DNA of 64,000 bases from Collinsella sp. (lineage in GTDB: Bacteria; Actinomycetota; Coriobacteriia; Coriobacteriales; Coriobacteriaceae): assembly GCA_036304385.1 (NCBI GenBank), contig JAXIYS010000078.1, forward strand, positions 9,473 through 73,472, given 5' to 3'. The notes beneath the pieces are model-generated. The model did not search any database and was not told where the DNA came from. It was given only the letters and a program-made list of their open reading frames with translations. Numbering within the stretch: the first letter of the stretch is position 1; every line of letters begins with the position of its first letter. Both the position numbers and the translations under genes were made by a program. Below are positions 1 to 64,000 of this stretch, one piece after another.

Positions 1-919
1 TTCTCCCGAACCGCTGACGACCGAGCAGATCGTCCTGGATTCCGATTTGGGGTACGGCTCGGGCAATATCGACTCAGACAAGCGCAAGTTCCGCCGCGAT
101 CGCGACAAGCTGCTCGAACGCGGCATCGTTATCAGGGAAGTTCGTGCTGCCGGAGCGCAGGAAACCGAGGAGAGCGCGTGGACGATCGACCGCGAGCACA
201 CGTTTGCCGCGGGCGGTCTCATCACCGCAGACGATGCCGACATCCTGCTCAACGCCATCGACCAGACACTCGCGGCAGGCTCATCCACCTTTGCCGCGCC
301 GCTTGCCGACATTCGCTCCAAGATTGCCTACCTCACCGGTATGTCGACGACAGGAGAGGCACCGATCCGCCGCTCTCCCGCCGTCGATGCGGTATGGAGT
401 GCCTTTGCCGAGCGTTGCGCGCTGCGCTTTTTGTACCAAAACGGACGCGGTGAACAACGCGAGCGGACCGTTTGCGTCTACGGCATGTTCGAGCGCGAAG
501 GTGCGGCATATTTCTGCGGCCTCGACAATGCCACCGACAATATCAGAACATTCCGCTGCGACCGCATCATTCGCGCCTGGAGGCCTTCGAAAGCCTACGC
601 CATTCCTGCGGATTTCAACCTCAACGATTACTTATTCTTTGAGTTCGATTTTGCCGACCGCCCACCCGTTGCGGCTACGTTCTCGTTTGCGCGTGAAGCG
701 CAGGCCGATATGATCAGCGGTCTCACGCGCGGACGAGGCGAACTCATGCGCACCGAAGCAGGTTGGACATGGACCGTTGACGTACGCGACTTTGAGGCCG
801 CAGCCTCGTTTTGCATGGCCCATGCCATGGATGGCATGAGGCCTGTCGCCCCCGATGCTCTCAAGCGGGCGTGGAATCACCTCATCGAAAGGACGGTGCA
901 CGAGTATGCCCGTGCGTAA
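1..919 (+). CDS. WYL-domain transcriptional regulator (PafB/PafC-like), 5' end cut by the window edge
   Basis: The frame is open from nt 2. It shows an HTH-proximal segment (KRKFRRDRDKLLERGIVI), a WYL-like core (RTVCVYGMFEREGAAYFCGLDNATDNIRTFRCDRI) and a C-terminal extension. It overlaps the next WYL gene by 14 nt. Confidence 0.7.
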   Translation, partial: SPEPLTTEQIVLDSDLGYGSGNIDSDKRKFRRDRDKLLERGIVIREVRAAGAQETEESAWTIDREHTFAAGGLITADDADILLNAIDQTLAAGSSTFAAPLADIRSKIAYLTGMSTTGEAPIRRSPAVDAVWSAFAERCALRFLYQNGRGEQRERTVCVYGMFEREGAAYFCGLDNATDNIRTFRCDRIIRAWRPSKAYAIPADFNLNDYLFFEFDFADRPPVAATFSFAREAQADMISGLTRGRGELMRTEAGWTWTVDVRDFEAAASFCMAHAMDGMRPVAPDALKRAWNHLIERTVHEYARA

Positions 920-1823
920 ACTCACCAGCGAGCAAAGACTCTCGCGCGCCATCGACATCATGGAGGCCCTCTACGCCGCCGGCGAGAATGGCATGACACG
1001 AGACGAGCTTTGTAGCCGTTTTGATATCACGGGGGCATCGCTCGACGAGATTCTCGAGATTGTCTCAACGCTTGCGGACCGAGAATCGGGCGCACGTATT
1101 ATCTGCGAACGCCGCGGCGAGTGCGTGGTCCTCACCGGTGATGCGGGGCGCGTGCTACCGCTGCGTCTGAGTGCCGCCGAAGGCGCTGTGCTCAACCATG
1201 AACTTGAATCATTGGGGATCGAACCCCAAGCGGCGGCTCGAATACGGCACGCCCTTCTTCCCGAAGAGCTCGGCTACAACCAGCGCGTCTTTGACACCGT
1301 CGCCCACGGATCGCACTGGCAGCAGCTGAGCTGCGCCATTCGGGACGGCGTTCGCTGCCGCATCTCGTATCGCTCGATGGATGACGCACAAGCACGCGAG
1401 CGTTTGGTCGACCCCTTGCGCATCACAACAAACGGCGACCAAACGTATCTGATTGCCTGGGATGTCGCGGTCGACGAGCAGCGTACCTATCGCATGGATA
1501 AAATCGAGGGCCTGGTCTTGACCGACGACTCCGTCGTGCGCCACGCACCGGAGCCCGCGACCCTCCACGACTCCCTCGCCCAGGCGGAGCGGAACGCGAA
1601 GCTTCTCATGCCGCGCGCCTTGGCAGAGCGCCTAGACTGGCCCGGCATCATGTCGATTGAACCCAATGGGGCGGACTGCTCAACAGTGAACGTGCGCTAC
1701 GGCTCCGAACGCTGGCTGTTAAGCCAGGTAATCGCAGCAGGCGGGGCCATCCGCATCTTGGATGACCCCGCCCTGTCAGAGCGTCTGTGCGATATGGCAA
1801 AATCCCTCGTCTGTCCGCTTTAG
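906..1823 (+). CDS. Second WYL-domain transcriptional regulator (PafB/PafC-like partner)
   Basis: ATG at 906 is preceded by GAAAGGA. N-terminal wHTH (MTRDELCSRFDITGASLDEILEIV) and WYL-like core (RCRISYRSMDDAQARERLVDPLRITTNGDQTYLIAWD...RTYRMDKI). The ORF-track start at 855 is probably too far upstream. Confidence 0.72.
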   Translation: MPVRKLTSEQRLSRAIDIMEALYAAGENGMTRDELCSRFDITGASLDEILEIVSTLADRESGARIICERRGECVVLTGDAGRVLPLRLSAAEGAVLNHELESLGIEPQAAARIRHALLPEELGYNQRVFDTVAHGSHWQQLSCAIRDGVRCRISYRSMDDAQARERLVDPLRITTNGDQTYLIAWDVAVDEQRTYRMDKIEGLVLTDDSVVRHAPEPATLHDSLAQAERNAKLLMPRALAERLDWPGIMSIEPNGADCSTVNVRYGSERWLLSQVIAAGGAIRILDDPALSERLCDMAKSLVCPL

Positions 1824-4714
1824 CGGCGCCGCTCGTGGCGTGAGCGCCACAGCTGTAGATAGTGCCCGATTTGTGCCGATTCGATGCGCTGATAGGAACT
1901 CGTGGGCAGCGACGTTAAGAATTTCTTGCCGTAGCCCTTCGTCACCAGGCGCGGGTCGGCCAAGATGAGTACGCCACAATCGGTCGACGAGCGAATGAGG
2001 CGACCGGCTGCCTGCTTGACCTCGAGCACGGCCTCGGGCAGCGAATAGCGCGCCCAAGCGCGGTCTTCACGCAGATTGCGCTCGCATGAGAGCGGGTCTG
2101 TGGGGCTCGAGAACGGCAGCTTGGGGATGATGACGCAGCGCAGCGTCTCGCCGCTGGCGTCAAACCCTTCCCAAAAGGCCTTAAGCGCAAAGAGCGACGA
2201 GGTCGGTTCGTTGATGAAGCGATCGCGCAGACGGCGAGGAGACGAATTGCGCTGCTGGCAGTTGAGTTCCAGACCCGCACGAGCCATCTTGGGCTCGACG
2301 CGAGCGTACAACTCCTCCATGTCGCGCCTGTTGGTGAACAGCGTGAGCACCGAGCCGCGCATGGCCAGATGAGCGTCGACCAGCACACGCTCGAGCGCCG
2401 AAAGATAGCCTTCACGGTCGCGCGGATCGGGGATATCCCCGGCCACGACCACGGCCATATTCGAATCGAAGTCGTAGCTCGAATCCAAGTGCAGCGACGA
2501 TGATGTCGAGGCACCGATGCGATCGAGGCCGACGGCGTGGTTAAAGTGCTCAAAGCTCTTGGAAACCGTCATGGTCGCCGATGCAAAGATAGCCGTGTGG
2601 ACCTCGGGCAGCCACTCGGTTGCCAAGGCCTCACCAATATCGATGCGCTCCGCGGTCATCGACTCGCCGCCGGCGCGCAATCTGCGATTGACTTGCAGCG
2701 AGTACACGTAGTGTTCGTCGGTGCCGTCAATGATGAGCTTGAGGTTCTCGACCAGCTCGTGTAGGCGGCGCGAGATATCACCCAGGTCGACAACAACCTC
2801 GGGCTTGTCGGCGGCGACGGCTTGTACCAGCGCGTCGACGCTCTTGTCAGCTTGTTCCAATGCGTCAATAGCAGTGTAGGCCGACTGTAAGAAATCATGC
2901 CAGTCGTCAGATTCGCGCAGCTCGGGGCCAATCCATAGGTTCGCATTGTCATAGCCCCCGCGCGCACGGCGGCCAAGCTCGCGAACGCCGTCAAACACAT
3001 CGGCGATTGCCATGCTCGCGCGCGCGGCCGTCGACGTCGCCTTGGCGGTTAGACCCAGGTAGAGCGTAGAGCCCTCCGAAGCTGCCAAATCGCGGGAAAC
3101 CTGGCTCAGTGCACCGGTGCTCGAGCCACCCAGGCGCTCAAACAGAACGCGCGATTCATCCGCCGACACCACGCGCGCCCATTGACGGCGAGCCTCGCGC
3201 TCGATGGAGTGGGCCTCATCGATCACCCAGTGACGAATTGGAGGCAAGATTCTGCCCTCGGCCGCAACGTTGCGGAACAGCAGGGAATGGTTGGTGACCA
3301 CCACATCGGCATGCGCCGCGCGACGGCGGGCGCCGTGGACCAGGCATTTATCGGGGAAAAACGGGCATAGGCGACGGGCGCACTCGCGCGACGCCGTCGT
3401 AAAGTCGGGACGGTTGACGCTGCGCCAGCGAATGCCGAGCGAGTCGAGGTCGCCATCGGCCGACTGACACACGTACGCCATGATGACCGCGACTGCCGTA
3501 AGCGTGTCGGCAGGATCACGCTTAGTCGTAATTTCGACTTGGCCACGGCTCATGCGCTCAAGCTTGCGCAAGCATGGATAGTGGTCATAGCCCTTGAGGG
3601 CGCAAAACGATAGGCCTCCTTCCAGCTGCTCGGCAAGTTTGGGCAGCTCATGATACATGAGCTGGTCGGCAAGATTATTCGATTTAGTCGCGATACCAAC
3701 CGTGATGTTGTTGCGGCGCGCTGCCTCGGCAAAAGGCACCAGATAGGCCATCGATTTGCCGACGCCCGTCCCCGCCTCAATCACGCGATGCGTTCCCGTA
3801 ACGAGCGCGTCACGGACCTCGAGCGCCATCGCGATTTGCTCATCGCGCGGCTCGTACGTGGGATACATGCGATTAACCAGACCGCCCGGGGCATAGTCCG
3901 CCTCGATTTCCTCGCGGCTCGGCATCTTAAGGACCGGTAGCTCGTCCGCATCAACGCGATCATCGGCCCGATCGGCCTTGAGTACGTCGGCGCGGGCGGC
4001 GCTGAGAGAGAAGATGGAACCGGGGTTCTGTCCCGCCAAGAACGAGAAGATGGGACGATAAGACCAGGGCACGTCGGGGTGCATGTCGGCCAGACGCGCC
4101 ATTAAGCCCTGAGGCAAGTCGGAGAGCGCCACGAGCAACACACGCCACACGCCACACAGGGCGTCGACATCGGCGTTGGCGCGGTGCGACACCGAGTCGC
4201 AGCCAAACAGGTCGGCCATAAAAGACAGCTTGTGCGAGGCCAGGCGCGGAAGTGCGATGCGCGACAGTGCCAGCGAATCGATCCAGATGTCGCTGACGTT
4301 GACACCGCCCTTGACCGACTCGATAAACGAACGGTCGAAGGTGGCGTTATGCGCAATCACCGGGCAGCCGCCGACAAAATCGGCGAGAGCGGCCACGGCC
4401 TCGACGGCCGATGGGGCATCCACCACATCGGCGTTTGTAATGCTCGTGAGTTCGGTAATCTCGGCGGGAATCAGCTGCTTGGGATGCACGAAGGTATCAA
4501 ACCGATCGACAACCTCGCGGCCCGAAAGGCGGGCAGCCGAGATCTCGATCAGCTCGTTGTCCTGCACCGAAAGACCCGTGGTCTCGGTATCGAGGACGAT
4601 AACATCTTCCTCGATGAGACCAAACGATTGGGTTTTGGCGCGCTCGGCAAGCGTGGCATAGGAGTCGATGACAAACTGCGGCGTTCCCGTCGAAACAGCG
4701 TCCTCGATTAGCAT
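1820..4714 (-). CDS. dinG: Bifunctional DnaQ-like 3'-5' exonuclease / DinG-family ATP-dependent DNA helicase
   Basis: Exo I motif VLDTETTGL, Walker A EAGTGVGKS, DEAH box VIDEAHSIE, and four Cys in the FeS-like region (CLRK...C...C..FFPDKC). 964 aa. The start overlaps the ddl stop by 7 nt. Confidence 0.9.
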   Translation of the reverse strand: MLIEDAVSTGTPQFVIDSYATLAERAKTQSFGLIEEDVIVLDTETTGLSVQDNELIEISAARLSGREVVDRFDTFVHPKQLIPAEITELTSITNADVVDAPSAVEAVAALADFVGGCPVIAHNATFDRSFIESVKGGVNVSDIWIDSLALSRIALPRLASHKLSFMADLFGCDSVSHRANADVDALCGVWRVLLVALSDLPQGLMARLADMHPDVPWSYRPIFSFLAGQNPGSIFSLSAARADVLKADRADDRVDADELPVLKMPSREEIEADYAPGGLVNRMYPTYEPRDEQIAMALEVRDALVTGTHRVIEAGTGVGKSMAYLVPFAEAARRNNITVGIATKSNNLADQLMYHELPKLAEQLEGGLSFCALKGYDHYPCLRKLERMSRGQVEITTKRDPADTLTAVAVIMAYVCQSADGDLDSLGIRWRSVNRPDFTTASRECARRLCPFFPDKCLVHGARRRAAHADVVVTNHSLLFRNVAAEGRILPPIRHWVIDEAHSIEREARRQWARVVSADESRVLFERLGGSSTGALSQVSRDLAASEGSTLYLGLTAKATSTAARASMAIADVFDGVRELGRRARGGYDNANLWIGPELRESDDWHDFLQSAYTAIDALEQADKSVDALVQAVAADKPEVVVDLGDISRRLHELVENLKLIIDGTDEHYVYSLQVNRRLRAGGESMTAERIDIGEALATEWLPEVHTAIFASATMTVSKSFEHFNHAVGLDRIGASTSSSLHLDSSYDFDSNMAVVVAGDIPDPRDREGYLSALERVLVDAHLAMRGSVLTLFTNRRDMEELYARVEPKMARAGLELNCQQRNSSPRRLRDRFINEPTSSLFALKAFWEGFDASGETLRCVIIPKLPFSSPTDPLSCERNLREDRAWARYSLPEAVLEVKQAAGRLIRSSTDCGVLILADPRLVTKGYGKKFLTSLPTSSYQRIESAQIGHYLQLWRSRHERRR

Positions 4715-5673
4715 GCAACGCCCGCTCGACGAAGTCCCATACGAATCAGACTGTCACAGACCTGCGGGAACGTCATGTCGTCGGTGTGGCGAATCTCATC
4801 CGGATACAGCGACGTATCGGTCATGCCGGGAATCGTGTTGGTCTCCAGGATGACGGGGCCGTCCTCGCTCACGATAAAGTCACTGCGCGAGATGCCCAAG
4901 CAACCGAGCGCCCTATGGGCGGCACAGGCTAGCTCCTGGGCACGAGCGTAGTTCTCGGGCGAAATCTGCGCCGGAATGCGATGGATGTCCGTAGGGTCGA
5001 CATACTTCACGTCCAGATCGTAGAACTCGCAATCCTCGGGCTTACGGATCTCAACGATCGGCAGGGCGCGCACGTCATCCTCGCCGTATACGCCGACGGT
5101 GATCTCGGTACCCTCGATACACTTCTCGACCAGCACTTTGTCGCCGTACTCAAACGCCTTGGCGATTGCCGCGGGAAGCTCGGAGGGCTCATGGACCAGG
5201 GAAATGCCATAGCTGGAACCGTTTACGGCCGGCTTCACAAAGCAGCGCTCGCCACAAACCTCGACGATATGATCGATATCGACTTCATCGCCCACCTCGA
5301 GCGCAAGGCCGGGGGCAATGGGAATGCCTGCCTTGGCGTACAGGAGCTTAGAGACCTCCTTGTCGGCACCGCAGGCGCTGGCAAGCACGCCCGAGGCCGT
5401 GTAGGGGATACCCAGGGTCTCCATGGCACCCTGCATGGCACCATCCTCACCGCCGGCGCCGTGCATGGCGATAAACGCCACGTCAAAGCCGCCGGTCGCC
5501 ATGGTTACCATAAAATCATCGGCAGCCGTGTCGAGCAGCTCCACCGAAGTGTAGCCGGCCTCCTTCAAGGCCACCACGACGTTCTTTCCCGAATTGAGCG
5601 AGATCTCGCGCTCAGCGGAATGACCGCCCGCCAAGACCGCTACGTGCATGTTCTCTAGGCTTTTACCCGGCAT
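4708..5673 (-). CDS. ddl: D-alanine--D-alanine ligase
   Basis: Typical Ddl N-terminus (VAVLAGGHSAEREISLNSG), ATP-grasp motifs and C-terminal LETNTIPGMT. RBS GAGGAGGAG lies 7 nt upstream of the ATG. Confidence 0.9.
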   Translation of the reverse strand: MPGKSLENMHVAVLAGGHSAEREISLNSGKNVVVALKEAGYTSVELLDTAADDFMVTMATGGFDVAFIAMHGAGGEDGAMQGAMETLGIPYTASGVLASACGADKEVSKLLYAKAGIPIAPGLALEVGDEVDIDHIVEVCGERCFVKPAVNGSSYGISLVHEPSELPAAIAKAFEYGDKVLVEKCIEGTEITVGVYGEDDVRALPIVEIRKPEDCEFYDLDVKYVDPTDIHRIPAQISPENYARAQELACAAHRALGCLGISRSDFIVSEDGPVILETNTIPGMTDTSLYPDEIRHTDDMTFPQVCDSLIRMGLRRAGVAC

Positions 5674-5758
5674 GGGCAGACTCCTCCTCTATAATTTCTG
5701 CAGCTGATACCATATTGTAGCGATACCCTCTACGTTTCCCCAAAATCGAAAGGCTTCC

Positions 5759-6811
5759 ATGAATCCCAGGACTAAATCTCAGGACATTCGCGACTTGAGC
5801 CAAAACGATATTCGCGAGCTTGTGGCCGAACTCGGCCAGCCCGCCTTCCGCGCGAAGCAGCTCATCGAATGGGTCTTTGAGAAGAACGTTTGTTCGTTTG
5901 ACGATATGACCAACCTTCCTAAGGCTTTCCGCGAGCAGCTTAAAGAGGCTTTTGCCTTTGACACGCCGACTGAACTCACCAAACAGGTTTCCAAAGATGG
6001 CTCTCGCAAGTATCTGCTCGAGTACCACGACGGCATTTCCGTCGAGACTGTCGGTATGCCCCGTCGTAACAAGCTTTCCGTCTGCGTTTCCACCCAGGCA
6101 GGCTGTGGCATGGGTTGTGCATTTTGCGCCACTGGCCTTAACGGCCTCAAGCGCTCGCTGACAGCCCAGGAGATCGTCGACCAGGTGTTGCACGTCTCGA
6201 ATGATTTTGGCGAGCGTGCTACAAGCGTCGTTTTCATGGGCCAGGGCGAGCCCTTTGCTAACTACGACGAGGTTCTCAAGGCTCTGCGCATCCTTAACGA
6301 TCCCGACGGTATCGGTATTGGAGCCCGTCACCTTACTGTCTCTACCAGCGGTGTTATTCCCGGTATTCGCAAGTTTGCCGACATTCCCGAGCAGTTTACG
6401 CTCGCTGTGTCGCTGCACTCCGCTATCCAGTCCACGCGCAACAAGCTTATGCCTGGCGTCAAGAAGTACACGCTTCTGCGCCTTCATGAGGCGCTGCAGC
6501 TCTACACCGAAAAGACGGGCCGCCGCCCAACTTATGAGTACGCCATGATCGAGGGCGTCAATGACACGAATCCCGAGATGCAGGCGCTCTGCGACTTCTG
6601 CGAGGGAACGCTGTGCCACGTTAACCTGATTCAGCTTAACGACATTGAGGGCAGCCCGCTCAAGCCGTCGCCGATTCATAAGGTCGAGGATCTTCAGCGC
6701 CGCCTTGAGTCTCGTGGCATCGAGACCACGATCCGTAATTCTCGCGGCAATGATATTGATGCCGCCTGCGGTCAACTGAAGCAACGTTTCAAGGTCCAGA
6801 AGAACGCATAG
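5759..6811 (+). CDS. rlmN: 23S rRNA/tRNA (adenine-C2)-methyltransferase, radical SAM
   Basis: CxxxCxxC radical-SAM cluster motif (GCGMGCAFCATG) and full-length RlmN-like organisation. Confidence 0.92.
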   Translation: MNPRTKSQDIRDLSQNDIRELVAELGQPAFRAKQLIEWVFEKNVCSFDDMTNLPKAFREQLKEAFAFDTPTELTKQVSKDGSRKYLLEYHDGISVETVGMPRRNKLSVCVSTQAGCGMGCAFCATGLNGLKRSLTAQEIVDQVLHVSNDFGERATSVVFMGQGEPFANYDEVLKALRILNDPDGIGIGARHLTVSTSGVIPGIRKFADIPEQFTLAVSLHSAIQSTRNKLMPGVKKYTLLRLHEALQLYTEKTGRRPTYEYAMIEGVNDTNPEMQALCDFCEGTLCHVNLIQLNDIEGSPLKPSPIHKVEDLQRRLESRGIETTIRNSRGNDIDAACGQLKQRFKVQKNA

Positions 6812-6831
6812 GGGAGTCTGCACCACCATAA

Positions 6832-6847
6832 CGTTTCATGTGAAACA
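6832..6847. promoter_or_regulatory. Degenerate parS-like palindrome
   Basis: CGTTTCATGTGAAACA matches 14 of 16 positions of the parS consensus TGTTTCACGTGAAACA. Confidence 0.45.
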
Positions 6848-6851
6848 TCCG

Positions 6852-6899
6852 ACAGCCCTGGTTGACAATAATGCAACCAGGGCTGTTTCATTTGTTTTC
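6852..6899 (+). terminator. Rho-independent terminator after rlmN
   Basis: 12-bp stem ACAGCCCTGGTT / AACCAGGGCTGT followed by a T-rich tail (TTCATTTGTTTTC). Confidence 0.7.
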
Positions 6900-6945
6900 A
6901 TCCTAGTGGACTTGAATTACGTGAATTTAGCTTTATGGCCAAAAT

Positions 6946-6983
6946 AAGTGGCCCTTGTCTCATAAATCAGACAAGGGCCACTT
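6946..6983 (-). terminator. Rho-independent terminator at the end of the rsmG-parA-parB-small gene unit
   Basis: 15-bp stem AAGTGGCCCTTGTCT / AGACAAGGGCCACTT. On the minus strand it is followed by TTATTTT. Confidence 0.6.
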
Positions 6984-7002
6984 CAAAATAGGCAAGTAAT
7001 TG

Positions 7003-7014
7003 TTAGGTACCTAA
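7003..7014. repeat. 12-bp perfect palindrome TTAGGTACCTAA, copy 1
   Basis: Exact palindrome overlapping the stop codon of the small minus-strand gene. An identical copy lies at 10508-10519. Confidence 0.9.
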
Positions 7015-7265
7015 TAACCAACATTTTCCCATTGATGGTTAACCCAGTCTTGGTTAATCTTGGGATTCTTAGTCACCTGAGCAGTGCGCATAGCGACATC
7101 TTCGGTCATCACATCCATTTTCTTCTTAGATGTATCGACGATATCCTGAGCTCCGCGCAACAGTCGACCTCGAAGTTCATCATCTGTCGCAAGCTTATAA
7201 CCAGCAAAGGCACCAGCAACGACAGTGGTTGCCAACGCAACGACCGCGAGAACCTTATTCTTCAT
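7011..7265 (-). CDS. Small membrane-anchored protein, YtxH-like (tentative)
   Basis: Start chosen at MKNKVLAVVALATTVVAGAFAG, with RBS GGAGGA upstream. One N-terminal TM helix is followed by a charged helical tail. It overlaps the parB stop by 11 nt. Confidence 0.5.
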   Translation of the reverse strand: MKNKVLAVVALATTVVAGAFAGYKLATDDELRGRLLRGAQDIVDTSKKKMDVMTEDVAMRTAQVTKNPKINQDWVNHQWENVGY

Positions 7266-8160
7266 CCTGATCCTCCTGCCCAAATTGAATCATTTCACCA
7301 AGGATACGGGAGAGCTCCTCCTCGTCTTTGAACTCGATTTCGATTTTGTTCTTACCACGCGAGCTCTTCACGCGTACATTCGTGTTGAAAACTTGACGAA
7401 GTACTCGAGCGGCCTTTTTGAATGACTGAGGTGTTGCTGGCCTCGGAGTCCTTGGCGTCTCTCCGGCAGAAAACAACGGAGCAAGATTTTCTGTCGCTCT
7501 AACTGAAAGACCTTCTGCAACAACTTTCTCAGCAAGTCGAATCCTGGCATCTTCATATGGAACTGCAAGAATCGCTCTCGCATGGCCGGAAGTAAGCTTG
7601 CCCTCGAAAATCATCTGCTGCACAACTTCGGGAAGATCTAGCAAACGAAGTGAATTTGTAATTGCGGAACGAGACTTACTGACAGCCTTTGATAACGCCT
7701 CTTGCGTCATGCCGCTGGCATCAATGAGCTGACGATAACCCTTCGCCTCTTCGACGGGATTCAAATCAGAACGCTGAAGATTCTCGATAAGAGCAAGAGC
7801 GAGCATCTCCTCATCATTAACTTCCTTAATGATGACCGGCAATTCTTCGAGACCAGCAAGTTTCGACGCCTGGTAACGACGCTCACCGGCAATAATCTCA
7901 TAGCCGTTTCCATGCTTTCGAACCAACAACGGCTGCAAAACGCCATGTTCTTGGATCGACTCGCTCAACTCGCGAAGTTCAGTTTCGTTAAAGTGAATTC
8001 GCGGCTGATTGGGGTTGGGAACGATATCCTCAATAGGTAGTTTTGTTTCAGATGCGGCATTTGAAGCCGATGCAGCTGAACCACCGGTCTCGTACTCGGC
8101 CTCAGAGACCAAAGCATTGAGTCCACGTCCCAATCCGCCACGTTTCTTTGCACTAGGCAC
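7255..8160 (-). CDS. parB: Chromosome partitioning protein ParB (Spo0J)
   Basis: GLGRGLNAL box, the ParB arginine patch (IIAGERRYQASKLAG) and an HTH (QEALSKAVSKSRSAITNSLRLL). Confidence 0.92.
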   Translation of the reverse strand: MPSAKKRGGLGRGLNALVSEAEYETGGSAASASNAASETKLPIEDIVPNPNQPRIHFNETELRELSESIQEHGVLQPLLVRKHGNGYEIIAGERRYQASKLAGLEELPVIIKEVNDEEMLALALIENLQRSDLNPVEEAKGYRQLIDASGMTQEALSKAVSKSRSAITNSLRLLDLPEVVQQMIFEGKLTSGHARAILAVPYEDARIRLAEKVVAEGLSVRATENLAPLFSAGETPRTPRPATPQSFKKAARVLRQVFNTNVRVKSSRGKNKIEIEFKDEEELSRILGEMIQFGQEDQDEE

Positions 8161-8953
8161 GCTTGATCACCTCTTTTGCAAGGTTCATATACGCTTTTGC
8201 ACCCTTATTTTGAGGTGCATAGGTAATTACCGGCTCGCCAAAAGACGGAGCCTCAGAGATTTTTACGGTACGAGGAATTAAGGTCTTAAAAGCCTTATCG
8301 CCAAAGTACGACTGAACTTCCTCAACAACTTGATTCGACAGAGAAGTACGCGAGTCATACATGGTCATAAGCACACCATAGGTGTCTAAGCCCTTATTCA
8401 GACGTGATTTGACCATCTTCATTGACTCAAGCAGCTTCGTAACGCCCTCGAGTGCGTAATACTCACACTGGATCGGAATCAAAACGCTATCTGCTGCGGT
8501 CAAAGCATTGATGGTAAGCAGGCCGAGCGAAGGAGGACAGTCGATGAATATAAAATCAAACTCATCCTGAATCGGCTCAAGCAAATCTTTGAGGCGGGTT
8601 TCACGAGCAATTGCGCTTACGAGCTCAATTTCGGCACCTGCAAGCTGAATTGTCGCCGGAATAACGAATACCTTTTTGCAATTTGTATCAAGAACAAGCG
8701 ATTCTGCCGGCACGTCATTCAGCAATGCATCATAGATGCACTGATCAAGGTCTTCTTTTTCAATTCCAAATCCGCTAGTGCTGTTTCCTTGCGGATCAAA
8801 ATCGACAATCAGTGTCTTGCGTCCCTGTTCACCCAGTGCTGCAGCAAGGTTTACAGCCGTCGTCGACTTACCGACGCCGCCTTTTTGATTGATGATTGCA
8901 ATGATACGCGTGTCTTTTGCGCTCTTCGAACGCTTAACGTCGCGAAATCCCAC
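8153..8953 (-). CDS. parA: Chromosome partitioning ATPase ParA (Soj)
   Basis: Deviant Walker A (NQKGGVGKSTT) and ParA/MinD family layout. GTG start with AGGAGGG RBS. Confidence 0.92.
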   Translation of the reverse strand: MGFRDVKRSKSAKDTRIIAIINQKGGVGKSTTAVNLAAALGEQGRKTLIVDFDPQGNSTSGFGIEKEDLDQCIYDALLNDVPAESLVLDTNCKKVFVIPATIQLAGAEIELVSAIARETRLKDLLEPIQDEFDFIFIDCPPSLGLLTINALTAADSVLIPIQCEYYALEGVTKLLESMKMVKSRLNKGLDTYGVLMTMYDSRTSLSNQVVEEVQSYFGDKAFKTLIPRTVKISEAPSFGEPVITYAPQNKGAKAYMNLAKEVIKRA

Positions 8954-8992
8954 GGTCCCTCCTGGTGTGTATTAAAGCTGTCAAACGGAGGA

Positions 8993-9008
8993 TGTTTCAC
9001 GTGAAACA
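8993..9008. promoter_or_regulatory. parS site 1 (perfect consensus)
   Basis: TGTTTCACGTGAAACA, an exact 16-bp parS palindrome. Confidence 0.9.
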
Positions 9009-9031
9009 CTCCGATTCAATATCAACCGCCA

Positions 9032-9047
9032 TGTTTCACGTGAAACA
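9032..9047. promoter_or_regulatory. parS site 2 (perfect consensus)
   Basis: TGTTTCACGTGAAACA, an exact match. Confidence 0.9.
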
Positions 9048-9070
9048 CTGCAAGTTGTTAGTATCCATTA

Positions 9071-9086
9071 TGTTTCACGTGAAACA
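9071..9086. promoter_or_regulatory. parS site 3 (perfect consensus)
   Basis: TGTTTCACGTGAAACA, an exact match ending 1 nt before the rsmG stop codon. Confidence 0.9.
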
Positions 9087-9087
9087 T

Positions 9088-9825
9088 CTAGGCAAGCGGA
9101 TTCTTCTTTGCCATGCCATTTGCACGTGGCAATGAAACGGATGCTGGATGACTCTTCTTAAGAACAATGAATTCCCTGTGGCCCAAGCCCTCAGGCAAAT
9201 CGATTGCGTCATTCAAAAGCAAAGTGAAGCCGCTGATCTTAGCCGCTGACATGCCGGAAGCAAGCTCATCATCCGATGGATTGCCCTTCGTGATAACAAA
9301 TAGCCCACCGTCCTTGAGATACGGAGCCGCATACTCAACAAGAATCGGTAGAGGGGCAAGTGCGCGGGCGGTTACGACAGAGAACTGCTTCTTATGGCTC
9401 CGGGCATATTCTTCAAGTCGATCATGGACTGCATGACCGTATTTCAATCCAAGAGCATGAACAAAAGAATTGACAGCATCAACCTTCTTGCCAACAGAGT
9501 CAATATAAGTAGCTTTACGATGCGTGGTTATCGTTAATGGAATACCAGGGAAACCCGCACCAGTTCCCATATCGAGCAAAGCTCCCTCAGGAGCCTTATT
9601 GATATAAGGGAGCAAGACAAGTGAGTCGAGGATATGAAGTACCGCAGCGTCTTCTACGTTAAGAATACGGGTGAGATTGGTTGTCTTATTTGTTTCTAGA
9701 ACCAAATCCAAATGCTGAATACATTTCCTCAGCTCAGTATCAGTTACACTCAGGGAATACTCTTTGCAATAGGAAGTTAGACGACTCAGCATCTCGTCAG
9801 CCTGCTGGTCTGTAAGTACAAACAA
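9088..9825 (-). CDS. rsmG: 16S rRNA (guanine527-N7)-methyltransferase
   Basis: SAM-binding motif (LLDMGTGAGFPGIPL) and RsmG-like length. Start placed at TTG 9825, 6 nt after AAGGAG. An ATG at 9792 is the alternative, and the ORF-track start at 9936 is unlikely. Confidence 0.85.
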   Translation of the reverse strand: MFVLTDQQADEMLSRLTSYCKEYSLSVTDTELRKCIQHLDLVLETNKTTNLTRILNVEDAAVLHILDSLVLLPYINKAPEGALLDMGTGAGFPGIPLTITTHRKATYIDSVGKKVDAVNSFVHALGLKYGHAVHDRLEEYARSHKKQFSVVTARALAPLPILVEYAAPYLKDGGLFVITKGNPSDDELASGMSAAKISGFTLLLNDAIDLPEGLGHREFIVLKKSHPASVSLPRANGMAKKNPLA

Positions 9826-9869
9826 CAGAAGCTCCTTTCTGACAAAAATCAGTGTATCGAGAACTTTTG

Positions 9870-9902
9870 ACAAAAAAAGGGGGACGTGGAAACCACGCCC
9901 CC
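9870..9902 (-). terminator. Rho-independent terminator after jag
   Basis: The minus strand reads GGGGGCGTGG-TTTC-CACGTCCCCC followed by TTTTTTTG. It separates jag from the lower-GC rsmG-par unit. Confidence 0.7.
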
Positions 9903-9922
9903 TTAGCATAAGCTCGAGTAGA

Positions 9923-10492
9923 TTATCGAGCAACAATCACCACATGGCGATCAGGGTCAGAACCCTCAGAATGGGTATCGACGGCATCATTACCACGAAG
10001 TGCAATATGAACCAGTCGGCGCTCATAGGCATTCATGGGCGGAAGCGAAACACTCTTATGAGTACGGATGGCACGCTCGGCGGCAGACTGAGCCATAGAG
10101 GCAACCTTGTCCTGACGACGGCTCTTGTAGCCCTCAACGTCAACCACAACCGGATACCTAAAGCCAAGCTTGCGGCTCACCAGCAAAGAGAACATAACCT
10201 GAAGGGCATCGAGGGTACGACCATGACGGCCAATGAGAACAGCAAGATCAGGAGCCGTAACATCCAAAATCAACTCGCCCTCGTCGCCCTCGTACTCATC
10301 AATAGGAGAGTTGGCGGCATCGAAGTGCGAAAGGATGGAACGCAGAATAGAAATCGCAACATCGGCAATGGTGTCGAGCTCCTCATCGGTCAGCTCTTCA
10401 CCGGCCTTGTAGCGCTGTGCAATCTCGGGATAATCGCCCGCAATCTGCGGGGCAACCTCCTCAAGCATATCCTCGATGATCTCTTCAGACAT
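9923..10492 (-). CDS. jag: Jag/KhpB RNA-binding protein (KH + R3H domains)
   Basis: C-terminal R3H-like motif (LPPMNAYERRLVHIAL) and conserved position downstream of yidC. ATG at 10492 with GGAG 7 nt upstream. Confidence 0.85.
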   Translation of the reverse strand: MSEEIIEDMLEEVAPQIAGDYPEIAQRYKAGEELTDEELDTIADVAISILRSILSHFDAANSPIDEYEGDEGELILDVTAPDLAVLIGRHGRTLDALQVMFSLLVSRKLGFRYPVVVDVEGYKSRRQDKVASMAQSAAERAIRTHKSVSLPPMNAYERRLVHIALRGNDAVDTHSEGSDPDRHVVIVAR

Positions 10493-10507
10493 AACGTACT
10501 CCAAAAG

Positions 10508-10519
10508 TTAGGTACCTAA
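10508..10519. repeat. 12-bp perfect palindrome TTAGGTACCTAA, copy 2
   Basis: Identical to 7003-7014. It lies between the yidC stop and the jag start. Confidence 0.9.
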
Positions 10520-10537
10520 ATAAGATTGATATCCCGA

Positions 10538-11308
10538 CTACTTCTTCTTGTGCGGACGCGGCTTCTTCTCGCGACGGGTAACCTCGACCTGCAGCGGAGC
10601 GTTCTTGAGGCGCTCCTCCTCATCGGCCTTGGCCTTGTCGATAACCTTCTGCGTCACAAAGATCTGCTGGATAACCTGCCAAGCAGAAGACACATCGTAG
10701 TAAAGCAGAACGCCGACGGGCAGGCTCCAGCCCATCCAAAGCATCATGACGGTCATGACGACGGCCATCATGCGCATGCTCTGGGCCTGCTGACCAGTCT
10801 GATTGCGAGACATATACAGCTGCGGAATCAGGGTCAAGACAGCGAACAGAATCAGGCAAACCAGCGCAGGCAGCGCAACCATAAAGCCATCGGCAAAGGA
10901 AGCGCTCGGCGTGGTGGTAAGGTCAGGCAGGATGTTGAAGAACGAGAACGTGCCGTCGCTAAAGTAGTTCGGCAGGTTACGCAGCAGCGTAAACAGGGCG
11001 AACAGGACAGGCATCTGGATCAACAGCGGCAGACAACCAGCCATGGGGTTGAACTTGTTCTCGCTGTAGAACTTCTGCATCTCCTCGGCCTGGCGCTGGG
11101 GATCGTCGGCATAGCGCTCCTGGATCTCGAGCATCTTAGGCTGCAGCACCTGCATGCGAGCCGTCGACTTGGTCGACTTGAGCATAAGCGGCGTCAGCAG
11201 CAGACGGATGATGACCACCAAAATGATGATGGACAGGCCCCAGTCGACCGCAAAGGTCTGGATGAGCTTGAGCAGCTCAAAAAGGATGTTAACGATCCAA
11301 TCCCACAT
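10538..11308 (-). CDS. yidC: Membrane protein insertase YidC (short Gram-positive type)
   Basis: Multi-TM protein with the YidC/Oxa1 core (MQ.LQPKM..IQERY...NPMAGCLP.LIQ.P) and a basic C-terminal tail. Confidence 0.9.
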   Translation of the reverse strand: MWDWIVNILFELLKLIQTFAVDWGLSIIILVVIIRLLLTPLMLKSTKSTARMQVLQPKMLEIQERYADDPQRQAEEMQKFYSENKFNPMAGCLPLLIQMPVLFALFTLLRNLPNYFSDGTFSFFNILPDLTTTPSASFADGFMVALPALVCLILFAVLTLIPQLYMSRNQTGQQAQSMRMMAVVMTVMMLWMGWSLPVGVLLYYDVSSAWQVIQQIFVTQKVIDKAKADEEERLKNAPLQVEVTRREKKPRPHKKK

Positions 11309-11337
11309 GTAAGTTTTCCTCCGATAGCGAGTGCCCG

Positions 11338-11562
11338 CTAAGGCACAGGGTCATAACCGCCGACGTGCAGGGGATTGCAGCGAGCGATGCGCCTCACGGC
11401 AAGCCAGCAGCCTCTCAAAACACCGTACTTCTCAATCGCCTGGATAGCGTATTGTGAGCACGTTGGGTAATAAATGCAGGCGTCAGGCAATAAGGGCGAA
11501 ATAACCTGTTGATATATGCGAATAGGAGCGATGGCAACACGTCGCAAAACGTGATTGCTCAT
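11338..11562 (-). CDS. yidD: Membrane protein insertion efficiency factor YidD
   Basis: Conserved CxYxPTCSxY motif (CIYYPTCSQYA). Shows the typical 4-nt overlap with rnpA. Confidence 0.9.
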   Translation of the reverse strand: MSNHVLRRVAIAPIRIYQQVISPLLPDACIYYPTCSQYAIQAIEKYGVLRGCWLAVRRIARCNPLHVGGYDPVP

Positions 11563-11897
11563 CGCTCCTCCCCGGCAACGCCGGCGCGTTTCATAAGCGA
11601 ACGCAATGCCTTGTCCATCTCCTGCGGCGAGGAAACCCTCGTCTTGGGAGTCGCGAACAAGATGATGTCATAACCCGCAACGGGAAATCCACAGCTGCGG
11701 GCGGCCTCGCGCATCACACGCTTAGATCGGTTGCGCACGACAGCACAACCGAGTCGTTTAGCACCAACGAAGGCGACCCTTCCGGAGTCGCCTTCGCCAA
11801 CCGATTCACATATGGTCATTCGAATCAGAGGGTGATTGAAACGACGCCCCTGACTGAACACATGCTCGAAATCTTGCCGAGACTTAATAGTCTTCAT
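11559..11897 (-). CDS. rnpA: Ribonuclease P protein component
   Basis: Basic 112-aa protein with an RNR-like motif (AVVRNRSKRVMREA) and conserved rpmH-rnpA synteny. Confidence 0.88.
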   Translation of the reverse strand: MKTIKSRQDFEHVFSQGRRFNHPLIRMTICESVGEGDSGRVAFVGAKRLGCAVVRNRSKRVMREAARSCGFPVAGYDIILFATPKTRVSSPQEMDKALRSLMKRAGVAGEER

Positions 11898-11917
11898 GCG
11901 AGATGTGTGTATCGCTG

Positions 11918-12052
11918 CTAGACAGTGAGACGCTTGCGGCCCTTGGCGCGACGACGGGCGAGCACGGCACGACCACCCTTAGTGGCCATACGGGCACGGA
12001 AGCCATGGGTCTTGGCACGCTTACGCTTATTAGGCTGATACGTACGCTTCAT
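11918..12052 (-). CDS. rpmH: 50S ribosomal protein L34
   Basis: [44 protein letters not shown], a canonical 44-aa L34. The ORF-track start at 12112 is too long. Confidence 0.95.
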
Positions 12053-12224
12053 CTTAAGTTCCTCCTGCTGCATTTCGAGTGTCCGCGGGGGCGCGGACGC
12101 AGATATAGACACGTGAGCTTGAAGATTGTAGGGAAATCAATGTTCAAATGTCAAGAAATCAAAGGTGAAAGGTTGCAAAGAGTACACGGTTCCCCCATAA
12201 GCAGAACCGGCATTTGAGGCAGCA

Positions 12225-12345
12225 GGCAACTTTTCACGAAATTTCATCGAGTTTTCAACAGGTCATGTTGGAAATGTTGAGAACTTTTCGTCCGTTTTCC
12301 AAAGTTTTCAACAGATTTTGAAAACTTGTCGAAAGATGAGAAACA
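12225..12345. promoter_or_regulatory. Cluster of DnaA-box-like motifs (upstream half of a putative bipartite oriC / dnaA-operon control region)
   Basis: Boxes of the form TTTTC(A/C)A(A/C)A: TTTTCACGA near 12231, AGTTTTCAACAG at 12250 and 12303, TGTTGGAAA and TGTTGAGAA near 12267-12283, and TTTTCCAAA near 12295. A 17-mer TTGAAAACTTGTCGAAA (12318-12334) is repeated at 15508-15524. Confidence 0.5.
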
Positions 12346-12397
12346 TTGCGTGGTGAGCTACTATTTTTTCAAAACCTTTTGAAAGATTGCGAGCGGC

Positions 12398-13750
12398 ATG
12401 TCTGACGACTTCTACACCATGGTCGATTCCGGTGATCCGGCACCCGACAACGAGCACATCACCGGCGTGCGCGAAGAACGCAACGAGAGCGAGCAGGTCA
12501 CCGCACAAGCACCAAAGGCTATGTATGCAGCGCGCATCGCGGTCTACGACGACATGCTGTCGACACCACGTGTCATCGTCATCGAACCGCAAGACGTCCG
12601 TACCTACTTGGAAGAGACAACTAACACCGTCTATCAGTGCATGAAAGAACAGGGAGGACGCATCTCGCTGATGGTTATCCGCGAGATTGTCGAAAACTTT
12701 ATCCACGCGCATTTCGCAGAGCCCATCATCTCAATTCTCGACGGTGGCGATACCATCCGCTTTGCCGATCAGGGTCCGGGCATCGACGACAAAGAGCGTG
12801 CCTTCGACTTTGGCGTAACCAGCGCAAACAGCAAGATGAAACGGTATATCCGCGGCACCGGCGCCGGGTTTCCCATGGTACAGGAGTACTTGGAAAACGC
12901 CGGCGGCGCCGTCTCCATCGAGGACAACATGGGCAACGGCACCGTCGTGACGGTGAGCCTGGACCCCAAGCGCGTGCAGGAAATCGAACGTGCTGGCGGG
13001 CGCGGGGCAGCCGTGCGGCCCGAAACAGAGCAGCAGGCATATCCCATGCCGGGCGCCTTCACGCAGCAACCCGCAGCGATGCAACAGGTGCAACAGCAAA
13101 TGGCCCCCATGCAGCAGCCTGGCATGGCCCCCATGCAAGAGCTCCAGGCACCCTCGGGCGCGATTCCCCAAAACATACCCGATGCAAAGCCAGCGATGGG
13201 CCAGGACGCGGGAACCTTGCAGCAGATGGCGGGCGCATCGGCCGCACAGCAGATGTCCTATCAACCGAACCCGCAAGGGTATCCGGCTCAATACGCACCG
13301 CAAACGGGATATGCGCAGGCATACCCCCAGCAATACCCGCTGGGATACCAGCAGCCGTACCAACAGATGCCCCAGGCGCAGTACAACCCATGGGCCCAGC
13401 AGATGCCCCCGCAGCCTTACCAACAGTGGCCTCAAAGTTTTCAACAGCAGCCGCTGCCCATGCAGAGTTCTCAACAACCAGCAGCTCAAATGATGTATCC
13501 TAATGCGGCGAATCAATATGCACAGCCGCAGCAAAACGTATTTGTGAGCGAGCGCGGCGAAGCGGCACTGGGCTATCTGGCTCAAAACCAGGAGTGTGGC
13601 GCAACCGACCTGGCACGAGCGTTTGGAAACTCAGCGCCCACGTGGTCGCGAACGCTCAACGACTTGGCACAGGCCGGCTTGGTATTCAAACATGGCCAGA
13701 AATATCATCTGACCGAAATAGGCAGCGCTCGCGTGCGAGCCCAAAGTTAA
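12398..13750 (+). CDS. GHKL-type ATPase domain protein with a long Q/P-rich low-complexity linker and a C-terminal winged-helix DNA-binding domain
   Basis: Motif I-like REIVENFIHAH, G1-like ADQGPGID, G2-like RGTGAGF...GNGTVVTVSL, about 190 aa rich in Q/P/M/Y, and C-terminal GATDLARAFGNSAPTWSRTLNDLAQAGLVFKHGQKYHLTEIG. The stop is 15 nt before the dnaA start. Confidence 0.7.
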   Translation: MSDDFYTMVDSGDPAPDNEHITGVREERNESEQVTAQAPKAMYAARIAVYDDMLSTPRVIVIEPQDVRTYLEETTNTVYQCMKEQGGRISLMVIREIVENFIHAHFAEPIISILDGGDTIRFADQGPGIDDKERAFDFGVTSANSKMKRYIRGTGAGFPMVQEYLENAGGAVSIEDNMGNGTVVTVSLDPKRVQEIERAGGRGAAVRPETEQQAYPMPGAFTQQPAAMQQVQQQMAPMQQPGMAPMQELQAPSGAIPQNIPDAKPAMGQDAGTLQQMAGASAAQQMSYQPNPQGYPAQYAPQTGYAQAYPQQYPLGYQQPYQQMPQAQYNPWAQQMPPQPYQQWPQSFQQQPLPMQSSQQPAAQMMYPNAANQYAQPQQNVFVSERGEAALGYLAQNQECGATDLARAFGNSAPTWSRTLNDLAQAGLVFKHGQKYHLTEIGSARVRAQS

Positions 13751-13765
13751 GGAGCGGGAGAAACA

Positions 13766-15490
13766 GTGGACGAGGAAGCAAGCATCATCCTGGGAGATGC
13801 CATCGCCTTTTGTCAGCGCGACGGCCAAGATGCACGCCTCATCAACATGCTGGGACAATCGCGCGCCGTAAGTTTAACCGAGGACACTCTGACGATTGAG
13901 GCCCCTTCGCGCTTTGCCATCGCTCAGCTCAAAAAGCATCAGCCGACCATCGAGGCGTACCTAGAAGAGATCGCCTTTGCACCGATCGCGCTCAATATCG
14001 TGGCACCGCAAGGCGCCTCGGCAAATACGGCCCCGGTCACCCACCCGGTAGCGACCGCCACCGCAGCGGCAACGCCGGCGCCCGAGCCTCGACGCGACGA
14101 TGTTTCCCGTGAAACCTTGGCACCGCAGCCGACCGCTTCGGTCGCACCGGCGGTAGAGCCAACCCCCTCGCCCATCCCGACCGCCACGCATATGCCCGTC
14201 GCACATGAGGCGACACCCGGCGAGGAATCGGGCATTGCAATCAAAAACACGTTGTCCGCCGACGATTTCCGCCGCATGATGACCCAAATGAATGGCAGGC
14301 CACCGGCGAAAAGCGCGAGTTCGTCCGCAGCGCCGGCAGCACCTTCGGCGGCGGCCCCGGCGGCAGTCGAGAAAAACGCGGACGGGGCACCCCTCGCAGC
14401 GAATTCGAAATTCACGTTTGAAAACTTCGTCTTCGGACCGGAGAACAGTCTTGCCTACCGATCGGCGCTCAAATTCGCCATGCTTGCAGACACGCCCGGT
14501 ACCTGCACGTCGCTGTTCATCTACGGCAAATCGGGCCTGGGCAAGACGCACCTGCTGCTCGCCATCAAAAATGAGCTGGCAGAGAAATCGCCCGAGATCA
14601 AGGTGAAGTACGCCAACTCGCAGGCATATCTGGACGACTTGATGACGGAATTCGACCGCCAAAAGAAGAGCAACGCCCCCATTATGCAGGCGTACCACGG
14701 CGTCGACGTGCTTATCATCGATGACATCCAGAACATCATTGGCAAGCGCGCGAGCGTGGATTACTTCTTCCAGTTGATGGACGAATTCATCCGTAACAAC
14801 AAGAAAGTCGTGATCGCCGCCGACCGCGCTCCCAAAGACCTTAATATGGACGAACGCCTGACCAGCCGCTTTAATGCCGGTCTGCTGTGTCTGGTGGCGG
14901 AGCCTAGCTACGAGATGAAGTACAAGATTTTGCAGCGTTATTACGAGAACACGATCGCCGCCGCGCCAGAGGCGGGCAACGACTCGCTGCTGGCGGCCTA
15001 CGGGGGCGACGGCGGACATCTGACCGACGCGCACTTTAAACACATGGCCGAGGTCTCGGGCACCAACATTCGCGAGCTCGAGAGCTTTTGCGAGCGTTGC
15101 GCCGGCGAAGCGGGCGATCGCGAGCGCGAGGGCAGGGAACTCACCTTTGACGACATCGACGCCATCGCCAACCAGTACTTCGACACATCGGCCAAGAAGA
15201 TCAATGTGCAGACGGTCCAGTCCGTCATCGAGGAGCAATACGGTGTGACGCACGAGGAGCTCATCGGGCCTCGCCGCAACGCCAATATCGCCAAGGCGCG
15301 CCATATCGCTATCTACCTGGCGATCGAGATGTGCGAGATGACGACAACGGCCGTGGGTGCCGAGTTTGGCAACCGCAACCACTCGACCGTCAGCACGAGC
15401 TACAAAAAGGTTCAGAAGATGATTCAGGAAGACCGGACTGTTACCGAAGACCTCAAATCGCTGCGCGATAAAATTACACTGCGCTCGTAG
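13766..15490 (+). CDS. dnaA: Chromosomal replication initiator protein DnaA
   Basis: Walker A (GKSGLGKTHLL), Walker B (VLIIDDIQ), domain IV (ARHIAIYL...FGNRNHSTV) and a P/A-rich domain II linker. GTG start after AAGGAG. Confidence 0.95.
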   Translation: MDEEASIILGDAIAFCQRDGQDARLINMLGQSRAVSLTEDTLTIEAPSRFAIAQLKKHQPTIEAYLEEIAFAPIALNIVAPQGASANTAPVTHPVATATAAATPAPEPRRDDVSRETLAPQPTASVAPAVEPTPSPIPTATHMPVAHEATPGEESGIAIKNTLSADDFRRMMTQMNGRPPAKSASSSAAPAAPSAAAPAAVEKNADGAPLAANSKFTFENFVFGPENSLAYRSALKFAMLADTPGTCTSLFIYGKSGLGKTHLLLAIKNELAEKSPEIKVKYANSQAYLDDLMTEFDRQKKSNAPIMQAYHGVDVLIIDDIQNIIGKRASVDYFFQLMDEFIRNNKKVVIAADRAPKDLNMDERLTSRFNAGLLCLVAEPSYEMKYKILQRYYENTIAAAPEAGNDSLLAAYGGDGGHLTDAHFKHMAEVSGTNIRELESFCERCAGEAGDREREGRELTFDDIDAIANQYFDTSAKKINVQTVQSVIEEQYGVTHEELIGPRRNANIAKARHIAIYLAIEMCEMTTTAVGAEFGNRNHSTVSTSYKKVQKMIQEDRTVTEDLKSLRDKITLRS

Positions 15491-15499
15491 GTAAATGAA

Positions 15500-15600
15500 C
15501 ACACCTGTTGAAAACTTGTCGAAACGAAGGCTATAAGGTGTCGAAAACTCGAGCCGCGGTGATGAAAAGTTTTGCGCAGGTTTTGAACGTGGAAAACATG
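15500..15600. promoter_or_regulatory. DnaA-box-like cluster between dnaA and dnaN
   Basis: CTGTTGAAAACT (15505-15516, reverse complement of the 12-mer), TGTCGAAAC, TGTCGAAAAC (15539-15548) and GTGGAAAAC near 15590. Confidence 0.5.
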
Positions 15601-15654
15601 CCCGGTTGCACACAGGTTCCTGTCGATTCTCTTTTTAGGGCTGACCTGCACTTT

Positions 15655-15728
15655 TAGGAGTAATCAACAGTTTCGTCAGTACTATTACTATTATTAAGAT
15701 ATTTATATCTATAGAAAGGTATTAAAAG
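15655..15728. promoter_or_regulatory. AT-rich putative DNA unwinding element (DUE) just upstream of dnaN
   Basis: GTACTATTACTATTATTAAGATATTTATATCTATAGAAAGGTATTAAAAG is the most AT-rich stretch of the window and sits next to the box cluster. Confidence 0.55.
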
Positions 15729-16832
15729 ATGAAGTTCACCGTCAGCCAGAGCTCGCTTACGCAAGCCATCGGCGTCGTTATGAAAGGCGTCGCTTCGGCA
15801 TCCACCCTTCCCATTCTGTCGGGCGTGCTCGTTAAGGCACAAGACGGCATCTTGGAATTCCAGACCTCCAACTACACCATCTCGATTCGTCACCGCATTG
15901 CGGCTCATGTCGAAGAGGAGGGCGAGATGGTGATTCCCTGCAAGATGCTCTCCAACATCACCAAGACCCTTCCCGATGCCCCGGTCACCTTTGAGCTGTC
16001 CGAGCGTCAGGTTTTGATTGGCTGCGAGAAGAGCTCTTTCCGCCTCAACACGCTCGATGCCAACGACTTTCCCGAGTTCCCGGCATACGCCATCGAGAGC
16101 GCCGTCGAGCTGCCGACCGATATCCTGTCCGAAATGGTGAGCCGCGTATGGCGCGTCACCTCGACCGACAAGGCCCGCCCCATCCTGGGTGGCGTGCACA
16201 TGAAGGTCGAGAACAACACCGTGCGCCTGGTCGCGACCGATTCCTTCCGACTGGCCGTGTGCGATACGCAGGTCGAGACCTCGACCCTCGAAGGTTCCTT
16301 TGAGCTCAACGTGCCTGCCGACGCCTTCAACGACGCGCTGAGCATCATGGCGAGCCAGGCTACCATCATGATCGGCGCAACCGACACCCAGGTTGTCTTT
16401 GAGGCCGGCAACACCACCTACGTGTCGCGCCGCATCGAGGGCGTATATCCCAATTACAAGCAGCTCATCCCCGATTCATGCGTGACGAGCGTCAAGATTG
16501 ACGTAGCCGCCTTTAACGCCGCCCTCAAGCGTGTGGCCGTTATCGCGAGCGCCAACCCCGCTGTCAAGTTTGAGATCGATGTTGAGAACGGCCAGATGGG
16601 CCTGTCCTCCATTTCCAACGACCAGGATCTGGCGCAGGAGACGATCGATGTCGAGGCCGAGGGCGAGTCGGGCACCATCGCCTTCAACTACCACTACATC
16701 TTTGGCTGCCTCAATGCCCTGTCCAAGGAGAAGGAGATCACGCTGGAGCTCAAGAGCTATTCGCAGGCTGGCATCTTCAAGTCCTACGACAAGATCAACT
16801 ACCTGTACCTGGTCATGCCGGTACGCATCTAG
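15729..16832 (+). CDS. dnaN: DNA polymerase III beta sliding clamp
   Basis: 367 aa with three-domain clamp-like sequence and dnaA-dnaN-recF synteny. Confidence 0.95.
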   Translation: MKFTVSQSSLTQAIGVVMKGVASASTLPILSGVLVKAQDGILEFQTSNYTISIRHRIAAHVEEEGEMVIPCKMLSNITKTLPDAPVTFELSERQVLIGCEKSSFRLNTLDANDFPEFPAYAIESAVELPTDILSEMVSRVWRVTSTDKARPILGGVHMKVENNTVRLVATDSFRLAVCDTQVETSTLEGSFELNVPADAFNDALSIMASQATIMIGATDTQVVFEAGNTTYVSRRIEGVYPNYKQLIPDSCVTSVKIDVAAFNAALKRVAVIASANPAVKFEIDVENGQMGLSSISNDQDLAQETIDVEAEGESGTIAFNYHYIFGCLNALSKEKEITLELKSYSQAGIFKSYDKINYLYLVMPVRI

Positions 16833-16840
16833 CACTGCCC

Positions 16841-17947
16841 ATGACCATGTTCGCACGCGATCTTTCCGTTGCGCGCTATCGCAGCTTCGACAGTTACCGC
16901 CTTGCCCTGAGCGACGGCGTGACAGTGCTCGCAGGCCCCAACGCGGCGGGAAAGACCAACCTCATAGAGGCGCTGCAGCTGCTGACGAGTGGCGCCTCGT
17001 TTAGGCATCCGACCGCAGCCGAGCTCGTGCACGACGGCGTGGGCTCATGCAAGGTCGAGCTGAGGCTCGAAGGTGACGGGCGCGTGCTGGACATGGGGCT
17101 GAGCGTGGAAGATGGCAAGCGTTCGTTTAGCCGCAACGGCAAGCGCTGCGCTGCGTCCGGCGTGCGCGGGGTACTGCCGAGCGTTCTGTTTTGTCCGGAC
17201 CACCTGGATATGGTCAAGCGGGGTGCCAGCGTGCGCCGCACCGCACTTGATGACTTTGGCGTTCAGCTGAGTGCGCGCTATGCTGATCTGGCCAGTACCT
17301 ACGGGCGCTGCGTGACCCAGCGCAATGCCCTGCTCAAGGAGACCTGGTGCTGCCGCGAGATGCTCGGAGCCTGGAACGAATCTATTGCCCGCGCCGGTTC
17401 GGCCCTGCTCGTGCATCGTCTGGCCCTGCTCGACCGGCTGTCGGGCCATGTGCGCGACGCCTATGGCCGCGTGGCATCCGGCGAGCCCGCCGGCGTGTCC
17501 TATGTGTCCACGCTTGGCGACTTGCCTCGCACCGAGGATCGCGACGAGCTCAGGGGCTGGGCGTATGAGCATATGCTCTCGGCGCTCGATGAGCGCGCCG
17601 ACGAGGAGATCCGCCGCGGCGTGACGCTCGTGGGCCCGCATCGCGACGAGATTGAGTTTTCCGTCGCGGGCCGATCGGCCCGTTCATTTGCCAGCCAGGG
17701 CCAGCAACGAACGCTGGTGCTTGCCTGGAAGGTGGCAGAAGTGGCCGTGGCGCGCGATATCCTGGGCACCGCGCCGCTGCTGCTTTTAGACGACGTGATG
17801 AGCGAGCTCGACGCCGGGCGCCGAGGCGCTTTTCTGCAGCTGATCGGTGATGATATCCAGACAGTCATAACCACCACCAATCTGGGGTATTTTACCGATG
17901 ACCTGCTTGATCGAGCCAAGGTGGTGAGCATGGGTGAGACGTGCTAA
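16841..17947 (+). CDS. recF: DNA replication/repair protein RecF
   Basis: Walker A (GPNAAGKTNL), an ABC-like signature (SQGQQRT) and Walker B (LLLLDDV). Confidence 0.92.
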   Translation: MTMFARDLSVARYRSFDSYRLALSDGVTVLAGPNAAGKTNLIEALQLLTSGASFRHPTAAELVHDGVGSCKVELRLEGDGRVLDMGLSVEDGKRSFSRNGKRCAASGVRGVLPSVLFCPDHLDMVKRGASVRRTALDDFGVQLSARYADLASTYGRCVTQRNALLKETWCCREMLGAWNESIARAGSALLVHRLALLDRLSGHVRDAYGRVASGEPAGVSYVSTLGDLPRTEDRDELRGWAYEHMLSALDERADEEIRRGVTLVGPHRDEIEFSVAGRSARSFASQGQQRTLVLAWKVAEVAVARDILGTAPLLLLDDVMSELDAGRRGAFLQLIGDDIQTVITTTNLGYFTDDLLDRAKVVSMGETC

Positions 17948-18497
17948 TTACGAGCGCGAGAACGGGACGGTTGCCTTCGGCGGCTTTTTGGATGCCGAGC
18001 GTCAGCGCATCCTGGCGGCCGCGACACCTGAGCGCCGCGCGCAAATGGAGGCTGCAGAGGAATCTCGTGCGGTCTATCGCGCCTGGAATGCAGTGTGCTC
18101 GGGCACGCGCGAGGGACGCCATGTGACCGGCCTGCGCTATCTGCCCGAGTCCAACGAACTGCTGGTGTACCTCGATTCGCCCTCATGGACGCAGGAGATG
18201 ACCCTTTTGCGCGAGATTATCCGCGCGCGCATGGAGCGCGCCGGCGCGCACGTCGACGGCCTGGTGTTCAAGACGACCGCCCCCGGCCACACGCCGCCCG
18301 CTGCAAAGGAGCGCCTGCGTCCGGCCGTGGCCGAGCGTCCGCCGGCTCCACGTGCCGACCTAAGCGATGCCGAGCGTGCCGAGATTGAGTACCAAGTGGC
18401 ACCCATCGAGGACCAAAAACTGCGCGAGGCCCTCGAGAACGCCATGAGAGCCAGTGCCGAGTGGGCCAAGGGCGTGCAGAGCAAAAAAGAGCCTTAA
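17934..18497 (+). CDS. DUF721 (DciA-like) protein
   Basis: Conserved actinobacterial position between recF and gyrB. DUF721-like core (VYRAWNAVCSGTREGRHVTGLRYLPESNELLVYLDSPSWTQEMTLLREII). The GTG start overlaps recF by 14 nt. Confidence 0.65.
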   Translation: MRRANYERENGTVAFGGFLDAERQRILAAATPERRAQMEAAEESRAVYRAWNAVCSGTREGRHVTGLRYLPESNELLVYLDSPSWTQEMTLLREIIRARMERAGAHVDGLVFKTTAPGHTPPAAKERLRPAVAERPPAPRADLSDAERAEIEYQVAPIEDQKLREALENAMRASAEWAKGVQSKKEP

Positions 18498-18524
18498 ATC
18501 GCATCTGGTGGCCTTGTAGAGCCA

Positions 18525-18553
18525 AATACCCTCGTTCCCGAGGGTATTTTTTT
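18525..18553 (+). terminator. Rho-independent terminator
   Basis: AATACCCTCG-TTCC-CGAGGGTATT followed by TTTTT. Confidence 0.75.
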
Positions 18554-18560
18554 ACGATAA

Positions 18561-20633
<2,073 letters not shown>

Positions 20634-20644
20634 GAGGAGGTAAC

Positions 20645-23386
20645 GTGGCAGACGATATCAACAATAACGAGGGTGTGGACGAGGCCGGCGACGCCGGCAT
20701 GCCCGACGATCTGAAGCGCCTGCTTGCCCGCGCTGAGCAGGGTGAGGACGGCGATCCGGACGCCTATAACCCCGATGCCGATGATGATGAGGAAGGGGAC
20801 GACGACGGCGAGCTCGAGGAGAGCTTTGGCGAAGTCGACCGTGGCGCCTCGGCCGGCGAGGATATCAACGGCGGCCAGCTCCAGATTTCGGAGTTTGGCC
20901 GCGAGATGAAGCAGTCGTTCATCGAGTACTCGATGTCGGTCATCACGGCGCGCGCCCTGCCGGACGTGCGCGATGGCTTAAAGCCGGTGCACCGTCGCAT
21001 CCTGTACGCAATGAACGAGAGCGGCATCTACCCCAACCGTCCGCACAAGAAGTCGGCCTGGACGGTCGGCGAAGTTATCGGTAAGTACCATCCGCACGGC
21101 GACTTCGCGGTCTATGAGGCCATGGTCCGCCTGGCACAGTGGTTCTCCATGCGCACGCCGCTCATCGACGGTCACGGCAACTTCGGCAACATCGACGGCG
21201 ACGGCGCCGCCGCCATGCGTTACACCGAGAGCCGCCTGGCTAAGCCCGCCATGGAGCTCCTGCGTGACCTGCAGAAGGACACCGTCGACTGGCAGCCCAA
21301 CTACGACGAGTCGCTCGCCGAGCCCCAGGCGCTGCCCGCGCGTTTCCCCAACCTGCTGGTCAACGGCAGCCAGGGCATCGCCGTCGGCATGGCCACCAAC
21401 ATCGCCCCGCACAACCTCACCGAGGCAATCGAGGCCACGTGCTACCTAATCGACAATCCCGACGCCACCGTCGACGAGCTCATGCAGATCATGCCCGGTC
21501 CGGACTTCCCCACCGGTGCCATCATCATGGGCAGTGCCGGCATTAAGCAGAGCTACGAGACCGGCCGCGGCTCCATCACCGTGCGCGCCAAGGCTCACGT
21601 GGAGTCCACCAAAACCGGCCGTAGCCGCCTGGTCTTTACCGAGATTCCCTACATGGTCAACAAGGGCACCCTGCAGGAGAAGATCGCCCAGCTCGTCAAC
21701 GACAAGCGCATCGAGGGCATCTCGGACATGCGCGATGAGTCCAACCAGAAGGGCATCCGTCTGGTCATCGAACTCAAGAAGGGCGTCATCCCGCAAGTCG
21801 TGCTCAACAACCTGTACAAGTACACCTCGCTGCAGACGACCTTTGGTGCCAACAACCTGGCGCTTGTCAACGGCGTTCCCAAATGCCTGAGCCTGCGCGA
21901 GATGCTGCAGCACTATATCGACCACCAGGTCGACGTCGTCACCCGCCGCACCCGCTTTGACCTCAAGAAGGCCCAGGCGCGTGCCCATATCCTCGAGGGC
22001 TACCTGATGGCTCTCGACCATATCGACGAGGTCATCAGCATCATCCGCTCCTCACAGACCGACTCCGAGGCCAGTAGCCGCCTGATCGAGCGCTTTGGCT
22101 TTACGCCCGAGCAGACTACGGCCATCCTCGAGATGAAGCTGCGCCGCCTGACCGGCCTGGAGCGCGACAAGATTCAGGAAGAGCTGGACGGCTTGCGCCG
22201 CGCCATCGCCTACTACGAGGACCTGTTGGCGCACGAGGAGAAAATCCTGGGCGTCATCAAGGAGGAGATGCGCGAGATTTCCAAGAAGTTCGGCGACAAG
22301 CGCCGCACCGAGATCAGCCATGTCGAGAAGGACCTGGACGTCGAAGATCTGATTGCCGACGAGGACATGGTCGTGACCATCACCCACACCGGCTACGTCA
22401 AGCGCATCCCGGTGGCCGCCTATCGCGCCCAAAAGCGCGGCGGCAAGGGCGTGTCGGGCGTCAACCTCAAAGAGGATGACGTTATCGACGAGATGTTTAT
22501 CGCATCCACGCACGAGTACGTGCTGTTCTTCTCGAGCAAGGGCAAGGTCTATCGCCTGAAGGTGCACGAACTGCCGGTGGGTACGCGCCAGGCGCGCGGC
22601 ACCGCAATCGTCAACCTGCTGCCTTTCGAAGAGGGCGAGAAGATCGCGAGCGTCATCAGCTGCCGCGAGTTCCCCGCCGACGAGTACCTGATGTTTGCCA
22701 CCAAGAGCGGCATGGTCAAGAAGACCGTGATGAGCGCCTACGACCGCAGCCGCCGCGACGGCCTGATCGCCATCAACCTGAGGGACGACGACGCGCTGCT
22801 CGCTGTACGTCGCGTGCGCGAGGGTGACAAGATCATCATGGCAACCACCGCGGGCAAGGCGATTATGTTCCCCGAGGACCAGGTGCGCGCCACCGGTCGC
22901 GATACCAGCGGCGTCCGTGGCATTAGCATGAAGGAAGGCGTGAGCGTTCTTGGTATGGAGATTACCAACGGTAACGGCGACCTGTTCGTCATTACCGAGC
23001 GCGGCTACGGCAAGCGCACGCCGGTCTCGGATTACCCGGAGCAGAACCGCGGCGGTCAGGGTGTCTACACCATCCAGATGACCGAGCGCAAGGGCAACCT
23101 CGCAGCCATGAAGACGGTGGGCCCGCAGCATGAGCTGTTCATCGTGACGGAGGGCGCGACGGTCATTCGCGTCAAGACCGACGAGATCAGCCAAACCGGT
23201 CGTGCCACCCAGGGCGTCAAGATGATGACTGTCGACGACAACGACCGCATCTGCGCCGTAGCCCGCATGACAGCCGCCAAAGAGAAGCCCGAAGGCGAAG
23301 GTGCCGAGGCCGCAGCCGACGCCGAAGAGGCCCCAGTCGACCTTGGCGACGGCAACGACATGCCAGAAGATCTCCTCGACGAGTAA
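20645..23386 (+). CDS. gyrA: DNA gyrase subunit A, with acidic N- and C-terminal extensions
   Basis: Active-site region (AAMRYTE) and the QRDR-like HPHGD motif, with beta-pinwheel CTD repeats. About 85 aa of D/E-rich N-terminal extension. Confidence 0.96.
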
Positions 23387-23426
23387 GAGGAACTAGCTGG
23401 TAGGAAATATCAGACCCCATATATCG

Positions 23427-23460
23427 GCGGTCGGCGCACCTGCGCGCCGACCGCTTTTTT
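23427..23460 (+). terminator. Rho-independent terminator after gyrA
   Basis: GCGGTCGGCGC-ACCTGC-GCGCCGACCGC followed by TTTTTT. Confidence 0.8.
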
Positions 23461-23479
23461 GAAAACCTTTGAACCCCAC

Positions 23480-23616
23480 GTCGGCCCCGGCTGCCCGGCG
23501 GCATGCGAAGTCGATCGCGAGTTCCGCACGAGCCGGAGAGCACTTAATGTGCTCTCCGTGCGAGCAGGACTGTCTGAGCAGGCGACTTCGCATGCCGCCG
23601 GGCAGCCGGGGCCGAC
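23480..23616. repeat. 34-bp perfect inverted repeat with a nested inner hairpin
   Basis: The arm GTCGGCCCCGGCTGCCCGGCGGCATGCGAAGTCG (23480-23513) is the exact reverse complement of 23583-23616. An inner 10-bp hairpin CGGAGAGCAC/GTGCTCTCCG lies at 23534-23558. Imperfect extension of the arms reaches about 23454-23641. Confidence 0.9.
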
Positions 23617-23643
23617 ACCCTCCAAAGTTTTTCAAAAAAGTTG

Positions 23644-23673
23644 TTGACGCGCGCGTAACGACTCGTCTAATAT
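23644..23673 (+). promoter_or_regulatory. Putative sigma-70-type promoter of the tRNA cluster
   Basis: TTGACG, an 18-nt spacer, then TAATAT. The -10 element ends 14 nt before the first tRNA. Confidence 0.5.
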
Positions 23674-23687
23674 ATCCCTTGCGCGAT

Positions 23688-23764
23688 GGACCTGTAGCTC
23701 AGTTGGTTAGAGCGTCCGGCTGATAACCGGGAGGTCACAAGTTCGAATCTTGTCAGGTCCACCA
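23688..23764 (+). tRNA. tRNA-Ile (anticodon GAT)
   Basis: Folds by hand into a cloverleaf: acceptor GGACCTG/CAGGTCC, anticodon loop CTGATAA, T-loop TTCGAAT and an encoded CCA. Confidence 0.93.
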
Positions 23765-23775
23765 CTTTCTTTCGC

Positions 23776-23820
23776 AATAAACACCCCAGCGAGAGCCGAG
23801 TCGCCGCTGGGGTGTTTATT
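23776..23820 (+). other. 16-bp perfect hairpin in the tRNA-Ile/tRNA-Ala spacer
   Basis: AATAAACACCCCAGCG (23776-23791) pairs with CGCTGGGGTGTTTATT (23805-23820) around a 13-nt loop. It may be a processing or attenuating hairpin. Confidence 0.7.
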
Positions 23821-23831
23821 ACTTTCTCCGT

Positions 23832-23907
23832 GGGGGTTTAGCTCAGCTGGGAGAGCGCGGGCTTTGCAAGCCTGAGGTCAGGGGTTCGATCCCCCTAACC
23901 TCCACCA
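23832..23907 (+). tRNA. tRNA-Ala (anticodon TGC)
   Basis: Acceptor GGGGGTT/AACCTCC with the G3:U70 identity pair, anticodon loop TTTGCAA and an encoded CCA. Confidence 0.93.
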
Positions 23908-23911
23908 TGAT

Positions 23912-23988
23912 GGACCTGTAGCTCAGTTGGTTAGAGCGTCCGGCTGATAACCGGGAGGTCACAAGTTCGAATCTTGTCAGGTCCACCA
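23912..23988 (+). tRNA. tRNA-Ile (anticodon GAT), second identical copy
   Basis: 77 of 77 nt identical to 23688-23764. It starts 4 nt after tRNA-Ala. Confidence 0.93.
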
Positions 23989-24001
23989 TCAAAACGTTAA
24001 G

Positions 24002-24031
24002 AGCCCTGGGGCATTGCCTCGGGGCTTTTTT
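24002..24031 (+). terminator. Rho-independent terminator after the tRNA cluster
   Basis: AGCCCTGGGGCA / TGCCTCGGGGCT hairpin (with G-U pairs) followed by TTTTTT. Confidence 0.65.
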
Positions 24032-24044
24032 CTTATCTAACAGA

Positions 24045-24079
24045 AGTAGTCAAAATAGCCCCGTCCCAAATTAACTACT
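24045..24079. repeat. Hairpin repeat with a GGGACGGGG core
   Basis: AGTAGT...GCCCCGTCCCAA...ACTACT. The 12-mer GCCCCGTCCCAA (24058-24069) recurs exactly at 48427-48438. Confidence 0.7.
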
Positions 24080-24172
24080 TTGATTTTGTGTGCTGGGCGA
24101 AAGATTGGGTAGTATAGCTATTCAATGCGGCGACCCTGCCGTGTGTTAACCGCTACGTACCGGAGGTGTTCC

Positions 24173-24673
24173 ATGGTTCGTGTCGACATAGAGACCATCG
24201 TCATGGCCGCCGGTCCCGTGCCATCGCTTATCGTGCTTCGTGAGCGCTGCGGCAAGTCGGATTCGACGGCACCCCTGCGTTCGCTTTCCATTCAGACCGG
24301 CTCGTTTGAGGCCGCGGCCATTAGCCGCGGTATTGATAGCGGTCGCGCCGAGCGCCCGATAACGCATGACCTGCTGCTTGACACTGTCGATGCCCTGGGT
24401 GCCAAGCTCGAGCGCATCGAGATCGTTCGTGCCGAGCCGCCGGTGTTCTATGCGACAGTTGTCGTGTTGGCCGATGGCAGCGAGCATAGGATCGATGCAC
24501 GTCCGAGCGACGCCATCGCCCTTGCCGTGCGCAGCAATGCCCCCATGTTTGTGGAGGACGACATCATGAATCGCCTGGGTACCGTCTCACCGCACGCCGA
24601 GGAAGTTGACGACGAGCAGGAGTTCGAGAAGTTCGACGAGTTCGTCCATACGCTCTCCCCCGATGATTTCTAA
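24173..24673 (+). CDS. Bifunctional nuclease family protein (DUF151/BFN)
   Basis: Conserved RPITHDLL and DARPSDAIALAVR motifs. ATG at 24173 follows GGAGGTG. Confidence 0.85.
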   Translation: MVRVDIETIVMAAGPVPSLIVLRERCGKSDSTAPLRSLSIQTGSFEAAAISRGIDSGRAERPITHDLLLDTVDALGAKLERIEIVRAEPPVFYATVVVLADGSEHRIDARPSDAIALAVRSNAPMFVEDDIMNRLGTVSPHAEEVDDEQEFEKFDEFVHTLSPDDF

Positions 24674-25060
24674 ATGTCTGGCACGCGAGCGGAGAGGTCG
24701 CTGATGGGTACCCGCGTATCGGCTGAAGCGGCCGCCATCTCGCGTGAAGCCCAAATGCGCTCGGAGGCATCCGAGGCAGCTCGCATCGCCTATGTGACGC
24801 AGGCCCGCACGCTTCGCGAACGCCGCGGCTCCTATATCAAGATGGTTATCATCTCCGCCCTTGTCGCAGTAATCTGTTCTCGTCTTCGTGGTACAGTTGG
24901 TGCGCTTGGGTTTTCGATTTCAACAGGCTTGGTAATCTGGGGTGTGGTCGATGCAGTAATGCTGACCAACCAGATCAAGGTACTCGACAAGCGTGCGATG
25001 GATATGGTGCGCGCCCGCGACGCTGCCGCCAAGATCGCTGCCGAGGCACAAGAACTGTAA
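24674..25060 (+). CDS. Hypothetical membrane protein (two predicted TM helices)
   Basis: The ATG directly abuts the upstream stop (TAAATG). Hydrophobic segments VIISALVAVICS and GFSISTGLVIWGVVDAVML. No recognisable family. Confidence 0.55.
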   Translation: MSGTRAERSLMGTRVSAEAAAISREAQMRSEASEAARIAYVTQARTLRERRGSYIKMVIISALVAVICSRLRGTVGALGFSISTGLVIWGVVDAVMLTNQIKVLDKRAMDMVRARDAAAKIAAEAQEL

Positions 25061-25090
25061 CGACGCCGGATTCGATGGGAAGGTCTAGAG

Positions 25091-25540
25091 ATGGCACAGG
25101 ATATGCAGGACGCCGGTAACGTCTCCGCCGAGCTCGACGCCATGGTGTGTGACCTGATTGGTGCGTTCTTGGACGACCTTGCCGCCGGCGAGAATCCGGG
25201 CGTAGTTGTGGCGATCGAGGACGCTGCTTCCAACCGCTATCTGGCGGCACTCGACGAGGACGGCGAAGAGGCGTGCCTCGAGGCCGCCACCAACTTTATC
25301 TCCGAGCACAAGATGGGCCTTAAGGACGAGGGCCTGGGCCGTATCGCCCGCTATGCCATCGGCTATACCGGCTGTGTTGAGATTGACGGTGGCTATCACG
25401 ACGCTCTGCTCGTGAGCTTCTTTGAGACGACGCTCGAGAGCGGCTTTTCGGCATATGTGCTGTATGAGGGCATGGGTGCCGGCGATGGTTTTATGTGGAG
25501 CGACCCTGAACCTGCAGGTGAGGAAACCCCTCTCATCTAA
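25091..25540 (+). CDS. Hypothetical acidic cytoplasmic protein
   Basis: 149-aa ORF with GGGAAGG upstream. Composition is typical of neighbouring genes. No recognisable family. Confidence 0.55.
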   Translation: MAQDMQDAGNVSAELDAMVCDLIGAFLDDLAAGENPGVVVAIEDAASNRYLAALDEDGEEACLEAATNFISEHKMGLKDEGLGRIARYAIGYTGCVEIDGGYHDALLVSFFETTLESGFSAYVLYEGMGAGDGFMWSDPEPAGEETPLI

Positions 25541-25657
25541 AATCGCTAAAATAAACGAGTTTTCGGTAAAAGGCTCAATATTCCCGCTGAGCGTTGTGTT
25601 GCTGGGCGGGTCGCATACGCGTGCCGTTTGTATATGGATAGAAGATAGGGGAACTAC

Positions 25658-27496
<1,839 letters not shown>

Positions 27497-27523
27497 GCGC
27501 TGGGGCTTATAACCGCCAATAAG

Positions 27524-27558
27524 AAAGGGCGTCGACCACAATGGTCGGCGCCCTTTTT
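27524..27558 (+). terminator. Rho-independent terminator after typA
   Basis: AAAGGGCGTCGACC-ACAAT-GGTCGGCGCCCTTT followed by TT. Confidence 0.75.
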
Positions 27559-27584
27559 GGTGCAATGGGGTCAGGATGCTTTGC

Positions 27585-27619
27585 ACCACCACAAAGGTGC
27601 CTGGCCCTTTTGTGGTGGT
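27585..27619 (-). terminator. ACCACC-CAAAGG hairpin family member
   Basis: The minus strand reads ACCACCACAAAAGGGCCAGGCACCTTTGTGGTGGT. It sits just downstream of the minus-strand gene ending at 27625. Confidence 0.6.
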
Positions 27620-27624
27620 TGTGG

Positions 27625-28770
27625 CTAGGCGGTGGGGAGTCCTGGCGTGTTGGAGGCTTGTTGGGGCCTGAGGCGGGCGTTGCGCCAGATGATCTGGATA
27701 ACGTAGCCGAGCATAAAGACAAAGGCCACGCCGCTGACGAAGTCGCCGATGAGGGGAAGTCCCGTGAGGGCACCTGCGGCCACACCGCCGACGGCTGCCA
27801 TGGCGTAGCGGTTCTGGTTGTGTCCGACCATGCGAGCGATCGAGCAGCCCGCAAAAGCGGTGGAGACCAGCGCGACCCCGATCACGGCGCACATGAGGGC
27901 TCCGGCAAGCGACAGGCCGGCAATCGAGATAATCAGCAACAATACGGCAGGGACAATGGCTACCGTACCCAGAAGACCGCTCACCCACAGGGGCGTGGGG
28001 CGCTGGTGAAGCATGCCGGCGGCGCTGGCGGTCGCGCGCGGAAAGACGAGCTCGAGCAACAGGGCGATAAAGCAGGTCGAGAGTGCCGCGGCCACGATGC
28101 CGCCGATGACATCGTTAAGGGTGGAAGTATCTTCGTTCTCGGTGCGGTCGATCTTGAGCGCACCGACCTCGGCTCCTGCGGCGCGCTCGGGGTCCTCGGA
28201 AACATGCGCGCTCACGGTGCCGGTAATGCGGGCATTCTTGCCCAAGACGAGCTTATCGGCCCAGACCTCGACATCGCCGTCGACGGTGCCGTCGATGGTC
28301 ACGGTGTCGCCCGCGAGCACTGCCGACTTGGTAGAACCGCGCAGGGCAACCGTCTCGCCCATCGCGTAAAAACAGTTGGCGGTGCTACCAGTGTTGAGCA
28401 CGACATGCTGACCGGCTACCGTCACGCTGCCATCGATTGCGGTTTTGGAGATATCGATGGTACGCGCCGCCAGGCGAACGGCTCCGCCTACGGTGCAGTC
28501 GCGAATCGACAAGCTCTCGCCTGCCGCGATAATATCGCGGCCGATGGAAGCGTCGTCTAGGTTAAGGCTTTGGCCGGCCCAGTACAGGTCGCTTTCGACG
28601 CCAGACGGATTTGAGTCAACTTCGGTTGCGAGCACGTTGCCCGCGGTGTCTGTGCCGGCGAACGACGTCGCGGGAAGCACGGTCAGCGCAAGCGCAATCA
28701 GTGCGAATAGGAGGGCGATGCGGCCTAGCGCTTTACGGCGCTTGGTCGACGGTTCTAGGTTGTAAGGCAT
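27625..28770 (-). CDS. Membrane protein with an exported bactofilin-like (polymer-forming beta-helix) repeat region and a polytopic C-terminal domain
   Basis: Signal/TM (ALGRIALLFALIALALTVLPA), repeated G-x-V/I-x-G-D/S-V segments (VGGAVRLAARTIDIS, IDGSVTVAG, IDGTVDGDVEVWA, ITGTVSAHV), then about 5 TM helices. ATG at 28770 follows GAAGGA. Confidence 0.65.
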   Translation of the reverse strand: MPYNLEPSTKRRKALGRIALLFALIALALTVLPATSFAGTDTAGNVLATEVDSNPSGVESDLYWAGQSLNLDDASIGRDIIAAGESLSIRDCTVGGAVRLAARTIDISKTAIDGSVTVAGQHVVLNTGSTANCFYAMGETVALRGSTKSAVLAGDTVTIDGTVDGDVEVWADKLVLGKNARITGTVSAHVSEDPERAAGAEVGALKIDRTENEDTSTLNDVIGGIVAAALSTCFIALLLELVFPRATASAAGMLHQRPTPLWVSGLLGTVAIVPAVLLLIISIAGLSLAGALMCAVIGVALVSTAFAGCSIARMVGHNQNRYAMAAVGGVAAGALTGLPLIGDFVSGVAFVFMLGYVIQIIWRNARLRPQQASNTPGLPTA

Positions 28771-28876
28771 GGTGAATCCTTCGTTAGGTACTCGACATGT
28801 ATCTAACAGGGTACCCAACGTGCGGGCGCTCTAAAAGAACCTCTCAGTTGCATTTCGAAGGGTCGTGCCGCGCTGT

Positions 28877-29566
28877 CTACTTTTTGCGATGCAAGAAGCG
28901 CGCGATGTCTTCCTCGGTGGGGCTTTTGATGTCAAAGCGCAGCGAGAGCCAGCGCAGGCCCATGGTCACTGCGACGCATACGACCAGCGCGGCGACATTG
29001 CTCATGATGCCGCTCATAACGAGACACACATAGCTTGTCGATCCGGCGATGGCGGCGATGGCATAAAAGTTAGTACGTTGGAAAATGCCCGGAACCACGC
29101 CCATAAAGCCGTCGCGCAACATGCCGCCACCCACCGCGGTGAAAAAGCCCATCATGATGCATACGGCCGGCGCAAAGCCATAAACCAGTGCTTTGTCCGC
29201 TCCGGTGGCGGCGTAGATGCCGACCGAGATGATGTCGAGCAATGGGATGAGTTTCTCGGGTTTATCGACGATTGCCGGGAAGATGTAGATGATGGCCGCC
29301 GTTGCGATGGAGAGCGGCAGCGCCATTGGCTGGTTGAGGATGTAGACGTTGCCGACCTGGAGTGTCATATCGCGCAAAAGACCGCCGCCCAGACCGCAGA
29401 CCACCGCGAGCGCGACCGCGCCCACCAGGTCAAGCTTATGTTCGCGCGCGACCAGCACGCCCGAGATCGATGCAGCGACAACGGCGAACATCTCGAGCCA
29501 AAAGGGGATAGCGACCATGGCGTCCGAGGCATGTGAGGTAACGGTTATGGCGGCGACGACGGGCAA
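28877..29566 (-). CDS. UPF0126/TRIC-type cation channel family membrane protein
   Basis: Two copies of the glycine-rich signature (GLGGGLLRD and AVGGGMLRD) within a 7-TM-like protein. Confidence 0.8.
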   Translation of the reverse strand: MPVVAAITVTSHASDAMVAIPFWLEMFAVVAASISGVLVAREHKLDLVGAVALAVVCGLGGGLLRDMTLQVGNVYILNQPMALPLSIATAAIIYIFPAIVDKPEKLIPLLDIISVGIYAATGADKALVYGFAPAVCIMMGFFTAVGGGMLRDGFMGVVPGIFQRTNFYAIAAIAGSTSYVCLVMSGIMSNVAALVVCVAVTMGLRWLSLRFDIKSPTEEDIARFLHRKK

Positions 29567-29697
29567 GATGGGGTCCTTTGAGTTACGGGTTTAGACAATG
29601 CCCGTACATAGTACATGTTCGACGCCGATTGCGACCCTATTGCTCGGTAAACGGTTAGCAGCGGATGCGGGCGTGGCGTTGCTGGAATGCCAGGGAT

Positions 29698-29776
29698 CCA
29701 AAACATGTACGTCACCCTCCAAAAACGACATTTTTCGACATCTTTGGAGGCTGACGTACATGTTTGGATTGAGCTC
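29698..29776. repeat. 79-bp hairpin-forming element, left inverted repeat of the nuclease cassette
   Basis: CCAAAACATGTACGTCACCCTCCAAAAACGACATTTTTCGACATCTTTGGAGGCTGACGTACATGTTTGGATTGAGCTC. Its reverse complement matches 30891-30968 with 4 mismatches. The internal arms are about 25 bp. Confidence 0.9.
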
Positions 29777-29870
29777 ACAACATGAGTGAGTTAATTTACT
29801 CACATTCGGTATATTCCCCCATTTCAACGGACATAAGAGTTGGATACCGGCTCAGAGCGAGAGGCCCTCA

Positions 29871-30878
29871 ATGGATACTCCTGTTCTCATTTCGCATAAA
29901 ACCGCATGGCTTGTCCATCATGCGCCCCAGAATTTGGTTCAGTCTCTTGCGCGGCACGACTACCAGATAGGCGTACGAGGCATCTCCACCCAGCAACGCG
30001 TTGCGCGCATACGACAGGCCCTTACCGACTGCGGCATTCCGTCCGATATGCTCAAAACTATCGATATCTCGGTTGTATTCGAATTCGAGCGAATTCGCAC
30101 CAAAGGCGTCATTTGCCACATTCTTGGACAAAATCTTCCCTACGAGCATATTGACGAGTTGACGCCCGGAATCTTCATCACCGACGAAGCCTTCACCTTC
30201 GTGCTCGCTGCCGAGTGGATGGATAGGATCGAATATCTCGAATATGGCTATGAAGTTTGCGGCGATTATCGCATGAGGCTCAATCCCGCCGACCCTTATA
30301 CTGAGCAACCAGCCACCACCTCCAAGGATGAAATAACCGAACTGCTCGATCGGCACCCCGGCAAACCCGGTGCCACACGTGCACGGCTCGCGCTCAGGCA
30401 CATCTACGATCACTCGGCCTCGCCTATGGAGACCGCTTCGGCAATCGCCCTCTCGCTCCCAACAAGCGAAGGCGGCGTTGGCATCCGAGGTATCGAACTC
30501 AACAAACCGCTCGAGATCCCTCAACGTCTCTGGCATTGCGCCAAAGCTCGAACACTCAAAATCGATGCGCTCGTTACCTACAAGCGTAGGGAGCTCGGTA
30601 TCGAATATAAGGGCGGCTTTCACGATGAGTTCGAGCGCAAGGGGGCAGATGCGGAGCGAGAGGCCGTTCTCTCCCAAATGGGATATCGCATCGTTACGCT
30701 CACTTCGGCTCAGTTCGGTAGCCAGCTCGCCTTTCACCGCGCCATGAACAACATTCGCGAAGCACTCGGCATGCCTCGCTGTACCGACACCGGGTACCAG
30801 CGAGAGCAAAACGAACTACGCAAGGCACTTATCCGCAACTGGAAAGGCATGCGAGACGAAGAGGCACCTTCCGAATAG
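29871..30878 (+). CDS. DUF559 / Vsr-like PD-(D/E)XK endonuclease-domain protein
   Basis: The C-terminal region KIDALVTYKRRELGIEYKGGFHDEFERKGADAEREAVLSQMGYRIVTLTSAQF fits the D...E-x-K nuclease core of DUF559-type proteins. Upstream, ARLALRHIYDHSASPMETASAI resembles the usual SP.ES segment. GC is lower than in neighbouring genes. Confidence 0.65.
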   Translation: MDTPVLISHKTAWLVHHAPQNLVQSLARHDYQIGVRGISTQQRVARIRQALTDCGIPSDMLKTIDISVVFEFERIRTKGVICHILGQNLPYEHIDELTPGIFITDEAFTFVLAAEWMDRIEYLEYGYEVCGDYRMRLNPADPYTEQPATTSKDEITELLDRHPGKPGATRARLALRHIYDHSASPMETASAIALSLPTSEGGVGIRGIELNKPLEIPQRLWHCAKARTLKIDALVTYKRRELGIEYKGGFHDEFERKGADAEREAVLSQMGYRIVTLTSAQFGSQLAFHRAMNNIREALGMPRCTDTGYQREQNELRKALIRNWKGMRDEEAPSE

Positions 30879-30890
30879 TGCCACTCCCGT

Positions 30891-30968
30891 GAGCTCAATC
30901 CAAACGTGTACGTCAGCCTTCAAAGATGTCGAAAAATGTCGGTTTTGGAGGGTGACGTACATGTTTGG
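30891..30968. repeat. 79-bp hairpin-forming element, right inverted repeat of the nuclease cassette
   Basis: GAGCTCAATCCAAACGTGTACGTCAGCCTTCAAAGATGTCGAAAAATGTCGGTTTTGGAGGGTGACGTACATGTTTGG, about 95% identical to the reverse complement of 29698-29776. Confidence 0.9.
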
Positions 30969-31038
30969 GGAAGCGTGGGATCGAGACGTATTTCGATAAC
31001 AAAAAAGCCCCCAATATTGGGAGCTCTCTCAATCTAAA

Positions 31039-31129
31039 TGGCGGAGGAGGAGGGATTCGAACCCTCGTGACCTTATACAGGCCAAACGGTTTTCGAGACC
31101 GCCGCATTCAACCACTCTGCCACCCCTCC
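31039..31129 (-). tRNA. tRNA-Ser (anticodon CGA)
   Basis: The reverse complement folds with acceptor GGAGGGG/CTCCTCC, anticodon loop CTCGAAA, a long variable arm, T-loop TTCGAAT and CCA. Confidence 0.9.
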
Positions 31130-31136
31130 GCGTGGG

Positions 31137-31168
31137 GTAAAAACAAAGCAGGCTCGAAGGCCTGCTTT
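31137..31168 (-). terminator. Hairpin terminator between the two tRNA-Ser genes
   Basis: AAAGCAGGC/GCCTGCTTT stem. On the minus strand it is followed by GTTTTTA. Confidence 0.6.
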
Positions 31169-31177
31169 GGAATTAAC

Positions 31178-31268
31178 TGGCGGAGAGTCAGGGATTTGAA
31201 CCCTGGAGACGCTTTTGACGCCTACACGATTTCCAATCGTGCTCCTTCGGCCACTCGGACAACTCTCC
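31178..31268 (-). tRNA. tRNA-Ser (anticodon GGA)
   Basis: The reverse complement folds with acceptor GGAGAGT/GACTCTCC, anticodon loop TTGGAAA, a long variable arm and CCA. Confidence 0.9.
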
Positions 31269-31284
31269 GTTAAATGCGAAAGTC

Positions 31285-31313
31285 AGTATACACGAGGAAT
31301 CGCAAAGTGCAAA
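31285..31313 (-). promoter_or_regulatory. Putative promoter of the tRNA-Ser genes
   Basis: The minus strand reads TTTGCA, a 17-nt spacer, then TATACT. The -10 element ends about 16 nt upstream of the tRNA 5' end. Confidence 0.5.
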
Positions 31314-31662
31314 CAGAAAAGTTGGCATTTTTTGAAGCGTTTGGCTTCGTGACGGGATTTAGGAGGCCAAAAACGGGCTCTGACCAGCATGGCTGCATAC
31401 AGCAAATTGTTCAAAATGAGTATTTATGAACGACGTGGCAGCAATTTTAAAAATCTTTGAACGGTGTTGTGAACCACTGGTATGCATTTCGCGACCACAG
31501 CCTTGCAATTGCTGACCTGCGGTTTGATTTGGTTTGTCCCCGCAGCGCCGTATCTTGTCCACAGATTCGTCAAGCATTTGGTCAGCATTTGGTTGGAAGA
31601 CGCATGAAGTGCCGTGTGAGTATGGACATATGTGGAGGTCATGAGGTTGTAGCTGCATATTC

Positions 31663-31691
31663 TTGCAGCCTGGGAGGTTGAAAGATATTAT
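31663..31691 (+). promoter_or_regulatory. Putative promoter of the rpsF-ssb-rpsR-rplI operon
   Basis: TTGCAG, a 17-nt spacer, then TATTAT. Confidence 0.5.
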
Positions 31692-31707
31692 TACCAAGTC
31701 TTTTCCT

Positions 31708-31736
31708 GCTTCAGGCGCACCTTCACGACCTGAAGC
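31708..31736 (+). promoter_or_regulatory. Leader hairpin upstream of rpsF (possible S6:S18 autoregulatory leader)
   Basis: GCTTCAGG-13 nt-CCTGAAGC, lying between the putative promoter and the rpsF SD (GGAGG). Confidence 0.3.
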
Positions 31737-31762
31737 CACATTTGCCCAGAGGAGGTGACAAT

Positions 31763-32056
31763 ATGAAGGCTTATGAACTGCTGTTCTTTGTTGACCCGTC
31801 GCTCGACCCCGAGACTCGTCTCGCTGTTATGAAGCGTATCGATACCACGATCGCTGAGGGCGCTGGCAAGGTCGACTCCGTTGACGAGTGGGGCAAGCGC
31901 AAGCTCGCCTACGAGATCAACGACCTCACCGATGGTGACTACACCCTCATCAACTTCCACGCAGATCCTACCCAGATCGCCGAGCTTGATCGCGTCCTGC
32001 GCATCACCGACGCTGTGGTCCGCCACATGATCGTCCGTCGCGACGACCAGGAGTAA
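31763..32056 (+). CDS. rpsF: 30S ribosomal protein S6
   Basis: MKAYELLFFVDPSL start with GGAGG RBS, and the typical S6 core (GKRKLAYEI). Confidence 0.93.
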   Translation: MKAYELLFFVDPSLDPETRLAVMKRIDTTIAEGAGKVDSVDEWGKRKLAYEINDLTDGDYTLINFHADPTQIAELDRVLRITDAVVRHMIVRRDDQE

Positions 32057-32104
32057 GACTGTCGTTTTGGACTGGGCTTGTGCCCCAAGAGGAAGTAGTG
32101 AGTT

Positions 32105-32560
32105 ATGAGCATCAATCGAGTGAACATCACCGGTAACCTCACGCGTGATCCCGAGCTGCGCGCCACCGCCGGCGGAACCCAGGTTCTGTCCTTTGGCGTC
32201 GCCGTGAACGATCGTCGCCGCAACCCGCAGACTGGCGAGTGGGAGGACTATCCCAACTTTGTCGACTGCACTATGTTCGGCACGCGCGCCGAGGCCGTGA
32301 GCCGTTTCCTGGCAAAGGGAAACAAGGTTGCGATCGAGGGCAAGCTGCGCTACAGCTCTTGGGAGCGCGACGGCCAGCGCCGGAGCAAGCTTGAGGTCAT
32401 CGTCGATGAGATCGAGTTTATGAGCTCCCGCGGTGGCCAGGGTGGCTACGATCAGGGCGGTTACGCCCCCGCAGCCCCTGCAGCGCCCGCACCGCGTCCT
32501 GCCGCACCGGTGGCTACGCCGCCCGCGGTCGACGTCTACGATGAGGACATCCCGTTTTAA
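32105..32560 (+). CDS. ssb: Single-stranded DNA-binding protein
   Basis: OB-fold N-terminus (MSINRVNITGNLTRDPELR), a G/Q/P-rich linker and the acidic tip DEDIPF. Confidence 0.95.
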   Translation: MSINRVNITGNLTRDPELRATAGGTQVLSFGVAVNDRRRNPQTGEWEDYPNFVDCTMFGTRAEAVSRFLAKGNKVAIEGKLRYSSWERDGQRRSKLEVIVDEIEFMSSRGGQGGYDQGGYAPAAPAAPAPRPAAPVATPPAVDVYDEDIPF

Positions 32561-32632
32561 GGGCTGTTCACCTATTTTTGAGTGAGAGGCGGCTTCGGTT
32601 CGCCGAAGTTGCCAAACGAAAGGTATTTTGAC

Positions 32633-32899
32633 ATGGCTAATGATTTTTCTGCACGTCAGCCGCGTCGTAAGTACTGCCAGTTCTGCAAGGAGAACACTGA
32701 GTTCATCGACTATAAGGACACTCAGCTTCTCCGTAAGTACATGACCGACCGTGGCAAGATCAAGCCCCGTCGCGTCACTGGCGCTTGCACGCAGCATCAG
32801 CATGACATCGCCAACGCCATCAAGCGCGCCCGCGAGATGGCTCTCCTGCCGTACACCGTCCCCGTGGTTTCCTCTCGTGGCAACCGCGACCGCGGCTAA
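32633..32899 (+). CDS. rpsR: 30S ribosomal protein S18
   Basis: The CQFCKE...IDYKD...LRKY...GKI.PRR.TG.C..HQ core. Start at the internal ATG 32633. Confidence 0.92.
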
Positions 32900-32914
32900 G
32901 AAGGGAGACACATC

Positions 32915-33454
32915 ATGAAGGTTATTCTTCTCGATGAGATCAAGGGCAAGGGCGGCGAGGGTGACGTCGTAGAGGTCGCTCAGGGTTACGCTGAGAACTT
33001 CCTGTTCCCCAAGAAGCTCGCTGTTGCCGCCACCAAGGGCAACCTCAAGCAGCTTGACGAGCGTCGCAACAACATCGCCAAGCGCGAGGCCGTCCGTCTG
33101 GCTACCGCCAACGAGACCAAGGCTGCCTTCGAGGGCAAGACGGTCACCGTTGACGTCAAGGTCGGCGACGAGGGCATCCTCTTTGGCTCCGTTACCGCCG
33201 CTATGATCGCTGACGCCATCAAGGCTCAGCTCGGTATGGACATCGACCGCAAGCGCGTCGAGCTCGGTAAGCCCATCAAGGTTGCTGGTGCCCACACCGT
33301 TGCCATCTCGCTGTACCGCGAGATCAAGGCCGAGGTTGTCGTTCTCGTTGGCGTTACCGCCGAGGAGCTCGCTGCCGAGGCTGAGGTCGAGGAGGCCGCT
33401 GAGGTCGCCGAGGCCGAGACCGCCGAGGTCGAGACTGAGGCTGCTGCCGAGTAG
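32915..33454 (+). CDS. rplI: 50S ribosomal protein L9, with an A/E-rich C-terminal tail
   Basis: MKVILLDEIKGKGGEGDVVEVAQGYAENFLFPKKLA is a canonical L9 N-terminus. About 30 aa of acidic tail are added. Confidence 0.93.
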   Translation: MKVILLDEIKGKGGEGDVVEVAQGYAENFLFPKKLAVAATKGNLKQLDERRNNIAKREAVRLATANETKAAFEGKTVTVDVKVGDEGILFGSVTAAMIADAIKAQLGMDIDRKRVELGKPIKVAGAHTVAISLYREIKAEVVVLVGVTAEELAAEAEVEEAAEVAEAETAEVETEAAAE

Positions 33455-33487
33455 CATTTGCTGCAACGCAACAATCTTGTTCTAAGA

Positions 33488-33524
33488 AGGGCGCTCTGGG
33501 AGACCAGGGCGCCCTTTTGTTTTC
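33488..33524 (+). terminator. Rho-independent terminator after rplI
   Basis: GGGCGCTCTGG-GAGA-CCAGGGCGCCC followed by TTTTGTTTT. Confidence 0.75.
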
Positions 33525-33666
33525 TACGCTTAGCGAGCGCCATGGCATGCGTTGTGGTGAAGTCCCAAATGCGGGACCGTTCATCCGTTTCGTTCGGTGA
33601 TGATTGCCGGGGCGCGGCCCGTTTTGGGGTTGTGGCTGATACTATGGATGCTCGCAAGCGATATGA

Positions 33667-35070
33667 ATGAGGATGCTCATGGCATACGACGATAGGGAGA
33701 CGGGGCTGACGGTCGAGGACCGTGGCTCCAAGTTGGGTCTCCCTCAAAACCAAGATGCAGAGGCCAATGTACTGGCCGCCATGCTGCTGTCGCCCGAGGT
33801 GGTCGAGGAAGCCCAGGTCGAGCTGCAGCCCGATGACTTCTACCGGCCCATTCATAAGACCATCTACACCGCGATGGTCGATATGTACAACAGCCGCATT
33901 CCCATCGACTCTATCTCGCTGATCGATTACCTGCGCAGCATCAACAAGCTTGATGCCGTGGGCGGCGAGGCCTACATTTTGGAGCTGATGGGTCAGACCC
34001 TGTCGCTCGTGAACTGGCAGCACCATGCCGCCATCGTCCGTCGCGACTCGATGCTGCGCGAGCTGATCGGTGCCACCAACGAGATCAACGCGCTGGCCTA
34101 TAACGCCCCTACCGACACCAAAGAGGTCGTGGAGCTGGCCGAGAGCAAGCTGCTCAAGGTCACGGCGCGCGAGGTCAAGTCGAGCTATAAGACACTGACC
34201 GAGTTTATGGTCGAGGCCTATAACGAGGCAGAGGAAGTGTGTAAGGCCGGTGGACAGGCCGCGGGCGTGCCCACCGGCTTCCCGTCGCTCGATCGCATGC
34301 TTATGGGTTTCCGCGAGGGCCAGCTCATCATTATCGGCGCCCGCCCTGCCGTGGGTAAGACGTCGTTCGCTCTGAACCTGGCGCTGAATGCCGCCGCTGC
34401 GGGCTATACCGTCGGCTTCTTTTCGCTGGAGATGTCGGGCAAGGAAATTGCCCAGCGCCTGATTTGCGCCTACGCCATGATCTCGATCAGCGACTTCCGT
34501 ACGGGCCGCATTAGCCCCGAGCAGTGGGCCAATATCAACGAGGCCACGCAGACCTTGTCTAAGCTCGACATTCTGATTGACGATACGCCCGGCACCACGG
34601 TGACCGAGATCCGCGCCAAGAGCCGCCGCATGCTCCACAACAAGGAGAAGGCCATCATTATCCTGGACTACCTGCAGCTGGTGAGTCCTCCGCCGGGACG
34701 TCGCTCCGAGAGCCGTACCGTCGAGGTCTCCGAGATGTCGCGTGGTTTAAAGATCATGGCCAAGGAGCTCAAGATCCCGCTCATTGCACTGTCGCAGCTG
34801 TCGCGTCAGGTCGAGTCCCGTACCGGCAAGCGCCCGCAGCTGTCCGACCTGCGTGAATCGGGCTCTATCGAGCAGGACGCCGACATCGTTATGTTCTTGG
34901 ACCGCTCCGCCGATGCGGCCGAGGCCTCGCGTGACGATCGACCCGACGAGGACGTTACGCGTATCGTCGTGGCCAAGAACCGTTCGGGCCCGATCGGTGA
35001 CGTCGACCTGATGTTCCTGCCGGCATCCACCAAGTTCTATGAGCTTGATGGGGCGCATACCGAGGAGTAG
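33667..35070 (+). CDS. dnaB: Replicative DNA helicase DnaB
   Basis: Walker A (GARPAVGKTSF), Walker B (IIILDYLQL) and an N-terminal DnaB domain (PQNQDAEANVLAAML). The true start is possibly ATG 33679, 5 nt after GAGGA. Confidence 0.93.
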   Translation: MRMLMAYDDRETGLTVEDRGSKLGLPQNQDAEANVLAAMLLSPEVVEEAQVELQPDDFYRPIHKTIYTAMVDMYNSRIPIDSISLIDYLRSINKLDAVGGEAYILELMGQTLSLVNWQHHAAIVRRDSMLRELIGATNEINALAYNAPTDTKEVVELAESKLLKVTAREVKSSYKTLTEFMVEAYNEAEEVCKAGGQAAGVPTGFPSLDRMLMGFREGQLIIIGARPAVGKTSFALNLALNAAAAGYTVGFFSLEMSGKEIAQRLICAYAMISISDFRTGRISPEQWANINEATQTLSKLDILIDDTPGTTVTEIRAKSRRMLHNKEKAIIILDYLQLVSPPPGRRSESRTVEVSEMSRGLKIMAKELKIPLIALSQLSRQVESRTGKRPQLSDLRESGSIEQDADIVMFLDRSADAAEASRDDRPDEDVTRIVVAKNRSGPIGDVDLMFLPASTKFYELDGAHTEE

Positions 35071-35154
35071 GACAGGCGCCCGTTGCACGGGTATACTGGG
35101 AATGTTTTGTGCTTCTGCGTGCCAGCGCGGCGCGTAGACAGTCCATGAATGTGA

Positions 35155-36450
<1,296 letters not shown>

Positions 36451-36471
36451 TCGGCACTATTCGGTTATTGC

Positions 36472-36520
36472 GATATACCCCTTTGCAGCCCAGGCGGGCG
36501 GCCGAGGGGTATATTTGCTT
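36472..36520 (+). terminator. Hairpin terminator after purA
   Basis: GATATACCCCT...AGGGGTATAT stem with a 22-nt loop, followed by TTGCTTTG. Confidence 0.55.
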
Positions 36521-36571
36521 TGTAATGGGTCCGCATGGTTGGCGGGCCGTTCATCCATAGAGGAGGCACCC

Positions 36572-37876
36572 TTGAAGGCGGACACTCAAACCATCGACAT
36601 CCTGTTGTTGGGCAGCGGCGGCCGTGAGCATGCTCTGGCAGCAAAGCTCGCTGCATCACCGCGCGCCGGCAAGCTCTACATTGCGCCGGGTAACGGCGGC
36701 ACCGCGAGCTGCGGCGAGAACGTGGTTCTCGACGATTGCGATCCTGCGGCCGTGGCGGCGTTTGCCCAGAGCCACGGATGCGGACTCGTGGTGATTGGCC
36801 CCGAGGCTCCGCTCGTGGCGGGCGTTGCCGATGCCGTGCGCGCGGCGGGCATTCCCTGCTTTGGCCCGGGTGCCGAGGGCGCTCAGATGGAGGGCTCCAA
36901 GCTGTTCTCCAAGCAGCTCATGGAGCGCGCTGGTATCCCGACGGCCGCCTACGGCTCGTTCACCGACGAGGCTTCGGCTCTCGCCTACGTGCGCGAGCAG
37001 GGCGCCCCGCTGGTCGTGAAGGCCGACGGCTTGGCCGCAGGCAAGGGCGTTATCGTGGCGACTGAGCTCGAGCAGGCCGAGGAGGCCGTGCGCGAGTGCT
37101 TTGGCGGCACCTTTGGCGATGCCGGCAACACCGTTGTCATTGAGGAGATGCTGGTTGGCCCCGAGTGCTCGCTGCTGGCCTTTACCGACGGCAAGACCGT
37201 GCGTCCTATGGCCACTTCGCAGGACCACAAGCGTGCGCTCGAGGGCGACAAGGGCCCCAACACCGGTGGCATGGGCGTCTACAGCCCGGTACCTATCGTG
37301 ACCGACGAAGAGCACGCCACGATGGTGAAGGTCATGGAACAGACCGTGGCCGAGCTTGCTGCCGAGGGCATCGACTACCGCGGCTGCCTGTATGGCGGCT
37401 TTATGCTCACCCCCGCCGGCCCCAAGGTGCTGGAGTTCAACGCCCGCTTTGGCGACCCCGAGACGCAGGTCGTGCTGCCGCGCCTCAAGAACGACCTGGT
37501 CGAGGTTATGCTCGCCTGCGCCAACTGCGAGCTTGATCAGATTGAGCTCGATTGGCGTGACGAGTGGGCCGTGGCTGTTGTCCTGACGAGCGCGGGCTAT
37601 CCCGGCAGTTACGAGAAGGGCAAAGTCATCACCGGCATCGCCGACGCCGAGTCCATGGAGAACGTGACCGTGTACCATGCCGGCACCGCCGTGGTGGACG
37701 GTCAGCTCGTGACCAACGGTGGCCGAGTGCTTGCCGTGACCGCGCTGGGCGACACGTTCGAGAACGCTCGCAACCTTGCCTACGAGGCCTGTGAAAAGAT
37801 TGATTTTGAGGGCAAGACCTTGCGTCATGACATCGGTCTGCGCGCGCTGCGTGGCCGCGACGCCTGGGATGCCTAA
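36572..37876 (+). CDS. purD: Phosphoribosylamine--glycine ligase
   Basis: TTG start 5 nt after GAGGAGG. ILLLGSGGREHAL N-terminus and an ATP-grasp core. The upstream part of the ORF-track entry (from 36401) overlaps purA and is not coding. Confidence 0.88.
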   Translation: MKADTQTIDILLLGSGGREHALAAKLAASPRAGKLYIAPGNGGTASCGENVVLDDCDPAAVAAFAQSHGCGLVVIGPEAPLVAGVADAVRAAGIPCFGPGAEGAQMEGSKLFSKQLMERAGIPTAAYGSFTDEASALAYVREQGAPLVVKADGLAAGKGVIVATELEQAEEAVRECFGGTFGDAGNTVVIEEMLVGPECSLLAFTDGKTVRPMATSQDHKRALEGDKGPNTGGMGVYSPVPIVTDEEHATMVKVMEQTVAELAAEGIDYRGCLYGGFMLTPAGPKVLEFNARFGDPETQVVLPRLKNDLVEVMLACANCELDQIELDWRDEWAVAVVLTSAGYPGSYEKGKVITGIADAESMENVTVYHAGTAVVDGQLVTNGGRVLAVTALGDTFENARNLAYEACEKIDFEGKTLRHDIGLRALRGRDAWDA

Positions 37877-37888
37877 AGTCCGAGAGGG

Positions 37889-38593
37889 ATGAGACGGATG
37901 GACGAGAAGAACGAAGAGCTCGTGGATGCGCAGATCGTCGAAGAGGACAGCCGCATGTATGGGCACGCCGAGGGCGAGCCTGGTGGCGAGGTCGCTGACG
38001 AGCCGGCGCTGGTGCTGGGCGACGACGACCCGCACGATGCCGAGCTGCACGAGAAGATTCTTTCGGAGGAGTGCGCCTGGAAGGGCAAGATCCTCGACGT
38101 CCACCGTCTTGAGGTTGAACTGCCCAACGGTCACCGCAGTGCCCGCGATATCGTTCGTCATCCGGGTGCGGCGGCCGTTGTGGCACTGACCGAGAGCGGC
38201 AAGATCGTACTGGTGCGTCAGTATCGCACCGCCATCGACCGCGTGACGGTCGAGATTCCCGCCGGCAAGCTCGATCCAGGCGAGGACCCGCTCGATTGCG
38301 CCAAGCGCGAGCTGCACGAGGAGACGGGCTTTAGGGCTGGTCGCATTCGCTTTTTGACGTCGATTGTCACGTCCTGCGGCTTCTGTGACGAGATTATTCA
38401 CATCTACCTGGCCACCAAGCTCGAGTTTGATGCGCCCAACCCCGATGATGACGAGTTTGTCAACGTGGATCTGGTGCCGCTGCACGAGCTGATCGACGCC
38501 GTGCTCGACGGCAAGATCGAAGATGCCAAGACCGTCGTGGGCGCCTTGGCCTGCGATAGCATCGCGCATCGCCTTGGGGGCGCGGAGCTCTAA
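37889..38593 (+). CDS. NUDIX hydrolase (ADP-ribose pyrophosphatase-like) with an acidic N-terminal extension
   Basis: Nudix box GKLDPGEDPLDCAKRELHEETG. An alternative start is ATG 37898. Confidence 0.85.
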   Translation: MRRMDEKNEELVDAQIVEEDSRMYGHAEGEPGGEVADEPALVLGDDDPHDAELHEKILSEECAWKGKILDVHRLEVELPNGHRSARDIVRHPGAAAVVALTESGKIVLVRQYRTAIDRVTVEIPAGKLDPGEDPLDCAKRELHEETGFRAGRIRFLTSIVTSCGFCDEIIHIYLATKLEFDAPNPDDDEFVNVDLVPLHELIDAVLDGKIEDAKTVVGALACDSIAHRLGGAEL

Positions 38594-38675
38594 CGAGTGG
38601 GGATAGCCCTGGGACAAGTACTGATGATTGCTTTGTCTCAGGGCCTTACGTTGCTGATATTTCTTTGAGGATCAC

Positions 38676-40448
38676 ATGCTGAAGAGGTTTCTTTCGTATT
38701 ACAAGCCCCAGATGGGGCTTTTTGTTGCCGATACTGTTTGTGCCCTGGTGCTTGCTGCCATTGACTTGGCGTTTCCCATTATCCTGCGCAATCTGACCGG
38801 CGGGCTCTTTACCCAGGGTCAGGCTGCTATTATGCAGGCGCTCGGTATGATCGCAGTTGGCCTGGTACTGATGTATGCCATCCGTTGCGCCTGTCGCTAC
38901 TTTGTGAGTTACTGGGGCCACGTGATGGGCGCGCGCATGGAGTCCAAGATGCGCGAGGACCTGTTCGATCAGTACGAGCGCTTTAGCTTTGCGTACTTCG
39001 ATCGCAACAGCTCGGGTGACATGATGAGCCGCGTGGTCAACGACCTGTTCGATATCTGCGAGGCGGCACACCACGTGCCCGAGTGGATTATCATCTGCGG
39101 CATCGAGATCGTCGGCTCGTTTGTGATCCTCTTTGCTATTGCCCCGGTGCTGGCGCTTGCTATGGCCGTGGTGACGGCGGTGTTTGCGGTCATCATGTTT
39201 TGGCAGAACATGCGCATGCGCGAGGTCTTTAGCGACAATCGCAAAAAGATCAGCGGTATTAATGCTCAGCTGCAGGATTCGCTGGCCGGCATGCGCGTGG
39301 TCAAGAGTTTTGCGAACGAGGAGGCTGAGCGCTCCAAGTTCCGCGCCTCCAACGACCGCTATCTTTCGTCCAAAGAGAATATGTATCACGCCATGGGCGT
39401 CTACACTGCGACGTATGGCCTGCTCTCGGGTGTGCTGTACGTGATCGTGGTGCTGCTGGGTGGTTGGCTGGTGGCGCAAGGCCAACTGCAGGCGGTCGAT
39501 ATGGCGACCTTCGCGCTCTACATTTCGCTGTTCTGTACCCCGCTCGAGACGCTAGTGAACTCGGCTGAGACGTATCAGAAAGCCATCGCCGGCTTTAAGC
39601 GTATGGACGAGGTACTTTCGACCGCCCCGGATATCCAGGACAAGCCGGATGCCGCGGACCTGCAGGTGACGGCTGGCGCGGTTGAATATCGCGACGTGTG
39701 CTTTAGCTACGAGGATGTTGAATTGGGCGAGGGCGGCGCCGACGGGCGCCCTGTTATCGACCATATGGATCTGTCCATCAAGCCCGGACAGACCATTGCC
39801 CTGGTTGGCCCCTCGGGCGGTGGCAAGTCCACAACGTGTTCGCTGCTGCCTCGCTTTTATGACGTGGCTGCTGGATCCGTCAGCATCGATGGCCAAGACG
39901 TGCGCGACGTGACGCAACAGAGTCTGCGCCGCGCCATTGGCCTGGTGCAGCAGGATGTCTATCTGTTTGACGGTACGATTGGCGAGAACATCGCTTACGG
40001 CAAGCCAGGCGCCACGGCAGAAGAGGTCGCCGAGGCCGCCCGCCGCGCCAATATCGATGCCTTCATTGAGTCGCTGCCGCAGGGCTACGACACGGTCGTG
40101 GGCGAGCGCGGCAGCCGTCTTTCGGGCGGCCAGAAGCAGCGCGTAGCCATTGCACGCGTGTTTCTCAAGAACCCCAAGATCCTGATCCTGGACGAGGCGA
40201 CGAGCGCCTTGGATAACGAGAGCGAGGAGGCGGTGCAGGAGTCGCTCGAGCGCCTGGCGCGCGGCCGCACCACGATCATCATCGCCCACCGTCTCTCGAC
40301 CATTAAGCATGCCGACGAGATTGCGACCGTCGAGCATGGTCGCGTTGTGGAACGTGGCACGCACGAGCAGCTTCTCGCCCGTGGCGGCACCTATGCCCGT
40401 TACTATCGAATGCAGTTCGAAGGTGCGCGTGCGCACGAGCTCGACTGA
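38676..40448 (+). CDS. ABC exporter, fused permease/ATPase (MsbA-like multidrug/lipid family)
   Basis: Six-TM N-terminal domain, Walker A (GPSGGGKST), signature (LSGGQKQR) and Walker B (ILILDEATSALD). Confidence 0.9.
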   Translation: MLKRFLSYYKPQMGLFVADTVCALVLAAIDLAFPIILRNLTGGLFTQGQAAIMQALGMIAVGLVLMYAIRCACRYFVSYWGHVMGARMESKMREDLFDQYERFSFAYFDRNSSGDMMSRVVNDLFDICEAAHHVPEWIIICGIEIVGSFVILFAIAPVLALAMAVVTAVFAVIMFWQNMRMREVFSDNRKKISGINAQLQDSLAGMRVVKSFANEEAERSKFRASNDRYLSSKENMYHAMGVYTATYGLLSGVLYVIVVLLGGWLVAQGQLQAVDMATFALYISLFCTPLETLVNSAETYQKAIAGFKRMDEVLSTAPDIQDKPDAADLQVTAGAVEYRDVCFSYEDVELGEGGADGRPVIDHMDLSIKPGQTIALVGPSGGGKSTTCSLLPRFYDVAAGSVSIDGQDVRDVTQQSLRRAIGLVQQDVYLFDGTIGENIAYGKPGATAEEVAEAARRANIDAFIESLPQGYDTVVGERGSRLSGGQKQRVAIARVFLKNPKILILDEATSALDNESEEAVQESLERLARGRTTIIIAHRLSTIKHADEIATVEHGRVVERGTHEQLLARGGTYARYYRMQFEGARAHELD

Positions 40449-40467
40449 TTGATATGACAGGAAGTAT

Positions 40468-41427
40468 ATGGCTGAGAAGAACCCTTTGACTCCGGAAGAA
40501 GTGACGGAGTTATTCTCCGAAATCGATGCATCCGGCGTCTTGGATCCTACGCTCGCCAAAAAGCGTACCGAGCGCATGCGCGAGAAAGAGGCTGCGGCCA
40601 AGCGCGGCGACAAGGCGACGCTGGCGCGGCTGCGCAGAGAGGATCGCGCGAGCCAGGCAAAACATATCGACCCGCTGTCCGAGGACGATCCTTCGGGCTC
40701 GCAGGTGAGCCATACCATTACGAAGACTGCCATGGTCGTGGTTATCGGCATCTTGGTGCTGATCGTGGGCATGCAGATTGGCTACGGCGTGATGCGCCGT
40801 CTGAATACCGCCAATCTGTCCGAGAGCGTTTCGGTCGATACCGTTTCGACCGCGCTCAAGGGCGGCCTTGAGTGGGGTAACGGCTTTACGCAGTTCCCGC
40901 TCGACTTTAGCGTCGACGAGGCGGACGAGCGCACAGGCACGGTCGAGGTAACGGTGCTGGACACATCGTCTGCCAACGAGCTTGAGCTGCTGTCCAACGG
41001 GCAGATTCAGGCTGCGGCACTTGCGACCAACGCGTTGCTTAACGATAAGATCGACCGCGTGGTGTACAACGTGCACGCCTATATCGACGAGGACAGCAAT
41101 ATCCAGCATGATTCCTTCTTTGGCATGTTCCCCGCGCGGGGTCATCAGAGCGCCATTTTGACGTTTGTGTGGACCAAGAGCTCGTCAAATGCCACGAGTA
41201 TCGACTGGAAGATGCGTATCGTGAGCATGGATGACACGATTGCCGAGCGCATCCAAAAGCAGGTGAACTCGGTATCGTCACTGATTGAGGACCCGGCGGT
41301 AAGCCAGACCAAGATTGACGAGGAAAAGGCCGAGCGCGACTTGGAACATCGCCTGCACGGTCGCGAGATCTTCCGCGGTGGTAAGCCCGATCGCACACCG
41401 TCCGATCTGCTGGAGCAGGATAAATAA
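40468..41427 (+). CDS. Hypothetical single-pass membrane protein
   Basis: Charged N-terminus, one TM (AMVVVIGILVLIVGMQIGYGV) and an extracytoplasmic domain of about 200 aa. No recognisable family. Confidence 0.6.
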   Translation: MAEKNPLTPEEVTELFSEIDASGVLDPTLAKKRTERMREKEAAAKRGDKATLARLRREDRASQAKHIDPLSEDDPSGSQVSHTITKTAMVVVIGILVLIVGMQIGYGVMRRLNTANLSESVSVDTVSTALKGGLEWGNGFTQFPLDFSVDEADERTGTVEVTVLDTSSANELELLSNGQIQAAALATNALLNDKIDRVVYNVHAYIDEDSNIQHDSFFGMFPARGHQSAILTFVWTKSSSNATSIDWKMRIVSMDDTIAERIQKQVNSVSSLIEDPAVSQTKIDEEKAERDLEHRLHGREIFRGGKPDRTPSDLLEQDK

Positions 41428-41436
41428 GACGCCATT

Positions 41437-41475
41437 ATCCCGCGTGAGCCAAGTGCCTGCGCGGGATGATTTTTC
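41437..41475 (+). terminator. Rho-independent terminator
   Basis: ATCCCGCG-15 nt-CGCGGGAT followed by GATTTTT. Confidence 0.6.
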
Positions 41476-41498
41476 TGGGACGGGGATTAAATAATCAT
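41466..41498. repeat. GGGACGGGG-core hairpin repeat, left copy
   Basis: ATGATTTTTCTGGGACGGGGATTAAATAATCAT, with its own ATGATT/AATCAT stem. Confidence 0.8.
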
Positions 41499-41538
41499 TT
41501 TGAGAACGGGGCTTTGTCGCCAACTGCATACATGGCAG

Positions 41539-41573
41539 AATGATTTTTAAATCCCCGTCCCAGAAAAATCATT
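41539..41573. repeat. GGGACGGGG-core hairpin repeat, inverted copy
   Basis: AATGATTTTTAAATCCCCGTCCCAGAAAAATCATT. The core ATCCCCGTCCCAG is the exact reverse complement of CTGGGACGGGGAT in the left copy. Confidence 0.8.
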
Positions 41574-41680
41574 ATGCATAGAAAGTCATAATTATCATTT
41601 CGTAAACATTTCGATGAAATTAACGCCATGGCGCATACTTGCGGTTAAAATACCGCAAGGCCTAACTACCAACCTTTAAG

Positions 41681-41698
41681 CCGGTCCGGAGAGACCGG
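41681..41698 (+). promoter_or_regulatory. Hairpin abutting the carA SD, a possible PyrR-type binding loop
   Basis: CCGGTC-CGGAGA-GACCGG immediately precedes GAAGGAG and the ATG at 41710. GGUCCGGAGAGACC resembles the PyrR loop consensus ARUCCAGAGAGGYU in about 10 of 14 positions. Confidence 0.3.
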
Positions 41699-41709
41699 GA
41701 AGGAGAATT

Positions 41710-43155
41710 ATGGCGAACAACCATACTGCGGGCACTGCTGTCCGCGCCTTCGCGCCCAGCGAGCTTTGCCAGCGCATGCTGGCCAAAACCAGCAAGGGCA
41801 CCTGCGGTCCCTGCATCCTGTACCTTGAGGATGGGACCATTTTTTATGGCCGTGCATGCGGTGCCGAGGGTACTGCGACCGGCGAGGTCTGCTTCAACAC
41901 CTCGCTTGAGGGCTACTTTGAGGTCATGACCGACCCGAGCTATGCCGGCCAAATCGTAACCATGACCTATCCGCAGATCGGCAACTACGGTATCGACGAG
42001 ACCGACGTCCAGTCGGCCTTCCCCGGTGATACCGCCCGCCCCGCGAGCGCTCCCGCCATGCGTGGCATGATCGTCCGCGACATGTGCGCCACGCCTTCCA
42101 ACTGGCGCTCGGCCGTCAGCGTGCCGGAGTACCTGCGTGCCCACGGCATCGTCGCTATCGAGGGCGTCGACACCCGCGCTCTTGTGCGCCACCTGCGCGA
42201 CAACGGCTCCAAGATGGGCATTATCTCGACGGAAATCTTTGACGTCGACGAGCTTGCCGAGCGTCTGGCCACCGCGCCGACGCTGGTGGGCGAGAACCTG
42301 GTCAAGACCGTGAGCTGCCCTGAGCCCCACACTTTTGCCGCGTGCGACCTGCCCGCTACGCATGACTTTGCGCTTGCCCCTGCCGCTCCTTCCCGCCACA
42401 ACGTGGTCGCCTACGACTGCGGCGTCAAGCGCGGCATCCTGGAGGGTCTGGTCCGTGCCGGCTGCGACCTCACCGTCGTGCCGTGGGATACGCCCGCCCA
42501 GCAGGTGCTCGACATGAATCCCGACGGTGTCTTTTTATCCAACGGCCCCGGCGACCCCGATGCCGTGGTGGAGACCTACGAGCAGGTACAGCAGCTGATC
42601 GGCAAGGTGCCGGTCTTTGGCATTTGTCTTGGTCACCAGATGATCAGCTTGGCGTGCGGTGCCCAAATGGAAAAGCTTAAATTCGGTCACCGTGGCGGTA
42701 ACCAGCCGGTTATGAACCTGGTGAGCCGTCGCGTGGAGATCACCGCGCAAAACCACGGCTTTGGCCTGCTGTTCCCCAGTCTGGGCAAACTAATCCCGGA
42801 GCTTTCCGGCGGCGAGACCGAGCATGCGGCCGATGGCGACCTGCGCGCCTGGGTGCGTCGCGGCATCGCGCCGGTCGTGATGAACGAGCGCTTCGGCCGC
42901 ATTCGCCTGACGCACGTGAACCTCAACGACGGCACCGCCGAGGGCATCCAGCTGCTCGACGCCCCGTGCTTCTCGGTTCAGTACCATCCCGAGGCCTCGC
43001 CCGGCCCCACCGATGCTCACTATCTCTTTACCGCCTTTACGCGACTCATGGACGGCGAGGAGAACTATCTGGACATCGACACCGCGAAGGACCGCCTTGC
43101 CGGCTGGAACTTTGCTGAGTCCGAGAACGCCGCGACCGAGACCGAGGAGAACTAA
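41710..43155 (+). CDS. carA: Carbamoyl-phosphate synthase small (glutaminase) subunit
   Basis: [21 protein letters not shown], the catalytic GICLGHQ and HGFG / QYHPE motifs. It has an N-terminal extension of about 35 aa and internal insertions. Confidence 0.92.
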
Positions 43156-43156
43156 C

Positions 43157-46471
<3,315 letters not shown>

Positions 46472-46482
46472 TTGACCTGGCC

Positions 46483-46573
46483 GGCCGGGGCGGGAGGGGC
46501 CGAGATTTCCCCCTTTCGCTCCGGCTGCAAGCAGAGTCGCTCAGGAGGAAACACGGCCCCTCCCGCCCCGGCC
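46483..46573. repeat. 20-bp perfect GC-rich inverted repeat
   Basis: GGCCGGGGCGGGAGGGGCCG (46483-46502) is the exact reverse complement of CGGCCCCTCCCGCCCCGGCC (46554-46573). The spacer is 51 nt. Confidence 0.9.
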
Positions 46574-46646
46574 TACGGTGACTCAATTGCACCGTGTGCT
46601 GCCGAAGGGGCTTTGCGCGATGACTAGGGCTAAATAAAAAGTGTGT

Positions 46647-46690
46647 GTGGGCTCCTTCGTTCATCCGAACGAAGGAGCCCACATTTTTTA
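46647..46690 (+). terminator. Rho-independent (bidirectional-looking) terminator
   Basis: GTGGGCTCCTTCGTT-CATCCG-AACGAAGGAGCCCAC followed by ATTTTTTA and preceded by AAATAAAAA. Confidence 0.8.
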
Positions 46691-46732
46691 TTTCAGCCAA
46701 CGTACGTCATAGCAATCCCCGGTAGGTCGAAG

Positions 46733-46820
46733 GTGCTCTGCGGCGGCCCGGTGTTTTCATCTGAACGACTTTGCGCAGCAACCGGAGTGAAGATGAAAAC
46801 ACCGGGCCGCCGCAGAGCAC
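46733..46820. repeat. 30-bp perfect inverted repeat
   Basis: GTGCTCTGCGGCGGCCCGGTGTTTTCATCT (46733-46762) is the exact reverse complement of 46791-46820. The spacer is 28 nt. Confidence 0.9.
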
Positions 46821-46915
46821 CCACAGACCGCAGGGACGGGAGCAGCTATACTACTCTCAGTAGTTAAGGGTCGCGGATTCGCCGCGTCACCGCTCTCAAC
46901 AGGAGGTCTTTGTTT

Positions 46916-47380
46916 ATGGCAGATCAGAAGCCGGTTGTCGGGATCATCATGGGCTCCAAGTCCGATCTGGGCGTTATGGAAGGTTGCACCGCCGAGCTCG
47001 AGGCACTGGGCGTGCCCTATGAGCTCGTGATTGCAAGTGCACACCGCACACCGGCGAAGGTCCATGAGTGGGCCTCGACCGCTGCCGACCGCGGCATCAA
47101 GGTGATTATCGCTGCCGCCGGCAAGGCTGCTCACCTGGGCGGCGTCGTGGCTGCGTTTACGCCGCTGCCGGTCATCGGCGTGCCTATGAAGACGAGCGAT
47201 CTGGGTGGTATGGACTCGCTGCTGTCGATGGTACAGATGCCTTCGGGCGTGCCCGTTGCCTGTGTGGCCATCAACGGTGCCAAGAACGCTGCCATTTACG
47301 CCACGCAGATTCTGGGCGCATGCGACCCCGAGTACCGCAAGGTTATCGAGAAGATGAAGCAGGAGATGGCTGACGCCTAA
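46916..47380 (+). CDS. purE: 5-(carboxyamino)imidazole ribonucleotide mutase
   Basis: VGIIMGSKSDL and SAHRTP motifs. AGGAGG lies 9 nt upstream of the ATG. Confidence 0.93.
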   Translation: MADQKPVVGIIMGSKSDLGVMEGCTAELEALGVPYELVIASAHRTPAKVHEWASTAADRGIKVIIAAAGKAAHLGGVVAAFTPLPVIGVPMKTSDLGGMDSLLSMVQMPSGVPVACVAINGAKNAAIYATQILGACDPEYRKVIEKMKQEMADA

Positions 47381-47416
47381 GCGCTCTGCCAGTCCATTTG
47401 TAGCATAAGGAGAGCC

Positions 47417-48415
47417 ATGTCCGACTATCAGGGAAAGCGTTTTTCGGCTTCTCGGATTCCCGATCCAGCCAAGTCGGGAGCAGCCCGCGCGCCGCAGCAG
47501 GGTCGGACATCCTCTCCTCAACAGCCGCGCGCGCCGCGCCCCGTGACGCCGGCGAAGCATCGCCGTCAGGATACGCTGGCTGCATATCATCCTTCGTCAT
47601 ACAGTACGGCCAAGAAGTCACCTCGCTCTTCGGCGCATACCGCGCCATCGAGCTATACCGAGCCGCCGCGCAAAAAGCGCCGCTCCGTCATTCCCATTCT
47701 GCTCATCATCATCGGCATTGGCCTGATCGTTGCTGCGGCCGCCATCTTTATCAACGCGCAGATTGGCTATAAGCAGGCGAGCGAGTCGTATCAAAAAATC
47801 GAAAAGCAATATGTGAGCGACAAGGACGCAAGCGGCGTGCCAATTATCGACTTCAATGCGCTTGCCCAGACAAATCCCGAGGTTGTGGGTTGGATTTACG
47901 CGCCCGGCACCAACATCAACTACCCCGTGGTGCAGACCAACAACAACTCCAAGTACCTCAACACGCTGTTCGACGGCACCGCCAATGCCTCGGGAGCCAT
48001 CTTCTTGGATAGCGACGACACCGCGCCGGGTATGGTGGATCAGCAGACTACGATCTATGGTCACCACATGAACGACGGATCGATGTTCAACGTGATTTCG
48101 GACACCACTGATCAGGCGACGTTTGATAGCATCGAGTTTGTGTATTACATCACACGGGATGCTACGTATAAGCTGCGACCACTGGCGACCAAAGTTGTCG
48201 AGGACACGTATGCCAAGGCGCGCACGCCTAATTTTGATGGCGATGATGGGCTCAAGAACTACCTGTCCGAGATGCTCGACGGTGCTTCTGCCGTGGCGAG
48301 CGATGCCACCGATCGTGCCGCTTCGGCAACCAAGGTCGTAACGCTTGTGACCTGTCGTTCGTTATCGCTGAGCAACACACGTGCCGTCATGGTGCTCACG
48401 CCGGTCGAGGAATAA
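47417..48415 (+). CDS. Class B-like sortase with a long basic N-terminal cytoplasmic tail
   Basis: About 95 aa of R/K/P/S-rich tail, one TM, then VGWIYAPGTNINYPVVQ, TIYGHHM, the catalytic LVTC and a downstream Arg (NTRAV). Confidence 0.8.
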   Translation: MSDYQGKRFSASRIPDPAKSGAARAPQQGRTSSPQQPRAPRPVTPAKHRRQDTLAAYHPSSYSTAKKSPRSSAHTAPSSYTEPPRKKRRSVIPILLIIIGIGLIVAAAAIFINAQIGYKQASESYQKIEKQYVSDKDASGVPIIDFNALAQTNPEVVGWIYAPGTNINYPVVQTNNNSKYLNTLFDGTANASGAIFLDSDDTAPGMVDQQTTIYGHHMNDGSMFNVISDTTDQATFDSIEFVYYITRDATYKLRPLATKVVEDTYAKARTPNFDGDDGLKNYLSEMLDGASAVASDATDRAASATKVVTLVTCRSLSLSNTRAVMVLTPVEE

Positions 48416-48467
48416 AGTGTCCGGGAGCCCCGTCCCAAAAAGACTACCCTGGAAATCAAAAGGAGAT

Positions 48468-48887
48468 ATGATGCTTGAAAGCGGCAAATCGATGCCTTCG
48501 GTTGATGCTTGGCTGCGCGAAGCCAAGGCCGATGTTTCGGCGGCTGATTGTGGGATGTACCTGACACACAATGGCGTGGTGCGTGCGACGCCTAAGTCCG
48601 AGGTGCGTGGGGTCGAGACAGATGGTGTGGCGCCTGGACATAAGGTGGGCGGCATGGTGTTTGGCTTCGATGCCGAAAAGGTGCAGGCTGCTATCGAGGC
48701 CACGAGCGCGATGCCGGGTATCGGCTATGTGCGCGTGTGGCTGGCGAGTGGCGAGCTTACCGTGGGCGACGACATCATGCTCGTGCTCATTGGCGGAGAC
48801 ATTCGCCCGCATGTGGTCGATGCGCTGCAGGCGCTCGTCGGTACCATCAAAAATGAGTGTGTGAGCGAGGTCGAGCGCGAGGCGTAA
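48468..48887 (+). CDS. MoaE-like (molybdopterin synthase catalytic subunit fold) protein, tentative
   Basis: Pattern ...THNGVVR...VRVWLASGELTVGDDIMLVLIGGDIRPHVVDALQALVGTIKNE..SEVE resembles the MoaE core. RBS AAAGGAG. The start is ATG 48468 or 48471. Confidence 0.4.
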   Translation: MMLESGKSMPSVDAWLREAKADVSAADCGMYLTHNGVVRATPKSEVRGVETDGVAPGHKVGGMVFGFDAEKVQAAIEATSAMPGIGYVRVWLASGELTVGDDIMLVLIGGDIRPHVVDALQALVGTIKNECVSEVEREA

Positions 48888-48910
48888 GGCCGGCAGCAGC
48901 ACTCGACAAC

Positions 48911-48953
48911 AAAAAGCCCGCTGGCAGTTCATCAGTCTGCCAGCGGGCTTTTC
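48911..48953. terminator. Bidirectional rho-independent terminator
   Basis: AGCCCGCTGGCAG-9 nt-CTGCCAGCGGGCT, flanked by AAAAA upstream and TTTT downstream, between convergent genes. Confidence 0.8.
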
Positions 48954-48985
48954 TGTGCGTTGGATAATCTCGGCATTGCGTGGCG

Positions 48986-50215
48986 CTACACGCGCGTCGC
49001 ATCCTTGGGGCTCATGGTCATGCTCTGGAAGCGGTTCTCCATGTAATCGTTATCGAAATACTTGCCGTAGAACTGCGCGACGGGAATATCCGGCTCCGTG
49101 CCGTTGACGCGCTGGTACCAGTAGTCGAGCGACTGTAGCGTCATGACGCCGTCGGCCAGCATAATGACGGTAAAGATGACGGTAGCCGAGTAGCGGCTTT
49201 TCCACGGAATCATGTTGATGAGCTTGAGCAGCCTCGGCAGCAGCAGCTTGATCCAGATAAGGCCACCCAGGCCCCACAGGCAGGCAAAGCCCGTACAGGT
49301 GCGTCCGCCCGTAAGGACGGCGAGTGGGTCGGGCATGCCGAACAGTTTCATGTGCGAGTAGCTCCACGACACCACGCCAAATGAGGTCTGCATAAACCAG
49401 CCTACAAACACCTCGAAAGCGCCGCCGATCAGGGCACTTACCAGGAAAATGATCAGAGGATTCTTTTTATAGAAGCGGTTGAGCGCCATGGTCATGAGCA
49501 CCGCGCCAAATCCGTAGATGGGGCTAAAGGGGCCAAATAGCATACCGGCACGGTCCTGATAGACGCCGGGATCGACGACGACCATATGCCAGACTTCCTC
49601 GAGAATGAGACCTAACACGCTGCAGACGAAGAATACCCAGAACAGGTTGAAGTAGTTGAGCTTGATGTAGCCCTCGCCGGTTTCGTCGCGGCCGAGCATC
49701 CCCTCGGCGGCGGCATCGCGGTCGAGCATCTCTTGCAGACGGCGCTGCAGTTCGCGCTCCTGGCGTAGCGTGGGGTCGACGGTGGCCGACAGCGCAATGA
49801 GGATACCGAGCTGAATGGCGGGGCGCAGCAGGAAGGGTCCGATACCCTGGAGCATCACGTCAACTAAAAGCTCCACGACGGTAAATGCGATGAGGACGTA
49901 AGACAGGCGGGCGGCATTGCGCCGCTGGTCCTTGATGAGGTCCAGGCCAAAGACGATCAAGATGATCGCGCTTGCCGCCGAGAGCATAATGCCGGCGACG
50001 ATAAGGCCAACCGCGACCAGGGTGTTATCACCGAGTTTAGCGGCGGCGTTGCCGTTAATGAGTGCGGTGATGACCTGCCACATAAAGACGGCGACCGACG
50101 GGAGTGTGCCCACGCCGGACAGGATGCACAGGACGGCGTACACTTTAATGATGAGGGGAATCTTCTTGACCTCCGTGGCGCTGGGGACGCTGGGGTCGAG
50201 TTCGTTTCGATCCAT
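48986..50215 (-). CDS. Polytopic membrane protein; the C-terminal half resembles the 'putative ABC-transporter type IV' (PF06541-like) family
   Basis: About 10 predicted TM segments. The family guess rests on LNYFNLFWVFFVCSVLGLILEEVWH...GPFSPIYGFGAVLM. Confidence 0.55.
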   Translation of the reverse strand: MDRNELDPSVPSATEVKKIPLIIKVYAVLCILSGVGTLPSVAVFMWQVITALINGNAAAKLGDNTLVAVGLIVAGIMLSAASAIILIVFGLDLIKDQRRNAARLSYVLIAFTVVELLVDVMLQGIGPFLLRPAIQLGILIALSATVDPTLRQERELQRRLQEMLDRDAAAEGMLGRDETGEGYIKLNYFNLFWVFFVCSVLGLILEEVWHMVVVDPGVYQDRAGMLFGPFSPIYGFGAVLMTMALNRFYKKNPLIIFLVSALIGGAFEVFVGWFMQTSFGVVSWSYSHMKLFGMPDPLAVLTGGRTCTGFACLWGLGGLIWIKLLLPRLLKLINMIPWKSRYSATVIFTVIMLADGVMTLQSLDYWYQRVNGTEPDIPVAQFYGKYFDNDYMENRFQSMTMSPKDATRV

Positions 50216-50500
50216 ACAGAACCTTTCTCGCTTTGTCCTAGGTTACTAGGATACGCCGCCGACCTGCTAAAAGACAGGACGAACGTCCCAATTGCAACTT
50301 TGCAATCCCCAACGGTGGACGCGGCGGCCATATGGGGGCGCGGGCGCTTGCACTGGGCAGACCAATAAAATGTTTGGCCGCAAAACGGATTATTAGCTCG
50401 GTGGGCTTTTAAAAAGCGCTGCTCATGCGCTGGGGAGCGCGTCGCGCCGTGCGTATAATAAGGCGGGTAACGCCAAAATACGAGGCTCTGAGGGGATGCC

Positions 50501-52171
50501 ATGTCTCAAGAAACCATCCGCGCGGCCGAGCGCGCCGCGGGACAGGTGAACGCCATGTCGACGTATGATCCGGACTCTGACCAGCTGCATGAGGAATGCG
50601 GCGTTTTTGGTGTCTGGGCGCCCGATCGCGACGTGGCTCGACTGACGTACTTTGGCCTGCGTGCACTGCAGCACCGTGGCCAAGAATCGGCGGGAATCGC
50701 TGTTGGTGACGGCGGTACGGTTATGGTCCGCAAGGATCTGGGCCTGCTCGACCGCGTGTTCTCCAATGCCGACTTGTCGACGCTCTCCGGTCAGCTGGCC
50801 GTGGGTCATGTGCGCTACGGCACCGCCGGCGCCAAGAGCTGGGAAGCCTCTCAGCCGCACCTCTCTACCATCAATAGCGTCATTATCGCGCTCGCGCACA
50901 ACGGCACCCTCGTCAACACCGACGAGCTGCGCCGCCAGCTGATCGAGCTGGGCGTGCCGTTCCTCTCCAACTCGGATTCCGAGGTCGCGACCAAACTCAT
51001 CGGCTACTTTACCCAGCGTACGGGCCACCTGCGCGAGGGCATTCGTAAGACCATGGAGCTCGTGCGCGGCGGCTACGCCATGACGCTCATCAACGAGCAG
51101 GCGCTCTACGCATTCCGCGATCCGCATGGCATTCGCCCGCTGGTGCTGGGCAAGCTCGTGGACGAGGGCCTGGACCAGGCCGATGCCGCTTCCGTTTCGC
51201 AACTGCCGTCGCAAGACGACGCCGCGACGGTCGACGCTGCCACCCATGTCACCCGCGCCGGCGGCTGGGTCGTCGCATCTGAGACCTGTGCACTCGATAT
51301 CGTGGGCGCCGAGTACGTCCGCGACGTCCGTCCCGGTGAGATTTTGCGCATCAGCGCCGAGGGCCTTGTGTCCGAGCAGGGCGTGCCTGCCGCCGAAGAG
51401 CCTGCTAACTGCATCTTTGAGCAGGTCTACTTCGCTCGCCCCGACTCCATCATGAACGGCAAGAGTGTCTACGCTTGCCGTTATGACATGGGTCGTCAGC
51501 TGGCACATGAGGAGCCCGTCGAGGCCGACCTGGTCATCGGCGTGCCCGACTCCGGCCTGCCGCCCGCGGAGGGCTATTCGCACGAGAGCGGCATTCCCTT
51601 TGGCGAGGGCCTCATCAAGAATCGTTATGTGGGCCGTACGTTTATCGAGCCCACGCAGGAGCTGCGAGCCATGGGCGTGCGCATGAAGCTCAATCCGCTG
51701 CGCGACAACATCGAGGGCAAGCGCCTGGTCGTCATCGACGACTCCATCGTGCGCGGCACCACCATGGTGCAGCTCGTCAAGATGCTGCGCAACGCCGGCG
51801 CCAAGGAGATTCACATCCGCATCAACTCGCCCGAGGTCATCTGGCCGTGCTTCTACGGTATCGATACCGACGTGCAGTCGCAGCTCATCAGCGCCAACAA
51901 GACGGTCGAGGAGATCTGCGAGTACATCGGCGCCGATTCGCTGGCCTTCCTTTCGGTCGAGGGCCTGCTGAAGGTCATGCCCAAGGGCGGCTACTGCGAT
52001 GCGTGCTTTACCGGACGCTACCCCGTGGCGATTCCCGAGAGCTTTGGCCGCGACAAGTTCATGGAGGGCTTTAAGCCCCGCAACCTGGATAAGCCGCTGC
52101 ATTTTGACGACGACGCCGTGGTCGAGAAATACGATGACCGCAGCTGGGAAGAGGAGCACGGCGAGGCCTAA
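50501..52171 (+). CDS. purF: Amidophosphoribosyltransferase
   Basis: Ntn Cys after the propeptide (HEECGVFGVW), a PRPP-binding loop (VVIDDSIVRGTT) and C-terminal Cys residues. It carries an internal insertion. Confidence 0.93.
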   Translation: MSQETIRAAERAAGQVNAMSTYDPDSDQLHEECGVFGVWAPDRDVARLTYFGLRALQHRGQESAGIAVGDGGTVMVRKDLGLLDRVFSNADLSTLSGQLAVGHVRYGTAGAKSWEASQPHLSTINSVIIALAHNGTLVNTDELRRQLIELGVPFLSNSDSEVATKLIGYFTQRTGHLREGIRKTMELVRGGYAMTLINEQALYAFRDPHGIRPLVLGKLVDEGLDQADAASVSQLPSQDDAATVDAATHVTRAGGWVVASETCALDIVGAEYVRDVRPGEILRISAEGLVSEQGVPAAEEPANCIFEQVYFARPDSIMNGKSVYACRYDMGRQLAHEEPVEADLVIGVPDSGLPPAEGYSHESGIPFGEGLIKNRYVGRTFIEPTQELRAMGVRMKLNPLRDNIEGKRLVVIDDSIVRGTTMVQLVKMLRNAGAKEIHIRINSPEVIWPCFYGIDTDVQSQLISANKTVEEICEYIGADSLAFLSVEGLLKVMPKGGYCDACFTGRYPVAIPESFGRDKFMEGFKPRNLDKPLHFDDDAVVEKYDDRSWEEEHGEA

Positions 52172-52200
52172 AACCTGCCATGTGGGGACAGGTTTATTTT
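52171..52200 (+). terminator. Weak hairpin terminator after purF
   Basis: AAACCTG-11 nt-CAGGTTT followed by ATTTT. The loop/stem contains GGGGACAGG. Confidence 0.45.
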
Positions 52201-52328
52201 GGTAGGTTTTACCAACTGTTTTGTTGATATGACGGCGCGTGCTGTTATGGCGCGCGCCAAAATGAACGCAACTATGAGCACCGTTTGGCGCCCGTGCGGC
52301 GCCACGGTAGTGGGAGAGGAAGGCTCGG

Positions 52329-53432
52329 ATGAGCGACAGCAAGCATGTGACGTACGAGGACGCCGGCGTCGATACCGCCGAGGGTGGCCGCGCCGTCGAC
52401 GCTATTAAGCAGATGGTCAAGGACACCAACCGCCCCGAGGTTATCGGCGGCATCGGTGGCTTTGGTGGCCTGTTCTCGGCCGCCGCGCTTAAGGATATGG
52501 AAGACCCGATCTTGATCAGCGGTACCGACGGCGTGGGCACCAAGCTCGTGCTCGCCCAGATTATGGACCGTCACGAGACGGTGGGCCAGGACCTGGTCGC
52601 CATGTGCGTCAATGACATTTTGGCTTCGGGCGCCGAGCCGCTGTTCTTCCTGGATTACGTTGCCATCGGTCACATTGAGGCCGAGCACATGGCAAAGATC
52701 ATCAAGGGCGTGGCCGACGGCTGCAAGCTCGCGGGCTGCGCGCTCGTGGGCGGCGAGATGGCCGAGCACCCGGGCGTCATGGCCCCCGCCGATTACGACC
52801 TCGCCGGCTTTACCGTGGGTGTTGTCGACCGTCCCAAGATGCTCGACCCCGCGAACGTTCGCCCCGGCGATGTGATCATGGGCCTGCCTTCCACCGGCGT
52901 GCACTCCAACGGCTACTCACTCGTGCGCAAGGTCATCGGTGTCGACGGCATCAAGCCGGGCACGCCCGAGGCCGCCGCTAAGGCCGAGGAGCTAAGCCGT
53001 CCGCTCGAGGAGCTCGGCGGTGCTTCGCTGGCCGACGCTCTGCTGGCTCCCACGCGCATTTATGTGAAGCCGATTCTGGAGCTGCTCCGCGGTGGCGCCA
53101 ACGTTCATGCCATTGCCCATATTACCGGCGGCGGTATCACCGAGAACCTCAACCGCGCGCTCGCCGACGACGTCGATGCTGTGGTCACCCGCAACGGCGC
53201 CGAGATGGGCTGGGATGTTCCGCCCGTCATCACCTACGTGTCGCGTCAGGCCGAGCTCGCGCCCAACGAGGCATGCAAGACCTTCAACATGGGCGTCGGC
53301 CTGTGCCTGATCGTCGCCCCCGAGGACGAGGCTGCCGTGACCGAGGCTCTGGTCGCGCTGGGCGAGAAGCCGTTCCGCGTGGGCGAGTGCGTCGAGGGTT
53401 CCGGTAAGGTCGTGTACTCCGATGAGCGCTAA
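52329..53432 (+). CDS. purM: Phosphoribosylformylglycinamidine cyclo-ligase (AIR synthetase)
   Basis: GIGGFGGLF, DGVGTK and HITGGG motifs. Confidence 0.94.
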   Translation: MSDSKHVTYEDAGVDTAEGGRAVDAIKQMVKDTNRPEVIGGIGGFGGLFSAAALKDMEDPILISGTDGVGTKLVLAQIMDRHETVGQDLVAMCVNDILASGAEPLFFLDYVAIGHIEAEHMAKIIKGVADGCKLAGCALVGGEMAEHPGVMAPADYDLAGFTVGVVDRPKMLDPANVRPGDVIMGLPSTGVHSNGYSLVRKVIGVDGIKPGTPEAAAKAEELSRPLEELGGASLADALLAPTRIYVKPILELLRGGANVHAIAHITGGGITENLNRALADDVDAVVTRNGAEMGWDVPPVITYVSRQAELAPNEACKTFNMGVGLCLIVAPEDEAAVTEALVALGEKPFRVGECVEGSGKVVYSDER

Positions 53433-54123
53433 CGAGCAGATGGCTGCTGCCGAGGGCCTGGGCTTTGTGCCCTACACCCGTCCGACCGGCACCGATACGG
53501 CCGAGCCGCTTAAGATCGGCGTGCTTATCAGCGGTTCGGGTACCAACCTGCAGGCGCTGATCGACCTGATCGCCGCCGGCAAGCTCAACGCCTCGATTGA
53601 GCTTGTGGTGTCGAGCCGCCCTTCGGCCAAGGGCTTGCACCGCGCCGAGCGTGCGGGCATCCAGACACTCACGCTGTCCAAGGATGTCTATGCCGACCCC
53701 ATCGCGGCTGACGAGATCATTGCGCATGAGCTGCTCGAACGCGGCTGCGAGTACGTGGTGATGGCCGGTTACATGCGCATGGTGCACACGCCGCTGCTGG
53801 CGGCGTTTCCCAATCGCGTGGTCAACCTGCATCCGGCGCTGCTGCCGAGCTTTACCGGCGCCCATGCGATCGACGATGCGTTTGCTCGCGGTGTCAAGGT
53901 GACCGGCGTGACCGTGCACTTTGCCAACGAGATCTACGACAACGGCCCCATCATCGCCCAGCGTGTGCTGGCTGTTGAGGAGGGCTGGGACGTCGACACG
54001 CTCGAGGAGCACATTCACACGATCGAGCACGTGCTGTATCCCGAGGTCGTGCAGATGCTCGCCGACGGCCGCGTCCACGTGCTGGAGAGCGGCAAGGTCG
54101 CAATTGATGCGCCGCGCGGCTAG
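53422..54123 (+). CDS. purN: Phosphoribosylglycinamide formyltransferase
   Basis: GVLISGSGTNLQAL, NLHPALLP and VHF...DNGPII motifs. Overlaps purM by 11 nt. Confidence 0.92.
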   Translation: MSANEQMAAAEGLGFVPYTRPTGTDTAEPLKIGVLISGSGTNLQALIDLIAAGKLNASIELVVSSRPSAKGLHRAERAGIQTLTLSKDVYADPIAADEIIAHELLERGCEYVVMAGYMRMVHTPLLAAFPNRVVNLHPALLPSFTGAHAIDDAFARGVKVTGVTVHFANEIYDNGPIIAQRVLAVEEGWDVDTLEEHIHTIEHVLYPEVVQMLADGRVHVLESGKVAIDAPRG

Positions 54124-54202
54124 TGGCGCACAGTACAATTTAGCCGAGTAGTCAGGGTGGTCATTGGCGCCAAGGCGCAAGTGGCCATCCTTTGTTTTTG
54201 GC

Positions 54203-54283
54203 AGTCATTGGGGACGTTCTTAAACGACTAGTCATTGGGGACGTTCTTGAATGACTAGTCGTTTAAGAACGTCCCATGTGACT
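54203..54283. repeat. Three abutting 27-bp units (direct, direct, inverted) with a GGGGACGTTC core
   Basis: U1 is AGTCATTGGGGACGTTCTTAAACGACT, U2 is AGTCATTGGGGACGTTCTTGAATGACT and U3 is AGTCGTTTAAGAACGTCCCATGTGACT. U1 and U3 give a 19-bp perfect inverted repeat (54211-54229 / 54257-54275). Confidence 0.9.
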
Positions 54284-54302
54284 AGGTGAGAGAGGTGAGC
54301 GC

Positions 54303-54767
54303 ATGGCGGATAACGAAGCGCTGTTTACGCCTGAGCTGGTGTTTTTTGATTGGGAGTGTGCGACGCCGGATGAGGTGTTTGCGCGGCTCGAGGGTGAGCT
54401 TGCCCCACGCGGCTACATTGCCGAGGGTTGGCTCAACGCCGTCCGCACGCGCGAGGACGCTTATCCCACGGGTCTCGCTATGCCGGCGGCAAACATCGCC
54501 ATTCCGCATACCGATCCGGGATTTGTGGCCAAGCCCTATATCGCGGTGGTAAAGCCCGTCACACCTGTGACGTTCAACGCGATGGCGGGCATGGGCGCCC
54601 CGGTGCCGGCGCAGATCGTCATCAACCTGGGCATTGCCGAGCCGGGCGGTCAGGTCGAGGCGCTTCAGGCACTCATGAATATCTTTATGGACACCGACGC
54701 TGCAACCGATGTACTCGGCCAGACCACGCCCCAAGGCATGGTCGACGCCATCCGTCGCCACTTCTAA
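54303..54767 (+). CDS. PTS EIIA component (fructose/mannitol type-2 family), orphan
   Basis: Active-site region PTGLAMPAANIAIPHTD at a typical length of about 150 aa. No EIIB or EIIC gene lies nearby. Confidence 0.8.
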   Translation: MADNEALFTPELVFFDWECATPDEVFARLEGELAPRGYIAEGWLNAVRTREDAYPTGLAMPAANIAIPHTDPGFVAKPYIAVVKPVTPVTFNAMAGMGAPVPAQIVINLGIAEPGGQVEALQALMNIFMDTDAATDVLGQTTPQGMVDAIRRHF

Positions 54768-54783
54768 GTCCGGCGCTGGGGAC

Positions 54784-54824
54784 CGTCCCTAACCGCCGGC
54801 AGAAAAGGAACGTCCCTAACTGCC
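54784..54824. repeat. Two CGTCCCTAAC(C/T)GCC motifs 27 bp apart (GGGACG core, opposite orientation)
   Basis: CGTCCCTAACCGCC at 54784-54797 and CGTCCCTAACTGCC at 54811-54824. The first is part of the near-palindrome GGGGACCGTCCC. Confidence 0.8.
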
Positions 54825-54953
54825 AACTGCCAGACCTGCCCCCTTTGCACCAAAATGGTGCAGATTAACCTGTCCCCCATGCACCAGGTGTGCCGCGGGG
54901 GCTGCGTTGTGACACAATGGCGTTTGTTCGATTCGTGATGCGAAAGGCCAAAC

Positions 54954-56177
54954 ATGGCAAATAAGAAAAAGAACCCCGAGGTCGCGCCGACGCCCGAGCA
55001 ACAGGCTCGTGCCACCTCCAGCTCTCGCAAGAAGCAGCGCAAGACCTATGTGTCCAAGACCGTCAAGATTGTCCTGGTGGTCGTCGGCGTGCTGGCGATG
55101 CTGCTCTCCGTTTCGGCCATGGCGTGCTCCGGCCTGATGTCGCAGACCGAAAGCGCCGGCTCGGGCTATAAGCTCACTGGTGGTGTGGCGGCCACTATCA
55201 ACGGCACCAACCTCACCGAGGACACCGTGACCAAGCAGATTATGAGCATGCGCACGTCCTATGGCTACACCAAGGACAAGGACTGGGCCCAGTATCTGGT
55301 CGACAACGACCTCACGCCCAAAAAGTACCGCAAGCAGCTCATCGATTCCTACACGCAGCAGATTCTGCTTCAGCAGGCGCAGAAGGAGAACGGCGTGACG
55401 GTGTCGGACGAGGAGGTCGAGAAAGCTTGGAAGGACGCGTGCAAGAGCGCGGGCGGCGCCAAGACTTTTAAGAAGACGCTTAAGACCTACGGCTACACCG
55501 AGGACACCTACAAGGATTCGCTCAAGGAGAGCCTGGCACAGCAGAAGCTCAAGGATGCCGTGGCACCCACCAGCAAGCCCAAGGACAGCGAGATTGTCGA
55601 TTACATCAATGAGAACCTGTCCAACTACAACGATGCCCGTCGTTCGTCGAATATCCTGATCAAGGTCGATTCTGACGCTTCCGACAAGGATAAGGCCGCC
55701 GCCAAGGCCAAGGCACAGGAGTGCCTGGACAAGATCAACTCCGGCGAGCTGAGCTTTGAGGACGCCGTGAAGCAGTATTCCGACGACACCGGCTCCAAGG
55801 AGAAGAAGGGCGATGTGGGCTGGGACAAGCTCACCACCTTCGTCGACAGCTACCAGGCGGCACTCGAGGGACTCAACAAGGGCGATGTGAGCGACGTCGT
55901 CGAGTCGACCTATGGCTATCACATCATCAAGTGCACCGACTACTTCCATGTCGATAATCAGGTCGATGACATTAAGCAGGTGCCCAAGGACATCAAGAAG
56001 TACGTCTCCAACGTGGTGAAGACGCAGGCGGCAAGCACCGCGTACAGCGAGTGGCTGGAGCAGTACAAGAAGGACGCCGACATCACCGTTAACCCCATGC
56101 CCAAGGACGTGCCGTACAACGTCAGCCTGAAGGGCGTCACCAAGAGTTCGACCGACAATTCGTCGACGACTGAGTAA
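54954..56177 (+). CDS. Membrane-anchored parvulin-type peptidyl-prolyl isomerase (PrsA/SurA-like)
   Basis: Basic N-terminus plus a TM, a chaperone-like region and a parvulin core (SSNILIKV...GDVGW...GYHIIK). Confidence 0.85.
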   Translation: MANKKKNPEVAPTPEQQARATSSSRKKQRKTYVSKTVKIVLVVVGVLAMLLSVSAMACSGLMSQTESAGSGYKLTGGVAATINGTNLTEDTVTKQIMSMRTSYGYTKDKDWAQYLVDNDLTPKKYRKQLIDSYTQQILLQQAQKENGVTVSDEEVEKAWKDACKSAGGAKTFKKTLKTYGYTEDTYKDSLKESLAQQKLKDAVAPTSKPKDSEIVDYINENLSNYNDARRSSNILIKVDSDASDKDKAAAKAKAQECLDKINSGELSFEDAVKQYSDDTGSKEKKGDVGWDKLTTFVDSYQAALEGLNKGDVSDVVESTYGYHIIKCTDYFHVDNQVDDIKQVPKDIKKYVSNVVKTQAASTAYSEWLEQYKKDADITVNPMPKDVPYNVSLKGVTKSSTDNSSTTE

Positions 56178-56231
56178 TCATGGGGCGGCGCTCGAGTGAG
56201 TGCCGCCCGCACTATTGAGGAGGATTTGCAG

Positions 56232-56675
56232 ATGACCAACGAAGAGCTGCAGAAGGAAATGATCGCGGCCATGAAGGCCAAGGACAAGGTTCGCCTGTCT
56301 ATCATTCGTCAGGTTAAGGCCGAGGTGAAGAACATCGAGGTCAACGAGCGTCGTGATGTGACCGAGGAAGACGTCAACAGCATGATCAAGCGTCTGATTA
56401 AGCAGACGAGCGAGACGCTGGAGATGTCCATTAAGGCCGGTACCGACCAGGAGCGTACCGACAACCTGACCGAGCAGGTCAAGATTCTGGAGAGCCTGCT
56501 GCCCGCGCAGGTTTCGGGTGAGGAGCTCGAGGCCCTGATCGAGCAGGTCATCGCCGAGCTGGGTGCGACCTCTAAGAAGCAGATGGGCCAGGTCATGGGC
56601 GCTCTGGGCAAGGCCACTGGCGGCAACTTCGATAAGCCGGCAGCAGCAAAGATCGTCGGTGCAAAGCTTGCGTAA
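56232..56675 (+). CDS. yqeY: GatB/YqeY domain protein
   Basis: MTNEELQKEMIAAMKAKDKVRLSIIRQVKAEVKNIEV... and C-terminal MGQVMGAL. ATG at 56232 follows GAGGAGG. Confidence 0.85.
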   Translation: MTNEELQKEMIAAMKAKDKVRLSIIRQVKAEVKNIEVNERRDVTEEDVNSMIKRLIKQTSETLEMSIKAGTDQERTDNLTEQVKILESLLPAQVSGEELEALIEQVIAELGATSKKQMGQVMGALGKATGGNFDKPAAAKIVGAKLA

Positions 56676-56704
56676 GTGCCGAGCGGTACATAGTTGATGT
56701 TGAG

Positions 56705-56737
56705 GGGGCGTGACCATTGCGGTCGCGCCCCTTTTTT
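56705..56737 (+). terminator. Rho-independent terminator after yqeY
   Basis: GGGGCGTGACC-ATTGC-GGTCGCGCCCC followed by TTTTTT. Confidence 0.8.
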
Positions 56738-56746
56738 CTGGGCTGG

Positions 56747-56818
56747 GTACTCATTGGGGACAGGCTTAAATGAGTACCCAATGAGCGGGCACTCATTTAA
56801 GTCTGTCCCCAATGAGTG
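56747..56818. repeat. Inverted pair of roughly 30-bp hairpin units with a GGGGACAG core
   Basis: Unit A is GTACTCATTGGGGACAGGCTTAAATGAGTAC (56747-56777). Unit B, inverted, is CACTCATTTAAGTCTGTCCCCAATGAGTG (56791-56818). Confidence 0.9.
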
Positions 56819-56922
56819 GGTTAAAGGTTGCGGGTTCTTTACGGGAATGTAGTGTGGGCTGCGGAAACGTGATTCTTTCCGTACAATAGTGCAACTCGTG
56901 TAAACGCAGGGAAGGGACATTC

Positions 56923-57654
56923 ATGGCAGACATGATCGAGATCAAGCATCTCAACAAGTACTTTGGCGACCTGCATGTGCTCAAAGATATCAATCTCACC
57001 GTCAAGCGCGGCGAGAAGCTCGTAATGATCGGGCCTTCCGGTTCGGGTAAGTCAACGCTCATCCGTTGCGTCGATTATCTGGAGGAGCCCACGTCGGGCG
57101 AGGTCGTCATCGACGGTACGCCGCTCACCAAAAAGAATCACCTGGAGATGGCTCGCAAGTACAGCTCCATGGTGTTTCAGCAGTTCAACTTGTATCCCAA
57201 CATGACGGTGCTGGGCAACCTGACGCTCGCACCCATCAAGCTGCAAAAGAAGAGCAAGGAGGAGGCGACCGAGATCGCCATCGCCGCGCTCAAGCGCGTC
57301 GGGATGGCGCATAAGGCCGGCGAGTACCCGCAGAATCTCTCGGGTGGCCAGCAGCAGCGCATCGCCATCGCCCGCGCCCTGTGCACCAAGCAGCCCGTCA
57401 TCCTGTTTGACGAGCCGACCTCGGCGCTCGACCCCGAGATGGTCCAGGAGGTTCTGGACGTTATGATTGAGCTCGCGCAGGAGGACATCACCATGATCTG
57501 CGTGACGCACGAGATGGGCTTTGCGCGCCAGGTGGCCGACCGCGTCATCTTTATGGAGGACGGCCGCATTCTGGAGGAGGGCACGCCCGAGCACTTCTTC
57601 GATAATCCCGAGAACCCGCGCTGCCGCGAGTTCCTGTCCAAGATTCTGCACTAG
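56923..57654 (+). CDS. Polar amino acid ABC transporter ATP-binding protein (GlnQ-like)
   Basis: Walker A (GPSGSGKST), signature (LSGGQQQR) and Walker B ([11 protein letters not shown]). Confidence 0.92.
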
Positions 57655-57659
57655 GCGCG

Positions 57660-58538
57660 GTGATGGACATGACGGATATGATGAGGGCGGCCGTATCGCG
57701 CCGTCACTTTTTGCAACTGGCCGGCGCCGGCATGCTTGCGCTGACGGGGACCGCGCTTACCGGTTGCGGCAACTCCACCAGCGGCGAGGGCTCCGACAAG
57801 GGGTCCAAGCTTGCGGCCATCAAGTCGCGTGGCCATCTGAATGCCGGCGTTAAGAAGGACGTTCCCGGTTACGGCTATTACGACACCGCCAAGGGCCGCT
57901 TTGAGGGCATGGAAGTCGATTTGTGCTACCAGATCGCCGCTGCCGTCTTTGGCGTGAGCTACAAGGAGGCCCGCGCCCAGGAGCTTGTCGAGTTTACCGA
58001 CGTAACGCCCAAGACGCGCGGCCCGCTGATCGATAACGGCCAACTCGACGTGGTCGCGGCGACCTACACCATCACCGACGAGCGCAAGAAGAGCTGGGAT
58101 TTCTCGACGCCGTACCGCACCGACTACGTGGGACTCATGGTCAAGAAGCGTTCGGGCTTTACCTCGATTGATGATCTGGATGGCAAGGTCATTGGCGTGA
58201 GCCAGGGTGCCACCACGCAGGGCCTGATCGAGCAGATGATTAAGGACAACGGCTTTAGCTGCAAGCCCGAGTTTAGGGCCTTTAGCGGCTATCCCATCAT
58301 CAAGAGTTCGCTTGATGCCGGCAATATCGACGTCTTTGCCATGGATCGCTCCACGCTGGCCGGTTACATGAACGAGACCGTTGAGCTGCTGCAGCCCGAG
58401 ATCAAGTTTGGCGAGCAGGGCTACGGCGTGGCGACCAAGAAGGGCTGCGACCTTTCTGCCGTGGTCGATCAGGTGATTTGCGATCGCCTGGCCGATGGCT
58501 GGCTCGACCAAGAGGTCAAGACCTGGGGTCTTGTATAG
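57660..58538 (+). CDS. Amino acid ABC transporter substrate-binding lipoprotein
   Basis: Tat-like RRHFLQLAGAG plus the lipobox LTGC. Family-3 SBP features (GVKKDVPGYGYYD, ATYTITDERK). GTG at 57660 or ATG at 57663. Confidence 0.88.
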   Translation: MMDMTDMMRAAVSRRHFLQLAGAGMLALTGTALTGCGNSTSGEGSDKGSKLAAIKSRGHLNAGVKKDVPGYGYYDTAKGRFEGMEVDLCYQIAAAVFGVSYKEARAQELVEFTDVTPKTRGPLIDNGQLDVVAATYTITDERKKSWDFSTPYRTDYVGLMVKKRSGFTSIDDLDGKVIGVSQGATTQGLIEQMIKDNGFSCKPEFRAFSGYPIIKSSLDAGNIDVFAMDRSTLAGYMNETVELLQPEIKFGEQGYGVATKKGCDLSAVVDQVICDRLADGWLDQEVKTWGLV

Positions 58539-58563
58539 GCGCATCGTCCAAGGAAGGAATCAA

Positions 58564-59310
58564 ATGCTCGAAGGATTATTTGACGCCGACCGTTGGTCGA
58601 CGACATTTCAAAACATGGGGCCCTTCTGGGAGGGCTTTAGCGTGACGCTGCAGGTGGTCGTTGCCGGCCTGCTGCTGTCGCTGGTGCTGGGCACGCTGCT
58701 GGGCGTGTTCTCTACCACTCGCTCGCGCGTGCTGCGCGCCATAAGCCGCGTGTACGTGGAGTTTTACCAGAACACCCCGTTGCCCGTGCAGGTGCTCTTT
58801 ATGTACATGGCCGGTCCGCAGTTTTTGCAGGCCATAACCGGTGCCGACCAGCCGGTGCGCATCGCGCCGTTCGTGCTGGGCTTCTTGGGCGTGGGCCTGT
58901 ATCACGCGGCCTACATTTCGGAGGTCATCCGCACTGGTATCGAGGCAGTTCCGCGCGGTCAGATGGAGGCGGCCCAGAGCCAGGGCTTCACCCGTGCGCA
59001 GGCGTACTGGTACATCGTGCTGCCCCAGACATTCAAGATCATTCTGCCACCGCTGTGTAACCAGGCGCTCAACCTGGTCAAGAACACGTCGGTGCTGGCG
59101 CTTGTGGCCGGCGGCGACCTTATGTACCGTTCCGACAACTTTGTGAGTCTGTACGGTTACCTGCAGGGATACATCGTCTGCTGCCTTATGTATTTCATCA
59201 TCTGCTTTCCGCTCGCCATGCTGGTGCAGTGGCTCGAGCGCCGCTCCAAGGAGCGTCCGCGCGGCGTGAGCCTGGCCGAGCTGGGGCTCGACAACGTAGA
59301 GGAGGCCTAG
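58564..59310 (+). CDS. Amino acid ABC transporter permease
   Basis: HisM/GlnP-type EAA loop (AAYISEVIRTGIEAVPRGQMEAAQSQGF). ATG at 58564 follows GGAAGGA. Confidence 0.9.
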   Translation: MLEGLFDADRWSTTFQNMGPFWEGFSVTLQVVVAGLLLSLVLGTLLGVFSTTRSRVLRAISRVYVEFYQNTPLPVQVLFMYMAGPQFLQAITGADQPVRIAPFVLGFLGVGLYHAAYISEVIRTGIEAVPRGQMEAAQSQGFTRAQAYWYIVLPQTFKIILPPLCNQALNLVKNTSVLALVAGGDLMYRSDNFVSLYGYLQGYIVCCLMYFIICFPLAMLVQWLERRSKERPRGVSLAELGLDNVEEA

Positions 59311-59313
59311 CGC

Positions 59314-59952
59314 ATGGAAATCTTCAACGCGACCAACCTGCTCTACATTTGGGGCGGCTTTGTTAAGACGATCGAGGTCTCGGCGCTGTCGATCTTTTTC
59401 TCGCTCATCTTTGGCACGGTGCTGGCGCTCGTTAAGAGCTATGCGCCCCGCCCGTTCCGTATTTTGGTGAGCGCCTATATTGAACTGTTCCGCTGCACGC
59501 CAAACCTGTTGTGGATTCTGTTTATCTACTTTACGGTGCAGGGTTTGGACATTGTGATTTCGACCATCGCCTTTACGCTGTTTACTAGCGCTGTTATGGC
59601 CGAGATTGTGCGCGGCGGCCTCAACTCGATTCCGCGCGGCCAGTTTGAGGCGGCGCAGAGCCAGGGCTTTGGCTTCTTTGCCACCATGCGCTATATCATT
59701 CTGCCGCAGACGTTTAAGACGATCATTCCGGCGCTGTTTAGCCAGTGCACGACCGTCATTAAGGACAGCTCGTATCTTTCGGGCATTAACGTGGCCGAGC
59801 TCATGTACACGGCAAACGTTGTGATGGCTCACGCGATCGACCTGTCGCAGGTGCTTATGCTCTACGGTCTGGTGTTTGCGATGTACTTTGTGCTCAACTT
59901 TGGTATCTCGCTGCTGGTGAGGGCATATCAACGCCGTATCGTGGCCGCATAG
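59314..59952 (+). CDS. Amino acid ABC transporter permease (second subunit)
   Basis: EAA loop (SAVMAEIVRGGLNSIPRGQFEAAQSQGF). Confidence 0.9.
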   Translation: MEIFNATNLLYIWGGFVKTIEVSALSIFFSLIFGTVLALVKSYAPRPFRILVSAYIELFRCTPNLLWILFIYFTVQGLDIVISTIAFTLFTSAVMAEIVRGGLNSIPRGQFEAAQSQGFGFFATMRYIILPQTFKTIIPALFSQCTTVIKDSSYLSGINVAELMYTANVVMAHAIDLSQVLMLYGLVFAMYFVLNFGISLLVRAYQRRIVAA

Positions 59953-60059
59953 TCCTGGTTTCCCAAGCACGGCACCTTGCCCCTCAATCGTCGCTTGCGT
60001 ACATTTAGTACGCGGCGCTCCTCTTTCGGGGCAATCTGCCGCACTTGGGAAACCAGGAC
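59952..60059. repeat. Long imperfect inverted repeat (about 108 nt) with 16-bp perfect terminal arms
   Basis: GTCCTGGTTTCCCAAG (59952-59967) pairs with CTTGGGAAACCAGGAC (60044-60059). Inner arms GGCACCTTGCCCC / GGGGCAATCTGCC pair imperfectly. Confidence 0.85.
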
Positions 60060-60122
60060 GGTCTAAGTGACAAAATGGGAATCAGGAATTGCCTATTTCT
60101 CATTTGTTAGAAAGGAATCGCG

Positions 60123-60746
60123 ATGAGCGATCTGGTGAATAAGAAGAGTCCTGTGGTCATTACCATCGCGCGCGACTTTGGTGCCGAGGGCCACGAGATT
60201 GGACGCATCCTCGCCAACGAGTTGGGGATTCCGCTGTACGACAACGAGCTGCTGGTGCGCGCGTCTCTGCGCGCGGGCGAGTCGCTCGATAAGATGGCCG
60301 CCTATGACGAACGTCTGGCCGTGGAGAACATGGCGTTCCTGCCCGACCGCTACGATGCGCGCTCGTACTCGGACAAGTTGTTCCAAAAGATGAGCCAGGT
60401 GATTTTGGACCTGGGCGAGACCGAGAGCTGCATTATCGAAGGCCGTCTGTCCGATTACCTGCTGCGTAACAACCCCAACCACATTGCCGTGTTGGTGACC
60501 GCGCCCTTTGAGGACCGCGTCGAGATCGTGCGCAAGAAGCGTGGCCTTAACAAAAAGAAGGGCGCCAAGCTGGTCAAGCAGCAGCAGAAGGCGCGCGAGG
60601 CATTCTACAAGCGCTATAGCGCCGGCAAGTGGAAGATGACGAGCGGCAAGGACATCGTCGTCAACCGCGCCAAGTTGGGACGCGAGGGCTGTAAAGACGT
60701 TATCGCCGCCGCCTACCGCTACAAAGTGGCGCAACTCGAAGGCTAA
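60123..60746 (+). CDS. Cytidylate kinase-like family protein
   Basis: VITIARDFGAEGHEIGRILANELGIPLYDNELL is typical of the cytidylate-kinase-like (PF13189-type) family. Confidence 0.75.
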   Translation: MSDLVNKKSPVVITIARDFGAEGHEIGRILANELGIPLYDNELLVRASLRAGESLDKMAAYDERLAVENMAFLPDRYDARSYSDKLFQKMSQVILDLGETESCIIEGRLSDYLLRNNPNHIAVLVTAPFEDRVEIVRKKRGLNKKKGAKLVKQQQKAREAFYKRYSAGKWKMTSGKDIVVNRAKLGREGCKDVIAAAYRYKVAQLEG

Positions 60747-60752
60747 CCGACC

Positions 60753-60797
60753 AAAACCACCACAAGGGGACATGCACCTTGTGGTGGTTTTTGTTTT
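60753..60797 (+). terminator. Rho-independent terminator, ACCACC-CAAGG family
   Basis: AAAACCACCACAAGG-GGACATGCA-CCTTGTGGTGGTTTT followed by TGTTTT. The 20-mer GTGGTGGTTTTTGTTTTAGG (60781-60800) is repeated at 62201-62220. Confidence 0.85.
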
Positions 60798-60835
60798 AGG
60801 TAGAGAAAGTCAACTGGTTCTGCCGGGGCCGATCG

Positions 60836-60880
60836 CTCAAAGAACTCAAGGATGCTCAAAAAACTCAAAGATACTCAAAT
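60836..60880 (+). repeat. Five helically phased CTCAA repeats upstream of the ATPase gene
   Basis: CTCAA starts at 60836, 60845, 60855, 60864 and 60874 (spacing 9, 10, 9, 10): CTCAAAGAA CTCAAGGATG CTCAAAAAA CTCAAAGATA CTCAAATAA. Confidence 0.85.
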
Positions 60881-60933
60881 AAATTATAGATAGTAGGGGC
60901 ATAATTAAGTTATATGAGTTAAAGGGAGGCTTT

Positions 60934-62049
60934 ATGGCGGCACCGACGGCGTACAGGCAGGCAAATCCATTCACGCCGATGTTCGGACGTGTACCGGCGT
61001 ATATGGCCGGCCGTGAGCAAATCATCGATGATATGGTGCTGGCGTTTGAAAATGACGACTCCGATCCCAATCTTTGCTCGGTTTTCTATGGTGCGCGTGG
61101 TACAGGTAAAACGGCGCTTTTGGCATATCTGTCGTACCGCGCCCAGCAAGAGGGCTGGATTACAGCGAATGTGACGGCCTCGGAGGGGATGCTCGAAGAC
61201 ATTTTGCAGCGCCTCAACGAATCAGCCGCCCATCTGATCGAAAAGCCCGCTTCTAGGCGCGTGAACAGTGTCGGCATTGCCCCCGTAGGAAGCATGAGCT
61301 GGGAAAACATCGATGTTGAATTTGAGGGCGCTAACTGGCGTACTAAGATGAACGCTTTGTTTGCTCAGCTTGAAGCGACTGACACCGGGGTGCTTATCGC
61401 CGTTGACGAAGTGGATGCATCGTTTGCGCAAATGACGGAGCTTGTTACTACCTACCAGCACTTTGTAAGCGAGAATAAAAAGGTAGCTTTGCTTATGGCG
61501 GGGCTGCCGTTTCGCGTGCTGGCGCTGCTGACGGGGAAATCGACATCGTTTCTTCGTCGCGCGGCTCAACATTCGCTGGGATCAATTTCACCGACTGAGG
61601 TAAAAGAAGCGTTTCGACTAACGATTGAGGACGGCGGCAAGGCGATTTCTGATGAGGCGATCGACCTCGCTGCCAAGGCGATCGATGGTTTTCCATTTAT
61701 GTTCCAGTTGGTGGGGTATCGGGCATGGAATGCTTCGCGCCAAGCCTCCGAGGTTTCTATTGAGGATGTCGAACGAGGCGCGAAACTTGCGCAAGAGGAG
61801 CTGGAATCGCGAGTTTTCGCTTCAACAGCGGCGGAACTTTCACGAGGGGACCTTGAATTTCTTCGTGCAATGAATCCGGTTGGGACGACGACCAGGCAAG
61901 AGCTGGCAGCGAGGCTTAAGAAGAGTTCCGGTTCGATTTCAACGTATAAAAAGCGTCTGGTAGAGGCTGGGGTAATTGAAGAGCCTCTACAAGGACGTTT
62001 TGAGTTTGCATTGCCAGGCTTTGGCCGATATGTCGCATCGCTTTACTAG
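60934..62049 (+). CDS. AAA/STAND-like ATPase with a C-terminal winged-helix domain (Arch_ATPase / ORC-Cdc6-like architecture)
   Basis: Walker A (GARGTGKT), Walker B (VLIAVDEVD) and C-terminal wHTH-like TTRQELAARLKKSSGSISTYKKRLVEAGVI. RBS AGGGAGG. GC and codon usage are lower than in neighbours. Confidence 0.7.
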   Translation: MAAPTAYRQANPFTPMFGRVPAYMAGREQIIDDMVLAFENDDSDPNLCSVFYGARGTGKTALLAYLSYRAQQEGWITANVTASEGMLEDILQRLNESAAHLIEKPASRRVNSVGIAPVGSMSWENIDVEFEGANWRTKMNALFAQLEATDTGVLIAVDEVDASFAQMTELVTTYQHFVSENKKVALLMAGLPFRVLALLTGKSTSFLRRAAQHSLGSISPTEVKEAFRLTIEDGGKAISDEAIDLAAKAIDGFPFMFQLVGYRAWNASRQASEVSIEDVERGAKLAQEELESRVFASTAAELSRGDLEFLRAMNPVGTTTRQELAARLKKSSGSISTYKKRLVEAGVIEEPLQGRFEFALPGFGRYVASLY

Positions 62050-62176
62050 AGGGTCGTTGCTGCGAAGGATCGCTTCGTGTCCCTTTACTGTCTCGACCTG
62101 TAACAATAAGCCTGCTTTTAGGGGCCTATCTGTTACAGACTGAGACAAACTGGCAGAGTGGCCTTCTGCTCCGCTC

Positions 62177-62217
62177 AAACCACCGCAAAGGGGGGCCTTT
62201 GTGGTGGTTTTTGTTTT
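62177..62217. terminator. Bidirectional terminator, ACCACC-CAAAGG family
   Basis: AAACCACCGCAAAGG-GGGG-CCTTTGTGGTGGTTT followed by TTGTTTT. The LuxR stop codon (62216-62218) abuts it. Confidence 0.8.
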
Positions 62218-63619
62218 AGGCCGAGGGGAAGGCTTTGACGAGCCCGGCGCGCGTCTGCGTGTCGGTCTTTTGGTAGATAGAGCTCAGGTGGCGCTGCACC
62301 ATGCGCATCGAGATGCCGAGTTCCTCAGCGACCTGCTTGAGCGGGCGTTCATCCTGGGTCACGGCTATGAGCACGTCGACTTCACGCGGGGTGAGAGCGT
62401 GGTTGGCGATGAAGGCCTGACGCTGCTCCTCGATACTCGGCGCTGCCAGTGCTTCCTCGGCAAGCTGTTGATGTTTACGCTCCTGCTCGGTTTGGGGTAG
62501 GCGGAACAGGCCGGCTGCCACGAATGCCGCGCAGGCAGCGACGAGCAAAACGAGCGCACCGATCATGATGAGAGCAACATTGTCCGAGGTCACGAGCGCC
62601 AGCGAGATACCCGATGTGGTGAACGCGCATACGTTGTTGGCCGCGCGACCCATGCCAGCCCATAAGGCGGGCGTGCGCATGCACGGTGCCAGCTGCGTAA
62701 AGGTGGCGGTAAAGAACGTGGCAAAAAAGCCCGAGCTCAGGTAAAAGACGACAAGGCCCAGGTTGGGATCGGCCCCGGCCTCCACGGCTAGGATGGAAAT
62801 GGTCGAGAGCACGGCGATGCCGAACATGACAAGTCCCATGTAACGGCGCTCGGCAAGATCAAAAATAAGACCGGCGGCAAGCCCGCTCGCCGCCAAAAAG
62901 AGGCGCGGCCAGGTCTGCACGGCAATGGTGCCGTGGGCGTTGGAGAGTGTGACCACGTTGTCGAGGGTCGAGAACAAGCAGGCAAGAATCATGACGAGCG
63001 CGATGCTCCAACATGCCTGCTTGGCGAGGGCGTGTGAGGGCTCGGCAAAGGGGTTGACGGTGGGATTGGGACTCTCGGCAGCCTTTAGGGGAACGGCGCT
63101 GAGGGCGGAGATGGCGATCGTCGCTGTGCCAAGGACGATGAGCTCTGCGATACCGCCGCAATTGAGCAGGTTGACGGCGAACTGCATCAGGATGCCCGCG
63201 GCATAGGCCGCTCCCGCACCGGTGGCGAGCTTGGGATCATCCTGGAATGCCAACGAAAAGGCGTGGTGAGTGGCGGCGCCTAACAGTCCGAGCCCGAGGA
63301 ATGCGAGGCATCCCAGAATCTCGAGCGCAAGCGGGCCCGTGGGGGATTGAATCTGGGTCAATCCCAGGATGGCGATGGGAACAGCGGCGTTGACGGCTGC
63401 CAGTGAGTGGCCTTTGCGCTGTGCGAGCCCGAGCAGCGGCGCGTATCCGATAAAGCCGAGCATGCTCGCACCCAGAATAAAGCCCTGTGCGATTACAGCG
63501 CGTTCGGCACCGGCGAGCAGCCCGACGTTGACGTCGAAGCGAAACTCGGCGGCAAGAAAGACGAAGGTAAAGAGCGCAAGTGCCAAAAGCGCGTTGATTT
63601 TAGGCTTACTCGGGTTCAA
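62216..63619 (-). CDS. Membrane-embedded LuxR-family transcriptional regulator (polytopic N-terminus plus C-terminal HTH)
   Basis: About 12 TM segments followed by LTPREVDVLIAVTQDERPLKQVAEELGISMRMVQRHLSSIYQKT, a LuxR/GerE HTH. Confidence 0.85.
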   Translation of the reverse strand: MNPSKPKINALLALALFTFVFLAAEFRFDVNVGLLAGAERAVIAQGFILGASMLGFIGYAPLLGLAQRKGHSLAAVNAAVPIAILGLTQIQSPTGPLALEILGCLAFLGLGLLGAATHHAFSLAFQDDPKLATGAGAAYAAGILMQFAVNLLNCGGIAELIVLGTATIAISALSAVPLKAAESPNPTVNPFAEPSHALAKQACWSIALVMILACLFSTLDNVVTLSNAHGTIAVQTWPRLFLAASGLAAGLIFDLAERRYMGLVMFGIAVLSTISILAVEAGADPNLGLVVFYLSSGFFATFFTATFTQLAPCMRTPALWAGMGRAANNVCAFTTSGISLALVTSDNVALIMIGALVLLVAACAAFVAAGLFRLPQTEQERKHQQLAEEALAAPSIEEQRQAFIANHALTPREVDVLIAVTQDERPLKQVAEELGISMRMVQRHLSSIYQKTDTQTRAGLVKAFPSA

Positions 63620-63663
63620 GAACGGTCCTTTGGGTGGACGAATAATCGTGTCCTCGATTGTAG

Positions 63664-63676
63664 CGTCCCTGGGACG
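63664..63676. promoter_or_regulatory. Perfect 13-bp palindrome CGTCCCTGGGACG in the divergent promoter region
   Basis: 6+1+6 palindrome 45 nt upstream of the LuxR-type gene start. It shares the GGGACG core of the dispersed repeats. Confidence 0.5.
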
Positions 63677-63721
63677 AGTGTGGCGATGGCGAAATCATAT
63701 TGAATTAAACCGCAGGTAGAG

Positions 63722-63749
63722 GCCTAGGTTCGCATCTACGAACCTAGGC
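63722..63749. promoter_or_regulatory. 11-bp perfect hairpin/palindrome in the divergent promoter region
   Basis: GCCTAGGTTCG-CATCTA-CGAACCTAGGC. Confidence 0.5.
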
Positions 63750-63784
63750 GTACGGAGTCATTTGGCACATCTTGGTTGTACAGG

Positions 63785-63819
63785 ACCACCGCAAAGGGGA
63801 CAGGCACCTTTGTGATGGT
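63785..63819 (+). repeat. ACCACC-CAAAGG hairpin family member without a T-tract
   Basis: ACCACCGCAAAGG-GGACAGGCA-CCTTTGTGATGGT. The loop carries GGGGACAGGC. Confidence 0.75.
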
Positions 63820-63845
63820 ATAGCCTTTCGACCAAGGAGGCCGTT

Positions 63846-64000
63846 ATGAACGGAAGTCACTTTGATAAGGAGACCCAGCGCGAACACACCTGCTCGCTGG
63901 TTCACGGTACTTGGCGTCGTGCGGGTGCCAAAATCGCTTGCGCTGGAGCGTGCGCGCTTATGGTCGGTCAGTTGCTGCTGCCGAGCGTGGCGCTGGCGAC
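63846..64000 (+). CDS. Secreted or membrane protein, 3' end cut by the window edge
   Basis: The ATG follows AAGGAGG (63834-63840). The frame stays open to the window end. A signal-peptide-like segment is present (GAKIACAGACALMVGQLLLPSVALA). Confidence 0.55.
   Translation, partial: MNGSHFDKETQREHTCSLVHGTWRRAGAKIACAGACALMVGQLLLPSVALA

Follow-up and report, generated by a model that had tools for sequence, protein, structure and literature searches.

Directly in front of dnaA in Collinsella lies a gene, here called gene X, that encodes a real and strongly conserved protein and that sits at this place in every lineage examined. In the window, meaning the whole 64,000-nucleotide stretch of Collinsella sp. 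DNA that was analysed, gene X (12398..13750, stop included) runs on the plus strand, as do its parts described below and dnaA, from an ATG at 12398 to a TAA stop at 13748-13750, and the list of open reading frames matches exactly the position, strand and 450 amino acid length of the original prediction. Pfam, AF2 and Foldseek agree on the three-part architecture proposed there, with a GHKL domain of the histidine-kinase type for binding ATP, a disordered low-complexity linker and a winged helix. Its linkage to dnaA, kept through rearrangement, makes gene X a good candidate for the role of a new replication-initiation regulator, the suggested link to DnaA and oriC being drawn from the position of the gene.

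The family is large: 1983 homologues were counted in 90% clusters and, with E<1e-30, 259 clusters when grouped at 50% identity. Its members carry only the database label 'ATP-binding protein'. The named ones come from Collinsella, Coriobacteriaceae, Coriobacteriales, Raoultibacter, Adlercreutzia and Eggerthellaceae, which are all Coriobacteriia. A scan of the genome collection returned 553 relatives, the best 80 of which are all Collinsella species loci, GTDB having divided Collinsella among many species; in each of these best 80 of 553, gene X is intact, with 421-457 amino acids, and the gap to dnaA is 15 nt long. Searches of plasmids and phages by tblastn with gene X yielded generic histidine kinases at around 30% identity and no family member, and the idea of a mobile-element gene was dropped. 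The literature was searched for the family, and for a gene interposed between rpmH and dnaA in Coriobacteriia, and nothing was found.

The place directly 5' of dnaA is held in seven out of seven lineages and in 80/80 Collinsella loci (the best 80 of 553), with gaps of 5-177 nt. There are three gene orders around the pair, one of which has the pair inverted as a unit. In Collinsella (15 nt) and in lineages L085 (9 nt), L086 (14 nt) and L087 (5 nt), rpmH is divergent from gene X and dnaA is followed by dnaN. In L092 (22 nt) the divergent neighbour is dnaN and dnaA is followed by rpmH; Raoultibacter has the same upstream side as L092 and a gap of 177 nt. In L091 (55 nt) an ABC/FtsX gene leads in the same direction into gene X, dnaA and rnpA. 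L091 and L092 are MAG lineages with a GC of 34%, and the gaps of Raoultibacter and L091 each contain TATAAT. Since gene X and dnaA stayed together while rpmH and dnaN replaced each other beside them, the pair moved as one unit, and it has been kept even where identity has fallen to about 40% for X and about 33% for DnaA. The survey thus found a gene that is neither specific to one strain nor placed at unrelated loci in relatives, and that is always by dnaA in the lineages examined; on the points where computation could have contradicted the original prediction (a missing GHKL or winged-helix fold, confinement to one strain, unrelated loci), the results agreed with it.

The junction between the two genes is short. 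From the gene X stop to the dnaA GTG at 13766 there are 15 nt, TAAGGAGCGGGAGAAACA then GTG, and the dnaA Shine-Dalgarno sequence AAGGAG (13749..13754, plus strand) overlaps the stop codon, as had been read from the sequence at the outset. A terminator scan of this gap was empty, in line with the claim that no hairpin or terminator separates the genes; the single weak stem that was detected, of 5 bp, lies inside the gene X reading frame (13664-13677), against 3.0 expected from shuffles. In the five lineages with gaps of 5-22 nt, the dnaA Shine-Dalgarno sequence lies within or overlaps the end of gene X, and these gaps (5/7 lineages), with the box cluster found upstream in every lineage, fit the earlier description of gene X as the first gene of the dnaA operon. 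A consensus scan also picked out a promoter-like site, TTGGTA-18-TATCAT (13679..13708, plus strand; 9/12 matches, which is weak evidence), within the 3' end of gene X and around 60 nt 5' of dnaA. It overlaps codons 432-447, where synonymous conservation peaks for the second time, and is a possible candidate for a separate dnaA promoter. Antisense and overlapping reading frames, such as the one at 12731-13585 on the minus strand, were set aside as by-products of CAG/CTG-rich coding sequence, and Rfam gave tRNAs only, with no RNA element at the gene X locus.

The ATP-binding domain, delimited by Pfam, AF2, Foldseek and a profile search, spans aa 40-204 (12515..13009). Pfam HATPase_c matches aa 93-190 with 43.3 bits against a cut-off of 26.4, and the homologues P0302 and P0231 with 36.4 and 36.6 bits. 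In the AF2 model aa 40-204 have a pLDDT of about 88-96 except in the lid, and a strand-strand-helix extension (aa 45-84) is followed by a Bergerat fold of the histidine-kinase type. The top Foldseek matches, at a probability of 1.00 and with E-values down to 2e-6, are the CA domains of HK853 and EnvZ and BCKDK/PDK, and the gene X profile run against PDB sequences retrieved KinB (3.9e-6), YycG and the MutL N-terminus (2e-4). The N-box contains E96, E99, N100 and H103, G1 is D124-Q-G-P-G-I129 and G2 extends from R152 to P159. Across 93 sequences E99, N100, H103, D124, G126, G128, G153, G155, G157 and T185 are invariant, and the Bergerat motifs quoted in the original prediction turn out to be these invariant columns; P159, N177 and G181 belong to these columns too, and E96, the Glu four residues before the N-box Asn (R-E96-I-V-E99-N100), is kept by at least 90% of the members. 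With 98.8% identity across Collinsella (the best 80 of 553 relatives), this domain belongs, on its sequence and model, to the GHKL/Bergerat superfamily and is a predicted ATP binder. It had been described as without a DHp or His-phosphotransfer region, and rightly so: Pfam gave no HisKA/DHp match at E<=10, and in the AF2 model the N-box is preceded by two strands and a helix, with no helical hairpin. The check for a HATPase_c/MutL-like domain came out divided, in that HATPase_c was found but the domain is of the histidine-kinase CA type, with a likeness to MutL only in the N-box/G1 stretch.

Ahead of this domain is an N-terminal tail (aa 1-39, 12398..12514) that is predicted to be disordered (pLDDT 32-37) and has 91% identity within Collinsella (the best 80 of 553 relatives). 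Its peptide MSDDFYTMVDSGDPAPDNEH is conserved among long-linker forms and opens P0123-P0126 as well, at 50-58% overall identity; in the short-linker forms it is not conserved. Behind the domain comes the disordered Q/P/A/M/Y-rich linker (aa 205-378, 13010..13531; pLDDT<50), which had been described as about 190 aa of Q/P/M/Y-rich low complexity. The composition is as described (Q 28%, P 17%, A 16%, M 8%, Y 7.5%; 17 residues are aromatic and 7 carry a charge) but the length by pLDDT<50 is 174 aa. The linker of gene X has a prion-like composition, being Q- and aromatic-rich, charge-poor and disordered. Its first part (about aa 215-310) is variable, with 44-72% block identity within Collinsella, and its second part (aa 311-378), which is 35% Q and 19% P with 10 aromatic and zero charged residues, has 80-99%. 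Among family members its length varies between 8 and 363 aa (median 134), and the linker is for that reason not a family feature; where it reaches at least 60 aa the Q/P/A/G/Y median is 64%, in the Eggerthellaceae-type forms it is almost absent or short and not Q-rich, and short forms are K/E/S/N-rich. The notion of a condensate- or prion-like linker as a core feature of the family was given up on this evidence.

Part of the linker coding sequence, at 13400..13505, is conserved at synonymous sites, codon identity among identical residues being 0.92-1.0 there and 0.69 (sd 0.12) on average over gene X. An exact in-frame copy of the box AGTTTTCAACAG (13436-13447, codons S347-F-Q-Q350) is present in 80/80 Collinsella loci (the best 80 of 553 relatives), and a copy with two mismatches, AGTTCTCAACAA, lies at 13466-13477, also inside the linker coding region. 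Comparable local peaks of synonymous conservation occur in dnaA (codons 98-119) and dnaN, and the peak inside gene X was not accepted as proof of a DNA element.

The C-terminal winged helix-turn-helix (wHTH; aa 379-450, 13532..13747), recognised from AF2, Foldseek and sub-threshold Pfam matches, has helices at 385-397, 402-409 and 413-425, the last of these being the putative recognition helix, then a wing (429-438) and one more helix (440-449) at the end. Modelled alone in AF2, it folds as H-H-H-strand-strand-H with a pLDDT of 93 and a pTM of 0.82, and Foldseek matches it to the winged helices of MepR, MarR, Csa3 and AspA (TM 0.76-0.84), which upholds the first reading of this C-terminus as a winged helix. 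On gene X all Pfam winged-helix families stay below their cut-offs (the best, HVO_A0261_N, at 29.4 vs 35 bits; also MarR_2, IclR and ArsR), and in the homologue P0231 HTH_IclR passes (23.9 against a cut-off of 22). Identity across Collinsella is 90.7% (the best 80 of 553 relatives), and the scaffold and the wing are conserved (K435, L438, T439, G442; wing motif GxK(R/Y)xLT(D/E)xG). Residues 413-419 of the recognition helix differ between clades, so that a single conserved DNA target is unlikely. PADLOC matched the wHTH only, to the C-terminal ends of Csa3/CasR, and gene X was not taken as a component of a defence system on the strength of a match limited to that domain.

Upstream of gene X, the divergent rpmH/gene X intergenic region (12053..12397) carries a cluster of DnaA boxes, defined by a box scan, repeats and conservation, at 12250-12261 (+), 12274-12285 (-), 12303-12314 (+) and 12315-12326 (-). 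Allowing up to two mismatches, the box AGTTTTCAACAG has 13 matches in the window against 2.7 expected; they cluster in this region, and boxes are found 5' of gene X, inside it and 3' of dnaA. A palindrome AAGTTTTCAA-N6-TTGAAAACTT is located at 12302-12327 and another, TTTCAAAA-CC-TTTTGAAA, at about 12367-12384, between a possible -10 and the start codon of gene X; a promoter-like site for rpmH lies on the minus strand at 12154-12125 (consensus scan, 11/12 matches). The region has 93% identity among 61 distinct Collinsella sequences, its flanking genes having about 69% codon identity, and footprinting across Collinsella found almost all of its 345 nt conserved, with a private X operator not separable from the DnaA boxes and promoters. 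Relatives have canonical TTATCCACA/TTTTCCACA boxes at the same positions, with a box cluster 5' of X in every lineage. The C-to-A variant of the Collinsella box coincides with substitutions in the signature motif by which DnaA reads bases, GNRNHSTVSTS in Collinsella and GGRDHTTVM(H/Y)S in relatives, a motif located by comparison with an E. coli reference. Given the canonical boxes of the relatives and these changes in DnaA, DnaA boxes are the simplest reading of the repeats, and the upstream AGTTTTCAACAG copies are most likely Collinsella's variant DnaA boxes. As for dnaA itself (13766..15490, 574 aa; reading frame, Pfam Bac_DnaA and Bac_DnaA_C), its product in Collinsella has a long Ala/Pro-rich N-terminal half, and Pfam gave no DnaA_N match at E<=0.01. 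The dnaA-dnaN intergenic region (15491..15728) has boxes at 15505-15516, 15538-15549 and 15659-15670 and an AT-rich tract at about 15680-15728, with similar tracts in L085-L087, and is likely the unwinding side of oriC.

We put at roughly even chances the reading that X and dnaA form a class-wide two-gene unit, with X as its promoter-proximal member, and that X acts as an ATP-responsive, DNA-binding regulator of dnaA expression and/or oriC. Gene X and dnaA would be co-transcribed from a promoter controlled by DnaA boxes and, with both on one transcript, the level of X should track that of DnaA. The winged helix would tether X to DNA within or close to the origin region. The N-terminal domain would bind a nucleotide, whether or not hydrolysis or dimerisation follows, and so switch either DNA binding or the effect on DnaA, on the logic by which Csa3 and other sensor-plus-wHTH regulators work. 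In Collinsella the long Q/P/Y-rich linker would be a lineage-specific elaboration of the tether, not the core of the mechanism. More tentatively, and with the balance leaning against it, X may be a class-specific, ATP-gated co-regulator of initiation that is made alongside DnaA from a single operon under DnaA-box control, is bound at the origin through its wHTH and licenses or restrains DnaA according to the nucleotide state of the GHKL domain. The divergent N-terminal (regulator-docking) domain of Coriobacteriia DnaA suggests that X might supply the function of domain I partners.

The company that the ATPase domain keeps in structure searches brings up a different reading, in our judgement an unlikely one, of X as a DNA-tethered protein kinase that phosphorylates itself, DnaA or some other protein of the replisome or origin, and for which the wHTH only provides positioning near the origin. 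The closest structural relatives are indeed all kinases (histidine kinase CA domains and the Ser-kinases BCKDK/PDK), the ATP-contacting motifs are intact, including the N-box Glu/Asn and H103 at Asn+3, and the G2 lid is present; yet a DHp/His-acceptor domain is missing, H103, inside the N-box, is the sole invariant His of the family, and no substrate can be named. A classical two-component histidine kinase was rejected for the missing DHp/His and the absence of a response regulator nearby, as no receiver-domain gene was found near gene X in the seven lineages, where the neighbours are rpmH, dnaA, dnaN, recF, gyrB and ABC-transporter genes. A SpoIIAB/RsbW-like anti-sigma kinase found no support, there being no HATPase_c_2 match at E<=10 and no sigma or STAS genes in any locus. 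The lack of a HATPase_c_2 match and that of a nearby response regulator tell against the DNA-tethered kinase as well. The original prediction raised the wHTH as a possible binder of the AGTTTTCAACAG repeats, and to this we assign the same low likelihood as to the kinase: X would bind the AGTTTTCAACAG/TTGAAAA repeats through its wHTH and be an origin-box competitor or co-factor of DnaA. The palindromes at 12302-12327 and about 12367-12384 would suit dimeric winged helices of the MarR type, and boxes flank the pair on both sides and occur inside X, but the proposal is weakened by the canonical TTATCCACA and TTTTCCACA boxes at homologous positions in relatives, and by the fact that the Collinsella C-to-A variant accompanies the altered base-reading motif of DnaA.

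A shade less probable again is a role for X as an ordinary transcription factor that senses nucleotides and controls unrelated genes, with an adjacency to dnaA that is inherited and has no functional meaning. Such a role would sit well with a wHTH whose nearest relatives are transcription factors of the MarR/IclR/Csa3 type and with a recognition helix that varies between clades, as in ordinary regulators. Neutral gene adjacency, however, seldom persists through rearrangement and divergence of the kind seen here, and the pair has outlasted at least two independent rearrangements that swapped both outer neighbours, as well as the divergence of X to about 40% and of DnaA to about 33% identity. 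There is little to recommend the last reading, in which X in Collinsella and the other long-linker lineages serves mainly as a prion-like or condensate-forming scaffold and gathers factors at the origin. The Q/P/aromatic-rich, charge-free stretch of aa 311-378, conserved at 80-99% within Collinsella, and the Q/P/A/G/Y bias of family linkers of at least 60 aa (median 64%) are what one would look for in a scaffold, but the 8-363 aa range of the linker includes a whole Eggerthellaceae-type branch with short forms that are not Q-rich, and some of the conservation concerns the nucleotide sequence, at synonymous sites near the in-ORF boxes, and may therefore have nothing to do with protein function.

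The control of replication initiation is known in detail in few model bacteria, and each lineage has its own DnaA regulators. To our knowledge the Coriobacteriia (Collinsella, Eggerthella, Adlercreutzia and relatives), abundant and medically relevant gut bacteria, are almost without cell-cycle biology. By keeping its place before dnaA through rearrangements, gene X is an unusually well-supported candidate regulator of DnaA. If X does regulate initiation, it would be a new kind of regulator on a fold not previously tied to DnaA control, and the combination of a stand-alone histidine kinase catalytic domain, without a phospho-acceptor, and a winged helix is not known to have been described before. 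Should its function be unrelated to replication, a new class-wide family would still stand in place of the bland annotation 'ATP-binding protein'.

Among known systems, the best sequence and structure matches to X are histidine kinase CA domains (Thermotoga HK853, B. subtilis/Geobacillus KinB and EnvZ), with which it shares the Bergerat fold, the N, G1 and G2 motifs and the basic residue or His at Asn+3. In contrast to histidine kinases, X lacks DHp/HisKA, a sensor or transmembrane part and a partner response regulator; it carries instead a wHTH at its C-terminus and, at its N-terminus, a conserved strand-strand-helix extension. With the GHL ATPases (MutL, GyrB, MORC), X shares E96, and its N-box ExxEN and G1 DxGxGI align with the N-terminus of MutL (E 2e-4). 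Unlike them, X has no transducer (S5-fold) domain, its fold ending at about aa 204 before the disorder begins, and Foldseek ranks kinases first; a MutL-like clamp ATPase was rejected on these grounds, and Pfam gave no DNA_mis_repair or DNA_gyraseB match on gene X. Pfam and NCBIfam matches at E<=10 gave no homology to YabA, SirA, Soj, Hda, DiaA/HobA or SeqA, and we know of no case in which YabA, SirA, Soj, Hda or DiaA/HobA is encoded as the first gene of the dnaA operon. DnaA and archaeal Orc1/Cdc6 can be cited as an analogy only, since X too would join an NTP-binding domain to a (winged) HTH, has its gene at the origin and is plausibly under DnaA-box control, but its ATPase is GHKL and not AAA+. 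MarR/MepR and IclR have the same DNA-binding fold (sub-threshold in Pfam, with HTH_IclR above the cut-off in P0231), whereas X has neither the MarR dimerisation helices nor the IclR effector domain and holds its 72-aa wHTH module on the end of a tether. The wHTH of Csa3/CasR, a CARF domain with a C-terminal wHTH, is homologous to that of X (PADLOC E 1e-5 to 2.5e-7; Foldseek TM 0.82, rmsd 1.5-1.7 A for Csa3). In X the sensor is GHKL and not CARF, the context is dnaA and not CRISPR, and the ligand would be ATP/ADP rather than cyclic oligoadenylate, but the two have a common logic, with a nucleotide-binding domain at the N-terminus and a wHTH at the C-terminus.

The genomic context of gene X is the strongest result of the analysis. 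As the original prediction had it, X is a + strand ORF at 12398–13750 with an ATG start at 12398, a TAA stop (13748–13750) and a product of 450 aa. The GTG of dnaA (13766–15490) follows after 15 nt, with an AAGGAG overlapping the X stop codon and no terminator detected in the gap by a pattern scan, so that the predicted close junction was borne out as well; the scan matched once, to a weak 5-bp stem inside the X ORF, whereas 3.0 matches were expected from shuffled sequences. On the left, rpmH (11918–12052, 44-aa product) is read from the minus strand, as are rnpA, yidD, yidC and jag/khpB, a series that gidB, parA and parB extend beyond jag/khpB in close relatives. On the right, dnaA is followed by dnaN, recF, a DciA-like gene and gyrB. 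Unrelated to X, the window also carries three tRNAs at 23688–23985 (+) and two long-arm tRNAs at 31042–31268 (−).

The synteny called for by the original prediction was found in relatives near and far. In all 80 Collinsella species loci X is intact (421–457 aa), on the same strand as dnaA and exactly 15 nt before it, with rpmH located in 76 of them and the remainder being truncated contigs. The same order, a divergent rpmH followed by X, dnaA, dnaN and recF, is seen in three loci whose X is about 40% identical (L085, L086 and L087; gaps of 9, 14 and 5 nt). In the complete genome of Raoultibacter timonensis, X and dnaA (gap 177 nt) are preceded by dnaN, recF, gyrB and gyrA running in the opposite direction; a second assembly of the locus confirmed its dnaA, whose product is 41% identical across the AAA+ core to DnaA of the window (E 4e-42). 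Two metagenome-assembled genomes of 34% GC add further arrangements. L092 has the divergent dnaN–gyrA series before X and dnaA (gap 22 nt) and rpmH, yidC and jag after them, which is exactly the outcome of inverting the X–dnaA pair as a single block, and L091 has infC-rpmI-rplT-ABC-FtsX before the pair (gap 55 nt) and rnpA, yidC, jag, parA and parB after it. The pair was thus retained in 7 of 7 lineages and through three gene orders while both outer neighbours vary, and gene X keeps its place directly 5′ of dnaA, with a cluster of DnaA boxes ahead of it. In the tight-gap lineages the 3′ end of X contains or is overlapped by the ribosome-binding site of dnaA, leaving no room for an intergenic promoter.

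The origin region itself is rearranged in several Coriobacteriia lineages (L088/L089, Raoultibacter timonensis AP025577.1; L092, GCA_964631345.1; L091, GCA_963588595.1). The X–dnaA block is inverted there relative to dnaN-recF-gyrBA and to rpmH-rnpA-yidC-jag, and in L091 the upstream dnaN is replaced by infC-rpmI-rplT and ABC-transporter genes. The 34% GC of L091 and L092 is far lower than the 45–59% of the named Coriobacteriia examined.

X has 1983 homologues among 90%-identity clusters, the best 120 of which, all from gut metagenomes, are at least 77% identical to X. When the representatives of the 50%-identity clusters were searched exhaustively, 855 clusters reached E ≤ 1e-3 and 259 reached E ≤ 1e-30. 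Both the N-terminal domain and the C-terminal winged helix-turn-helix (wHTH) were recognized by simple phmmer in 86 of the best 149 representatives, many of the others being fragments or having too divergent a wHTH, and a profile from the divergent half of the family collected 3097 proteins, the best being short forms of 240–300 aa. Raoultibacter (Eggerthellales) and Collinsella (Coriobacteriales) together span the class Coriobacteriia. The only name in any source is “ATP-binding protein” (Coriobacteriaceae, Coriobacteriales, Raoultibacter, Adlercreutzia, Eggerthellaceae); three JGI automatic annotations, “uncharacterized membrane protein”, “Signal transduction histidine kinase” and “DNA-binding transcriptional ArsR family regulator”, are wrong or generic. 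Searches of plasmids and phages found no family members, and the literature searched makes no mention of the family. One metagenomic cluster, P0061 (464 aa, 10 members), joins an X N-terminus to AAA/DnaA-type Pfam matches; it is probably an X/dnaA frameshift or assembly fusion, which fits the adjacency of the two genes.

Both domains of X are of known kinds. The Bergerat motifs noticed earlier correspond to a Pfam HATPase_c match at aa 93–190 (43.3 bits; cut-off 26.4), and NCBIfam and PDB sequence searches gave weak matches, all to histidine-kinase catalytic ends. An AlphaFold2 model for which 93 family members were used is confident over aa 40–204 and 379–450, with pLDDT below 50 for aa 1–39 and 205–378. 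Foldseek placed HK853, EnvZ and other histidine-kinase CA domains at the top of its PDB matches (E down to 2e-6), followed by the mitochondrial BCKDK/PDK kinases. The family profile matched KinB (3.9e-6), YycG and CheA in PDB sequences, and the MutL N-terminus at 2e-4 over the N-box/G1 stretch only. Invariant family columns are ATP-pocket residues (E99, N100, H103; D124-Q-G-P-G-I129; K132; G153, G155, G157, P159; N177, G181, T185), and E96, four residues ahead of the Asn, is shared by 90% or more of the family. The N-box helix is preceded by a highly conserved segment of two strands and a helix (aa 45–84; R46, A48, Y50, D51, D52, P57, R58, P64). Pfam and the model show no DHp/HisKA region, as predicted, and no transducer domain follows the fold, which makes the N-terminal domain a stand-alone histidine-kinase-type Bergerat ATP-binding domain. 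In this domain the window is 98–99% identical to 80 Collinsella species genomes, and it belongs to Collinsella aerofaciens or a close relative. At the extreme N-terminus, a disordered peptide (aa 1–20, 12398–12457) reads M(S/A)DDFY(T/P)(M/F)VDSGDPAPDNxH, is common to Collinsella and to long-form relatives only 50–58% identical overall, and is absent in short forms; it has the look of a short linear motif for interaction.

The predicted winged helix was likewise recovered. A model of the last 72 residues alone shows a winged helix (pLDDT 93, pTM 0.82) resembling MepR/MarR, Csa3, IclR-type regulators and the archaeal centromere protein AspA (Foldseek TM 0.76–0.84); PADLOC models hit only this C-terminal part, via Csa3/CasR wHTH ends. 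The whole family conserves the residues of scaffold and wing, but the putative recognition helix (aa 413–419) varies between clades.

The intervening region has the Q/P/M/Y-rich character first ascribed to it (28% Q, 17% P, 16% A, 8% M, 7.5% Y; 7 charged residues in 174), over 174 aa (aa 205–378) rather than about 190. Within Collinsella, identity is 98.8% in the ATPase domain, 90.7% in the wHTH and 73% in the linker, where aa 215–310 evolve fast (blocks 44–72% identical) and aa 311–378 are conserved (80–99%), aromatic-rich and uncharged. In the 86 two-domain representatives the linker spans 8–363 aa (median 134) and is mostly Q/P/A/G/Y-rich when long. Since short forms make do with 8–60 aa, the low-complexity region cannot carry the core function of the family. 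The suggestion of a condensate- or prion-like linker accordingly fails as a family feature, and a role for X as a condensate scaffold becomes a rival for Collinsella only. What is conserved class-wide is an intact ATP pocket of the kinase type, tethered to a winged helix of the DNA-binding type.

Part of the conservation of aa 311–378 lies at synonymous sites. Over codons 335–370 (13400–13505), codon identity among identical residues is 0.92–1.0 in the 80 Collinsella species, compared with a mean of 0.69 for the gene; the origin box occurs here twice, once exactly and in frame (kept in 80 of 80 loci) and once with two mismatches, and the conservation of the stretch possibly reflects internal DnaA boxes or another DNA/RNA element. 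A second peak (codons 432–447) overlaps a sigma-70-like TTGGTA-18-TATCAT at 13679–13708, some 60 nt ahead of dnaA and within the part of X that encodes the wHTH; this could be a dnaA-only promoter. The X peaks may stem from internal boxes, from a dnaA promoter inside X or from constraints imposed by the start of dnaA translation, and are treated as unexplained leads, since peaks of comparable height occur elsewhere, in dnaA and dnaN. In dnaA, codons 98–119 (14057–14120), inside the low-complexity N-terminal half, reach 0.98–0.99.

The window contains 13 copies of AGTTTTCAACAG with no more than 2 mismatches (2.7 expected), clustering upstream of X, inside it (13436, 13466) and between dnaA and dnaN, places where canonical TTWTNCACA is absent. 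That the wHTH targets these repeats, making X a competitor for DnaA boxes, gains something from the two palindromes that they form upstream of X (12302–12327 and about 12367–12384). However, distant loci carry 3–7 canonical-type boxes, TTATCCACA and TTTTCCACA, in the 450–880 nt upstream of X, with TTTTCAACA there too at a conserved site close to the start of X, and more boxes and an AT-rich tract after dnaA. Their DnaA has the usual GGRDHTTVM(H/Y)S where that of Collinsella has GNRNHSTVSTS, at a position fixed by comparison with an E. coli domain IV sequence. The simplest reading is that the repeats would be DnaA boxes co-evolved with a changed DnaA, not private X operators. Collinsella DnaA is only 31–36% identical to that of other Coriobacteriia, and its Ala/Pro-rich N-terminal half (aa 1–212) gave no DnaA_N match at E ≤ 0.01. 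A TTATTACTATTACTATTATTAAGATATTTATATCTATAG-like AT-rich tract directly upstream of dnaN, conserved in all four lineages of standard gene order (window 15680–15728; L085 7440–7487; L086 7630–7677; L087 7620–7678), is a probable oriC DNA-unwinding element.

Lying between a classical DnaA-box cluster and dnaA, X would share DnaA autoregulation. We infer that it would be co-expressed with DnaA and bind origin-region DNA, and that its nucleotide state may modulate dnaA expression or DnaA/oriC activity. X could instead be a DNA-tethered trans-kinase, or a transcription factor unrelated to DnaA whose position was kept by inheritance; of the rivals, this last is the one most strongly countered by the gene-order evidence. 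The partnership of X with dnaA is well supported as a lead but falls short of a demonstrated mechanism. As far as the databases and literature searched show, the family itself, its invariant dnaA partnership and the union of an orphan histidine-kinase catalytic domain, lacking an acceptor, with a wHTH are new. The nearest architectural analogue is Csa3, which also combines a nucleotide sensor with a wHTH, and the nearest conceptual analogues are the ATPase-plus-HTH origin proteins.
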